DNA of 64,000 nt from Nitrospinaceae bacterium. Its GTDB lineage: Bacteria; Nitrospinota; Nitrospinia; Nitrospinales; Nitrospinaceae. Made by a program: the position numbers and the translations under genes. This document shows positions 1 to 64,000 of the stretch, in pieces; position 1 is the first letter of the stretch; each line of letters starts with the position of its first letter. The DNA is taken from assembly GCA_965223665.1 (NCBI GenBank), contig OZ245011.1:1184001-1248000 (forward strand), written 5' to 3'. A model generated the notes under the pieces. It was given only the letters and a program-made list of their open reading frames with translations, was not told where the DNA came from and made no database searches.

Positions 1-2
1 TG

Positions 3-776
3 GCAATCGCCATGGAGAGGATCCGCACAGAACTAATTCCAAAAATCAAAACTCTGTGTGCCCAAAAAGTCGGTCTTAAAACACCTTCAACTATTCCAAG
101 CACAAAACCTTTACCCTCCAAAACAGTTCAAAAAGGATTTTCAACTTCTAAGAGATCGAAACTTTCATTACCTCCATCAAAAATCGATATTGTCACAATT
201 GGTGTTTCTACGGGGGGTCCAAATGCACTAGCGGAACTTTTCCCCACGTTTCCAGCAGATTTCCCGGTTCCAATTGTTATGGTTCAGCACATGCCTCCTT
301 ATTTCACAAAACTGCTTGCCGAACGACTTTCAACAAAATCAAAAGTTGAAGTTATCGAAGCAAGTCATGGAATGGTCGTTAAACCTGGTAAAGCTTATAT
401 CGCCCCCGGAAACTACCATATGGTTTTAAAGAGAGATAACAATCAATTGAAAATAGTCACCAACCAGGATCCGCCAGAAAACTCTTGTCGGCCTGCGGTT
501 GATGTATTATTCAGATCGGTAGTGGAACTTTTTGGGAACAAAACTCTAGCCGTTATTTTAACCGGAATGGGACAAGATGGATTGGCAGGCTGTGAAGAAG
601 TTAAGGATAAAGGAGGCCAGGTGATTGTGCAGGATGAAGCTTCCAGTGTGGTATGGGGAATGCCCGGTTTTGTTGCTCGGGCCAATTTAGCTGATAAAAT
701 CTTACCATTAAATCAAATGGGTGAAGAGATAAATCAAAGAAGCCGAAAGGGACGGTTAACCTCTCTTACCTCTTAA
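3..776 (+). CDS. cheB: Chemotaxis protein-glutamate methylesterase CheB (5' part outside the window)
   Basis: Catalytic motifs GVSTGGP, VQHMP, RPAVDVLF and TGMGQDG are present. The frame is open to the window edge, so the N-terminal receiver domain probably lies upstream. Confidence 0.93.
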   Translation, partial: AIAMERIRTELIPKIKTLCAQKVGLKTPSTIPSTKPLPSKTVQKGFSTSKRSKLSLPPSKIDIVTIGVSTGGPNALAELFPTFPADFPVPIVMVQHMPPYFTKLLAERLSTKSKVEVIEASHGMVVKPGKAYIAPGNYHMVLKRDNNQLKIVTNQDPPENSCRPAVDVLFRSVVELFGNKTLAVILTGMGQDGLAGCEEVKDKGGQVIVQDEASSVVWGMPGFVARANLADKILPLNQMGEEINQRSRKGRLTSLTS

Positions 777-799
777 ACCAAAATAAATTCCTGAAGTCT

Positions 800-1318
800 T
801 TAAGCTCCTGGTTTCCTTCCGTGATCACCAGACTTGGACCCGGCAATTTTGAGATGAATGGCACCTTCGGGCAATTCAAAGATCATTTGACGGGTTGGCA
901 TATCCTGAGGAAGTAATGGCTCCACATCATGGCCTCGCATAATGGTTGGCAAGGACATAGCCACTTTTATCCCTTCATTGGCTAATCGAGCCACCAAATC
1001 TCCTGCAAGTACATTTGCTAGTTCTCCAACCACATCTCCCATATCATTACTTTCATACGGAACTTCAAAACCAGTAAACTTCAAAGTTAAGGCTTCCGCT
1101 GATTTCCTAGGCATTGTGAGCATCATCATCCAATTGATATCGCCCATATAAGAAATAATACCAACAACACCTTCTCCATATTTTTTTGAATCCTCAGAGT
1201 CTTCCAGGCAACTTGGTTCAGATCCAAAAATAGTATTAAAAACAGATACCACTGAATTTTTAACTATTGTGCAGAGCTGTTCAGATATTGCTTTTTCAGT
1301 AGATTGAAATGTGGTCAT
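800..1318 (-). CDS. cheX: CheX-family chemotaxis phosphatase
   Basis: ExxN motif (DVVGELANVLAG), GIISYMGD strand and C-terminal SLPTIMRG; lies next to cheY and cheB. Confidence 0.8.
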   Translation of the reverse strand: MTTFQSTEKAISEQLCTIVKNSVVSVFNTIFGSEPSCLEDSEDSKKYGEGVVGIISYMGDINWMMMLTMPRKSAEALTLKFTGFEVPYESNDMGDVVGELANVLAGDLVARLANEGIKVAMSLPTIMRGHDVEPLLPQDMPTRQMIFELPEGAIHLKIAGSKSGDHGRKPGA

Positions 1319-1525
1319 AGCTGTCCTCTATAAAAATATTTGGGACAATTTTAATTAATTAAAATCAAATCCCATTCTTTCGCTATTTGGATTTAACAAT
1401 ATAAATAGCCTAAGTCGACTACTTTTAAATCAAAGAATTCTATTCCAGGTTTTTGAGCTTATATTCTAAATAGAAGGGGTTTTAAGCCATAAGTCAAGAA
1501 AAAAACTCCCTAAACCCCTTGAATT

Positions 1526-1564
1526 AAAAGAGAATTTGCGACTCCCTCGGAGCCACAAATTCCC
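1526..1564 (-). terminator. Intrinsic terminator downstream of cheY
   Basis: Minus-strand RNA GGGAAUUUGUGGCUCC-GAG-GGAGUCGCAAAUUCUC followed by UUUU. Confidence 0.7.
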
Positions 1565-1655
1565 TTTCAGATAGATAGAGAAAACTATTTTTTAAAAATT
1601 GATTACTTAATGATTTCTTGGCAGGATTTTTACAATTGATGCGGACAATGATTCA

Positions 1656-2039
1656 TTAAGGAAAAATTTGTTTAATTTTATCTTCCAATTGGTTTGCATT
1701 AAAAGGTTTTACAATATATTGATTTACTCCAGCTTGAACTGCTTCCATTATTTTTTCTTTATCAGCTTCTGAGGTCACCATCAAAAATGGAGTGCCTTTT
1801 AATCCGCCATCAACACGAACTGCTTTTAAAAATTCTATTCCAGTCATTTTTGGCATATTCCAATCTGAAATCACTAAATCTATTCCGCCCTCGCCTAATT
1901 TCTTTAATCCCATTTGTCCATCTTCAGCATCAGTGATATTCCCATGATCAAATCCCAATTGCTTCAGATTATTTTTTATTATCTGACGCATCACTGAGGA
2001 GTCGTCAACTACCAAAACTTTTTTGGATTCGTAAGCCAT
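1656..2039 (-). CDS. cheY: Chemotaxis response regulator CheY
   Basis: Single receiver domain: VLVVDDS, ISDWNMP, MVTSEA, YIVKPF. Confidence 0.9.
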   Translation of the reverse strand: MAYESKKVLVVDDSSVMRQIIKNNLKQLGFDHGNITDAEDGQMGLKKLGEGGIDLVISDWNMPKMTGIEFLKAVRVDGGLKGTPFLMVTSEADKEKIMEAVQAGVNQYIVKPFNANQLEDKIKQIFP

Positions 2040-2268
2040 GTTTCTGTTTCCTTTTATGACTGGAAAGATTTATGTTTTTTTTATTTTCCACATGAGGCAT
2101 TAACTTTTGAATTAATAATTCTAAAAATTAAACTGCCTTTATACCTATGGTATTTAAAACCCTATATTAACAGTAATTAAACTCTCACTGTAAAAGAGTC
2201 AAGCAAAAATAAATAAGTTCAATCGAGAAAAGCCAAATATAAGGGAAAAAATAAAAGAAGGGATTAAA

Positions 2269-3369
2269 TTAGGCTACTGCAAGATGGGACTGTTCGTAGA
2301 GAGTATCTCTTTGGAGTGGGATCCGACCTGCTTCTTGAATCATTTCAACAATACGGTTTTTTCTAAAAATCTGGTCAGTGGTGGCACCAGCGGCATGAAT
2401 AATTTTTTCCTCCACAACTGTCCCATCCATATCATCTGAACCAAACCCTAAAGACATTTGCGCAATATTCTGAGAAATCATGATCCAGAAAGCCTTTATA
2501 TGAGGGAAATTATCGAGCATTAAACGAGACACAGCCAGTGCACGTATATCCATTTGGCCTGTTGTAGGATGAATGAAATCCAGAGGTGTATTATCAGGAT
2601 GAAACGCTAATGGAATAAACGTTACAAAACCACCTGTTTTATCTTGTAAGTCTCGCAATCGAATTAAATGATCTACACGCTCTTCAATTGTTTCTAAATG
2701 CCCATACAACATGGTGGCATTACTTTTTAGACCAACTGAATGAACGGTTTCGTGAACTTCCAACCAACGTTCCCCTGTTATTTTTTCATTACAGATTTTT
2801 CGTCTTACTCGTTTTGCAAATATTTCAGCTCCGCCTCCCGGAATAGATCCAAGACCAGCTTCTTTCAAATCTAATAAGGTTTCCTTTAGGGGCATTTTTG
2901 CCAGTTGAGCTAAATAATCTAATTCAACCGCAGTAAAGGCTTGAATATGAACTTCAGGGAACCGTTCCTTTAATCCCTTTACCATATCGTAATAGTAAGA
3001 ATAGGGTAAATCTGGGTGTAACCCACCTACAATATGAAACTCACTAACCTTGCCTCTTTCATAAGACTCAGCATCCTTAAAAATTTCTTCAAGGGTTTTT
3101 TCATAGGCATCAGGGCGGTTTTCCTTTGTTCCAAAGGCACAAAATTGGCAACTGTGGAGGCAAATATTAGTCGGGTTTATATGACGATTATGAATAAAAA
3201 ATGCATTGTTCCCATTTAACCGTTCGCGGATTATATTGGCTAAATGACCAACTCCCAAAAGATCTGGTGTTTGGAATAAGACAATACCTTCATCAAAAGA
3301 AAGCCTTTCTCCGTTATAGACCTTTTCAGCAATAGGATTTAATCGTTCATCTAAAAATTCAAACAGCAT
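2269..3369 (-). CDS. mqnE: Aminofutalosine synthase MqnE (radical SAM, CofH/MqnC/MqnE family)
   Basis: CxxxCxxC (CLHSCQFC), HIVGGLHP, IPGGGAEIF, NATMLYGH, FIPLAFHP, DDMDGTVVEEKI; close to a UbiA-like gene. Confidence 0.85.
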   Translation of the reverse strand: MLFEFLDERLNPIAEKVYNGERLSFDEGIVLFQTPDLLGVGHLANIIRERLNGNNAFFIHNRHINPTNICLHSCQFCAFGTKENRPDAYEKTLEEIFKDAESYERGKVSEFHIVGGLHPDLPYSYYYDMVKGLKERFPEVHIQAFTAVELDYLAQLAKMPLKETLLDLKEAGLGSIPGGGAEIFAKRVRRKICNEKITGERWLEVHETVHSVGLKSNATMLYGHLETIEERVDHLIRLRDLQDKTGGFVTFIPLAFHPDNTPLDFIHPTTGQMDIRALAVSRLMLDNFPHIKAFWIMISQNIAQMSLGFGSDDMDGTVVEEKIIHAAGATTDQIFRKNRIVEMIQEAGRIPLQRDTLYEQSHLAVA

Positions 3370-3505
3370 AAGAATTTACACCCGAAAATTTGAAAAAGGG
3401 ATTATACCTGATTCCATCCTAAAAAAGAAACCCAATAAAATAGCTTCAAATGGAGGAATCTTCTTTTCCTCGGAAAAAGGAAAAAAATTTATTCGGCAAA
3501 ATGAA

Positions 3506-3742
3506 TTAAGCAACCTGCTTGGCGAGAAGAACCCCAGTAGACCATCCACTTGAGGTCAATGGGCTCCTGGGGTCCTTCCCGCCATTTAGCAATTCCCGTT
3601 CGATCCGCTTGTTTTTTGCTCGTTTATAAACCTTTATAGAAGGCTTTACCTGCAACCGATATTGTCCATTGCTTAATGATTGAGCAACAGGATTTTCTTT
3701 TTGTAAAACCATTTTCTTTCCTTTTGACTTTTGTCGTTTCAT
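3506..3742 (-). CDS. Small basic protein, candidate ArfA-like alternative ribosome-rescue factor
   Basis: Strong SD (AAGGAG) before the ATG. 78 aa, Lys/Arg-rich, with a NPVAQSL..YRLQVK..KVYKRAKNK core and a hydrophobic tail TGVLLAKQVA; an RNA hairpin lies in its 3' coding region. Confidence 0.6.
   Translation of the reverse strand: MKRQKSKGKKMVLQKENPVAQSLSNGQYRLQVKPSIKVYKRAKNKRIERELLNGGKDPRSPLTSSGWSTGVLLAKQVA
3520..3584 (-). promoter_or_regulatory. Long intragenic mRNA hairpin (RNase III-type substrate candidate) in the ArfA-like gene
   Basis: UGGCGGGAAGGACCCCAG pairs with CUGGGGUUCUUCUCGCCA (18 bp, two G-U), extended by AG/CU and CCAU/AUGG. No U-tract follows. Confidence 0.7.
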
Positions 3743-3760
3743 AGACAGTCTCCTTTTCGA

Positions 3761-4627
3761 TTAAATCCAAAGGCAGTCAACAATGACTACTGACATTAAT
3801 AATACACTAATTATCCCATTAACATTAAAAAAGGCCAAATTTACCTTGGATAAATCCTTACTACTCACCAGCGAATGTTCGTACCATAATAATCCACCAA
3901 CAACCAAAACTCCTATTAAGTATCCCATTTCCAAACCAGGATGTACTAGCAAAATAAGTAAAAAAATAATCATTAACCCATGTGACATCAAAGCAATAGA
4001 TAAAGCGCGATCCACACCATAGCTTTGAGGTATGGAAAAAAGATTATTTTTTTTATCAGATTCATAATCCAAGCAAGAATATATGATATCAAAACCAATC
4101 AACCAAAAAACAACTGCCGTTCCCAATACTAAAGAAATAATTGAGATTTCTTCCCTAATAGCTACCCACGCTCCAACAGGGGCCACCGACAAGGCTAAGC
4201 CTAAAAAGAAATGGGAATACGGTGTAAAACGCTTGGTCAAAGAATAGAAAAAAACAATTGCAAGTGCCAACGGTGAAAGTAATAAAGCTAAGTGATTTAA
4301 CCTTCCACTCGCCCAAACAAATATCGCAGCAGATACCACTAAAAAAATTATATATTGCGGCGTTCCGGTTTTCCCTGCAGGCAACGCCCGACCTTCTGTC
4401 CGTGGATTTCTGGAATCTATCCGTGCATCGACAAGCCGATTGAAGGCCATTGCACTATTTCGTGCAAAAAACATACAAACTATGATCCATCCCAATTTAT
4501 CCCAATCTGGTAAACCTTCTGCTGCCAAAAAGGCACTCATTATCGCAAATGGCAAAGCAAATATTGTGTGCTGAATCTTAATATCCGCAAAAATGACTTT
4601 TAATTGTTTAAAAAATGAACGTACCAC
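3761..4627 (-). CDS. UbiA-family prenyltransferase (MqnP-like, futalosine menaquinone pathway)
   Basis: HTIFALPFA, AMAFNRLVDARIDSRNPRT and GFDIIYSCLD Asp-rich motifs; multiple TM helices; GTG start. Confidence 0.85.
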   Translation of the reverse strand: MVRSFFKQLKVIFADIKIQHTIFALPFAIMSAFLAAEGLPDWDKLGWIIVCMFFARNSAMAFNRLVDARIDSRNPRTEGRALPAGKTGTPQYIIFLVVSAAIFVWASGRLNHLALLLSPLALAIVFFYSLTKRFTPYSHFFLGLALSVAPVGAWVAIREEISIISLVLGTAVVFWLIGFDIIYSCLDYESDKKNNLFSIPQSYGVDRALSIALMSHGLMIIFLLILLVHPGLEMGYLIGVLVVGGLLWYEHSLVSSKDLSKVNLAFFNVNGIISVLLMSVVIVDCLWI

Positions 4628-4882
4628 AACAAAATATTCTTTTAGTTTTAAGTCGATGAAAAATGATTATAAAGTCTTTAAAGGAAATAGGGAAAATATG
4701 AATGCAATTATTTTCTTCACTTCTTATCCCAATTCACTGACCAAAATTATTTTCTATTAAGACTCATAGTATCTAATCTTGGTTAATTTAGAAAAAATTG
4801 ACCCAAAATGACCTTTACCCGAAAATAGGTATCACATGATAATAAGTATGGATTTATCAAAACCAAGAAGGAGGAAAATTGG

Positions 4883-5254
4883 ATGAAAAAGTTTATTCTA
4901 ATAATTGTAACAATATTTCTATTTCAAGGGATTGCACAAGCGGATGATGAAAATAACAAAGAAAAAAATATCAATCAGGTTAAAGATCAAATTTTAAAGC
5001 ACACAGATAAAAAGATTTCCATTCTCTCTAGCTTTAAATCTTGTGTAAGTTCTGCCAGTTCTAAGGATGATATAAAGTCTTGTCATCAAGAAAAAAAGAA
5101 TTCAATGAAAGCTGTAAAAAAAGAAAACAAAGAAAGGAGAAAAGAATTTCGAAAAGGCAAAAAAAGAGGAAAAGGAAGAAGGAATAAAGGTCGCAAAAAT
5201 AAAGATGACGATGATAACGAAAATGATGACGACGACGAAAAAAATGATGACTAA
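4883..5254 (+). CDS. Secreted hypothetical protein with a Cys pair and a basic-then-acidic tail
   Basis: SD AGGAGG; signal peptide ending AQA; followed by a terminator-like hairpin. Confidence 0.7.
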   Translation: MKKFILIIVTIFLFQGIAQADDENNKEKNINQVKDQILKHTDKKISILSSFKSCVSSASSKDDIKSCHQEKKNSMKAVKKENKERRKEFRKGKKRGKGRRNKGRKNKDDDDNENDDDDEKNDD

Positions 5255-5303
5255 AAATTGATGAATTAAACAATAACTTATTGCCCTTTCAAAGAACCCT
5301 AAA

Positions 5304-5340
5304 ATCCGGGGAGCAACCTACTCCCCGGATATCTTTCCTT
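5304..5340 (+). terminator. Probable intrinsic terminator
   Basis: ATCCGGGGAG-caaccta-CTCCCCGGAT (10-bp stem) followed by a pyrimidine-rich tract. Confidence 0.6.
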
Positions 5341-5509
5341 AAAATACCCCCTCAAAAATCAAATTAAGACTTTCTTTAGACACTTCTTTAAACTTAGAAA
5401 AAATTAGGTCCTATGTTATAAATGTCCAAATAATTTGAAAGCGTATGACCAATTGAATGAGCTTGGACTCTAAAATTTTTTTCTTTATTTTTTCAACTGA
5501 ATTCAAACT

Positions 5510-7258
5510 ATGAAAAATATTAAACGCATTTTCCAGTTATTAATTCCTTACAAAATACCTCTTCTCTATGGAAGCTTATTATTAGTTCTTGCCTCAGTTA
5601 CAAATTTAATCGTCCCCTTATTTGTAAAAGAACTGGTGGATGTAGTCATGGTTCAAAAGAATTTGGACTTGCTAAATAAGATGGCCTGGATGATTGGCTT
5701 TGTTTTTCTTTTACAAATGATATTTTCTACGGCACACAACTACTTATATGACGTAACCGAAAAACGAGTCATTACCGATTTTCGAAAAATGATATTTGAG
5801 CATTTGCATAAACTTTCTCTTAGTTTTTTTGTTAAACGCCGAACCGGAGAAATTGTTTCTCGTATGACCAATGATGTCTCAACTGTAGAAGGAGTTGTCA
5901 CTGATTTACCTGCAACTGTTCTTCAACAATCTATTCGTCTGTTTGGCGGCATAGTTATTATCATATATATGAATTGGCGGCTTACCTTTATGATATTAGT
6001 GCTCGCCCCAATTCTCGTATTATTCGCTAAAGTTTTCGGCAAAAAATTAAAAAACTTATCCAAAGAAATTCAAGATAAACTGGCCGTCTGCACTACGGTT
6101 TTGGAAGAAAATGTAAGTGGCATTCAGGTTGTGAAATCTTTTGTTCGACAAAAACTGGAGATTAATCGATTTTCCGATGCCGTTGAAGAAAGCTTTGAAA
6201 CCGCAAAAAAGCGAGTAAAAATTTCAGCATTCTTTGGTCCCACCATTGGTTTTATTGCCTTCTCTACGGCCTTAGTTTTACTTTGGTATGGCGGCAAAGA
6301 GGTTATCCAAGGTAGCATTAGTCCCGGAGATCTAATAGCATTTATTCTTTACGCAACCATAATTGCCGGCCCCATGGGTAGCTTCGCCAGGTTATACACT
6401 AGAATTCAAGAGGGATTGGGAGCTTCCGAGCGCATATTTGAAATTCTCGACACAGAACCTGAAATCAAAGATATAAACCATGCGAAACCTCTGCCAACAA
6501 TTAAGGGAAAAGTCGAAATTAAGAACTTGGAATTTCATTACCGAGAAGATCAACCTGTATTAAGGGGAATCAATTTTTCTGCAAACCCGGGTGAGATGGT
6601 GGCTTTAGTGGGACCCAGTGGCGCTGGAAAAACAACTTTTGTCCAATTGCTACACCGTTTCTACGATCCCACAAAGGGAGACATCTTGGTGGACGGATTA
6701 AACATCAAGGAGGTGCAGCTTTCCAGTTATTGTCAACAAATAGGATTGGTACCGCAGGAGACCTTGCTCTTTGGAGGAACCATTGAGGAGAATATTCGTT
6801 ACGCAAAACCTGAATCTTCACGGGAAGAAATAGTGGATGCCGCCAAGTCGGCCAATGCCCACGCTTTTATAGAAGAATGTCCCGAAGGCTATCAAACTAT
6901 TGTAGGAGAAAAAGGAATCCGATTATCTGCAGGCCAAAGGCAACGGATCGCAATTGCTCGCGCTATTCTTAAAAACCCTCACATTCTTATTTTGGATGAG
7001 GCCACTTCTTCCCTCGACAACGAATCGGAAAAATTAATTCAAGAGGCTTTAGAACGGTTAATGGAGGGAAAAACCTCTTTTGTTATTGCGCACCGATTAT
7101 CGACCATTCACAATGCCGACAAAATCATTGTAATGGACCGAGGAGAAATTGTAGAAACCGGGACTCACGAAACCCTCATGGAGAAAAAAGGACTTTACCA
7201 TTACCTCTATACCCTCAAATCTCTCCAAGGAGAGCAAACCTCTCAGTTAACGGGTTAG
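5510..7258 (+). CDS. ABC exporter, fused permease/ATPase (MsbA-like)
   Basis: N-terminal TM domain; Walker A GPSGAGKT, signature LSAGQRQR, Walker B ILILDEAT, H-loop IAHRLST. Confidence 0.9.
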   Translation: MKNIKRIFQLLIPYKIPLLYGSLLLVLASVTNLIVPLFVKELVDVVMVQKNLDLLNKMAWMIGFVFLLQMIFSTAHNYLYDVTEKRVITDFRKMIFEHLHKLSLSFFVKRRTGEIVSRMTNDVSTVEGVVTDLPATVLQQSIRLFGGIVIIIYMNWRLTFMILVLAPILVLFAKVFGKKLKNLSKEIQDKLAVCTTVLEENVSGIQVVKSFVRQKLEINRFSDAVEESFETAKKRVKISAFFGPTIGFIAFSTALVLLWYGGKEVIQGSISPGDLIAFILYATIIAGPMGSFARLYTRIQEGLGASERIFEILDTEPEIKDINHAKPLPTIKGKVEIKNLEFHYREDQPVLRGINFSANPGEMVALVGPSGAGKTTFVQLLHRFYDPTKGDILVDGLNIKEVQLSSYCQQIGLVPQETLLFGGTIEENIRYAKPESSREEIVDAAKSANAHAFIEECPEGYQTIVGEKGIRLSAGQRQRIAIARAILKNPHILILDEATSSLDNESEKLIQEALERLMEGKTSFVIAHRLSTIHNADKIIVMDRGEIVETGTHETLMEKKGLYHYLYTLKSLQGEQTSQLTG

Positions 7259-7401
7259 TTTTATTTTTCAGAAGACACCCTTTACAGCCAAAACTATAAA
7301 AATTAAAATAATTATTGAGAAAGAAATTTTTATTTCCGCGGGATAAATACAACCCTCTTGCAAATTTTAATTTAACAGTTATCCAATCAACTAAATAAAC
7401 G

Positions 7402-8145
7402 ATGGAAAACATTTCCTGGCCAATTACCACCTTAATAACCATTGGTTTAGGTTTAATGATCCTTGAACGGCCAATTCCCAACCACAAGCTTCCCCAGGTA
7501 ACAGGCTGGTGGCTTCGAGTGATTATAATTAATCTCGCTCAAATAGGTATTGTGGTTTTAGGGGGAATCACATGGGAAATTTGGTTCCAAGGCTCAAGTT
7601 TATTCCACTTGGATTCCTTACCAAACCCGGTCAGCGCTCTATTCGCATACTTACTTATAACATTTGTTTACTACTGGTGGCATAAATGGCGCCACGACTC
7701 AAATTTTCTTTGGTTGACGCTTCACCAAATTCACCATAGCCCGCAACGAATAGAAACAATCACTTCATTTTATAAACACCCCTTAGAAATTTTAATCAAT
7801 TCAATTATCATTAGCTTCGTAACTTACTCTGTATTAGGCTTATCGTTAGAAGCTGGTGCATGGGTAACCGTTTATACTGGGATCGCCGAATTTTTCTACC
7901 ACATGAATATTAGAACTCCCTATTGGGCGGGTTATTTCATTCAAAGACCCGAAAGCCACCGCATTCATCATGAAAGGTCACGACATTATAAAAATTTTTC
8001 AGATCTCCCAATATGGGACATTCTTTTTGGAACTTTCGAAAATCCTAAGCGAAGGGTACACTGTGGTTTTAAATCTTCTCGAGAGCAAAAGTTTGTAAAA
8101 ATGCTCCTGTTTAAAAATGTAAATAATCCTTTGCAAAAAAAATGA
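7402..8145 (+). CDS. Fatty acid hydroxylase / sterol desaturase family membrane di-iron enzyme
   Basis: His boxes HKWRH, HQIHH, YHMN and HRIHH; C-terminal WDILFGTF. Confidence 0.88.
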   Translation: MENISWPITTLITIGLGLMILERPIPNHKLPQVTGWWLRVIIINLAQIGIVVLGGITWEIWFQGSSLFHLDSLPNPVSALFAYLLITFVYYWWHKWRHDSNFLWLTLHQIHHSPQRIETITSFYKHPLEILINSIIISFVTYSVLGLSLEAGAWVTVYTGIAEFFYHMNIRTPYWAGYFIQRPESHRIHHERSRHYKNFSDLPIWDILFGTFENPKRRVHCGFKSSREQKFVKMLLFKNVNNPLQKK

Positions 8146-8624
8146 AACCTCAAAAATTCTCATTTTATTTTCTAATTTTAATTGGATGTTTACAGTTTCT
8201 AGGAATAGCATTAGGATCAAAACAACTTAAAGGTTTAGGGTTAGCGACCGTTGCATCTCCATTACCATTAGTCTTTTCACATTTTCGTAATCATGAAACC
8301 TTTGCAGCCGATTTTCATATTTTTCTAACCCAACAAAACAAGATTATTTACGAAAAACAAATAACCCCAAAGTTATACAGCAATTTGCAGGGCCCTTATA
8401 ATCGACGGAATATTTATGGCGCCGTATTTTCCTATGGCCCGCATTTAAATCAGGCCGGTGAAAAAAAATTAGTGCAAACAGCTCTAAAAAACGCCTTTTG
8501 TAATAACGGGTTTTTAGCAAAGGAGTTTCAACTTCCCCAACTCTTCGATCTTGCAAAAATTCATATTAGAACTAAAACAAAGAATAAAGAACAAACATTT
8601 AAACTAGAAGTTTCCTGCTTGTGA
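8142..8624 (+). CDS. Conserved hypothetical membrane-anchored protein
   Basis: ATGA overlap with the upstream gene and GTGA overlap with the downstream gene; N-terminal hydrophobic helix; motifs ASPLPLVFS and GPYNRRNIYGA. Confidence 0.75.
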   Translation: MKPQKFSFYFLILIGCLQFLGIALGSKQLKGLGLATVASPLPLVFSHFRNHETFAADFHIFLTQQNKIIYEKQITPKLYSNLQGPYNRRNIYGAVFSYGPHLNQAGEKKLVQTALKNAFCNNGFLAKEFQLPQLFDLAKIHIRTKTKNKEQTFKLEVSCL

Positions 8625-22223: not shown

Positions 22224-24213
22224 ATGAAAATCAAATTTGATTTTATCTTTTTAATAGCAATTTTGTTGGGTTCCCCTGCTCTAGCCTATTCAAGTGAAGC
22301 CTTTAACCTTTGGGCTCCCCCAAACAATATACAGGAAGACAAAGAAATTGATGAACTGCTTAGCCTAGATTTAGAAGACTTATTGGTTACCGTTGCTTCG
22401 AAAAAGGAAGAAAAAATTCGTAATGCTCCAGGAATAATTACAGTCGTCACTGCTGAAGAAATAAAAAAATACGGTTATACCAATTTAAGAGATATTTTGG
22501 ACCGACAAACCAGTCTTTTAATCTCCGGAGCCCATGTTTACAAAATAGGTCGGTCCAATCTGCGGGGTGTTTCTCAGGGAATCGTTGATGACAGCATCTT
22601 GATTCTACTCAATGGAAGACCCATTCGAGAGGCAGGAAGTACCGGGTTCAACTACGATATTTATTCCGGATTTCCGGTGGAAGCCATCAAACAAATCGAA
22701 TTGATCCGTGGACCAGGCTCCGTTATTTATGGCACTAATGCCATGGCAGGAGTGATAAATATTGTAACCAAGAAAAACCATGATCAGTTGGAAGTCAGTT
22801 CTTCTTTAAGTTACGGTTCTTATGGCAGAAAACAATTAACTCTCAATGGAGGTGGACCTTTAGGCCCTGTACAATTTTACTCGGCTATCAATCTTCTTGA
22901 TGATGAAGACAATGTTTCTTTCCCAGGGTTTAGAACGGAATCAGGCCAACCCGGCCCTTATCCATTTGGAGCCAAAAACTATCAGGGAGTAGTCACTGCT
23001 CAATGGAAAGGCTTAAAGGTCAATGGTTACTTTTCGAAATTGGACACCTCCATTTTTCCAATCCAGGTAATAAATTCCCCAATCACTCCTTTTGGAATCA
23101 GACGTGCCTATATTGATATTGGCTACGTTAAACCTAAACGAAGACTGGTCTATTTCTGTTAACGGTTTATATCATTTCCATACCCTCCGATCCTTATTTC
23201 TTTCACATACTCTTGTATTTGGTCAAGAAACAGTCAATCAACTTGCAGAAGTTTCGATTAAGGGAAGAGTTTTTCAAAATACCCATCTCCTCTTCGGTGG
23301 AATTTACGATAACCAACAAGGAGACTTTAAAATTGATCCCATCAATTTTACTGGGGATTGGAATATAACCAACTACGGCATCTATTCACAATTAGATCAT
23401 CAATTGTTCGATTGGTTAAAGATCGTCGCAGGTCTTCAATTCAACAAACGCGAAGGCGGGAGCAATCGCCTTTCACCTCGGGTAGGCGTAATTTTTCAAT
23501 TCAATAGGAATTGGGGAGCAAAGGTCCTGTATGGAGAAGCGTTTCGATCTCCCGTAGCCCAGGAATTACAATCGGTGGTTCCACCCTTTGGCAATCCAAA
23601 CTTAAAACCGGAGTCTATTCAGACCTTTGATGTTCAAGTGAATTACAAAAACCAACGAGCTCAAGGAGCCATCACCTATTTCACCAGTCTGCAAAAAGAT
23701 ATTATTACCGGAACTACTCTCTTTCAGAATATGGGTGAAATTCGATTCCATGGTGTGGAGTTTGAGGGGAAACTACAACTAACCCAGGAACTCAGCTTTT
23801 TGGGAAACTTTAGTTTTCAAATCAATAAAGACACTATTACAGGCCAAAGCAATGCTACCATCCCTCCCAGCTGGATGGCGAAATTTGGATTCAGTTATGA
23901 ATGTGAAAGGGGAGTTAGCCTAAGTGTCTTTAACAGTTACTTTGGGGAACCCACTCAAAATAGTGAATTATTAAGCGGGGTGATGAATATTAACCCTAAC
24001 GCGGATGCCTATAATTTATTAACCGCTAATATTATACTTGAGATGGGAAAAGTATTAGAAGATCCTAGATTCGATTTCCTAAATTTGTCTCTCTATATGG
24101 ACAACTTGTTAGATGAAGATATCTATTACACCAGCACCCGAAAAAGAACTTTTAACACCCTACCCCACCATTTAGGTCGCGGTTTCTATGGAAAAGTCAC
24201 ACTGAACTTTTAA
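22224..24213 (+). pseudogene. TonB-dependent receptor interrupted by a frameshift near 23127
   Basis: ORF 22224-23162 carries the plug (IELIRGPGSVIYG..GVINIVTK) and ORF 23092-24213 carries the barrel ending in C-terminal F. Joined, they are about the length of the intact paralogue downstream and collinear with it. Confidence 0.8.
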
Positions 24214-24591
24214 TCTGAAATGAAATAGTTACTTGTAGTTGCTCAAGGAAACTTTCTTTCCCTTCCCTCTTTGCTGGTTTTTTCCGTTTATGATAATGGG
24301 ACATTTTTTTAGTTTTCCTATTTCAAAAAATTAAGCTAAACCTAAAATTCTCCCACTAATTAAACAAAACCAAACTACCATAAAAAAAGAGTGATCTCTG
24401 TTTTCTATTGATATTTCAAATAATTGAATTACTCTTAAGCGAAGTGAGACAGGGAGTTTTCTTGCTGGATTTGTTAACTTTCTTTTCTAAAAAACAAATA
24501 GGGGCGATTCCAATTTCTAAATATTCAATTTAGTATTGATTAATAACATTTTACAAAAAAAACCGCTGCAATTTGGACGTAGATTTTTATC

Positions 24592-26568
24592 ATGAAAATC
24601 CAGTCTATCCTTTCATTAATATTTCTAACATTCCTTTTCGTTCTATTTTCCACCCCATTAGGTTGGGCGGAGAAACCTGTGAATGTAACCAGTCTGCAGG
24701 ATGAAGAGCTCGAAACCTTATTAGATCTGGACATAGAAAGCCTGAAGGTTTTTGCCGCCTCTCGACGTGAACAAAAATTCCGGGATGCTCCGGGGATTGT
24801 GACCGTCATTACCGGGGAGGAAATCACCCGGTTTGGTGCTAATACGTTGCACGATGTTCTTTTTCGCCAGCCCAACACTTATGTGTATGGTTCTGTTAGC
24901 GTTCCCGATAATTTTGTTTCACTTCGCGGTGTGGCCGGATTAGGCGGACTGGCCAACCATACCCTCCTTCTGATTAATGGTCGTCCGGTAAGAAGCAGTC
25001 TCGATGGTGGACCGGGAATGCTTTTTTTTCACACCCTACCTGCGGAACTAATCGATCGAATAGAAATCATTCGAGGTCCTGGATCCGTACTTTATGGCAG
25101 TGGAGCTTTTGGCGGTACTATCAACATCGTTACTAAAGGGGCTTCCGAAGAAGAACGGCATTTATTCACTCAGGGTTACGGATCATTCAATACCTGGCAG
25201 ACCTCCGGATTCTTCAGCAAAATTATCAACGATTTTGAATTTGTGATTTCCGGAAAATATTTCGATACCAACGGTTGGAAATACCAAATGACCGATGCCA
25301 CAGGATTCAACGGCACCGTTAATCAAAATCGAGATCGTTATGGCATTTGGGGACAAATGAAATACAAAAGACTCACCGTATCCGCCTTTTTTGGTGATCG
25401 CAAAGAAACAGTTCCGGGAATTTCCGGTACCTGGCCACAGGATGAAAACCAGGATGAAACCGTATTTCTCGATATCCAATACGATCATCCCTTGTCTAAT
25501 AATTGGCGAATACAAACTAATATTACTTATAACGGAATTATCATTCCACCAAGCAGTTTAGACGTTGATCCCAAAAGCCGGCACCACGATTTTTTGTTTG
25601 AGGCTGATTTATTCGGATCGATGTTTGATGAAACAGTCAATATTGTCCTGGGCACCACTTATCAAAGCTTAAACGGCAAATTTATTCAGGTAGGAGTTCC
25701 CAGCAACTCTTACCATAACGATTGGTTCACATTTTATACTCAGGTGGATTACCAGCCCTGGGATTTCCTGACATTCATTGCCGGCGTCCAGGTCAACAAA
25801 ACTCCCAGTGTGGAAGAGAATTATTCGCCACGATTTGGAATCCTCTTTAACCCCGACCCACAATGGGGTGTAAAATTATTATATGGAAGGGCTTTTCGAT
25901 CTGCTTCTGGAATAGAGCAGGCCATCATTATTCCTGGTGCGTTGGTGGGCAATCCTCAATTAGGTCCCGAGAAAATCAATACCTTTGATGCCCAAATCTA
26001 TTACAACGCTCCAAGAGGCAATGCTTCCCTCACTTACTATAAAAGTAAACAAACCGATTCTGTGACGGTGGTTGCACCGGGCGGCATTCTTTCCTTTGCC
26101 AATGGCGGGGATGTTGATTTTTGGGGTCTGGAATTCGAGGGAAAACTGAATATATATTCCGGTTGGCAATTGATCGGCTCTGTCACTTATCAGGAAAACG
26201 AAGATTCTACTGGAGCTGAGGTCGGATTGATTCCAAACTTTATGGCCAAGGCCGGACTGTCTTACACTTCTCCCAGAGGTTATTCCCTGGGAATTTTTGA
26301 TACCTATTTTAGTAATGCCGTCTCGTTGCCGGGAACTTTAAATGTCAATCCCCCGGCAGATTCCTACAATTGGCTTTCCGCTAACTTTATTTTTGACGTG
26401 CCGCGATTAGCTAATAACTACGACTTCCCCGATATTAAACTGAGTCTCTATGCTGAAAACCTTTTAAACGAAGAAGTGTTCTTTCCGGAATGGATTAACC
26501 GAGTCGTTAACACCTTCCCCCTCCGCGGAGGTATTGCCGTGTATGGGAATGTGACTTTAAATTTCTAA
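24592..26568 (+). CDS. TonB-dependent outer-membrane receptor
   Basis: Signal peptide; LLDLDIESL N-terminus; plug motif IDRIEIIRGPGSVLYG..GTINIVTK; YGRAFRS and ENLLNE; terminal YGNVTLNF. Confidence 0.92.
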   Translation: MKIQSILSLIFLTFLFVLFSTPLGWAEKPVNVTSLQDEELETLLDLDIESLKVFAASRREQKFRDAPGIVTVITGEEITRFGANTLHDVLFRQPNTYVYGSVSVPDNFVSLRGVAGLGGLANHTLLLINGRPVRSSLDGGPGMLFFHTLPAELIDRIEIIRGPGSVLYGSGAFGGTINIVTKGASEEERHLFTQGYGSFNTWQTSGFFSKIINDFEFVISGKYFDTNGWKYQMTDATGFNGTVNQNRDRYGIWGQMKYKRLTVSAFFGDRKETVPGISGTWPQDENQDETVFLDIQYDHPLSNNWRIQTNITYNGIIIPPSSLDVDPKSRHHDFLFEADLFGSMFDETVNIVLGTTYQSLNGKFIQVGVPSNSYHNDWFTFYTQVDYQPWDFLTFIAGVQVNKTPSVEENYSPRFGILFNPDPQWGVKLLYGRAFRSASGIEQAIIIPGALVGNPQLGPEKINTFDAQIYYNAPRGNASLTYYKSKQTDSVTVVAPGGILSFANGGDVDFWGLEFEGKLNIYSGWQLIGSVTYQENEDSTGAEVGLIPNFMAKAGLSYTSPRGYSLGIFDTYFSNAVSLPGTLNVNPPADSYNWLSANFIFDVPRLANNYDFPDIKLSLYAENLLNEEVFFPEWINRVVNTFPLRGGIAVYGNVTLNF

Positions 26569-26580
26569 AAACTTCTTTGA

Positions 26581-27675
26581 TTACCAAGCCCAGGAAACGG
26601 TAATGGAACCAAATTCGTCGAGCTCTTTTTGGTTATTGAATTCTTCGGTTCGAAAGACATTGGAGAAGGCAATTCGAAATTGCGAAATGACTAACACAAA
26701 ACCCAAATGAAGGTCCCCGACAAAATATTTTTTGTCGACACTGTGACTGGTAGCAAAAGTATTACCATCGAGAAAAATATTATGAATCACTGCCCTGCCC
26801 TCAAGTCCTGCGAACAAGTACCAACTCACTAAACGATCGCCTTCCCCGGGAATAAAAAAATCTGACCCCTGGGCACCGGGTCGAATGCGCGGAGGACCAT
26901 AATCTTTTGGAAGGTTCACTCCCAGGCGAAGGGTTGCCCCTGCAGAAAAATAATTCATTACATTTCCCGCAGCCGTACCGACACTGGGTAAAATATCCAG
27001 CTCTAACCCCTGCTTCCAGGGTTGAAGCTGCTCAAACAGCCACTTTAACTCCAGGTTAATTAAAATACCCGGCTCATTGTCCAACTGATTGTTCCATCCT
27101 CTTGGGCGAGGCGAGTCGATGATTTTATGCACCCGCAATTGAGCATCGTCTGCAAACGATAAAGGACCCACCACTCCAAGGTCAACTTCTAAAGACACGA
27201 AAGAAGCTCCATAACTTGTATTTTCCTGTTTCACCAACCCAATTCCAAAATATAGCCAACCTGCATAAGGCCTGTCATCGATAATTAAGCTCGGAGTGGT
27301 AATGTTTTCAGGAGTAAAAATATTTTGCCCGAGTATAAAGCTTACTCCCTTCGCGCCAAATCCTTCATCAGATATCATTCTATGGAACCAGCTTTTGGTA
27401 GGCTCAATTTCGAAATTGCTGCCCAACTCGTTACATTTGGACTTATTCGTAACCTTTTTCTTTAACTCTACATAAGACAGGCGGGTTCCGTGGGTGAAAT
27501 GTTTATCTGCACCCCCTCCAAAGAGATCATTCTCTAAAGTAACATTCAGTGCCCTTAGTTTTTCAAAACAGGGACCTGAGATTGGTTCAGCTTTCCCTTC
27601 ACTAACCATCCCCAAGGCTACTAAAAAAAAGATTCCTAAGTAGAGTAGGTTAAAAAAGTGAGCTTTTTTGAGCAC
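26581..27675 (-). CDS. lpxR: Lipid A 3'-O-deacylase LpxR family (DUF2219) outer-membrane protein
   Basis: ENDLF..DKHFTHG, GQNIFTP, DRPYAGWLY, GWNNQL and NIFLDGNTF motifs; terminal W; GTG start with SD AAGGAG. Confidence 0.8.
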   Translation of the reverse strand: MLKKAHFFNLLYLGIFFLVALGMVSEGKAEPISGPCFEKLRALNVTLENDLFGGGADKHFTHGTRLSYVELKKKVTNKSKCNELGSNFEIEPTKSWFHRMISDEGFGAKGVSFILGQNIFTPENITTPSLIIDDRPYAGWLYFGIGLVKQENTSYGASFVSLEVDLGVVGPLSFADDAQLRVHKIIDSPRPRGWNNQLDNEPGILINLELKWLFEQLQPWKQGLELDILPSVGTAAGNVMNYFSAGATLRLGVNLPKDYGPPRIRPGAQGSDFFIPGEGDRLVSWYLFAGLEGRAVIHNIFLDGNTFATSHSVDKKYFVGDLHLGFVLVISQFRIAFSNVFRTEEFNNQKELDEFGSITVSWAW

Positions 27676-28050
27676 TTAATCTCCTTTTACGGAATAGGAA
27701 AAATAAAAATAGAAAAACAATAGAAGTTAAGTATTTGAAAAAAATAGGACTTTTCAATCGTCCTTTCATGGGACCCGCCTATTTTAATTAAAAGCCCTTT
27801 CCGAGTCCAATATTTATCAATTGTCCGAAAACTTGTAAAAGTTTTTTACTCTACCCCCCCCAAGCAGAATATTATCAGTTCCAAAATACTTGAAAACAGA
27901 TAACCCTCGTAGCCCCATAAAAAATTATGGAAAATGTTTCTTTTATTTAGTCCAAAATTCCAAGATTTTTGAGTTTAATTCGATTTTATTCTTTTCTTAA
28001 AAGTGGAACCCCCTAAACCCCTTAATCCTCTTAATTTTAACGCTTTTTCA

Positions 28051-28079
28051 TTGACAACTCAGGGTGCATAGAGTAGTAT
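28051..28079 (+). promoter_or_regulatory. Candidate sigma70 promoter of the nuo operon
   Basis: TTGACA-17 nt-TAGTAT, followed by a GC-rich discriminator (CGCGCG). Confidence 0.6.
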
Positions 28080-28247
28080 CGCGCGTCACATTTTCCTGCA
28101 TTTTCCACGTCATAAACCGTGGAAATGATATTAAAGAAACAGTGGTTTTTAAATGAATTACAGGTTAGAATCCACTTTTTTCCAGGTTCGCAGAACCTGA
28201 TCACAAGCTTTTATTAAAACCTTCATGTAAGAGGCCATCAGGAAGTC

Positions 28248-28601
28248 ATGGAGTCGTACATAGGCGCAGCCATTTTGTTTTTTATAGCAGTCGCTATCGC
28301 TGTTGGGATGGTTGTGGGAACTTCCTTTCTCGGGCCCAAGCGTAAATTCGCAGATAAAATGGAACCGTTTGAATGTGGAGAAAGCCAAATCGTTTCTCCT
28401 TACCAGCGGTTTTCCGTAAAATTCTACTTAGTTGCCGTTCTGTTCATTCTTTTCGATATTGAAGCCGTTTTTTTGTTTCCCTGGGCCATTCTATATAAGC
28501 AATTGGGGTTATTTGGCCTCGTTGAAATGATTCTTTTCCTAATAATTTTAGGAGTAGGACTCATGTATGTTTGGATACGAGGCGGATTGGATTGGGAATA
28601 A
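28248..28601 (+). CDS. nuoA: NADH-quinone oxidoreductase subunit A
   Basis: KMEPFECG, KFYLVAVLFILFDIEAVFLFPWA, GGLDWE. Confidence 0.95.
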   Translation: MESYIGAAILFFIAVAIAVGMVVGTSFLGPKRKFADKMEPFECGESQIVSPYQRFSVKFYLVAVLFILFDIEAVFLFPWAILYKQLGLFGLVEMILFLIILGVGLMYVWIRGGLDWE

Positions 28602-28611
28602 TATTCATAGT

Positions 28612-29097
28612 ATGAGTGAAACTTCATTAATAGATAAAGTAAAAGCAAAATTTGGGGATAAAGTCCTGGAGTCCCATGACTTTAGAGGAGACCAAACTGT
28701 TACCGTTGATAAAGAAATCGGGTTTGCGGTGGCCGAATTTCTCAAAGACGAACCCTCTTTGGACATGGATATATTAATGGACCTTACGGCCGTTGATTAT
28801 TTAAACAAAAAGCCCGTACGGTTTGAGGTGGTATATCATTATTATTCTTTAAAACATAACCACCGTCTTCGAGTAAAGATCCCCGTAGCTGAAGATGATT
28901 GTATAGTCGATTCTTTGGTTCCTTTATATAAATCATCGAATTGGTTTGAGCGGGAAGTATGGGACCTTTATGGAATTAAATTTAAAGGACACCCCAACTT
29001 AAAACGGATTCTATTATATGAGGGTTTTAAGGGACATCCTTTAAGGAAAGATTATCCCATTAATAAAAGGCAACCATTAATTGGACCTGTGAATTGA
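28612..29097 (+). CDS. nuoC: NADH-quinone oxidoreductase subunit C (stand-alone)
   Basis: DLTAVDY, RFEVVYH, NWFEREVWDLYGI, HPNLKRIL, GHPLRKDYP. Start moved to the ATG at 28612. Confidence 0.93.
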   Translation: MSETSLIDKVKAKFGDKVLESHDFRGDQTVTVDKEIGFAVAEFLKDEPSLDMDILMDLTAVDYLNKKPVRFEVVYHYYSLKHNHRLRVKIPVAEDDCIVDSLVPLYKSSNWFEREVWDLYGIKFKGHPNLKRILLYEGFKGHPLRKDYPINKRQPLIGPVN

Positions 29098-29111
29098 GGT
29101 AGTGAAGTAAA

Positions 29112-30188
29112 ATGTGGGTTGATTTAGCCATCACCATGGCAAAAATTCTTTTTATCCTTGGCGTCACCGTCGGTTTTTTTGCCCCTATTCTTACCTGGGT
29201 GGAACGCAAACAAAGTGCGATCATGCAAGACCGCATAGGAGCGAACCGTGCCGATATTATGGGATTCACGGCTTTGGGACTGTTTCACATAATGGCGGAT
29301 GGCCTGAAAATGTTCACTAAAGAAGATTTCATTCCTGATGGCGCAAACAAATTTTTACATACCTTAAGTCCGATCATTGCCTTAATCCCGGCTATTCTTA
29401 CTTTTGCTGTTGTTCCCTTTGGTGGTGAATACAATTTATTTGGTAAAGAAGTCAATCTCGTAATTTCTGACTTAGATGTTGGGCTCTTGTTTGTTTTTGC
29501 CATTGCATCTCTGGCGACCTATGGATACGTGGTTGCAGGGTGGAGTTCAAACAATAACTGGTCCCTGTTAGGCTCCATGAGAACTGCTTCGCAGATGGTT
29601 TCTTACGAAGTGACCATGGGCCTTACCATTATTGGAGTTTTAATGGTTTATGGATCAATGCAGCTTACAACTATTGGTGCTGAACAAGAAACCTTTTGGC
29701 GATGGGGAATTTTTCTGCAACCTTTAGGCTTTTTGATGTTTCTGGCAGCTTCTATCGCAGAAAATAAGCGCATTCCTTTTGATGCTCCAGAAGCGGAGTC
29801 AGAGTTGGTTGCAGGATATTTTACAGAATATAGTGGTCTTAAATTTGGCATGTTTTTCATGGCCGAATTTATTGAAATGGTAACCATCGGTGCAATCGTT
29901 ACCATTTTATTTTTTGGTGCTTGGCATATTCCTTTTGTTACCACAAAAGACTTATTGGATGTATTTGACTTTTTAGGAACTACCGGCTCTAACCTGGTTG
30001 TCATGTTGATTCATGTAGGTGTGTTTTTCGGGAAGGTAGTTATTTTTATATGGGTGCAAATGACCATTCGGTGGACACTTCCACGATTTCGTTACGATCA
30101 GATAATGAAATTAGGATGGAAAATCCTGTTACCTCTTTCTTTGGCCAATGTTGTTGTGACTGGAATCGTCATTTTGGCCTTAAATTAA
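29112..30188 (+). CDS. nuoH: NADH-quinone oxidoreductase subunit H
   Basis: ERKQSAIMQDRIG, ADGLKMFTKE, PFDAPEAESELVAGYFTEYSG, PRFRYDQ. Confidence 0.96.
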   Translation: MWVDLAITMAKILFILGVTVGFFAPILTWVERKQSAIMQDRIGANRADIMGFTALGLFHIMADGLKMFTKEDFIPDGANKFLHTLSPIIALIPAILTFAVVPFGGEYNLFGKEVNLVISDLDVGLLFVFAIASLATYGYVVAGWSSNNNWSLLGSMRTASQMVSYEVTMGLTIIGVLMVYGSMQLTTIGAEQETFWRWGIFLQPLGFLMFLAASIAENKRIPFDAPEAESELVAGYFTEYSGLKFGMFFMAEFIEMVTIGAIVTILFFGAWHIPFVTTKDLLDVFDFLGTTGSNLVVMLIHVGVFFGKVVIFIWVQMTIRWTLPRFRYDQIMKLGWKILLPLSLANVVVTGIVILALN

Positions 30189-30200
30189 AGGAGTTTTATT

Positions 30201-30770
30201 ATGGCTTACTACGTCAATCGCAATGTCAAAATGACGTGGTGGGAGCGACTATATATCCCTGAAATTTTTCGGGGAATGTGGATTACATCACGACATTTTT
30301 TTAAGAATTTATTAGGATTTGTTCCTTTTTTTCTCGGTAAAAAAAAGGACCGCGAAATTTTTACAGTTTACTATCCGGAAGAAACTGTTGAGTTTCCAAT
30401 TGCATATCGTGGCCGACCAGTTTTAGCGTTGAATGAGCACAACCGACCCAATTGTGTTGCCTGCGGATTATGCGAAATTGCTTGCCCGGCTTATTGTATC
30501 GATATCATACCGGGTGCAAACAGTGGAAAACAAAACGAAGTCGAAAGGTATCCTGAGGCATTTACCATTGATTATGCGGTTTGCATATTTTGTGGTTTTT
30601 GTGAAGAAGCCTGCCCGGAAGAAGCAATTTTCATGAGTAACAGTTATGACATTTCCATGCTTGACAGAAAAAAAATGAAATACGATATGGAGCAACTTCT
30701 TGTTCCTGTATCTGAATTAAAAGAACGAATGGAATTTTGTAGACAAATGTACGGAAAATGGAACTACTAG
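30201..30770 (+). CDS. nuoI: NADH-quinone oxidoreductase subunit I
   Basis: Two 4Fe-4S motifs, CVACGLCEIACP and CIFCGFCEEACP. Confidence 0.93.
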   Translation: MAYYVNRNVKMTWWERLYIPEIFRGMWITSRHFFKNLLGFVPFFLGKKKDREIFTVYYPEETVEFPIAYRGRPVLALNEHNRPNCVACGLCEIACPAYCIDIIPGANSGKQNEVERYPEAFTIDYAVCIFCGFCEEACPEEAIFMSNSYDISMLDRKKMKYDMEQLLVPVSELKERMEFCRQMYGKWNY

Positions 30771-31264
30771 TATTTTATCCCTTAGCTTTTTTATGCATTG
30801 TCATGGCTTTGTTAGTGGTATTTAACAACAGTCCCATTGGCTCAGCTGTGTCCTTAATTGCAATGATGCTTGGTTTGGCAGGTGTGTTTGTTGTGATGCA
30901 CGCTCATTTCCTCGCCATCCTTCAGGTCATAATTTATGCTGGGGCGATCATGGTTCTTTTTATGTTTGTCATCATGCTCCTGAACTTAAAAGGTGATGAT
31001 AAAGAATGGACAGCTAGGGAAGGGAATTTAACTTTATCCATTGCAGCCGGTTTATTAATGGTAACAGTTTTATATAAATTTATAGAAATTACCATGGACT
31101 CAGATTTCAATTCGCCGGCAAAAATTCCTGATGATTTTGGTACCACAGTTAAAGTGGGTACATCCTTATTTACAGATTTTGTGTTGCCGTTTGAGGTGGC
31201 TTCTATTCTTTTACTTGCAGCTATGGTCGGTGCAGTAGTGCTTGCTAAAACAAAATTGGATTAA
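30758..31264 (+). CDS. nuoJ: NADH-quinone oxidoreductase subunit J
   Basis: [37 protein letters not shown]. Confidence 0.95.
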
Positions 31265-31266
31265 AC

Positions 31267-31569
31267 ATGATTCCTCTTTCACATTATTTAATATTGAGCG
31301 CAATTTTATTTTCAATCGGGGTCTTAGGCGTTTTGATCCGTCGAAATGCAATTGTTGTGTTCATGTGTGTCGAGATCATGTTAAACGCCGTCAACATATC
31401 CTTAATTGCATTTGATAATTACCTCAATCAACACGACGGACAGATTTTTAGTTTCATGGTGATGTGTGTTGCAGCGGCAGAAGTTTCCGTTGGTTTAGCT
31501 ATCGTTATCGCTTTGTTCCGCAACAAACCAACAGTGAACTTAGATGAATTTAACCTGATGAAGTGGTAA
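31267..31569 (+). CDS. nuoK: NADH-quinone oxidoreductase subunit K
   Basis: [29 protein letters not shown]. Confidence 0.96.
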
Positions 31570-31576
31570 AGAAAGA

Positions 31577-33553
31577 ATGAATTTTTTCGCAAACTTGGCT
31601 TTTCTGGTTCCGCTTTTTCCATTGTTGGGATCTATTATCAATGGATTTTTCGGACTCAAAATTGGAAAAAGAAATGTAAGCATCATTGCCTGCGGCGGAC
31701 CCATATTATCTTTCGTCGTGACTCTTATTTTATGGGTCATGCTGTTATTTCATCCGGAAGGAACCCCCTACCCTGAGCAAGTATTATTTACCTGGATCTC
31801 CGCTGGAGATTTTAACGTAGATTTTGGTTTTCAAATTGATCCTCTTTCCATGGTCATGATGATGGTGGTTACAGGCGTTGGTTCTGTAATCCACGTTTAC
31901 TCAATTGGCTATATGTATGAGGAATACAGCTACTACCGATACTTTGCCTATTTAAACCTCTTCCTCTTTTCAATGCTTCTTTTAGTCATGGGAAATAATT
32001 TTCTCCTGATGTTTATCGGCTGGGAAGGGGTTGGAGTTTGTTCTTATTTTCTTATTGGTTATTACTTTGAAAAAAAATCTGCATGCGATGCGGGAGTCAA
32101 AGCGTTTGTGGTAAACCGCATTGGAGACTTTGCCTTTTTAATAGGTATCTTTTTCATTTTCAGAGAATTTGGAACCATTGATTACACCTCGGTTTTTGCT
32201 GAAGCTCCCAGTAAATTAATTTATGGTGGTGAAACAGTCACCCTGATTACTTTAGCTTTATTTATTGGGGCTACCGGTAAATCTGCACAGATCCCCTTAT
32301 ACACCTGGCTACCCGATGCAATGGAAGGACCTACTCCTGTAAGTGCACTCATCCATGCGGCAACCATGGTAACCGCAGGCGTTTATATGGTGGTTCGATG
32401 TAGTGTGTTATTTAACATGGCTCCTATTACGATGATGATAGTGGCGTTGATAGGTGGAGGAACTGCCTTATTCGCAGCAACTATAGGAACCTGCCAATAC
32501 GATATCAAGAGAGTCCTTGCTTACTCCACTGTCAGTCAAATTGGCTATATGTTTTTAGCTTGTGGAGTTGGCGCATATACAGCAGCTATTTTTCACCTGG
32601 TAACCCACGCGTTTTTTAAAGCATGCTTATTTTTGGGATCAGGCAGTGTTATTCATGGTATGCACCATGAACAAGACATCCGCAAAATGGGCGGACTAAA
32701 AGACCACTTCCCGATTACATATATAACTTTTTTAGTTTCAACAATTGCTATAGCAGGAATCTTTCCTTTTTCAGGGTTCTTTAGTAAAGACGAAATTCTT
32801 TATCATGCCCTTATGGACGGCAACGTAATTTATTGGGGAATGGGAGTAACGGGTGCATTCATCACAGCATTTTATATGTTCCGATTGGTGTTTTTAACTT
32901 TCCATGGACCATCTAATGTAGATCCACATGTTCACCCGCACGAGTCGCCACCAGTAATGACAATCCCATTAATTATTCTAGCAGGTTTAGCGCTTTTTGG
33001 AGGATTGCTTGGAATTCCTCTAATTCACGGTTGGCATATCCTGCACAATTGGCTGGAACCAGTCCTCCAGTTTGACTGGGCAACCATGTTACATAACTCC
33101 GAGGTAATGCTTGCAGAGCATGGTCACCATACCACTTTTGCAGAAGTCCTTCATGAACATGGGGAACACCATCCTAATATTTGGGTGGAAATTGGCTTAA
33201 TGATTTTTTCAGTCTGTGTGGCATTGGCAGGTATCTTCACAGCATATATCTTCTATATTAAAAAACCTCACCTACCGGAAAAACTTTCCAAAGGTCAGTG
33301 GGGCTTCGATTTAGTTCAACAAAAATACCTGGTTGACGAAATCTACGATGAAACAGTTGTAAAACCTATCATGAAGGGTTCGTATTTATTATGGAAAGAA
33401 GCAGACGCTAAGGGAGTAGATGGCGCTGTTAATGGTGTAGGTCAAGTAATTCGTTGGATAAGTAAACAGGCACAAGCATTCCAATCCGGGTTTGTTCGTA
33501 ATTACGCTATGTTTATGGTGGTGGGTTTTATTTTATTATTGATCATAATTTAA
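31577..33553 (+). CDS. nuoL: NADH-quinone oxidoreductase subunit L
   Basis: [49 protein letters not shown]. Confidence 0.96.
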
Positions 33554-33563
33554 CAGGGAAAAG

Positions 33564-35129
33564 ATGTTTTTAACTTTTCTTACATTTTTACCTTTAGTGG
33601 GAGCAGTTGTTCTTGCTTTTATCCCAAGAGAGCATGAAGGTGCTATCAAACAAACTGCTTTAGCAGTTGCAATTGCGGACTTTCTTCTATCTCTGCAATT
33701 GTATGCTGACTTTGATACACACACCCATCTTATGCAATTCGAATTCAGTACTGTCTGGATTCGGGATTGGGGAATTAATTACCACGTAGGTATCGATGGA
33801 ATTTCCCTACTTCTATACATAATGACCACTTTCTTGACGGCCGTGTCGATTCTTGCCTCCTGGGAAGTAAAGAAATATGTAAAAGAATACATGATGGCCA
33901 TGCTGGCACTATCCACTGGCATGTTAGGGGTATTTATTTCCCTTGATCTTTTCATGTTTTATGTGTTTTGGGAATTACAGCTTGTTCCTATGTACATCAT
34001 TATTGGTGTTTGGGGCGGCCCCAGAAGAATTTACGCTGCGGTGAAGTTCTTTTTATATACCGCTGTTGGTTCTTTGCTTATGTTGGTGGCCATTATTTGG
34101 ATTTATTTCCATTTCCACGAAACAGTGGGTGTCTACACGACCGATTTAATGCTGATCACTAAACATTTAAATATTGATTTAGTATCGCAACAATGGTTGT
34201 TCCTGGCGTTTTTTCTAGCGTTTGCTATTAAAGTTCCCATGTTCCCATTTCACACCTGGCTTCCAGACGCACACGTAGAAGCACCTACAGCGGGTAGTGT
34301 AATATTAGCGGGTGTACTTTTGAAAATGGGAACCTACGGTTTTCTAAGGTTTAATTTACCCTTATTCCCTTTAGCAAGTCAGGAATTTTTACCAATGATT
34401 GGTATACTTTCAATCATTGGTATTATTTACGGAGCTTTAGTGGCTATGGTCCAGGAAGACATGAAAAAATTAGTTGCTTATTCCAGTGTAAGTCATCTTG
34501 GATTTGTTATGCTCGGAATTTTTGCTTTCAATCATTACGGTCTTCAAGGAGCTTTGTTACAAAATTTAAATCACGGAATCAGTACCGGGGCTCTCTTTCT
34601 AATGGTAGGAATGATTTATGATCGAAGACACACTCGACTTATTTCCGAGTTTGGAGGCCTGGCTAAGGTCATTCCCAAGTTTACAATTTGTTTTATGATT
34701 GTAACGCTTTCTTCTATAGGCCTACCCGGAACCAATGGTTTCGTCGGTGAATTTTTGGTGCTTTTGGGAATGTTCCAAACAGATTTAACCTTCGCTATTT
34801 TTGCAACCTCCGGAGTTATATTTGCTGCTTGTTATATGCTTTGGATGTTTCAACGCGTGATGTTTTTAGAATGTAAAAATCCTAAAAATTTAAAATTAAC
34901 GGATATGAATTTACGTGAAATGATCACCATAATCCCGTTGATTATTTTTATATTTTGGATTGGATTCTATCCAAAGCCTTTTACAAAAACATTTGATGCT
35001 TCCATTGAGCACTTAATTACTCAGGTAGAACCAAAAAATAAAAAGAAATCGGGGCACGAGCATGCCTCTAATGATAACAAAGTTAAAATTGCTGAAGCTC
35101 AACTAAAAGAAAGTCATAAATTAAATTAA
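33564..35129 (+). CDS. nuoM: NADH-quinone oxidoreductase subunit M
   Basis: [50 protein letters not shown]. Confidence 0.96.
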
Positions 35130-35139
35130 TGAGGTTTTT

Positions 35140-36576
35140 GTGGATTTAATTCCTGCACCAGAAGTCGATTTAATAAGCTTAGCACCTGTTATAGTGCTAA
35201 GTGTTTTTTCCATGTTGATATTGATATTTGATTTATTTACGGGAAAAAACAAATCGGGTTTGGTCATCGTCAGTCTAACCGGACTATTGGTAGCAGCAGT
35301 GAGTGCCTTTGCGAAAGCTCCGGATATCCCAGTCTATTCTTTTAACCAAAGTTATGTGGTTGATCATTTGTCTTTATTCTTTACGATGATTTTTTGTATT
35401 AGCTCTGGGCTGGCCATCCTCATTTCAGTAGATTACAACAAACGTGAAAATATTCGGGTGGGTGAATATTATGCCCTGATTTTATTCTGTACCGTTGGCA
35501 TGATTGTCTTAGCATCGTCTACTGACCTCATCATGATTTTCCTAGGGATCGAGATTGTTTCCATCTGCCTTTACGTGTTGGCTGGGATTCGAAGAAGAGA
35601 CACTAAGTCAAACGAAGCTTCTTTAAAATATTTCCTCTTAGGAGCCTTTGCGACAGGTTTTTTACTCTATGGGATGACTCTGGTTTATGGAACCATTGGC
35701 ACCACCAAACTGAATAAAATTGCTTCTTTGCTGAATAGCGGAGAAGTCTTTGCTCAACCTTTATTAATGGCAGGAGTAATTCTTCTGGTAATTGGATTTG
35801 GGTTTAAGGTAGCTTCAGTTCCGTTTCATATGTGGGCACCTGATGTTTACCAGGGAGCTCCCACTCCAGTTACTGCATTTATGGCCGTTGGCCCGAAGGC
35901 CGCTTCAATTGCTGCTTTTTACAGGGTCTTTGCAGAGGGCATTCCTGAGCTTGCCTCTTCCTGGAACTTAATTTTAACCATTGTCGCGATAATCACTATG
36001 TTTGTTGGAAATCTGGGCGCCATAATGCAAACCAACATCAAACGATTATTGGCTTACTCAAGTATTTCTCATGTGGGATATATTCTAATTGCTGTCATTG
36101 CCAAGAATTCCATGGGTAGTGCCAGCATACTTTTCTATATGCTATCTTATGCATTTATGACATTCGGTGTTTTCGGAATTGTAATTTTGGTAGGAAAACA
36201 GGGAAATGAAAATCTCGAATTGGAGAACTATTCCGGACTTGGTTTTAAGCATCCTCTCTTAGCCCTCTCTATGACAATTTTTCTTTTGTCTTTAGGAGGA
36301 CTCCCTCCACTTGCTGGTTTTGTAGCTAAGTTTTATATTTTTCAGGCCGCATTAAATGAAGGTTTGGTATTCCTTGTTGTGGTTGCAGTATTAAATAGTG
36401 CCATTTCTTTTTACTACTACTTAAAGGTAATTGTTTTTATGTATATGAAAGAACCTCAACAAGAAATTCAATTATCATTAACTCCAGTAACTATTCTAGT
36501 TATAGTAATTGGTGTTATTGGAACCATTGAACTTGGTGTCTTCCCAGGACCCATAATTTCATTGGCAGGCCATTAA
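35140..36576 (+). CDS. nuoN: NADH-quinone oxidoreductase subunit N
   Basis: EASLKYFLLG, FKVASVPFHMWAPDVYQGAPT, KRLLAYSSI, GLPPLAGFVAK; GTG start with SD GAGG. Confidence 0.96.
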   Translation: MDLIPAPEVDLISLAPVIVLSVFSMLILIFDLFTGKNKSGLVIVSLTGLLVAAVSAFAKAPDIPVYSFNQSYVVDHLSLFFTMIFCISSGLAILISVDYNKRENIRVGEYYALILFCTVGMIVLASSTDLIMIFLGIEIVSICLYVLAGIRRRDTKSNEASLKYFLLGAFATGFLLYGMTLVYGTIGTTKLNKIASLLNSGEVFAQPLLMAGVILLVIGFGFKVASVPFHMWAPDVYQGAPTPVTAFMAVGPKAASIAAFYRVFAEGIPELASSWNLILTIVAIITMFVGNLGAIMQTNIKRLLAYSSISHVGYILIAVIAKNSMGSASILFYMLSYAFMTFGVFGIVILVGKQGNENLELENYSGLGFKHPLLALSMTIFLLSLGGLPPLAGFVAKFYIFQAALNEGLVFLVVVAVLNSAISFYYYLKVIVFMYMKEPQQEIQLSLTPVTILVIVIGVIGTIELGVFPGPIISLAGH

Positions 36577-36698
36577 ATAACCAACTGTATCCCATTCTGT
36601 AATCTCTACATAAAGTTGAGGAATATTGATTCCTAAACCATTTCTTCTTATAATGCATCTTCAGAATCCAATTAAGGCATATTTGTGAGGTTATTTTT

Positions 36699-37010
36699 AT
36701 GAAAATGCACCATATATCTCAAGAGCAGGTTGAATCTATTATGAAAAAGATTCAGGAAATAGTTGATACGGGAAATTATCCTCCAGAAACTATGGAAGAA
36801 ATTTTCAATCTTTCAGGGGTTGATGGGGCGAAATTTTTGGAATGCAAAAACCACCCTGCTCAAACAGATCAAGTTAATTTTGAATTAGATCCTAAACAAG
36901 GAATTCGCTTTTTTGATCCTTTTAATTTTTTCACAAACGGAATATATAAAACCATTGATGGATGGTCTGTGTGGACGGTTGACAATTTAAAAGAGCCCTG
37001 GAGTTATTGA
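36699..37010 (+). CDS. Hypothetical protein
   Basis: SD GAGG; fills the gap between nuoN and tatA; no recognisable motif. Confidence 0.65.
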   Translation: MKMHHISQEQVESIMKKIQEIVDTGNYPPETMEEIFNLSGVDGAKFLECKNHPAQTDQVNFELDPKQGIRFFDPFNFFTNGIYKTIDGWSVWTVDNLKEPWSY

Positions 37011-37060
37011 TACTCCTAGGGCTCTATTTCACACGGGAAAAACTTAAAAATCTATAATAC

Positions 37061-37444
37061 CTATGCTTTTTTCTGTGCCTGATCCTCTTGATCTTTTGTA
37101 AAGTCGTAACTACCTTTTCTAGGAAGAGTAGCGGTAAAGGCTTCGGCTTGCTCCCTCATGGCTTTATCTTTTGCTTCACCATCGGCTTGGGCTTTTTCCC
37201 TGGCCAACCGTTCCTTTTCCTCATCACTTAAATTTTCCTGCTCTAATTCACCAGCAGGTTGATTTTCTCCTTCGGCAACTGCCTCAGCGTTTTCCCCGGC
37301 TTCTTCCGCTTCTTTCATAGATGATTTGAAATTCTTAATACTTTGACCAAATGCAGAGCCTATTTGAGGCAATTTTCCTGCACCAAATATAATCATTATG
37401 ATGACCAATATGATCATCAATTCTGGAAAACCAATTCCCATCAT
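37061..37444 (-). CDS. tatA: Twin-arginine translocase TatA/E subunit with a long acidic tail
   Basis: GIGFPELMIILVIIMIIFGAGKLPQIGSAFGQSIKNFK; SD GGAGG. Confidence 0.92.
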   Translation of the reverse strand: MMGIGFPELMIILVIIMIIFGAGKLPQIGSAFGQSIKNFKSSMKEAEEAGENAEAVAEGENQPAGELEQENLSDEEKERLAREKAQADGEAKDKAMREQAEAFTATLPRKGSYDFTKDQEDQAQKKA

Positions 37445-37770
37445 TGTCGGTGTCCTCCCGTGTAAAAATCTGACCTTAGCAAAATTACCAAGGTAAACTC
37501 CAATGGATTTAATATCTTAGGTGGGCACAGTGTAGCCTTTTTTTAAAGGTAAATACAAGAAGAATTCACAAATTTTTTATATTTTTAAAAATATTTTTTT
37601 CTATCCATGTCTTTTTTAAAATTCGCTAGAATCCTAAACTAGTAATTATTTTTCAATAAGTTATATCTCTCTATCCATATGAAAAACTCTTTCCCTTTAA
37701 TATTAAAAATGCTATGGTTTAACCGATAATTTAGATTTTTGCTCTTTTTTCTTAAAAGGCTGACTTTTTT

Positions 37771-38706
37771 ATGAGTTCCATCCAATTAGCAGGCATTATT
37801 TTCGGAGGTATCCTTTTACTTGGTGCCTTTTTCGCCAGAATAAATGCCGCTACACGAGTTACCGCTATTGTTTTTGGATCCTTAATAGCGCTGGTTTCAC
37901 TGATTGGGCCTGAAAAAATTGCTTCCATAAAAGCGGGTGACGGAAGTATTGAATTAGCGACATATTCTGAAAATGATTTAAAAAATATTGAGTTAGCTTC
38001 TTTAGACCTAACCAATTCAACTGACAGTTCTCCACCCATAAAAGAAAATGAGCAGTTGGATAAGTTAATTAATAAAGCAAAAACCCGGTCCGATTCGAAA
38101 ATCAAATCCACTCCAGAGGATTTCCTACTATTGGCAACTGAAAAAGCTAAAAAGAACCAGATTGATCAAGCAATCAACTTAACTGAAAAAGGGCTCGCAC
38201 TAAAACCCCAAAATGCCCGAGTAAAAAAGACCTTGTTGAATAATTTAGGTGTTCTGTATACAAAAAAAAATAAACCACAAAACGCAGAAACTCAATTTCA
38301 AAAAGCTTTAGATTTAGACAAAAAAAATTCACGTGTCTTAAAAAACTTAGGGACGCTTCATCTTAAAACTCAGCAATTTGACAAAGCAGAAAAAGAGTTG
38401 AAGCAGGTAATTAAGCTAGACCCCAAAAAAGTTTCTACAAGAAAATCATTAGCAGAAGTTTATATTGCTAAAAAAGATTTTACGAAAGCTGAGACGCAAC
38501 TCAAAACTGTTGTCAAACAAGATCCAAATAATATTGAGGCACATTTAAAGTTAGGTGGGATCTACAAAAAACAGAACAATGTGGAAAAAGCTAAAACAGA
38601 ATACAAAAAAGTATTGGAAATTGACCCAAAACAAACTCAAGCATTAAAAAGCTTAAAAGTATTAAAAGCACCCCTTCAAAACTCTCTTAATTTCACCACA
38701 AGATAA
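37771..38706 (+). CDS. Membrane-anchored TPR protein
   Basis: Two N-terminal hydrophobic helices; about five 34-aa TPR units (e.g. LNNLGVLY..AETQFQKALDLD). Confidence 0.82.
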   Translation: MSSIQLAGIIFGGILLLGAFFARINAATRVTAIVFGSLIALVSLIGPEKIASIKAGDGSIELATYSENDLKNIELASLDLTNSTDSSPPIKENEQLDKLINKAKTRSDSKIKSTPEDFLLLATEKAKKNQIDQAINLTEKGLALKPQNARVKKTLLNNLGVLYTKKNKPQNAETQFQKALDLDKKNSRVLKNLGTLHLKTQQFDKAEKELKQVIKLDPKKVSTRKSLAEVYIAKKDFTKAETQLKTVVKQDPNNIEAHLKLGGIYKKQNNVEKAKTEYKKVLEIDPKQTQALKSLKVLKAPLQNSLNFTTR

Positions 38707-38942
38707 TCCTTCAAAAAACTATTCTTTTTAGGGACTTTTTTTATTTTGGATTCCTTCAAATCTTTTTAAAAACCACTAATTCAAAGAATTACAATTTTTT
38801 ATTTTTCCAAACAAAAAATATGATAAGGTGACAAATATTCCTTCACTAAAGGAGAGTTTTATTTTCCTTACATGATAGCAGATTTTCTTTTCTTAATATT
38901 CGCTTTGGTTATTTCGTATTATCTTCAACGGATTTCTTCAGC

Positions 38943-41678
38943 ATGAAGATTTTTAAACATTTTATTTTATTATCATCACTCATTTCAACCGGGTTGGTTT
39001 TAACCAACACTGGCTTCCCCCCTCAATCAAACCACAAGCAAATATCGAATCAAAATCAAATTTCTCGTCTTATTTTTTCACAAAATTTCATAATTGACAC
39101 AAACTCAAATTTTCGCATCAATAAAATTGATATAACCATACCGGATGTTGAAACAAAAGGCTCCAATTCTATCATTCAAAAACAGGAGGAGGAGTTTTTT
39201 GAACCTATTGAAGAAGTTACTGAAGACAAAATACTCTACCCTGAGGACTACCTTAACTCCGCTACACAGGCCTACATAGAACGAGATTGGGAAAAGACGA
39301 TTAAAGATGGAGTTGAAGGCTTAAAAATGAAGCCAAGGAACAGGGTGATTAAAGTTCGATTATTGAATTTAGTGGGAGTAGCTTTTAGCGAAAAAAAGGA
39401 TTTAGATTCGGCATTTAATTATTACAAACAAGCACTTATTGTCCATGAGGGATTTCCTCTCACCTACTACAATATCGGGAAACTTTTCCATGAACAAAAA
39501 TATTATGAAAAAGCAAAAATTGCTTATGAAAAATCACTTAGCCTTGACCCCAACTTTATTTATCCATTAAATGGATTGGGGAATCTATACCTTGAACAAG
39601 GAAAATTTTTAGAAGCAGAAGCCGCTTATAAGAACACAATTGAAATCAATCCCAAGTTTGCATACTCCTACAATGGCCTGGGAAATTTATATACGAAAAA
39701 GAAACATTTTGAAAAAGCAGAAGAATTTTATATAAAAGCCATAGAACTTGACCCTAAAAACCCGAACCCTATAAATGGTTTAGGAAATCTTTATGTAGAG
39801 CAAAAAAAATATGATGAAGCTGAGAAAACATACCAAAGGGCTATTGAATTAAACCCGAATTTTGTTCCTGCCTTATTTAATCTAGGTTTTCTTTACAAAG
39901 GAAAAAATCAATTTGAAGATGCTGAAAACTCATATTTAAAAGTTCTAGAATTTAAACCCCAATTTGCTCCTGCCCATTATCAATTAGCTAGACTTTACCA
40001 CCAAAAAAAGAACTTTCCTAAAAGTGAGCAATCCTACCTTAAAGCATTGGAATTAACCCCAAATGACTTTGCTACAGTTCAGGGACTTGCTAATCTTTAT
40101 ATGGAAAATTCAAATTTTGAAAAAGCAGAAACACATTTCAAAAAAGTCTTGGAGTTAAACTCTAAGTCAACCTCCGCTTTTTTTAATTTAGGAAAAATTT
40201 TTCAAAATAAAAATGATATTAAAAAAGCCGAAATTGCTTATTTAAAAACCGTAGAGTTAAATCCTAAACATATCGATGCTTTTTTCAGACTTGGAACCCT
40301 ATATAAGATCAACAAAGAATATCCAAATGCAATATCCGCATTTCAAAAGGTGGTTCAATTAGATCCAAGTTACATTGAGGCCTTCAATCAAATGGGATAC
40401 ATTTTTTTGGAGGTAAAGGAGCCGGTTAAAGCAGAAAGCGCTTTTCTTCAAGTCATAAGCTTGGACCCAAAATTTACTTCTGCCCATATGAACTTGGGTG
40501 ACATTTATAAAAATCATAAACAGTTTAAAAAAGCAGAATCTACTTACAAAAAAGTTATAGATTTGGACCCTTCTTCCGTTAAAGCTTATTACAGTCTTGG
40601 AAAGGTATATGCTGACCAAAATGAGGGAATTAAAGCTGAAATGGCTTTTCAAAAGGCTATTGACTTGAGCCCAAACTTTGCTTTACCTCACCTTCATCTA
40701 GGGGATTTATATTCAGATCAAAACCAAGTAGCGCGAGCAGAAGCTTCTTACGCAAAAGCTATTCACTTAAACCCGAACTTGGTACATGGTCATTTTAGTC
40801 TTGGAAAGATTTACGCGAATCAGAACGATTTACCAAAGGCTCTATCAGCATTTGAGAAAACTCTTGCCCTTAGCCCAAGCTTTGCATCTGTCTATGTAGA
40901 GCTTGGAAAAATTTATCAGAAACAAAATGATTTAAATAAGGCAGAAACAAGCTTTGCAAAAGCAATTTCACTTGACAGTAAAAATACTGAAGCTCATTTT
41001 AATTCAGGGAAAATTTATTGGCAAAAAAAAGACTACAAAAAAGCTCAACGGTCACTTGAGAGAACTCTAACCTTAGATCCAAAGCATGTTGAGGCCTATT
41101 CGAGTTTAGGAGCCTTGCACTTTAGTCAGGAAAATTTCCTTCAAGCTGAACTGGCTTATCTAAATGCAACTGAATTAGACCCAACCAACTCAAACGCATT
41201 TTTTAATTTGGGCGAAATTTACCGAAAGCTAAATAATAGTTCTACTGCTGAAACAGCTTACAAAAAAACCATTTCATTAGATCCAAATAACGTCGAGGCC
41301 TACTATAATCTAGGAAACCTTTATATTTCAAAGAAAGAGTTTGAGCAAGCAGAAAAAGTTTATATAAAAGCTATAGACCTAAACCCAAACTTTGTGAAAG
41401 CTCATAACAATTTAGGATATCTATATTTAGTTCAAAATAATTTTAGCGCAGCAGAAAAGCAATTTCGCGCAGCCTTAGAAATTCATCCGGATGATCCAAA
41501 TTTGATGGATAGCTTAGGAGATTTATTTATGAAACAAAAGAAATGGAAAGATGCTGAGAAAAGCTTCTCCAAAGCTTTGGAAATCAATCCCGAACTACCC
41601 GGAACTTTAGAAAAGCTTCAACATGTTCAAAAGGTACAAAACAAAATAGAAAATCAACAAGCCAAACACTCTTCCTAG
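38943..41678 (+). CDS. Large TPR-repeat protein (about 22 repeats) with an N-terminal signal/anchor
   Basis: Continuous 34-aa units such as NGLGNLY..AE..Y.KAIELNP. Confidence 0.9.
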   Translation: MKIFKHFILLSSLISTGLVLTNTGFPPQSNHKQISNQNQISRLIFSQNFIIDTNSNFRINKIDITIPDVETKGSNSIIQKQEEEFFEPIEEVTEDKILYPEDYLNSATQAYIERDWEKTIKDGVEGLKMKPRNRVIKVRLLNLVGVAFSEKKDLDSAFNYYKQALIVHEGFPLTYYNIGKLFHEQKYYEKAKIAYEKSLSLDPNFIYPLNGLGNLYLEQGKFLEAEAAYKNTIEINPKFAYSYNGLGNLYTKKKHFEKAEEFYIKAIELDPKNPNPINGLGNLYVEQKKYDEAEKTYQRAIELNPNFVPALFNLGFLYKGKNQFEDAENSYLKVLEFKPQFAPAHYQLARLYHQKKNFPKSEQSYLKALELTPNDFATVQGLANLYMENSNFEKAETHFKKVLELNSKSTSAFFNLGKIFQNKNDIKKAEIAYLKTVELNPKHIDAFFRLGTLYKINKEYPNAISAFQKVVQLDPSYIEAFNQMGYIFLEVKEPVKAESAFLQVISLDPKFTSAHMNLGDIYKNHKQFKKAESTYKKVIDLDPSSVKAYYSLGKVYADQNEGIKAEMAFQKAIDLSPNFALPHLHLGDLYSDQNQVARAEASYAKAIHLNPNLVHGHFSLGKIYANQNDLPKALSAFEKTLALSPSFASVYVELGKIYQKQNDLNKAETSFAKAISLDSKNTEAHFNSGKIYWQKKDYKKAQRSLERTLTLDPKHVEAYSSLGALHFSQENFLQAELAYLNATELDPTNSNAFFNLGEIYRKLNNSSTAETAYKKTISLDPNNVEAYYNLGNLYISKKEFEQAEKVYIKAIDLNPNFVKAHNNLGYLYLVQNNFSAAEKQFRAALEIHPDDPNLMDSLGDLFMKQKKWKDAEKSFSKALEINPELPGTLEKLQHVQKVQNKIENQQAKHSS

Positions 41679-41696
41679 GTTTCAATAACAAGACAC

Positions 41697-42344
41697 TTAT
41701 GCCTCTCTTAAAGCTTGAATGGCTTTTTTATAATCATCACTTTCAAAAATTGCGGAACCGGCGACTATAACATTTGCACCCGCTTTTTTGACTATTGCAG
41801 CATTCTCAGGTTTTACTCCTCCATCGACCTGCAAATCCATTTCAACACCAGATTCCTCTAACGTGTTTCTAAGCAATTGAATTTTTCCAAGAACTTGCTG
41901 AATAAAAGTCTGCCCTCCAAATCCGGGATTTACTGACATCAGCAAAATCATATCTACATCTTCTATTATTTCATCCAAACAAAAAATAGTCGTTCCGGGG
42001 TTTAAAACGACTCCCGCTTTTTTTCCAGCATTTTTTATTTGTTGAATAGTCCGGTGCAAATGCGGACACGCCTCAACATGCACTGAAATAATGTCTGCGC
42101 CAGCCTTAGCAAAATCATTTATATACTTGTCTGCATCTTCTATCATTAAATGGACATCCAAAGGAAGTTTGGTAATAGGTCGAATAGCTTCAACTACCAA
42201 AGGACCTACAGTTATATTGGGAACAAATTTACCATCCATCACATCCACATGAATCCAATCTGCTCCTGCTTCCTCAACCGCCTTGATTTCTTCGCCTAAT
42301 TTACTAAAATCGGCTGACAAAATAGATGGTGCAATCTTTACCAT
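41697..42344 (-). CDS. rpe: Ribulose-phosphate 3-epimerase
   Basis: [39 protein letters not shown]. Confidence 0.97.
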
Positions 42345-42526
42345 TTAAGCCTCTCAAATTAGTCAATTCATTTTTTCTAAAAAACTGGTTGAGAATAACA
42401 CAACCTATAGATACGAGCAATAACTTGAATATCCAGCTAATTACACCAAATATTTATGGGGAGTTTACTAGTCAAGAAGCAAGCCAGAACTTATAATGTG
42501 AATTAGAAAACATTAATGGACACTCC

Positions 42527-44281
42527 ATGCGCTCCCTTTACGACCATTTTTTATTAGAGATAAGAACCTTTTGGGGGAAAGAATACAACTTTCTAATTCT
42601 TGCTGCCATCATTGGTTTTTTTGCTGGAATGGCTTCCACCTTTTTTCGTTGGATGATTTCAGGTTGTGAGTGGCTATTCTCTGAAAAAGGAATGGCATTT
42701 TTTGGACTTTCTGGAAACTCCACTCTTTTTTTATTGCCCCTTATGCCTTTATTAGGTGGTTTAATAATTGGCATTTTATGGAAATATTTTCCCGAAGTAA
42801 TCGCAGAGAATGGTATTCACAAAGTCATCGAGGCCGTAGCCCTCAAAAATGGAAAAGTTAAACGACGGTCCCTTTTTGTTTGTGCAATTACCTCTTCAAT
42901 AACTATTGGTTCAGGTGGTTCTGCAGGAAGAGTCGGCCCCACCGTCCAAATATGCTCAGCCATCGGTTCTGCCATTGGACAATTTTTTAAATTATCAACG
43001 GAGCGTATTCGTGTTTTGGTCGGTTGTGGATCCGCAGCAGGAATCGCCGCCACATTTAACGCTCCTTTGGCGGGTGTATTGTTTTCTATGGAAATAATTC
43101 TTGGAGAGTTTACTATCCGCACTTTTAGTCCCATTATAATAGCTTCAGTAATAGGTACTGTTACGGGCCGCGCAATAGAAGGAAATGAACTTACTTTTCA
43201 AACACCACTTCACGAAATGGTCAGCCCGATTGAAATTATTTTCTATTTAATATTAGGTGTCATCTGTGGACATCTAGCCCGAGCTTATATCCATTCCTAT
43301 TTTTGGAGCCAAAAGTTTTTTTCTGAAAAAGTTCCCTTACCCATATGGGCTAAACCTGCACTAGGAGGGCTCATGGTGGGTTTAATTGCCATATTTCTTC
43401 CTCAAATCAAAGGAAATGGATTCCCCTTTATGGAACAAGCCCTAAATGGAAACATGATTTGGCAAATCACTTTCGCCTTAATTTTTTTTAAACTGATAGC
43501 TACAATTTTGTGTTTGGGATCAGGCGGTATAGGGGGAACCTTCGCACCTTCATTGTTTATAGGATCCATGCTAGGAGCAACATTTGGAACTCTTGTCCAT
43601 ACTATCTTCCCCTCGCTTACAGCGACTAGCGAATCTTATGCATTAGTAGGAATGGGGGCGGTAACAAGTGCCGTTCTTCAAGCTCCTTTGACTTGCATTT
43701 TAATCCTTTTCGAAATGACGAATGATTACACCATAATTCTCCCAATAATGGGCTGTTGCATAGTTTCAACTTACACATTAAGAAATTACAATAAAAACTC
43801 ACTCTACATTCAAAACTTAATTAATGATGGAATTAATATTCGTCACGGAAGAGCGGTCAGCATATTAAGCTCTATATATGTTAGAGATGTAATGAATAGT
43901 GAAGTAGTTACAATCCCCTCGACACTCGCCCTTCCTCAACTTAAGGATTTAGTCTCCAAAACCAATCACTCCTATTATCCAATAGTAGATACAGAGGAAA
44001 AGATGGTGGGAATTCTAACTTTTTCAGATCTTCGAGAAGTTGCTCTGTCTAAAGAAATCTCTCCTGAGACAACCGCTATTGATTTAGCGACCAAAGATGT
44101 CATGACCCTGACGCCCAATTACAATCTTCAAGAAACCATGGAAAAATTTACAGAGTTGGGCGTAGATCAACTTCCCGTAGTTCAAATAGGTGATAAACAA
44201 AAAATCATTGGTTTCATAAACCGATCAGATGTCCTTGCGGTTTATAACAGAGAAATATTAATACAAGGCGTTCAAAGTTGA
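42527..44281 (+). CDS. CLC-family anion channel/transporter with two C-terminal CBS domains
   Basis: GGSAGRVGPT, GIAATFNAPLAGVLF, GGTFAPSLFIG and APLT..LILFEMT motifs; CBS pair starts at VRDVM. Confidence 0.9.
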   Translation: MRSLYDHFLLEIRTFWGKEYNFLILAAIIGFFAGMASTFFRWMISGCEWLFSEKGMAFFGLSGNSTLFLLPLMPLLGGLIIGILWKYFPEVIAENGIHKVIEAVALKNGKVKRRSLFVCAITSSITIGSGGSAGRVGPTVQICSAIGSAIGQFFKLSTERIRVLVGCGSAAGIAATFNAPLAGVLFSMEIILGEFTIRTFSPIIIASVIGTVTGRAIEGNELTFQTPLHEMVSPIEIIFYLILGVICGHLARAYIHSYFWSQKFFSEKVPLPIWAKPALGGLMVGLIAIFLPQIKGNGFPFMEQALNGNMIWQITFALIFFKLIATILCLGSGGIGGTFAPSLFIGSMLGATFGTLVHTIFPSLTATSESYALVGMGAVTSAVLQAPLTCILILFEMTNDYTIILPIMGCCIVSTYTLRNYNKNSLYIQNLINDGINIRHGRAVSILSSIYVRDVMNSEVVTIPSTLALPQLKDLVSKTNHSYYPIVDTEEKMVGILTFSDLREVALSKEISPETTAIDLATKDVMTLTPNYNLQETMEKFTELGVDQLPVVQIGDKQKIIGFINRSDVLAVYNREILIQGVQS

Positions 44282-44285
44282 TTTT

Positions 44286-45314
44286 ATGTATTGGCTTAAA
44301 CCTAGACTCTTAATCCTAATTCTTGTTCCAATCCATTTGTTTGGCGGATGCACTTCTCCTGAAACAAATACACCTTATAAACGTACCCAATTCCTAATGG
44401 GCACTTTGGTCGAGATAACTATTTCAGGTGCTGATGAAAAAGTTGCGGCTTTGGCTTCCTCCAAGGCTTTTGATGAAATTGGTCGAATTGAAAAACTGAT
44501 GAGTACCTATATTAAAGAATCAGAGGTGTCCCAAATAAATGAAAACTCAGGAAAGAATTTTATAGCCGTTTCACCAGATGTTTTAAAAGTAATCCAATCA
44601 GGAGTCTATTGGGCTAAGGAATCAAATGGGGCTTTAGATATTACTATCGGACCGATAGCCAAATTGTGGAACTTTGAAAATCAAAACCCTTTGGTTCCCT
44701 CGCAGAAAGAATTAAAAAAGGCAATTTCGTTGGTGAATTTTCAGGATATTGAAATTTCTAAAAATAAAATCCGTTTGGCGCGTTCTGGTATGAATTTGAA
44801 TTTAGGTAGCATTGCCAAAGGATACGCAGTAGATTTAGCTTATAAAATTTTAAAAGGTTTAGTACCTAATGGGATTATTAATGCTGGGGGTGATTTAATC
44901 GCATTTGGAAAAAAAGACCCTGAACATCCCTGGATAATAGGCTTACAACATCCACGAAAACCTCAAAATCTTTTAGCTTCATTTGGTGTAGAAGGAATTG
45001 CCGTAGCAACATCAGGAGATTATCAAAAATATTTTGAAAAAGAGGGGAAAAGATATCATCATATTCTCAATCCAAGCTCAGGAAGGCCAGCAGAAGGCTT
45101 AACTTCTGTAACTGTTTCTGCACCCACAGTAATGGAGGCAGATGCCATTGCAACAGCAATTTTTGTAATGGGTTCACCAAAAGGATTAAGTTGGGTAGAA
45201 AATCTTGAAGGAACGGAAGCAATGCTGGTTTTACAGGATGGGAATATTCAATTTAGCAGCGGTTTTAAAAACCTTCCTCAATTTGTTTTGAGAACCTCCT
45301 CAAAGGATAACTAA
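44286..45314 (+). CDS. apbE: FAD:protein FMN transferase ApbE (lipoprotein)
   Basis: Lipobox FGGC; MGT, DITIGP, LGSIAKGYAVD, ATSGDYQ, HHILNP, ADAIATA. Confidence 0.93.
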   Translation: MYWLKPRLLILILVPIHLFGGCTSPETNTPYKRTQFLMGTLVEITISGADEKVAALASSKAFDEIGRIEKLMSTYIKESEVSQINENSGKNFIAVSPDVLKVIQSGVYWAKESNGALDITIGPIAKLWNFENQNPLVPSQKELKKAISLVNFQDIEISKNKIRLARSGMNLNLGSIAKGYAVDLAYKILKGLVPNGIINAGGDLIAFGKKDPEHPWIIGLQHPRKPQNLLASFGVEGIAVATSGDYQKYFEKEGKRYHHILNPSSGRPAEGLTSVTVSAPTVMEADAIATAIFVMGSPKGLSWVENLEGTEAMLVLQDGNIQFSSGFKNLPQFVLRTSSKDN

Positions 45315-45353
45315 TTTCAATTTTTTAAACTATTGCTCCTCTTACTTTTAATA

Positions 45354-47858
45354 TTAGTTTTTTCTATTTAATGGCCGGAATCCTTTGAGCAAAAGGGAAT
45401 TACTCACTACTGAAACTGAACTAAGTGACATCGCCACAGCAGCAAACATAGGTTTTAATAAAATTCCAAACGCTGGATACAGCAAACCCGCTGCAACAGG
45501 AATTCCCACACTATTATAGAAAAAGGCCCAAAATAAGTTTTGTTTAATTTTTTTCAACGTCGCTTTGCTTAAATCAATTGCATTGATCACCCCATACAAT
45601 TTTTTGGACATTAGAGTCACATCTGCCGTTTCAATAGCCACATCGGTTCCTGAACCCATTGCAATTCCAACATTGGCTTTTGCCAAAGCAGGGGCATCAT
45701 TGATTCCATCACCTACCATGGCCACAAAACGGCCTTCATTCATCAGCCTTTCTACCTCGTGGGCCTTCCCACTGGGCAATATTTCCGAATGCACCTCTTG
45801 AATTCCAATTTGTCTGGCAACAGCTTGAGCGGTCAGGGAGTGATCACCACTAATCATAACTACTTTCAATCCTCGACCCTTTAAATCCTTTATTACTTCT
45901 AATGCCTCTGACTTTATCTGGTCCGCTACAGCAATAATCCCTAAAAACTTTTTGCCTTTCAAGACAAACATAGGAGTTTTACCTTGATCTGCAAATTTAG
46001 TCAGCGTATTCGAAACTTTAGACAAATCTAAACCTTTTTCTTTCATAAAACGTGCGTTTCCAATTGAAACCTCTTCATCTTCCAACCATGCTTGTACACC
46101 AAAGCCTGGCAAATTTTTGAAATTTTTTACGGGAAAAAGGGTTAAATTCCTTGTCATCGCCTCTTCCACAATGGCTTGGCCCAAGGGATGCTCAGATCCT
46201 TTCTCCAAAGAAGCAGCCATTGTTAATAATTGTTGATCTTCCATTCCTGAGCCGGGCAGTGAAAACACATCGGTTACCTTTGGTTTTCCTTCTGTAAGGG
46301 TTCCTGTTTTGTCAAACACGACAGTATCCACTTTTTGAATTTGCTCTAAAGTTTCCCCACCTTTTATTAAGACACCCAATTCTGCCCCTTTACCTGTCCC
46401 CACCATTATGGCTGTGGGTGTCGCCAACCCCAGGGCGCATGGGCATGCAATAATCAAAACCGAAATCATAACCATCATTGCAAAAGGAAATGCACTGGTA
46501 GTCAAAGTGGTGATTTGAGGTCCCCAAATCCACCAAACCAAAAATGCAGCAATTGCTATTCCAATTACAATCGGGACGAAAATGCCGGCCACTTTATCTG
46601 CCAATCTTTGGACAGTGGCTTTTGATCCTTGAGCCTCCTCAACCAGTTTTATTACATGGGCTAATACGGAATCTTTTCCCAATCGATTCGCCTTCAATTT
46701 AAAAAATCCTGATTTATTTATACTGGCTCCAATAACAGCATCACCAATTTTTTTCTCGACAGGAATACTTTCACCTGTGATCATAGATTCATCTACAGAG
46801 GAATTTCCCTCAACTAGAATTCCATCCACAGGAATTTTTTCTCCTGGTCTTACGCAAACAATTTCATCAATCATTACTTTATCGATGGCTATCTCAATCT
46901 CTTTTCCATCTCTTATGACCTTTGCCGTTTTCGCCTGCATAACAATGAGCTTTTTAATGGCATCGGATGCTCTACCCTTTGCACGAGCTTCCATAAGCCT
47001 TCCCATTAAAACCAGAGTGATTATCATTGCCGACGTATCAAAATAAACCGATGTTTTATCCATAAAATCACTCATGAGACCAGGAAATACTGTAAGGATA
47101 AAACTATAAATATACGCAGCGGATGTCCCTAAAGCAATTAGGGTATTCATATCAGCAAATCCATGTTTAAGTCCGTTGATGGTTCCCTTGTAAAATTGCC
47201 AACCACCCCAAAACTGCACAGGCGTTGTTAATATCAATAAAATCCAAAACAACGAACTCTTACTTTCAAATAAATTTGAGTTCATTCCAGACATGCTCAA
47301 AAATAGAATAGGGACACTAAAAAAAGCGCAAAAAATAAATTTATATAAAAGGACTTTATATTCTCGCTGATGATTGTCCTTTTCAGGGAAGGAAGAAACA
47401 ATTTCGGTTTCTTCAGTGATGAGATTATAACCAATTTCATTTAAGGCTTTTTGGAAATCAATAACACCAACACGTGAGCCCAGGTACTCAATTGCGACTT
47501 TTTCACTTGCTAGATTGGCCTGAGCGTTTACTACTCCATTCAATTCTTTAAGCTTTTTCTCTACACGTGACACACATGAGGCACAAATCATCCCTTCTAT
47601 ACTTAAATTCTTTTTTATATAAGGAACCTCAAACCCAATACTCTCAACTGTGTTTAGGATAATATCAGGAGACACACTTGTAGGGTGGTAATCTACCGTT
47701 GCCGATTCTGCACCAAAATTAACCGTCGCCTGGTCTACACCATTTAGACTAGCTAATTTTTTTTCAATCCTTGAGGCACAACCTGCACAGCTCATCCCTT
47801 TAATGGGAATCGTGATATGCTTAATTTCATTTAAAGAATTATCATTCATTGGGATCAT
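45354..47858 (-). CDS. copA: Cu(I)-translocating P1B-type ATPase
   Basis: Two HMA CxxC domains; [24 protein letters not shown] and MxxSS. Confidence 0.93.
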
Positions 47859-47936
47859 CCTGTCTTTTAGATGATGCTCCTATTGTATAAGATGCAACCA
47901 AAAGAGAATAATGAATTTATCAGCACGGGAGAACCT

Positions 47937-48737
47937 ATGAATACTCAAAAAACCAATCTATTTAAACTCTTAACCATATGTCTTATATTTCAGCTACCGT
48001 TAATATTGATTTTCCCACAAAAGGGACTTTCTCAAAAAAATCTTATCGATTTAACTCATTCCTTTGACGAAAAAACCATCTATTGGCCAACTAGCCAATC
48101 ATTCAAACTAGATGTTGTCCATAAAGGTCCAACCAAAGGAGGTTATTGGTATGAGGCTAATAATTATTTGGCCGCAGAACATGGAGGTACTCACATGGAT
48201 GCTCCTGCCCATTTTGCCAAGGGTAAATGGAGAGTGGATCAAATTCCATTATCAAGTTTAATTGCCCCGGGAATACTGGTTGACGTGAGTAAAAGAGCGC
48301 TTATCAATCCCGACTACCTTATTTCAACAGAAGATATAATTACTTGGGAAAAAACCCATGGTTCTATTCCCCCTGGAACCATTGTATTAATTAGAACAGG
48401 TTGGGAAAAGTTTTGGCCTGAAAAAATTAAATATCTGGGATCTGATGTAAAGGGGGATGCCTCAAACCTGCACTTTCCAGGGTTTAGTGAAAAAGTCGCA
48501 GAATTGTTAGTGTCGCGCAAAGTTGTGGCTGTTGGGTTAGACACAGCAAGCCTGGATTTTGGCCTGTCAAAAAAATTTAAAGCTCATCAGGTTTTTGGGA
48601 AAGCGAATATCCCGGGGTTCGAAAACCTACGAAATTTGGATAAAATCCCCTCTAAAGGATTCAGAGTTATTGCTTTGCCAATGAAAATCGGGGGAGGTAG
48701 TGGAGCTCCCTTGAGAATTATCGCTGAAATAAATTGA
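47937..48737 (+). CDS. Cyclase-family (kynurenine-formamidase-like) metal hydrolase, probably exported
   Basis: HGGTHMDAPAH motif, RTGW, FPGFS, ENL and GAPLRIIA. Start moved to the ATG at 47937 (SD GGGAG), which gives a signal-like N-terminus. Confidence 0.85.
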   Translation: MNTQKTNLFKLLTICLIFQLPLILIFPQKGLSQKNLIDLTHSFDEKTIYWPTSQSFKLDVVHKGPTKGGYWYEANNYLAAEHGGTHMDAPAHFAKGKWRVDQIPLSSLIAPGILVDVSKRALINPDYLISTEDIITWEKTHGSIPPGTIVLIRTGWEKFWPEKIKYLGSDVKGDASNLHFPGFSEKVAELLVSRKVVAVGLDTASLDFGLSKKFKAHQVFGKANIPGFENLRNLDKIPSKGFRVIALPMKIGGGSGAPLRIIAEIN

Positions 48738-48742
48738 AGAGG

Positions 48743-49147
48743 TTACCGTCTAGATAAGAAAGTTTTAATGGTATAAAACCCATAAATCAACAATAGAATA
48801 GCAATAATGGCATTTGAAAAAGAGTTTTCAGAAATGGACATAGTAAAAATGTATACACCTGAAAAACTTAAAATCAATCCTAAGCAAAAATAACCTGCGC
48901 TCTTCCAAAATGTGAAGGGAGACTTTTTCTGCAAATTTTCCCTTTTTTGCTTTAATTGCCATCGCCATCGTAAAACATGATACGTTTGGCGTAACCAGGA
49001 AATTAACCCACTATCTTCTACCAAGTTTGTACTACAGTACATACAATTGGTGTCAGATTGACGATTGGGAAAACCACAATTAAAACACAATTGGTAATTT
49101 TGCGGTTGTCGTAATGCGATTGGTTCTTTTTTATTTTTATCCATCAA
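48743..49147 (-). CDS. Hypothetical zinc-ribbon membrane protein
   Basis: CFNC-x10-CMYC followed by two C-terminal TM helices. Confidence 0.65.
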   Translation of the reverse strand: MMDKNKKEPIALRQPQNYQLCFNCGFPNRQSDTNCMYCSTNLVEDSGLISWLRQTYHVLRWRWQLKQKRENLQKKSPFTFWKSAGYFCLGLILSFSGVYIFTMSISENSFSNAIIAILLLIYGFYTIKTFLSRR

Positions 49148-49343
49148 TAATTCCCTCTTTGTTTAAGCATTCGGAAAATGGTATTTTGTATCCATGCTTA
49201 AACAATTATTGAAACTGGAGAAATTCTAGTATGATTCTAAAACTCTGTCAATTAACAGTGAGTTTCCATATTTCAAATGATTGTTAAACGCCTATTTGTA
49301 TTCCTTATTTTATTAACTGATTTTATTTGCATACAAAAAAATA

Positions 49344-50168
49344 ATGAATAAAGTGATTAAAATTCTTATCTACTTGATTTTATTGATCCCTGTTGCCGTA
49401 CATTCTCAAAACTCCGATTCCCAACCCACAACAGATTATTCCAATATGGCCTTAATCAGCGAAGGTGTATTTACAATGGGCAGCTTCCATTCATTAAAGG
49501 AGCTGGATCCAGTATCTATATTTCAAGCCGATAGGCACCACTTAGGACCAGAGGATCCTGCACATGATGTTTTTTTGAATGGTTATTATATTGATATTTT
49601 TGAAGTGACCAATAAAGACTATAAGGTATATATGGAAAGCACTGCAATTTCTAAAGCGCCAAGATTTTTTGATAATGCGGACTTCAATCAACCCTTACAG
49701 CCCGTTGTCGGAATTACCTGGAAGGAAGCCCATAAATACTGTAATTGGAAAGGAAAAAGACTCCCCACCGAAGCCGAATGGGAAAAAGCTTCTAGAGGAA
49801 AACGATCCATAAAATATCCCTGGGGAAATGAAGCTCCCGATAAAACTAAGCTGAATTTCAATAATCTAGTTGGTAAAACCAAGCCAGTAGGCTCTTATGA
49901 AAAAGGCAAATCTGACTATGGGGTCTATGATCTTTCTGGAAATGTCTCGGAATGGGTTCAAGATTGGCATGATCCGGAATATTATTTATTTTCTCCGAAA
50001 AAAAACCCCCAAGGACCTAAAAAAGGAAAATATAAAATCATTAGAGGCGGGAATTGGAGGAATGGTGCTGAAGATGTAAGACTAACTTATCGAAACGCTA
50101 CTGTCTCCAAAGTCCGGAATCAAACGGTGGGTTTTCGATGTGCGGTTAATGCGAAAACAGAAAATTAA
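49344..50168 (+). CDS. FGE-sulfatase (SUMF1-like) domain protein, exported
   Basis: FTMGS, P.H.V, FEVTN, RLPTEAEWEKA, DLSGNVSEW, RGGNW, GFRCA. Confidence 0.88.
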   Translation: MNKVIKILIYLILLIPVAVHSQNSDSQPTTDYSNMALISEGVFTMGSFHSLKELDPVSIFQADRHHLGPEDPAHDVFLNGYYIDIFEVTNKDYKVYMESTAISKAPRFFDNADFNQPLQPVVGITWKEAHKYCNWKGKRLPTEAEWEKASRGKRSIKYPWGNEAPDKTKLNFNNLVGKTKPVGSYEKGKSDYGVYDLSGNVSEWVQDWHDPEYYLFSPKKNPQGPKKGKYKIIRGGNWRNGAEDVRLTYRNATVSKVRNQTVGFRCAVNAKTEN

Positions 50169-50182
50169 AAAATCAACTGAGG

Positions 50183-51388
50183 TTACTTTTTTAATTGAAT
50201 AGAAATATGATCCCAAACGATTTTGGCAATTTCCTTTTTAGGCAATTTAGGAACTGACTCTATGTTTCCATTAGGAGTTAAAATACTAACTCGATTATTA
50301 TCGCTACTAAAACCTATTCCCGGAGAACTAATATCATTGACCACTATCATATCTAACTTTTTTTTATTTAATTTCTCTTTCGCGTTTTCAATTAAGTTTT
50401 GACTTTCGGCTGCAAACCCAACCACAAACTGGTTATTTTTTACTTTAGCCACTTCTTGTAAAATATCTACAGTTGGAATTAATTTCAATCCAAAAGGCTT
50501 ATCAATTTCTTTTTTGATTTTTTCCTTTGAAATTTCTAAAGGAGAGTAATCCCCTACGGCCGCGGTCATAACAAGAATATTACAATTCAAAAAATTATCT
50601 AAAACCAATTTCTTCATTTCTTCAGCTTTTTGACATCGAAAAAGTTTAATTCCAGCTGGTGGCTCTAAGCTAGTGGGGCCTGAAATTAGAGTAACATCTG
50701 CCCCTCTTGATTTAGCTTCTATCGCTATTGAATACCCCATTTTCCCTGAGGAGGCGTTTGTAATAAATCTTACTGGGTCAATAGGCTCGCGCGTAGGTCC
50801 CGCAGTTACTAAAATATTTTTCCCAACGAGATCCCCTGTAGTAGAAAAATACTTTTGAATTTCTTCAAATATGAGAGAAGGTTCCGCCAACCTCCCTTGC
50901 CCGACAACTCCACAGGCCAACACACCTGATTCTGGTTCAATAATTTTAAGGCCCCTTTTCTTTAAAATATTAATGTTACTTTGAACCGCAGCATTTTCCC
51001 ACATCGTTTCATTCATTGCGGGGGCCACAACAACCGGACCGGAAAAAGCCAAAAATAAATTTGAGACAGGATTATCTGCTAATCCTTGTGCTAATTGGGC
51101 AATTGAGTTTGCCGTTGCTGGAGCAATGACAAAAAGGTCAGATTTTTCTGCAACAGCAATGTGTTCCATACTTGCCGAATTATCTCCATCAAAGACTTGA
51201 TGGTATACAGGGTTTTCCGATAAAGCTTCAAAAGTAAGCGGAGTCACAAATTTTTTTGCATTTTCGGACAAGACAACAAAAACTGACGCACCTGCCTTGA
51301 TCAAGAGTCGTAGCAGTTCAACTGCCTTAAACGCAGCGATACCTCCAGTAACACCTAATACAATCTTTTTGCCTTTTAAGGATTTCAT
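50183..51388 (-). CDS. coaBC: Bifunctional phosphopantothenoylcysteine decarboxylase / synthetase
   Basis: GVTGGIAAFK, APATAN, PAMN, LACG, TAGPTREPIDPVRFITNASSGKMG, GFAAES. Confidence 0.96.
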   Translation of the reverse strand: MKSLKGKKIVLGVTGGIAAFKAVELLRLLIKAGASVFVVLSENAKKFVTPLTFEALSENPVYHQVFDGDNSASMEHIAVAEKSDLFVIAPATANSIAQLAQGLADNPVSNLFLAFSGPVVVAPAMNETMWENAAVQSNINILKKRGLKIIEPESGVLACGVVGQGRLAEPSLIFEEIQKYFSTTGDLVGKNILVTAGPTREPIDPVRFITNASSGKMGYSIAIEAKSRGADVTLISGPTSLEPPAGIKLFRCQKAEEMKKLVLDNFLNCNILVMTAAVGDYSPLEISKEKIKKEIDKPFGLKLIPTVDILQEVAKVKNNQFVVGFAAESQNLIENAKEKLNKKKLDMIVVNDISSPGIGFSSDNNRVSILTPNGNIESVPKLPKKEIAKIVWDHISIQLKK

Positions 51389-51513
51389 TATATTAATTAT
51401 TTAATTATATAAATCTATTTCGTGTCTCTGAAAAAATATTTATTTTGTCATTATATTTTTTATAAATAATCATTCCATAAATATTTTTTTTTGCAATAAG
51501 TATTATACCAAAA

Positions 51514-51542
51514 TTGACTTTTCATTATGCTTTGCATAACAT
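51514..51542 (+). promoter_or_regulatory. Candidate sigma70 promoter for galT-glgA
   Basis: TTGACT-17 nt-TAACAT. A divergent extended -10 (TGGTATAAT, minus strand, 51502-51510) may serve coaBC. Confidence 0.45.
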
Positions 51543-51576
51543 TACTAACAATCAACACTAATTAGAGACTTATTTT

Positions 51577-52608
51577 ATGCATGCAACACCCGAATTAAGA
51601 AAAGACCCTATTGTCGATCGATGGGTCATTATTTCCGAAGAACAATGGAACCAGTTGGTAGATTTTCCCAGGGTAACCTTTAGAAGACAAATTACTGATT
51701 GCCCATTTTGTCCTGGAAATGAAAGTCAAACAAAACAGGAAATCCTGACACTACACTCTAATGGAGTTTTATCTCAAGAACCCGATTGGTCCTTAAGGGT
51801 AGTCCCAAGTAAATATCCATCATTGGCCCCTGAAGGCTCTACAGAAAAATTGGCCGAGGGTATATTTGACAGGATGAATGCAATAGGATCGCAAGAGATA
51901 ATCATCGAATCTCCAAATCACAGTGCTGTGTTAGAGCGGTTACCTGAAAGAAATGTTCAAAATTGTTTATGGGCTTTTCAAAAAAGAATTATCGAATTAA
52001 AAAAGAACCCACAACTTCGTTATATATTAATTTTTAAAAATCATGGAGATGCCGCTGGGGCCACCTTTGAACACACACATAGCCAACTTCTGGCTCTTCC
52101 GGTGGTACCGGAACTTATAGTAGATGAAATCAGCCGGGCAAAACAATATTATGAGTTTAAGGAACGTTGCGTATGGTGTGATATTATTTCCCAGGAAAGA
52201 ATAGATGGCCGACGGATAGTGATGGAGAATTCCGATTTTATTGCTCTTTGTCCATATGCGCCCAGAGTTCCATATGAAACATGGATTTTACCCAAACATC
52301 ATCAGTCTCATTTCGAAGACGAACCTTTATCTTCTTTAACTTCTGCTGCAAACATATTAAAAATGGTATTATTGAAAATTGGCGAGGCACTTGAATGTCC
52401 ACCCTATAATATGGTATTACACAATAGTACTATTCAAGGTAATCATAATAATTATTACCACTGGCACATAGAAATTATGCCCAAACTTTCCCGTATAGCT
52501 GGGATCGAACAAGGAACCGGCTTTTACATCAACCCCGTACCCCCAGAAGAAGCGGCGGAAACTCTCCGTTCGATCCCTAATCCCACCATAAAATGGCCCG
52601 CAGCTTAA
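51577..52608 (+). CDS. galT: GalT-family (HIT superfamily) hexose-1-phosphate nucleotidylyltransferase
   Basis: ELRKDP, CPFCPGNE, FKNHG..AGATFEHTHSQ (HxHxQ), YHWHIEI, YINPVPPE. Confidence 0.85.
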   Translation: MHATPELRKDPIVDRWVIISEEQWNQLVDFPRVTFRRQITDCPFCPGNESQTKQEILTLHSNGVLSQEPDWSLRVVPSKYPSLAPEGSTEKLAEGIFDRMNAIGSQEIIIESPNHSAVLERLPERNVQNCLWAFQKRIIELKKNPQLRYILIFKNHGDAAGATFEHTHSQLLALPVVPELIVDEISRAKQYYEFKERCVWCDIISQERIDGRRIVMENSDFIALCPYAPRVPYETWILPKHHQSHFEDEPLSSLTSAANILKMVLLKIGEALECPPYNMVLHNSTIQGNHNNYYHWHIEIMPKLSRIAGIEQGTGFYINPVPPEEAAETLRSIPNPTIKWPAA

Positions 52609-54053
52609 AAATCGTATACGCCACTTCAGAAGTCCAACCTTATGCAAAATCCGGTGGTTTAGCTGATGTGTCGTCCGCACTTCCAGGTGCGCTACATCAT
52701 CTGGGTCATGATATTCGAATTTTTTTACCAAAGTATAAATCTGTAGAATCCACTAAACAACCTATTCGCCCCCTGGGGTTAGAAATCAAAGTCCCCGTGG
52801 GAAAAAATACAATCAAGGCAACTTTGTCAGAGGGCAAACTCGACAACCAAGTTCCAATTTATTTTTTGGATCACTCACATTATTACGATAGAAATTCCTT
52901 TTATGGAGAGAGCGGCTACGATTATTCAGATAATGCGGAAAGGTTCATTTTTTTTTGTCGTGGAATTTTAGAATCTTGCAAATCTTTGGGATTTCGTCCG
53001 GATATAATTCATTGTAGTGATTGGCAAACAGGCCTTATTCCAGCCTACCTAAAAGTTCTTTACCACTCTGACCCCTTTTTCAAAAATACTAAAACTGTTT
53101 TTTCGATTCATAATTTAGGATATCAGGGAAACTTTCATGACTCCGTATTACCCATAGCTCATTTGCCATGGTCTTTATACAACCAAGAAGGGGTAGAGTT
53201 TTATGGAGAGTTTAGTTTTCTAAAAACGGGGCTCATTTTTTCAGATTCTATTACCACTGTAAGCCCTACCTATAGCAAGGAAATTCAAACTCCAGAACAT
53301 GGTTTTAGAATGGATGGAGTTTTAAGACACCGTCAAGAAAATTTGCACGGGATTTTAAATGGGGTTGAATATGAAATTTGGGACCCCGAAAAGGATTCAC
53401 ATATTCCCCAAAATTACAGTACAAAATTTCCGGCAGGTAAAAAAGAATGCAAATTAGCTTTATTAAAAAAACTAAACTTAACCCCGGATTTAAAAAAACC
53501 ATTATTTTGCATGGTTACCAGACTTTCTTCTCAAAAGGGAATCGAATTAATGGTTGAAATCCTTCCATGGCTGTTAAAGCAAAATGTCAATTTTGTTTTG
53601 TTGGGTTCTGGAGATGAATATTTTGAAAAGTTCTTTTCTGAAAAATCCCAAGAGTTTCCAAACAATATTTCATGCAACTTAGGCTTTAACGAAAAATTAG
53701 CCCATGAAATTCTAGCTGGAAGTGATTTCTTATTTATGCCCTCCCTATATGAACCTTGTGGACTTACTCAAATGTATGCCCTCCGATATGGCACAGTGCC
53801 GATTGTAAGGGCTGTAGGAGGGTTAAAGGATACTATAGAACCATTTAATTATCAGTCCGGAGAAGGAACCGGTTTTCTATTCCAATCATTTGAATTAAAA
53901 TATTTAATACAGGCTGTTCGATTAGCTCTTTTTTCTTATAAAGATCACGGCCTTTGGCGGCAATTAGTAAAAAACGGAATGTCCCGAGACAATAGTTGGT
54001 CACATTCTGCAAAGTTGTATGAAAATCTTTACAACAATATTCTTAACCATTAA
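52593..54053 (+). CDS. glgA: Glycogen synthase
   Basis: KSGGLADV, HCSDWQT, IHNLGYQG, GILNG, PSLYEPCGLTQMYALRYGT. Confidence 0.95.
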   Translation: MARSLKIVYATSEVQPYAKSGGLADVSSALPGALHHLGHDIRIFLPKYKSVESTKQPIRPLGLEIKVPVGKNTIKATLSEGKLDNQVPIYFLDHSHYYDRNSFYGESGYDYSDNAERFIFFCRGILESCKSLGFRPDIIHCSDWQTGLIPAYLKVLYHSDPFFKNTKTVFSIHNLGYQGNFHDSVLPIAHLPWSLYNQEGVEFYGEFSFLKTGLIFSDSITTVSPTYSKEIQTPEHGFRMDGVLRHRQENLHGILNGVEYEIWDPEKDSHIPQNYSTKFPAGKKECKLALLKKLNLTPDLKKPLFCMVTRLSSQKGIELMVEILPWLLKQNVNFVLLGSGDEYFEKFFSEKSQEFPNNISCNLGFNEKLAHEILAGSDFLFMPSLYEPCGLTQMYALRYGTVPIVRAVGGLKDTIEPFNYQSGEGTGFLFQSFELKYLIQAVRLALFSYKDHGLWRQLVKNGMSRDNSWSHSAKLYENLYNNILNH

Positions 54054-54079
54054 TTACCCATTAACTTCAAAATTTCGCA

Positions 54080-55999
54080 ATGGACCAAGAAAGTGCCATC
54101 GGCTTAGAAATACTTAGAGAAGTTGCACGGATTTCCAGTTCCACTCTTGATCTTGATGAAATTTTAAACAAGACCATTGAAGTCATTAAAAGTCGAATGC
54201 GTATGGATGCATGCTCCATTTATTTAATGGATATTGAGGGAGAAGAACCTCGATTAAAATTGAGAGGTTCAAGCGGATTCCCCGAACAACAAGCTAAACA
54301 AATCTACCTTAAACCTGGAGCAGGTATAACTGGGTGGGTAGCGGAAAATAAGTCCACACTTGCTTTAAGTGATGCCATCAAGGATCCTCGGTTCGTTTAT
54401 TTTCCTGAAATTGAAGAAGAAAGATTCCCTTCTATGCTTTCCGTTCCTTTGATTGACCAGGAAGACTGCATAGGAGTTATAAATGTTCACACAAAGGATT
54501 CCAGGAAATTCAATCGCACTGAAGTCACCATTTTAGAAACTATTTCCGGCCAAATGACCGGTTGTATAAGAAACGCTATTGCCTACAGCAAAAGTCAACT
54601 GTTATTAAAAGAGCAAACATTACTTTATGATATCAGCATGGCGGTTCAAGAAACTTCCCAATTGGATCAAAGGTTATGGATTTTACTAACTGGAATGACT
54701 TTAGGCGGAGGGGGAGGTTTTAATCGAGCCATATTATTTTTGGTAGATGAAGGTGAATCATTTTTAAAAGGAAGTATTGGATTAGGCCCTGACTCTAATG
54801 AAGATGCTCAACAAATTTGGTCCAATTTAGAAAGTCAAAAAGAAGGAGCTTTGAAATGGATTTTAGGCCAGCCTGATAGAAATAAGTACCAACAATCAAC
54901 CTTTCACCATTTTGCTCAATCCCTTAGTATCCCTTTAGAACACTCTAAACATATTGTTTCCGAAACAGCCCTGCAAAAACGACCCTTTATTATACAAGAT
55001 GCTTCAAAGGATCCTTTGGTTCCTAAAGATTTTGCAACGTCTCTTGGGGTAAATCAATTTGCTACAGTGCCAATAATGCCACAACAAGAAGTGTTGGGAG
55101 TTGTCCTTGTGGACAATCGATACAACAATGAACCCATTACCGACTCAAAAATTCATTTATTAATAAGGCTGTCCACACATATGGGATGGGTTTTAGAGAA
55201 CTCTCGGTTAATTTCTAAATTATTAGAGTCCAATCGAGAACTATTATCGACAAAAGAACTCCTGATTCAGTCTGAAAAGTTAGCAGCGTTGGGGGAGCTT
55301 TCGGCAGAAGTCGCTCATGAAATAAAAAATCCTCTGGTATCGATCGGAGGTTTTTCTAGAAGATTACAGAGTCAATTAACAAAAATTTCAAAACAAAGGA
55401 ATGCCATAGATTCAATAGATAGTTTAGTCGGCTATTCCAATATAATTGTGGGTGAAGTGCAAAGGCTGGAAACCATACTAAAAAATATTCTTCTTTTTTC
55501 AAAATCAGATTCATTAAATTTCGAAGATTGCCCTCCCTACGAATTGGTTCAAGAAGTAGTTCAATTATTCGAAATTGACTCTAGAGAAAAAAATATCCCA
55601 ATCCAAAATAAAATCTCTGAAAACTTGCCTTCCATAAAGGTTGACCTCAAAAGGATCAAACAAGTATTAATAAATATATTTTTTAATTCATTCGAATCCA
55701 TGCCGCAGGGTGGTCAAATTAATGTTTCCTCTTTGCTCCCTACTTCGATTCAAGGGGAAGAAATGTTAGGGATCATAATCACTGATACTGGTATAGGAAT
55801 CGACCCTGAAACTTTTCAAAATATTTTTAATCCATTTTTTACAACCAAAGAGTCTGGAACAGGTCTTGGACTGTCCATTTCTCGAAAAATAATGGAAAGT
55901 CATAAAGGTTATTTAGAGGTAAAGAATAACTATCCTAATGGGGTGTCCGTATATTTGTATTTCCCGTTGCAAAAATCCACTGAATGTAATAAAAATTAG
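54080..55999 (+). CDS. Cytoplasmic GAF-GAF sensor histidine kinase
   Basis: PtsP-like GAF (GITGWVA, SMLSVPL) and a second GAF; H-box VAHEIKNPL; DTGIGI, PFFTTK, GTGLGL. Confidence 0.9.
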   Translation: MDQESAIGLEILREVARISSSTLDLDEILNKTIEVIKSRMRMDACSIYLMDIEGEEPRLKLRGSSGFPEQQAKQIYLKPGAGITGWVAENKSTLALSDAIKDPRFVYFPEIEEERFPSMLSVPLIDQEDCIGVINVHTKDSRKFNRTEVTILETISGQMTGCIRNAIAYSKSQLLLKEQTLLYDISMAVQETSQLDQRLWILLTGMTLGGGGGFNRAILFLVDEGESFLKGSIGLGPDSNEDAQQIWSNLESQKEGALKWILGQPDRNKYQQSTFHHFAQSLSIPLEHSKHIVSETALQKRPFIIQDASKDPLVPKDFATSLGVNQFATVPIMPQQEVLGVVLVDNRYNNEPITDSKIHLLIRLSTHMGWVLENSRLISKLLESNRELLSTKELLIQSEKLAALGELSAEVAHEIKNPLVSIGGFSRRLQSQLTKISKQRNAIDSIDSLVGYSNIIVGEVQRLETILKNILLFSKSDSLNFEDCPPYELVQEVVQLFEIDSREKNIPIQNKISENLPSIKVDLKRIKQVLINIFFNSFESMPQGGQINVSSLLPTSIQGEEMLGIIITDTGIGIDPETFQNIFNPFFTTKESGTGLGLSISRKIMESHKGYLEVKNNYPNGVSVYLYFPLQKSTECNKN

Positions 56000-56064
56000 A
56001 GACTAATCTACCAAACCGATAGATTGGTAGTATCATAATTTTTCCAATAAAAATTGATTCACAA

Positions 56065-56433
56065 TTGGAGTCTAGTTTGAAAAAAATCCTGGTAGTAGAT
56101 GATGAAGATAATATCAGGCTTCTTTATAAAGAAGAACTTCAAGATGACGGGTACGATGTAACCTGTGCCAAGAATGCTGAAGAAGCTCTTAAAATGATCG
56201 AAATAAATGAGCCCGATTTGATTACACTGGATATCAAAATGCCAGGAATGAACGGAATCGAATTCCTACAAAAATTAAAAGCCACCAAAAAGCATATTCC
56301 GGTAATTTTGTGTTCCGCTTATGGAAGCTATAAACAAGATTTTCAGGTTTGGGCCTCTGAGGCATATGTTGTAAAATCCGCCGATCTTCGAGAATTGAAA
56401 TTAACCATTAAAGAAATATTGAGCTATCCCTAA
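56065..56433 (+). CDS. Single-domain response regulator
   Basis: ILVVDDE, ITLDIKMP, CSAY, VVKS; start codon uncertain (TTG). Confidence 0.88.
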   Translation: MESSLKKILVVDDEDNIRLLYKEELQDDGYDVTCAKNAEEALKMIEINEPDLITLDIKMPGMNGIEFLQKLKATKKHIPVILCSAYGSYKQDFQVWASEAYVVKSADLRELKLTIKEILSYP

Positions 56434-56490
56434 TTCATTTGTAAATATTGCGAAGGATCCACCAAAACCACAAAAATATGAGAAACTTAA

Positions 56491-57129
56491 ATGAGTGAAC
56501 CTCGTTTTATAGCCATTGAAGGTGCAATAGGTGCCGGGAAAACCACCTTAGCAAAGTTATTATCCAAACATTTTAATGCAAAACTGGTCTTAGAAATGGA
56601 AACGGAGAACCCCTTCATCAGCAAGTTTTATGAAGATCGAGAAGCCTACGCATTTCAAACGCAGGTTTTTTTTTTACTAAGCCGGTATAAACAATACCAA
56701 GATTTGGCTCAAATTGATCTTTTTAACTCTGTGGTTATTACCGACTATTTATTTCAAAGAGATATGGTTTTTGCCAAATTAAACTTAACCGATCAAGAAT
56801 TTCATTTATATGAACAACTTTATCAACTAATTCAAATTAAACTTCCAAAACCCGATTTGGTAATTTTCCTTCAAGCTGGAACTCCCACCCTGAGTGCCCG
56901 TGTCGAAAAAAGAGGGAGAGATTATGAGCGATACATGGAATACTCTTATATGGAAGAGGTAAATGGAGCGTTCAATAATTTTTTCTTCTACTATACCGAA
57001 ACTCCCCTCCTGGTAGTAAACACAAATGGAATTGATATTGTGGAAAAAAAAATTGACCTTCAGGAGTTGATTCATAAAATCAATAATCATACAATAGGCC
57101 GTGAATATTATAATCCGCTTGGATCCTGA
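56491..57129 (+). CDS. Deoxynucleoside kinase family protein
   Basis: IAIEGAIGAGKTT P-loop, FQTQVFFL, PDLVIFL, KRGRDYE; typical neighbour of panB. Confidence 0.9.
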   Translation: MSEPRFIAIEGAIGAGKTTLAKLLSKHFNAKLVLEMETENPFISKFYEDREAYAFQTQVFFLLSRYKQYQDLAQIDLFNSVVITDYLFQRDMVFAKLNLTDQEFHLYEQLYQLIQIKLPKPDLVIFLQAGTPTLSARVEKRGRDYERYMEYSYMEEVNGAFNNFFFYYTETPLLVVNTNGIDIVEKKIDLQELIHKINNHTIGREYYNPLGS

Positions 57130-57136
57130 AAAGACC

Positions 57137-57276
57137 GGGACGGAGTGACCTAGTTAAAGATTAATTATTGCAATTGGGAGAAGACCAGAAATTTTGGCTT
57201 CGAACCCGGAAGAAAATCTTTTAAATTTTAGGACCCCTCCGTGCCCACCGATTTTAACGGCGGGCTTTTTATTTTT
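57137..57276 (+). promoter_or_regulatory. Structured RNA leader with terminator upstream of panBCD (pan-motif-like attenuator candidate)
   Basis: Long nested stem at 57137-57246 with unpaired A residues, overlapping the hairpin GCCCACCG-attttaa-CGGCGGGC and a U-tract (57243-57276). Confidence 0.6.
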
Positions 57277-57334
57277 AATTGTTTTTCAACAAACAGCCTT
57301 CCTCTTTTCAGATCAAGCCAACCTTAAAAAAATT

Positions 57335-58183
57335 ATGAATAACAAAAAGGTCACTATTCCAAAATTAATGGAATGGAAAAAAATCAATAAAAAATCTGTG
57401 GCTTTAACAGCATATGATTTTACTTTTGCTCGATTTATTGATGAGGCTGAGATAGATATTGTTTTGGTGGGCGATTCGCTAGGCATGGTCTCATTAGGCT
57501 ACGAAAACACCCTTCCAGTAACTATGGATGAAATGATCCATCATACCAAGGCAGTTAAAAGAGCATTGAGCAAAGCTCTTCTGGTCGGAGACATGCCTTT
57601 CATGTCTTACCAGGTTTCTGTAGAAGAAGCCATTCGAAATGCGGGTCGATTTATTCAGGAGGGGGGTGCAGAGGCCGTAAAAATTGAGGGTGGGGTTCGA
57701 GTGCTTCCTCAGGTAAGGAGTGTAGTGGATGCCGGAATATCAGTTATGGGACATGTCGGATTGACCCCGCAATCAGTTCATCAATTTGGAGGATATAAAG
57801 TCCAAGGAAAAGACATATTGGATGGGAAAAAAATAAAGAAAGATGCCATGGAACTTCAAAAGGCGGGAGTATTTGCCATTGTTTTAGAGGGAATTCCAAT
57901 GGAGTTAGCAGAAGAAATTACTAAATCTTTGGTTATACCTACTATTGGAATTGGCGCAGGGCCGCATTGTGATGGGCAAATATTGGTTACTCAAGATTTG
58001 CTTGGAATGAATAAAGATTTTATTCCAAAATTCGTAAAACATTATGCACAGCTTGGAGATACTATTGAATCGGCCTTAAATCAATATGCGAGTGAAGTCC
58101 AAAACGGGCAATTTCCAGAAAATAAACACTCTTATTTTTTACCTAAGAAAAAACTCAAAAAAGTTTCTCAGGAAAAAAGGTAA
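57335..58183 (+). CDS. panB: 3-methyl-2-oxobutanoate hydroxymethyltransferase
   Basis: LTAYD, LVGDSLG, DMPFMSY, VKIEGG, GHVGLTPQ, TIGIGAG..CDGQILV. Start moved to the ATG at 57335. Confidence 0.96.
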   Translation: MNNKKVTIPKLMEWKKINKKSVALTAYDFTFARFIDEAEIDIVLVGDSLGMVSLGYENTLPVTMDEMIHHTKAVKRALSKALLVGDMPFMSYQVSVEEAIRNAGRFIQEGGAEAVKIEGGVRVLPQVRSVVDAGISVMGHVGLTPQSVHQFGGYKVQGKDILDGKKIKKDAMELQKAGVFAIVLEGIPMELAEEITKSLVIPTIGIGAGPHCDGQILVTQDLLGMNKDFIPKFVKHYAQLGDTIESALNQYASEVQNGQFPENKHSYFLPKKKLKKVSQEKR

Positions 58184-58204
58184 AAATATTTGGAGCTAAA
58201 TTTT

Positions 58205-59077
58205 ATGGAAGTCATTAAATCAATTGAGGAAATGAAAAAGTGGTCTTATTTCAAAAATGCACAAAGCCAAAAAATTGGTTTTGTACCAACCATGGGTTGC
58301 CTTCACGAAGGGCATCTCAGTTTGGTAAAGCGATCTCTGCAAGACTGCGACAGCACAGTGGTCAGCATTTATGTAAATCCTGCACAATTTGGTCCTACGG
58401 AGGATTTAGATAGCTACCCGTCCTCCTTGGAAGAAGATTTGGCTCAATTACAAAGTCTTGGAGTTGATGTGGTATTTTTACCTACTTCAGAAAGCATGTA
58501 TCCCAAAGGTTATAAAAGTTACGTTCATGTAGAGAAAATTACTGAGCACCTTTGTGGAAAAAGTCGACCTGGATTTTTTCGGGGGGTAGCCACAATCGTA
58601 TTAAAGCTTTTTAATATTGTACGGCCTCATACCGCTTTTTTTGGAGAAAAAGACCGTCAACAATTAGAAGTCATAAGAGTAATGGTCAAAGATTTGAATT
58701 TAGACATAAATATAGTAGGTTTGCCCATTGTAAGGGAAAAAGATGGTCTAGCTAAAAGTTCACGCAATGTTTATTTGAATAAGCGTGATCGTATTTCTGC
58801 TGGTGTTTTGCCTAAAGCGCTTAATGCCGCAAAAGATCTTTTTGAAGGTGGAGAACTTTCTGCAAAAAAAATTCATGATAAAATTCGACATATCATTCAC
58901 AGTGAACCCAATACCCGAATTGACTATGTCTCAATTTGTGATCCAAAAGAGTTTTTTTCAATAAATGAAATTACAGGAAATGCACTCGTGGCTTTAGCCG
59001 TTCATGTAGGAAAAGCCCGATTAATTGACAACTACTTATATGAGAAGAAAAATGCAAAAAATAATGTTATCAGCTAA
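58205..59077 (+). CDS. panC: Pantoate-beta-alanine ligase
   Basis: FVPTMGCLHEGH, SIYVNPAQF, FGEKDRQQ, REKDGLAKSSRN, RLIDN; ATG at 58205 has SD GGAG. Confidence 0.96.
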   Translation: MEVIKSIEEMKKWSYFKNAQSQKIGFVPTMGCLHEGHLSLVKRSLQDCDSTVVSIYVNPAQFGPTEDLDSYPSSLEEDLAQLQSLGVDVVFLPTSESMYPKGYKSYVHVEKITEHLCGKSRPGFFRGVATIVLKLFNIVRPHTAFFGEKDRQQLEVIRVMVKDLNLDINIVGLPIVREKDGLAKSSRNVYLNKRDRISAGVLPKALNAAKDLFEGGELSAKKIHDKIRHIIHSEPNTRIDYVSICDPKEFFSINEITGNALVALAVHVGKARLIDNYLYEKKNAKNNVIS

Positions 59078-59429
59078 ATTGCATAGAGCTACCGTAACAG
59101 ATAGAGATATTGATTATGAAGGAAGTATCGAAATTGATGAAATGTTAATGGAAGAAGTTGGGCTTTCATCATATGAGCAAGTCCATATTTATGATATTAA
59201 TAATGGAAATCGCTTTATAACCTATGTTATTCCCGGAGAGAGAGGAAGCGGTAAAATTTCTGTAAATGGGGCTGCCGCAAGAATGGTAGAGAGAAATGAT
59301 CGCATCATTATTGCGGCTTATGGTATTATAAATGTTGAAAATGAAGACAATTATCAACCTCGGGTTATCCTTTTAAATGAAAGCAATGAGATTGTTGAAA
59401 AACAGGGTGCCTTAGCTTTTACTTCCTAA
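59052..59429 (+). CDS. panD: Aspartate 1-decarboxylase (pyruvoyl proenzyme)
   Basis: AKLHRATVT, YEG/SI self-cleavage site, NGNRFITY, NGAAAR. Confidence 0.95.
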   Translation: MQKIMLSAKLHRATVTDRDIDYEGSIEIDEMLMEEVGLSSYEQVHIYDINNGNRFITYVIPGERGSGKISVNGAAARMVERNDRIIIAAYGIINVENEDNYQPRVILLNESNEIVEKQGALAFTS

Positions 59430-59437
59430 AATTATTT

Positions 59438-60205
59438 ATGACCGAATTTTTCTGGACTTTATCTTTAATCTTCACTATTTGGATGTGCTTCGATTGCATT
59501 AATCGTAAGGAACATTTTGTTTGGATTATTTTAATGATTGTATTGAGCTATCCTATTCCAATTGGAGCTTTGGCTTATTATTTTTCTGTCAAAAGCAAAA
59601 CTCCAAGCAAAGGGATGGGAAATGTAAAAATATTCCAATCATCACCCCCTAAGGAGGTAGAGACGGAAGAGTCTTTGCAGTTAAAAGATTTAATAAATAA
59701 GTTTCATAAACCTTATCACTATGAAAAACTAGGAACTCTATACTTAGAAAAACGACAATATGAACAAGCCATTTCACCATTCAAGGAAGCAATTCAACGT
59801 GACCCAGAATTAACCGAAGCTCGTTATGGTTTAGCCAAATCTTTACATGGTTTAGGAAGACATGCAGAAGCTGCTGAAATTTTGGAAGAGTTGATTAAAA
59901 TAAATAAAAAATACGACTATGGCAATGCAATTTTCGGCCTAGCTGAATGTTACCGTCTTTCGGGTCAAGAGGAAAAGGCCTTAGAAACTTATGAAGCGGT
60001 GATCAACTCGTATCATTTTTTCAAAGCTTACTATCATTACGCACGTTTATTAGATAAACGTGGAAAAAAACAAGAAGCCATTGACCACATGAAAAGCATT
60101 ATTGGATCTTCTAAAGACTTACCGGAATACAAACTTGAGAAAGAACGGCATTGGATAGAGGAAGCTTATAAATTCCTTAAAAAGAATGGCGTCGAACTAG
60201 CCTAG
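59438..60205 (+). CDS. Membrane-anchored TPR protein
   Basis: Two N-terminal TM helices followed by about four TPR units. Confidence 0.8.
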   Translation: MTEFFWTLSLIFTIWMCFDCINRKEHFVWIILMIVLSYPIPIGALAYYFSVKSKTPSKGMGNVKIFQSSPPKEVETEESLQLKDLINKFHKPYHYEKLGTLYLEKRQYEQAISPFKEAIQRDPELTEARYGLAKSLHGLGRHAEAAEILEELIKINKKYDYGNAIFGLAECYRLSGQEEKALETYEAVINSYHFFKAYYHYARLLDKRGKKQEAIDHMKSIIGSSKDLPEYKLEKERHWIEEAYKFLKKNGVELA

Positions 60206-60402
60206 CTCTTGCAGCAACCTTACCCTTTGTAAAAAGCCCCCTTCCTTATTTTTTAAATTTATAGTTATCATTGTGATACCATTTTTAAAAAAAATGGGTT
60301 AGAATCCGTTCCTTAATATTTTGACACCGCTATTTTCCTACCCGGTTAGGGACTTTACAGTTTACATATTAAAGAGTTGATATTAGAAAGGAAGTTCTTT
60401 TT

Positions 60403-60951
60403 ATGACAATTTTGGCGGAAAATTTAAAAACGATCCGAAAGCGTCTTAAATGCACTCAAATGGCAATCTCAGATGTACTTGACATCGGTTTTAGAACATA
60501 CGTTCGCTATGAAGCAGGGGAAAGAGACGCTCCAGTTTCCGTGCTTATAAAAATTGCCAAATTAGGCAATATCACTTTAGACAGACTTTTAACCACTAAA
60601 CTTTCAACGGACGGGTTAAAGCTTTCGGACCAGGAAACTATTCCTATAAAAGCAGACAACGCTGAAGTCATTAGTGGCTCATTAAAGGAAGGACGGCTAG
60701 CATTTAAAGGTATTAAAGAAGACTTCTCTGTCACCACGTCCGTGGCAGAAAGAAAGCTTCTTAGTCATTTCAGAAAGCTGAATGCCTCTTCACAGAAAAA
60801 ATGTATAAAAGATTTAGAAACTGTTATTGAAGCCAGCAAAAATTCGAATGGCTTTCAAATGAAAGTTTCAAAAAAATCTCAAAAAGTAAAAAATACCAAG
60901 AAACTGAAAAAAATGGCCAAATCCATCAAAAAAATAACAGTTAAAGGTTAG
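60403..60951 (+). CDS. XRE-family helix-turn-helix regulator
   Basis: NLKTIRKRLKCTQ..YVRYEAGER..LIKIAK..TLDRLL; Lys-rich C-terminus. Confidence 0.82.
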   Translation: MTILAENLKTIRKRLKCTQMAISDVLDIGFRTYVRYEAGERDAPVSVLIKIAKLGNITLDRLLTTKLSTDGLKLSDQETIPIKADNAEVISGSLKEGRLAFKGIKEDFSVTTSVAERKLLSHFRKLNASSQKKCIKDLETVIEASKNSNGFQMKVSKKSQKVKNTKKLKKMAKSIKKITVKG

Positions 60952-61005
60952 ATAAAAAATAAATATCTAATTGAGGTTTTAATAAGTAGGGGAGACTACA
61001 ATAAT

Positions 61006-62871
61006 TTATTTTCTCTGAAATTTTCGCAAGATGTCATTGATATCAAACAATAAAGCAATTGGCCTTCCATGTGGACATGTAAAAGGCATTTGAGTTTGCT
61101 CTAAGTCTGAAATTAGTTTTTTAATCTGATCTATTCCCATAGGATGGTTCACCATTATTGCGTTACGGCAAGCCATCATTATTACAATCTCTTCATATTT
61201 TTCCTTCAAAGTAACCTCTGGATCTTCCCGACTCAATGACTCAATAATGTCCCGTAAAAGATGGATAGGGTCATGTTTCTTTAGAATAGCTGGTACAGCT
61301 CTAAGCAAAAAACTTTTATTCCCGAAAGGTTCAATTTCAATCCCTAATGATTGGACCAATTTCAAATGATGGTTCAATACATCCGTTTCTACCGGAGAAA
61401 GATCTACGGTGACTGGAAATAATAATGTTTGAATTTCTAAAGATTTATTTTCAGCAGACTCTCTAAATCTTTCGTACAAAACTCGTTCATGGGCAATATG
61501 TTGATCTACGACTAACAAACCGCGCGGACCCTGCATAATAATGAACGACTGATTTAATTGTCCAATTGGCTCAAACTCAGAAAAAATAAGATCTGAAATT
61601 GTTTTTGGTTTTTGATCAAAAAATTCAATCTGCAAATTCGAGGGACAATCTAAGGTAGACTCATTTGATAATTGTCGAGCACCCCCTAATAAGGATTCTA
61701 CAGCCTGATTAATTGGAATGTTAGAATGATTAGGCTTGCTTATATTTGGATATTCTTTTGTAAAGGGAATTCGGGATTGTTGTTTGGACTCAGTAAGATT
61801 AAATTTTGAAGCATGGTTTAAAATTTCATCATTTTTGGGAAATTCAACTTCTTCAATATTTTTTTTCGAATTTTCCGGAAAACTTTTTTCATTTAAATGA
61901 AGTGATTCCTGAATTGCTTCTGCAACAAATTGCTGAACCTCTTTTTTAAAAGCAAACCTAACTTCGGCCTTTGCAGGATGAACATTAACATCCAACAACT
62001 CAGGGTCCATTTCTAGAAACAAAAAAAGCGCAGGATGCTGTCCTTTGGGCAACAAATGACTGTAACCCCAACGAACTGCCCATTGCAAAGCATCATCTTT
62101 GACATGCCTCGTATTCACAAAACAAAATTGATTTTTTCGATTGTTATAAGTAAACACAGGAGAAGAGACAAACCCATAAATTTTATATTTCCCATCGGCG
62201 CGGTTCACTACAATCAATTCTTTGGCCAACTCTGGCCCAAACAATTCTGCAATTCGATATAGAACATGTTCATTAGGAAGTGTATCAATAACTTTTCGTC
62301 TATTATGAATAAGTAAAAATTGAATTTGGGGATGAGCCAAAGCTTGTTGTTGGACAACCTGGGTAATTTGAGCCGATTCTGTACTGTTAGCTTTTAAGAA
62401 TTTTTTTCTTGCAGGAGTATTATAAAAAATATCCTCAACTTCTATGGTGGTCCCTTGAGGACAACCCACTTCGCGAATTTTTGGCTCCCCTCCCCCTTCT
62501 ATCCTTATTTCTGTTCCAGCGCTGGAGGATGAATTAAATGATCTTAACCTCACTCTTGCAACAGATGCAATACTCGGTAAAGCCTCACCTCTAAAACCCA
62601 GGGTACATATTCGCGAAAGATCTTCTTGCTTCGTTATTTTACTTGTCGCATGTCTTTCAAAAGCCAACCGGGAATTTTCAGGTCCCATTCCACAACCATT
62701 ATCAATTACACGAATGAGCTTTTTACCCGACTCTTCTATTTCAATTTGAATACGGGTGGCTCCTGCATCAATCGAGTTTTCTACCAATTCCTTGACTACA
62801 GACGCAGGCCGCTCAACCACCTCTCCCGCAGCTATTTGATTGGACAATTCTAGAGGAAGTACCTTTATCAT
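61006..62871 (-). CDS. mutL: DNA mismatch repair protein MutL (endonuclease type)
   Basis: IAAGEVVERPASVVKELVENSIDAGA, GFRGEAL, DVNVHPAK; C-terminal DQHIAHERVLYE, QTLLFP, MACR and CPHGRP. Confidence 0.97.
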   Translation of the reverse strand: MIKVLPLELSNQIAAGEVVERPASVVKELVENSIDAGATRIQIEIEESGKKLIRVIDNGCGMGPENSRLAFERHATSKITKQEDLSRICTLGFRGEALPSIASVARVRLRSFNSSSSAGTEIRIEGGGEPKIREVGCPQGTTIEVEDIFYNTPARKKFLKANSTESAQITQVVQQQALAHPQIQFLLIHNRRKVIDTLPNEHVLYRIAELFGPELAKELIVVNRADGKYKIYGFVSSPVFTYNNRKNQFCFVNTRHVKDDALQWAVRWGYSHLLPKGQHPALFLFLEMDPELLDVNVHPAKAEVRFAFKKEVQQFVAEAIQESLHLNEKSFPENSKKNIEEVEFPKNDEILNHASKFNLTESKQQSRIPFTKEYPNISKPNHSNIPINQAVESLLGGARQLSNESTLDCPSNLQIEFFDQKPKTISDLIFSEFEPIGQLNQSFIIMQGPRGLLVVDQHIAHERVLYERFRESAENKSLEIQTLLFPVTVDLSPVETDVLNHHLKLVQSLGIEIEPFGNKSFLLRAVPAILKKHDPIHLLRDIIESLSREDPEVTLKEKYEEIVIMMACRNAIMVNHPMGIDQIKKLISDLEQTQMPFTCPHGRPIALLFDINDILRKFQRK

Positions 62872-62980
62872 TATTTTTAAACTCTTTAATTAGGTTTTTC
62901 AGGTTATCTATTACACAATTTAGGTCGATAAGACTAAAGCTGATTGTATCTTATATCCAGGGAATTTCAAAAGTAACGAA

Positions 62981-64000
62981 ATGAAAAATTTTTTCCAAAA
63001 AAACAAAGAAGCATTTATTCTAAAAACTCCTTCTATAACAAATATATCCTCAGATATCCCCCCTGATTTTCAAATTCAAACTACTTCTAGCGGTCACCCC
63101 ACTTTAAAAATCAAAAATCAATGGATTCATAGTACCTACAATCCCAAGAAAGAAGGGAACTCGTTTTCAAAAAAAGTTACAAAAGGAAGTCGAGTAATGG
63201 TTTATGGGTTTGGATTGGGATATCATTTAGAATCTATTTTAGAAACTATAGGTCCCGATGGTTTTTTATTAACTGTGGAACTTAATCCTGACATATTATC
63301 AGTAGCCTTCTCTAATCGTGACCTAACTTCCTTAGCAACAAGAAAAAATTTCCATTTAATTTTTGGTAGTGATGAAAATTCCGTATCCAGTGAAGTTTCA
63401 AAATATATGGCTCTTCTGGAAAGCAATGGAAATAGCAGGAATTTGGAGATTCTAATTCATTCTCCCTCTTTTAAACATGCCCCGAAATGTTTTCCAAAAA
63501 TAACACACTCGATTGAAACCTTATTAATGGAACGTCGAGTTCCGTCCATATTTGGAGACAAAGAGGCTGAAAATTATTTTTACAACAAACCCTCTTTAAA
63601 GCATTTCTTAGGAATTAAATCTTTATCTCAAAAACATACCAATCAACTAGGAGTTTTAGTAAGCGCAGGTCCTTCACTTGACGGACTTATTCCTTATCTT
63701 TCAATCCTCCCCGAAGATTGTGTATTGTCTTGTGTAGATACAGCCCTACCTATATTTAATCAAGCGGATCTGTCACCCCAATATATTTTCACTCTAGACC
63801 CACAAGATGTTAGTTTTGATCATTTTATAGATTTTAATTTAAAGAATTCTTCTCTGATTTTCATCCCAACAGCAAACCCAAAAATCATCCATAATTTTAG
63901 AGGAAATAAATTTGTCGCTTTTAAAGAAAACCATTCTTCTATAAAATATGAAAAAAATATTGCAGAAGAAAAGGGATTTACTAAGGCAGGCGGGTCGGTA
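62981..64000 (+). CDS. MAF/DUF115 (motility-associated factor, MptE-like) protein; runs off the window and is absent from the ORF track
   Basis: Open frame from ATG 62981 to the window end: MKNFFQKN..IHSTYNP..YGFGLGYH..VSAGPSLD..CVDTAL..TLDPQ..GGSV. Confidence 0.82.
   Translation, partial: MKNFFQKNKEAFILKTPSITNISSDIPPDFQIQTTSSGHPTLKIKNQWIHSTYNPKKEGNSFSKKVTKGSRVMVYGFGLGYHLESILETIGPDGFLLTVELNPDILSVAFSNRDLTSLATRKNFHLIFGSDENSVSSEVSKYMALLESNGNSRNLEILIHSPSFKHAPKCFPKITHSIETLLMERRVPSIFGDKEAENYFYNKPSLKHFLGIKSLSQKHTNQLGVLVSAGPSLDGLIPYLSILPEDCVLSCVDTALPIFNQADLSPQYIFTLDPQDVSFDHFIDFNLKNSSLIFIPTANPKIIHNFRGNKFVAFKENHSSIKYEKNIAEEKGFTKAGGSV

What the first reader, a model, noticed from the sequence alone, without database searches (positions are those of the whole stretch)
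3506..3742. Candidate ArfA-like ribosome-rescue gene with a built-in 'nonstop mRNA' hairpin, outside the lineages where ArfA is characterised
Seen: a 78-aa basic ORF with a strong SD, between the mqnP-like gene and mqnE. Codons 53-75 form a GC-rich hairpin (3520-3584) with an 18-bp stem that extends to about 24 bp past two mismatches. The two imperfect positions in the main stem are G-U pairs only on the coding strand, which suggests selection on the mRNA. No U-tract follows the hairpin. Established: E. coli arfA mRNA carries a 3' coding hairpin cut by RNase III; the resulting nonstop message makes a protein that tmRNA tags for degradation, so ArfA accumulates only when trans-translation is limiting. 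Bacillus BrfA uses similar logic with an internal terminator. By eye the layout matches ArfA (N-x3-L..basic..Y-x-R-basic, then TGVLL versus TGLLL), but the KGKGS motif is absent. Inference: a divergent release-factor-recruiting rescue factor with tmRNA-linked feedback in Nitrospinota.
Basis: partly seen in the sequence, partly recalled or inferred. Interest (0 to 1): 0.82.

Follow-up and report, generated by a model that had tools for sequence, protein, structure and literature searches.

The report
ArfA-like rescue gene with in-frame hairpin
A small, very basic protein gene in this nitrite-oxidiser genome is a distant relative of the E. coli ribosome-rescue factor ArfA and carries a similar long hairpin inside its reading frame, so it probably serves as a back-up that frees ribosomes stuck on broken messages.

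Summary
There is a 78-codon basic ORF (3742..3506, minus strand) with a strong Shine-Dalgarno site. An 18-bp stem with two G-U pairs (3584-3520, codons 53-75) extends to 31 bp, and no U-tract follows it.

The ORF is a real gene. 23 Nitrospinota loci keep the first ~50 residues, while the tail looks neutral at the protein level. In 18 of the 23 a 27-37-bp hairpin starts 5-13 codons after the conserved Y-x-R. It covaries, and it is more stable in the mRNA sense in 18 of 18. The stop codon lies after the hairpin, in its 3' arm or in its loop.

Pfam's ArfA model does not hit the protein, and the GKG of KGKGS is missing. A profile search places it in a family of at least 328 clusters of tiny basic proteins, partly Pfam DUF7230. 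Profile-profile comparison links this family to ArfA (96% probability for the broad family, 71% for Nitrospinota alone). Four 35-38-aa SAR11 proteins bridge the two and pass Pfam's ArfA threshold.

The genome has tmRNA, SmpB, RNase III, RF1 and RF2. ArfB and RqcH were not found.

Best reading (about 0.6): an ArfA-like, RF2-dependent rescue factor made from a truncated, stop-less message and held in check by tmRNA. No cleavage, expression or activity data exist. Earlier unpublished notes of this scan had already linked DUF7230 peptides to ArfA on other DNA.

The parts
3506..3742 (-). ORF of 78 codons plus TAA stop (3508-3506): ArfA-like small basic protein
   Evidence: conserved in 23 Nitrospinota loci
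3750..3756 (-). Shine-Dalgarno AAAGGAG, 7 nt before the ATG
   Evidence: a similar A/G-rich site precedes the chosen start in most homologues
3593..3742 (-). Codons 1-50: conserved basic domain (E-N-P-V-A-x2-L-x4-Y-R-x-Q-V-x2-S-x-K-x-Y-x-R). It aligns to ArfA residues 8-48, which include the stretch described as the release-factor-binding part and the basic tail.
   Evidence: purifying selection (83 synonymous against 57 non-synonymous codon differences in 7 pairs)
3516..3591 (-). 76-nt hairpin, 31 bp in all. Main 18-bp stem 3584-3567 with 3537-3520, including 2 G-U pairs. Apical part 3565-3539. Outer 4 bp 3591-3588 with 3519-3516.
   Evidence: covariation across 18 homologues
3509..3592 (-). 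Codons 51-78: poorly conserved, partly hydrophobic tail that is read through the hairpin. Predicted to be absent from the active product.
   Evidence: 15 synonymous against 47 non-synonymous differences in 7 pairs; stop codon position varies among homologues
3761..4627 (-). Upstream neighbour: UbiA-family prenyltransferase (MqnP-like)
2269..3369 (-). Downstream neighbour: aminofutalosine synthase MqnE
   Evidence: this order is kept in family f1 only

Best explanation
The gene encodes a distant member of the ArfA superfamily. ArfA is a short basic peptide that binds ribosomes stalled at the 3' end of a message lacking a stop codon and recruits release factor 2 to free the nascent chain.

Shown here: the gene is conserved, it is related to ArfA by profile comparison and by bridging sequences, and a long hairpin specific to the mRNA sense strand is conserved and begins just after the conserved domain.

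Inferred, by analogy with E. coli arfA: the hairpin is cut by RNase III, or in some species stops transcription. The message therefore ends before the stop codon, and the product of about 55-60 residues is made on a stop-less message. tmRNA-SmpB normally tags that product for degradation. The factor would accumulate only when trans-translation is saturated. Any full-length protein with its hydrophobic tail would be unstable.

RF2 is the likely partner.
For: Gene reality. 23 loci have SD-ATG starts. The N-terminal 48 codons are under purifying selection while the tail looks neutral.

Homology to ArfA:
- The exhaustive profile search finds 328 clusters at E<=1e-3.
- 37 of the 150 sequences of alignment A2 (the window protein plus 149 of the best-listed hits) match DUF7230 and 1 matches ArfA.
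- hhalign of ArfA against this family gives 81% and 96.3%. Against Nitrospinota alone it gives 70.6%. The register is always the same, with Y28 on ArfA F25 and G-K-G deleted.
- The family profile scores E. coli ArfA at 19.4 bits, against a maximum of 8.0 in 300 composition-matched shuffles.
- Four SAR11 proteins found with this family's motif pass Pfam's ArfA cut-off, at 26.4-32.1 bits against 25.5.

Hairpin:
- It is present in 18 of 23 loci, with 27-37 bp.
- It is the most stable 90-nt window of its locus in 15 of 23 loci.
- 91% of cells are paired against 79.5% after shuffling, with 0 of 500 shuffles as high; 9 of 15 pairs show changes on both sides.
- The sense strand is more stable than the antisense in 18 of 18.
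- It travels with the gene outside the mqn context.
- The E. coli arfA control has the same design, with a stem starting 10 codons after Y-x-R.

Genome inventory. tmRNA (tag ANDYEVAVAA), SmpB and RNase III are present. Only two RF-1-domain genes were found (RF1 and RF2), and no NFACT_N. RF2 keeps V198 and F217, where RF1 has T and A. The pocket description comes from passages of the ArfT preprint.

E. coli mechanism: passages of PMC3989581.
Against: - Pfam ArfA and NCBIfam do not hit the protein.
- The profile search against solved structures found nothing.
- With low-diversity ArfA alignments, hhalign against Nitrospinota alone gives only 7-9%.
- The Nitrospinota-only profile scores E. coli ArfA at 4.2 bits, and 7 of 300 shuffles reach that.
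- The K-G-K-G-S motif is incomplete.
- These are short lysine/arginine-rich peptides, where profile methods are least reliable.
- The hairpin is missing or weak in 5 of 23 loci (genus g2, and L022/L024). It is absent from the six short f4 forms examined and from most of the wider family. It is therefore not essential to the protein.
- In L015, L017, L019 and L021 the stop codon lies inside the hairpin and U-rich sequence follows, so an ordinary terminator reading is possible there.
- There are no RNA data. The conserved RF2 pocket is also present in genus g3, which lacks the gene.
Confidence: 0.6

Rival explanations
1. The protein is an ArfA relative, but the hairpin does not create a stop-less message. 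It would be a stability element, a processing element or a terminator for this small gene, and the protein would be made with its normal stop codon, like the short forms that lack a hairpin.
For: Short forms with ordinary stop codons and no in-frame hairpin are common. They occur in f4, in genus g2 and in L022/L024, and in SAR11, SAR86 and others. In four loci the stop codon lies in the loop or 3' arm and U-rich sequence follows.
Against: In g1, g4 and g5 the frame reads through both arms, and the stop follows 4-62 nt later. The tail evolves neutrally at the protein level. No U-tract follows the hairpin in the window. Stems of 27-37 bp with 1x1 mismatches are much longer than usual terminators and match the description of the E. 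coli arfA RNase III site.
Confidence: 0.15
2. It is a small basic protein with another role, such as ribosome- or RNA-associated. Its likeness to ArfA would come from composition or convergence. The hairpin would control expression of the downstream mqnE.
For: Curated ArfA models fail. The direct Nitrospinota-to-E. coli signal is weak. The gene sits upstream of mqnE in all f1 loci. No functional data exist.
Against: The hairpin accompanies the gene in f2 and f3, where mqnE is not adjacent. Composition-matched shuffles do not reproduce the profile scores. The bridging proteins share both halves. All hhalign runs give the same register.
Confidence: 0.15
3. It is a rescue factor of the ArfA type that uses RF1, or both release factors, or acts without the RF2 pocket contact.
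For: ArfT shows that such peptides can use either factor (passages of the ArfT preprint). G-K-G is deleted and the N-terminus differs from ArfA.
Against: An aromatic residue aligns with ArfA F25. RF2, not RF1, keeps the V198/F217 pocket residues.
Confidence: 0.08
4. The ORF is spurious and the hairpin is a non-coding element between mqnP and mqnE.
For: The word-index search found only two proteins and no source names them.
Against: There are 23 conserved loci with SD-ATG starts. Synonymous changes exceed non-synonymous ones in the N-terminal part. The profile search finds 328 related clusters.
Confidence: 0.02

Closest known systems
ArfA (YhdL, Pfam PF03889) of E. coli and other beta/gamma-proteobacteria
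   Same: Both are small basic peptides. The N-terminal and central motifs align: N-x-[VI]-x3-L-x4-[YF]-R-x-[QR]-V, then K-x-Y-x-R-basic. Both have a long imperfect hairpin inside the ORF that starts about 10 codons after Y-x-R, followed by a short hydrophobic tail and then the stop. Both occur in genomes with tmRNA, SmpB, RNase III and RF2.
   Different: The Pfam model does not reach this protein. G-K-G of K-G-K-G-S is deleted. It has N-P-V-A instead of N-A-I-E. It lies in phylum Nitrospinota, whereas two papers describe ArfA as restricted to beta/gamma-proteobacteria plus the Bacillus subtilis group. No activity has been tested.
Pfam DUF7230 (PF23876) and the wider family of 35-100-aa basic proteins found here
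   Same: They share the core motif. The Nitrospinota profile retrieves them at E down to 1e-7 in 1.8 billion proteins. 5 of the 23 Nitrospinota members give sub-threshold DUF7230 hits.
   Different: Most are 'born short': 35-50 aa, with an ordinary stop about 27 residues after the aromatic residue and no consistent in-frame hairpin. The window protein itself gives no DUF7230 hit. No paper mentions DUF7230.
BrfA (YqkK) of Bacillus subtilis
   Same: The logic is the same as described in the papers: an RF2-dependent peptide made from a message that ends before its stop codon (abstract of PMC6881298; passages).
   Different: No sequence comparison with BrfA was made here. The review reports a distinct amino-acid composition and probably unrelated evolution.
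ArfT of Francisella
   Same: It is a short basic rescue peptide (passages).
   Different: ArfT has a KKGGSTNKK tail, is not regulated by truncation, and belongs to another widely distributed family according to PMC6514570. That motif is not present here.

Membership tests
ArfA (Pfam PF03889) | Score above the curated Pfam cut-off (25.5 bits) | tested here: not met
   No hit at E<=10 for the protein or at the ORF in a six-frame scan of the genome. Of the 150 sequences of A2 (the window protein plus 149 wider-family members), 1 hits at E 0.008.
ArfA (Pfam PF03889) | Conserved K-G-K-G-S motif in the basic tail | tested here: not met
   All alignments place a 3-residue gap at G-K-G; K-x-Y-x-R remains.
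ArfA (Pfam PF03889) | Central segment with an aromatic residue at the F25 position (the stretch said to bind RF2) | tested here: met
   Y28 aligns with F25 in four independent hhalign runs. The role of F25 is taken from passages of the ArfT preprint.
ArfA superfamily (remote homology) | Significant profile-profile similarity plus intermediate sequences | tested here: met
   96.3% and E 2e-9 for the wider family, 70.6% for Nitrospinota alone. The shuffle control gave 0 of 300. Bridging SAR11 proteins pass the Pfam ArfA cut-off.
ArfA-type regulation | Hairpin inside the ORF, upstream of the stop codon | tested here: met
   E. coli control.
ArfA-type regulation | RNase III cleavage or premature termination giving a stop-less message; tmRNA tagging of the product | not testable with these tools
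   No RNA runs are listed. The components are present.
ArfA-type function | RF2-dependent peptidyl-tRNA hydrolysis on stop-less ribosomes | not testable with these tools
   Only permissive evidence: the RF2 pocket residues are kept.
DUF7230 (Pfam PF23876) | Score above the curated cut-off (27 bits) | tested here: not met
   The window protein gives no hit. The one genus-g5 member scanned individually (L005) scores 17.7 bits, E 0.0041. 5 of 23 members hit with a best E of 0.0018.
BrfA | Sequence similarity to B. subtilis YqkK | not tested
   No BrfA sequence was fetched. Pfam and NCBIfam scans returned no family at all for the protein.

The most novel reading that the evidence does not exclude
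Canonical ArfA would be only the recognised corner of a much larger superfamily of release-factor-recruiting peptides. That superfamily would span Nitrospinota, SAR11, SAR86, Bdellovibrionota, Bacteroidota and T4-like phages. It would exist in two interchangeable designs: 'born short' with a normal stop, and 'gated' by an in-frame hairpin that makes the message stop-less. In the Nitrospinota genomes that carry the gated form it would be the only back-up to tmRNA, and its existence would show that the K-G-K-G-S motif is dispensable.
Probability: 0.45. Interest if true: 0.75.

Novelty: new variant of a known kind. Interest (0 to 1): 0.62.

Why it matters
Published surveys read here describe ArfA as confined to beta/gamma-proteobacteria and the Bacillus subtilis group, and leave many phyla with tmRNA as their only known rescue route.

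A Nitrospinota relative that keeps the unusual self-limiting 'stop-less message' design would matter in three ways:
- It would extend this regulatory principle to a distant phylum of marine nitrite oxidisers.
- It would give a natural experiment on which ArfA residues matter, because G-K-G is absent while the aromatic residue and the basic tail are kept.
- It would point to hundreds of unannotated tiny genes, in bacteria and phages, as candidate rescue factors.

All of this can be tested with standard E. coli genetics and in vitro translation.

Tried and rejected
- Word-index protein search: only the protein itself and one 79%-identical relative. The six-frame and exhaustive searches were needed.
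- Profile search against solved structures: 0 hits at E<=10.
A 14-sequence alignment worked for genome contigs. The scan of viral contigs was not repeated.
- A search for ArfA in a 300-genome sample of the class of one proteobacterial handle gave only 4 hits, so the ArfA alignment A6 stays small (13 rows).
- RNA evidence: no RNA holder listed, only 4 DNA runs of one study. Read laying was not used because contigs cannot show RNA ends.
- Complex prediction of RF2 with residues 1-58: no verdict, so no conclusion either way.
- Rfam: only sub-threshold matches to eukaryotic microRNA-precursor models, as any long hairpin gives.
- The repeat finder found no inverted repeat, because the G-U pairs break the exact 9-nt seeds.
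- Repeat-element idea rejected: the hairpin occurs once in the genome.
- Intrinsic-terminator idea for the window copy rejected: no U-tract, and the scan does not flag it.
- Functional link to menaquinone genes rejected: the synteny holds only within family f1.
- Equal hairpin offset in E. coli and Nitrospinota as proof of common descent of the hairpin: not claimed, because another Pfam-positive ArfA (L074) has its hairpin much closer to the motif.
The ArfA query lists and per-phylum tables of PMC11633108, and the ArfT family lists of PMC6514570, could not be checked for Nitrospinota entries.

Full report
OBSERVATION

On the minus strand, 3742..3506 holds a 78-codon ORF. AAAGGAG lies 7 nt before its ATG. 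The protein has 19 K+R and 4 D+E. It lies between a UbiA/MqnP-like prenyltransferase gene (3761-4627) and mqnE (2269-3369).

From the third base of codon 53 to the first base of codon 75 the mRNA forms an 18-bp stem, 3584-3567 with 3537-3520, which contains two G-U pairs. The stem continues past 1x1 mismatches and, with four outer pairs, reaches 31 bp. The 131-nt fold is -57.6 kcal/mol with z = -5.9, and 0 of 200 shuffles fold as well. None of 194 other 90-nt windows of the locus folds as well.

No U-tract follows the hairpin and the terminator scan does not flag it. The stretch is unique in the genome. Rfam gives only sub-threshold microRNA-precursor matches.

THE GENE IS REAL AND CONSERVED

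The word-index search found only one relative. A six-frame search of 120 genomes of the phylum gave clear homologues. I extracted 23 loci (L002-L024, the window's own included). Most have a Shine-Dalgarno-like site and an ATG.

The alignment (A1) keeps about the first 50 residues: K-E-N-P-V-A-x2-L-x4-Y-R-x2-V-x2-S-K-K-x-Y-x-R. Positions P18, A20, L23, S35, Y39 and R41 are invariant. After that, both sequence and length diverge.

In seven pairwise comparisons, which are not independent, codons 1-48 show 83 synonymous against 57 non-synonymous codon differences. The tail shows 15 against 47, close to the neutral ratio. The front part is therefore selected as protein and the tail is not.

With the profile, 49 of 120 genomes match at E<=1e-3, and 31 of 57 high-quality genomes do. 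By family: f1 15/20, f2 5/5, f3 4/6, f4 24/70, f5-f9 0/18. Genus g3 has 0 of 4 at 96-99% completeness.

THE HAIRPIN BELONGS TO THE GENE

In 18 of the 23 loci a single hairpin of 27-37 bp (-33 to -54 kcal/mol) starts 5-13 codons after the R of Y-x-R. Its core stem starts 10-14 codons after that R in the 15 of these loci that the narrower search resolved; L021 gave +6 and L008 and L013 were not resolved there (one search also bears on this).

The 90-nt window beginning 5 codons after that anchor is the most stable of its ~3-kb locus in 15 of 23 loci. L019, L015, L022 and L017 have 2, 3, 4 and 16 windows as low. Genus g2 (L018, L020, L023) and L024 are unremarkable.

The arm sequences differ between genera, but pairing is kept. 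On a plain MAFFT alignment of the 18, 91.1% of cells pair against 79.5% after shuffling (0 of 500 shuffles as high). 9 of 15 pairs have changes on both sides (2 of 500), and partners slid by 1-3 columns give 33-55% pairing. These sequences are related and the structure was derived from them, so the figures overstate independence.

In 18 of 18 the sense strand folds better than the antisense, by 4.8-20 kcal/mol, with 3-7 G-U pairs against 0-2.

The stop codon is not fixed relative to the hairpin. It lies 4-62 nt after it in g1, g4 and most g5. It lies in the 3' arm in L008, L015 and L021, and in the loop in L017 and L019.

In family f1 the gene lies upstream of mqnE. In f2 and f3 it lies elsewhere, next to unrelated genes, and still has the hairpin.

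Some hairpins (L009, L015, L016) are followed by U-runs and could also act as terminators placed at or before the stop.

Six f4 loci (L025-L030) encode a shorter variant. It ends at an ordinary stop 8-11 codons after the profile match and has no such hairpin.

RELATION TO ArfA

Pfam and NCBIfam give nothing for the protein. Pfam ArfA scanned over the genome does not hit the ORF. The profile finds no solved structure.

The exhaustive profile search of 1.8 billion representatives finds 328 clusters at E<=1e-3. These are tiny basic proteins with the core R-N-P-[VI]-A-K-D-L-R-T-P-K-Y-R-x-R-V-V-x-S-K-K-x-Y-x-R-K. Of the 150 sequences of A2 (the window protein plus 149 of the best-listed hits), 37 match DUF7230 and 1 matches ArfA at E 0.008.

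A scan of species-representative genomes with the motif A[KR]DLRTPKY gave 36 loci. They come from Pelagibacteraceae, SAR86, other Alpha- and Gammaproteobacteria, Bacteriovoracaceae, Bacteroidota, one Ktedonobacterales and one Pseudanabaena. tblastn found relatives in T4-like Acinetobacter phages and in a Roseobacter phage, all annotated as hypothetical.

Four Pelagibacteraceae proteins of 35-38 aa combine this N-terminus with K-K-G-K-G-S-F. They pass Pfam's ArfA cut-off at 26.4-32.1 bits against 25.5. Other Pfam-positive ArfA genes (L073-L076) look similar.

I fetched E. coli arfA and compared profiles:
- Enterobacterial ArfA against the wide family: 81%, E 1.2e-5.
- A 13-row alignment of Pfam-positive ArfA against the wide family: 96.3%, E 2e-9.
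- The same alignment against Nitrospinota alone: 70.6%, E 3.9e-5.
- Low-diversity ArfA against Nitrospinota alone: only 7-9%.

All runs give one register. ArfA residues 8-48 align, Y28 falls on F25, and there is a 3-residue gap at G-K-G.

As a control for composition, the wide-family profile scores E. coli ArfA at 19.4 bits, against a maximum of 8.0 in 300 shuffles. The Nitrospinota-only profile scores the SAR11 proteins at 14-27 bits (0 of 300 shuffles reach this) but scores E. coli ArfA at only 4.2 bits (7 of 300 reach this).

My conclusion is homology at superfamily level, reached through intermediates. The protein is not a member of the curated ArfA family.

COMPARISON OF DESIGN

E. coli arfA, analysed with the same scripts, has its stem starting in codon 51, 10 codons after R41 of S-Y-M-R. 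That stem is the most stable window of its 7-kb locus (0 of 336 as low), and the stop lies shortly after the core stem.

The review PMC3989581 (passages read) describes this stem-loop 'with some mismatches'. It is the RNase III site that makes arfA mRNA stop-less. The review adds that transcription also ends prematurely there, and that full-length ArfA is unstable because of its hydrophobic C-terminus.

The window protein ends ...TGVLLAKQVA. 8 of the 14 tails that read through the hairpin end in alanine.

In the wider family the ORFs are 'born short' and show no consistent in-frame hairpin. This differs from an earlier unpublished note of this scan (e1-1920446), which reported frequent internal terminators among bacterial DUF7230 relatives and which was later marked as partly fallen.

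GENOME CONTEXT OF RESCUE SYSTEMS

The genome is 98.6% complete. It has:
- tmRNA at 202 bits, with tag ANDYEVAVAA;
- SmpB;
- RNase III at 249.7 bits;
- exactly two RF-1-domain genes, RF1 and an RF2 with the classic CTT-TGA frameshift site.

No third RF-1-domain gene was found, so no ArfB was found. No NFACT_N (RqcH) was found either.

Across the phylum, families f1-f4 almost always have two RF-1-domain matches. Several f5-f7 genomes, which lack the ArfA-like gene, have three or four. This complementarity rests on very few independent lineages.

RF2 keeps the residues equivalent to E. coli V198 and F217, and RF1 has T and A there. This pocket is said to hold ArfA F25 (passages of the ArfT preprint). 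The same residues are kept in g3, which lacks the gene, so the evidence is only permissive.

MECHANISM

Shown: a conserved basic peptide of the ArfA superfamily, and a conserved hairpin specific to the mRNA sense strand that starts where the conserved peptide ends.

Inferred: the hairpin is cut by RNase III or stops transcription, and a stop-less message gives a product of about 55-60 aa. tmRNA tags that product. The factor accumulates only when trans-translation is limiting. [quoted passage not shown]

LITERATURE AND NOVELTY

A 2021 review and a 2024 survey of more than 15,000 genomes describe ArfA as restricted to beta/gamma-proteobacteria, the survey adding 10 species of the Bacillus subtilis group (passages read). 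The ArfT family of PMC6514570 is a different family (passages read).

Full-text searches found no paper with 'DUF7230'. None combined ArfA, non-stop and Pelagibacter. Only the survey and its preprint combine ArfA and Nitrospina. The papers' supplementary tables could not be read.

Earlier unpublished notes of this scan had already linked DUF7230 phage peptides and a SAR11 mini-gene to ArfA on other DNA. I read them after reaching the same conclusion.

New in this report is the Nitrospinota branch, which carries the gated, hairpin-bearing design and lacks G-K-G.

VERDICT

It is a new variant of a known kind. Confidence is about 0.85 in the superfamily relationship and about 0.6 in the full ArfA-like mechanism.

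Noticed in passing
L078 826-900 (G000 contig 1, outside the window): The RF2 gene has the classic programmed +1 frameshift site: AGGGGG, a spacer, then CTT TGA.
   Followed up: partly
L056-L059, L072 (Pelagibacteraceae genomes): These loci hold 35-38-aa genes that pass Pfam's ArfA cut-off. They end at an ordinary stop and have no in-frame hairpin, a 'born short' ArfA in SAR11. The published surveys read here do not list ArfA for Alphaproteobacteria.
   Followed up: partly
L054:1498-1722 (Ktedonobacterales MAG): The ArfA-like N-terminal motif is fused to a 50-residue C-terminal part with two C-x2-C pairs, which looks like a zinc ribbon.
   Followed up: no
L042 and L046 (Micavibrio and an alphaproteobacterial MAG): The same N-terminal motif is followed by a strongly acidic 35-residue tail instead of the basic tail.
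   Followed up: no
H1-H15: Relatives of the family are encoded by T4-like Acinetobacter phages (ZZ1, Ac42, 133 and others) and by Roseobacter phage CRP-13. All are annotated as hypothetical.
   Followed up: no
L006 (G044 contig 38) versus L004 (G026): A genome placed in family f4, genus g14, carries a copy almost identical to that of an f1, genus g4 genome. Its g14 relatives have the short hairpin-less form. The contig may be misbinned.
   Followed up: no
G008 contigs 10 and 59: One f2 genome has two copies of the gene.
   Followed up: no
window 3810-3838, minus strand: A promoter-like site (TTGGCC, 17 nt, GATAAT, with an upstream TG) lies inside the 3' end of the mqnP-like gene, about 70 nt upstream of the small ORF. 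The region has no more such sites than shuffled sequence does (6 found against 8.0 expected).
   Followed up: no
window 4883-5254, plus strand: A 123-aa ORF has a signal-like N-terminus and a very lysine/arginine- and aspartate-rich C-terminal half.
   Followed up: no
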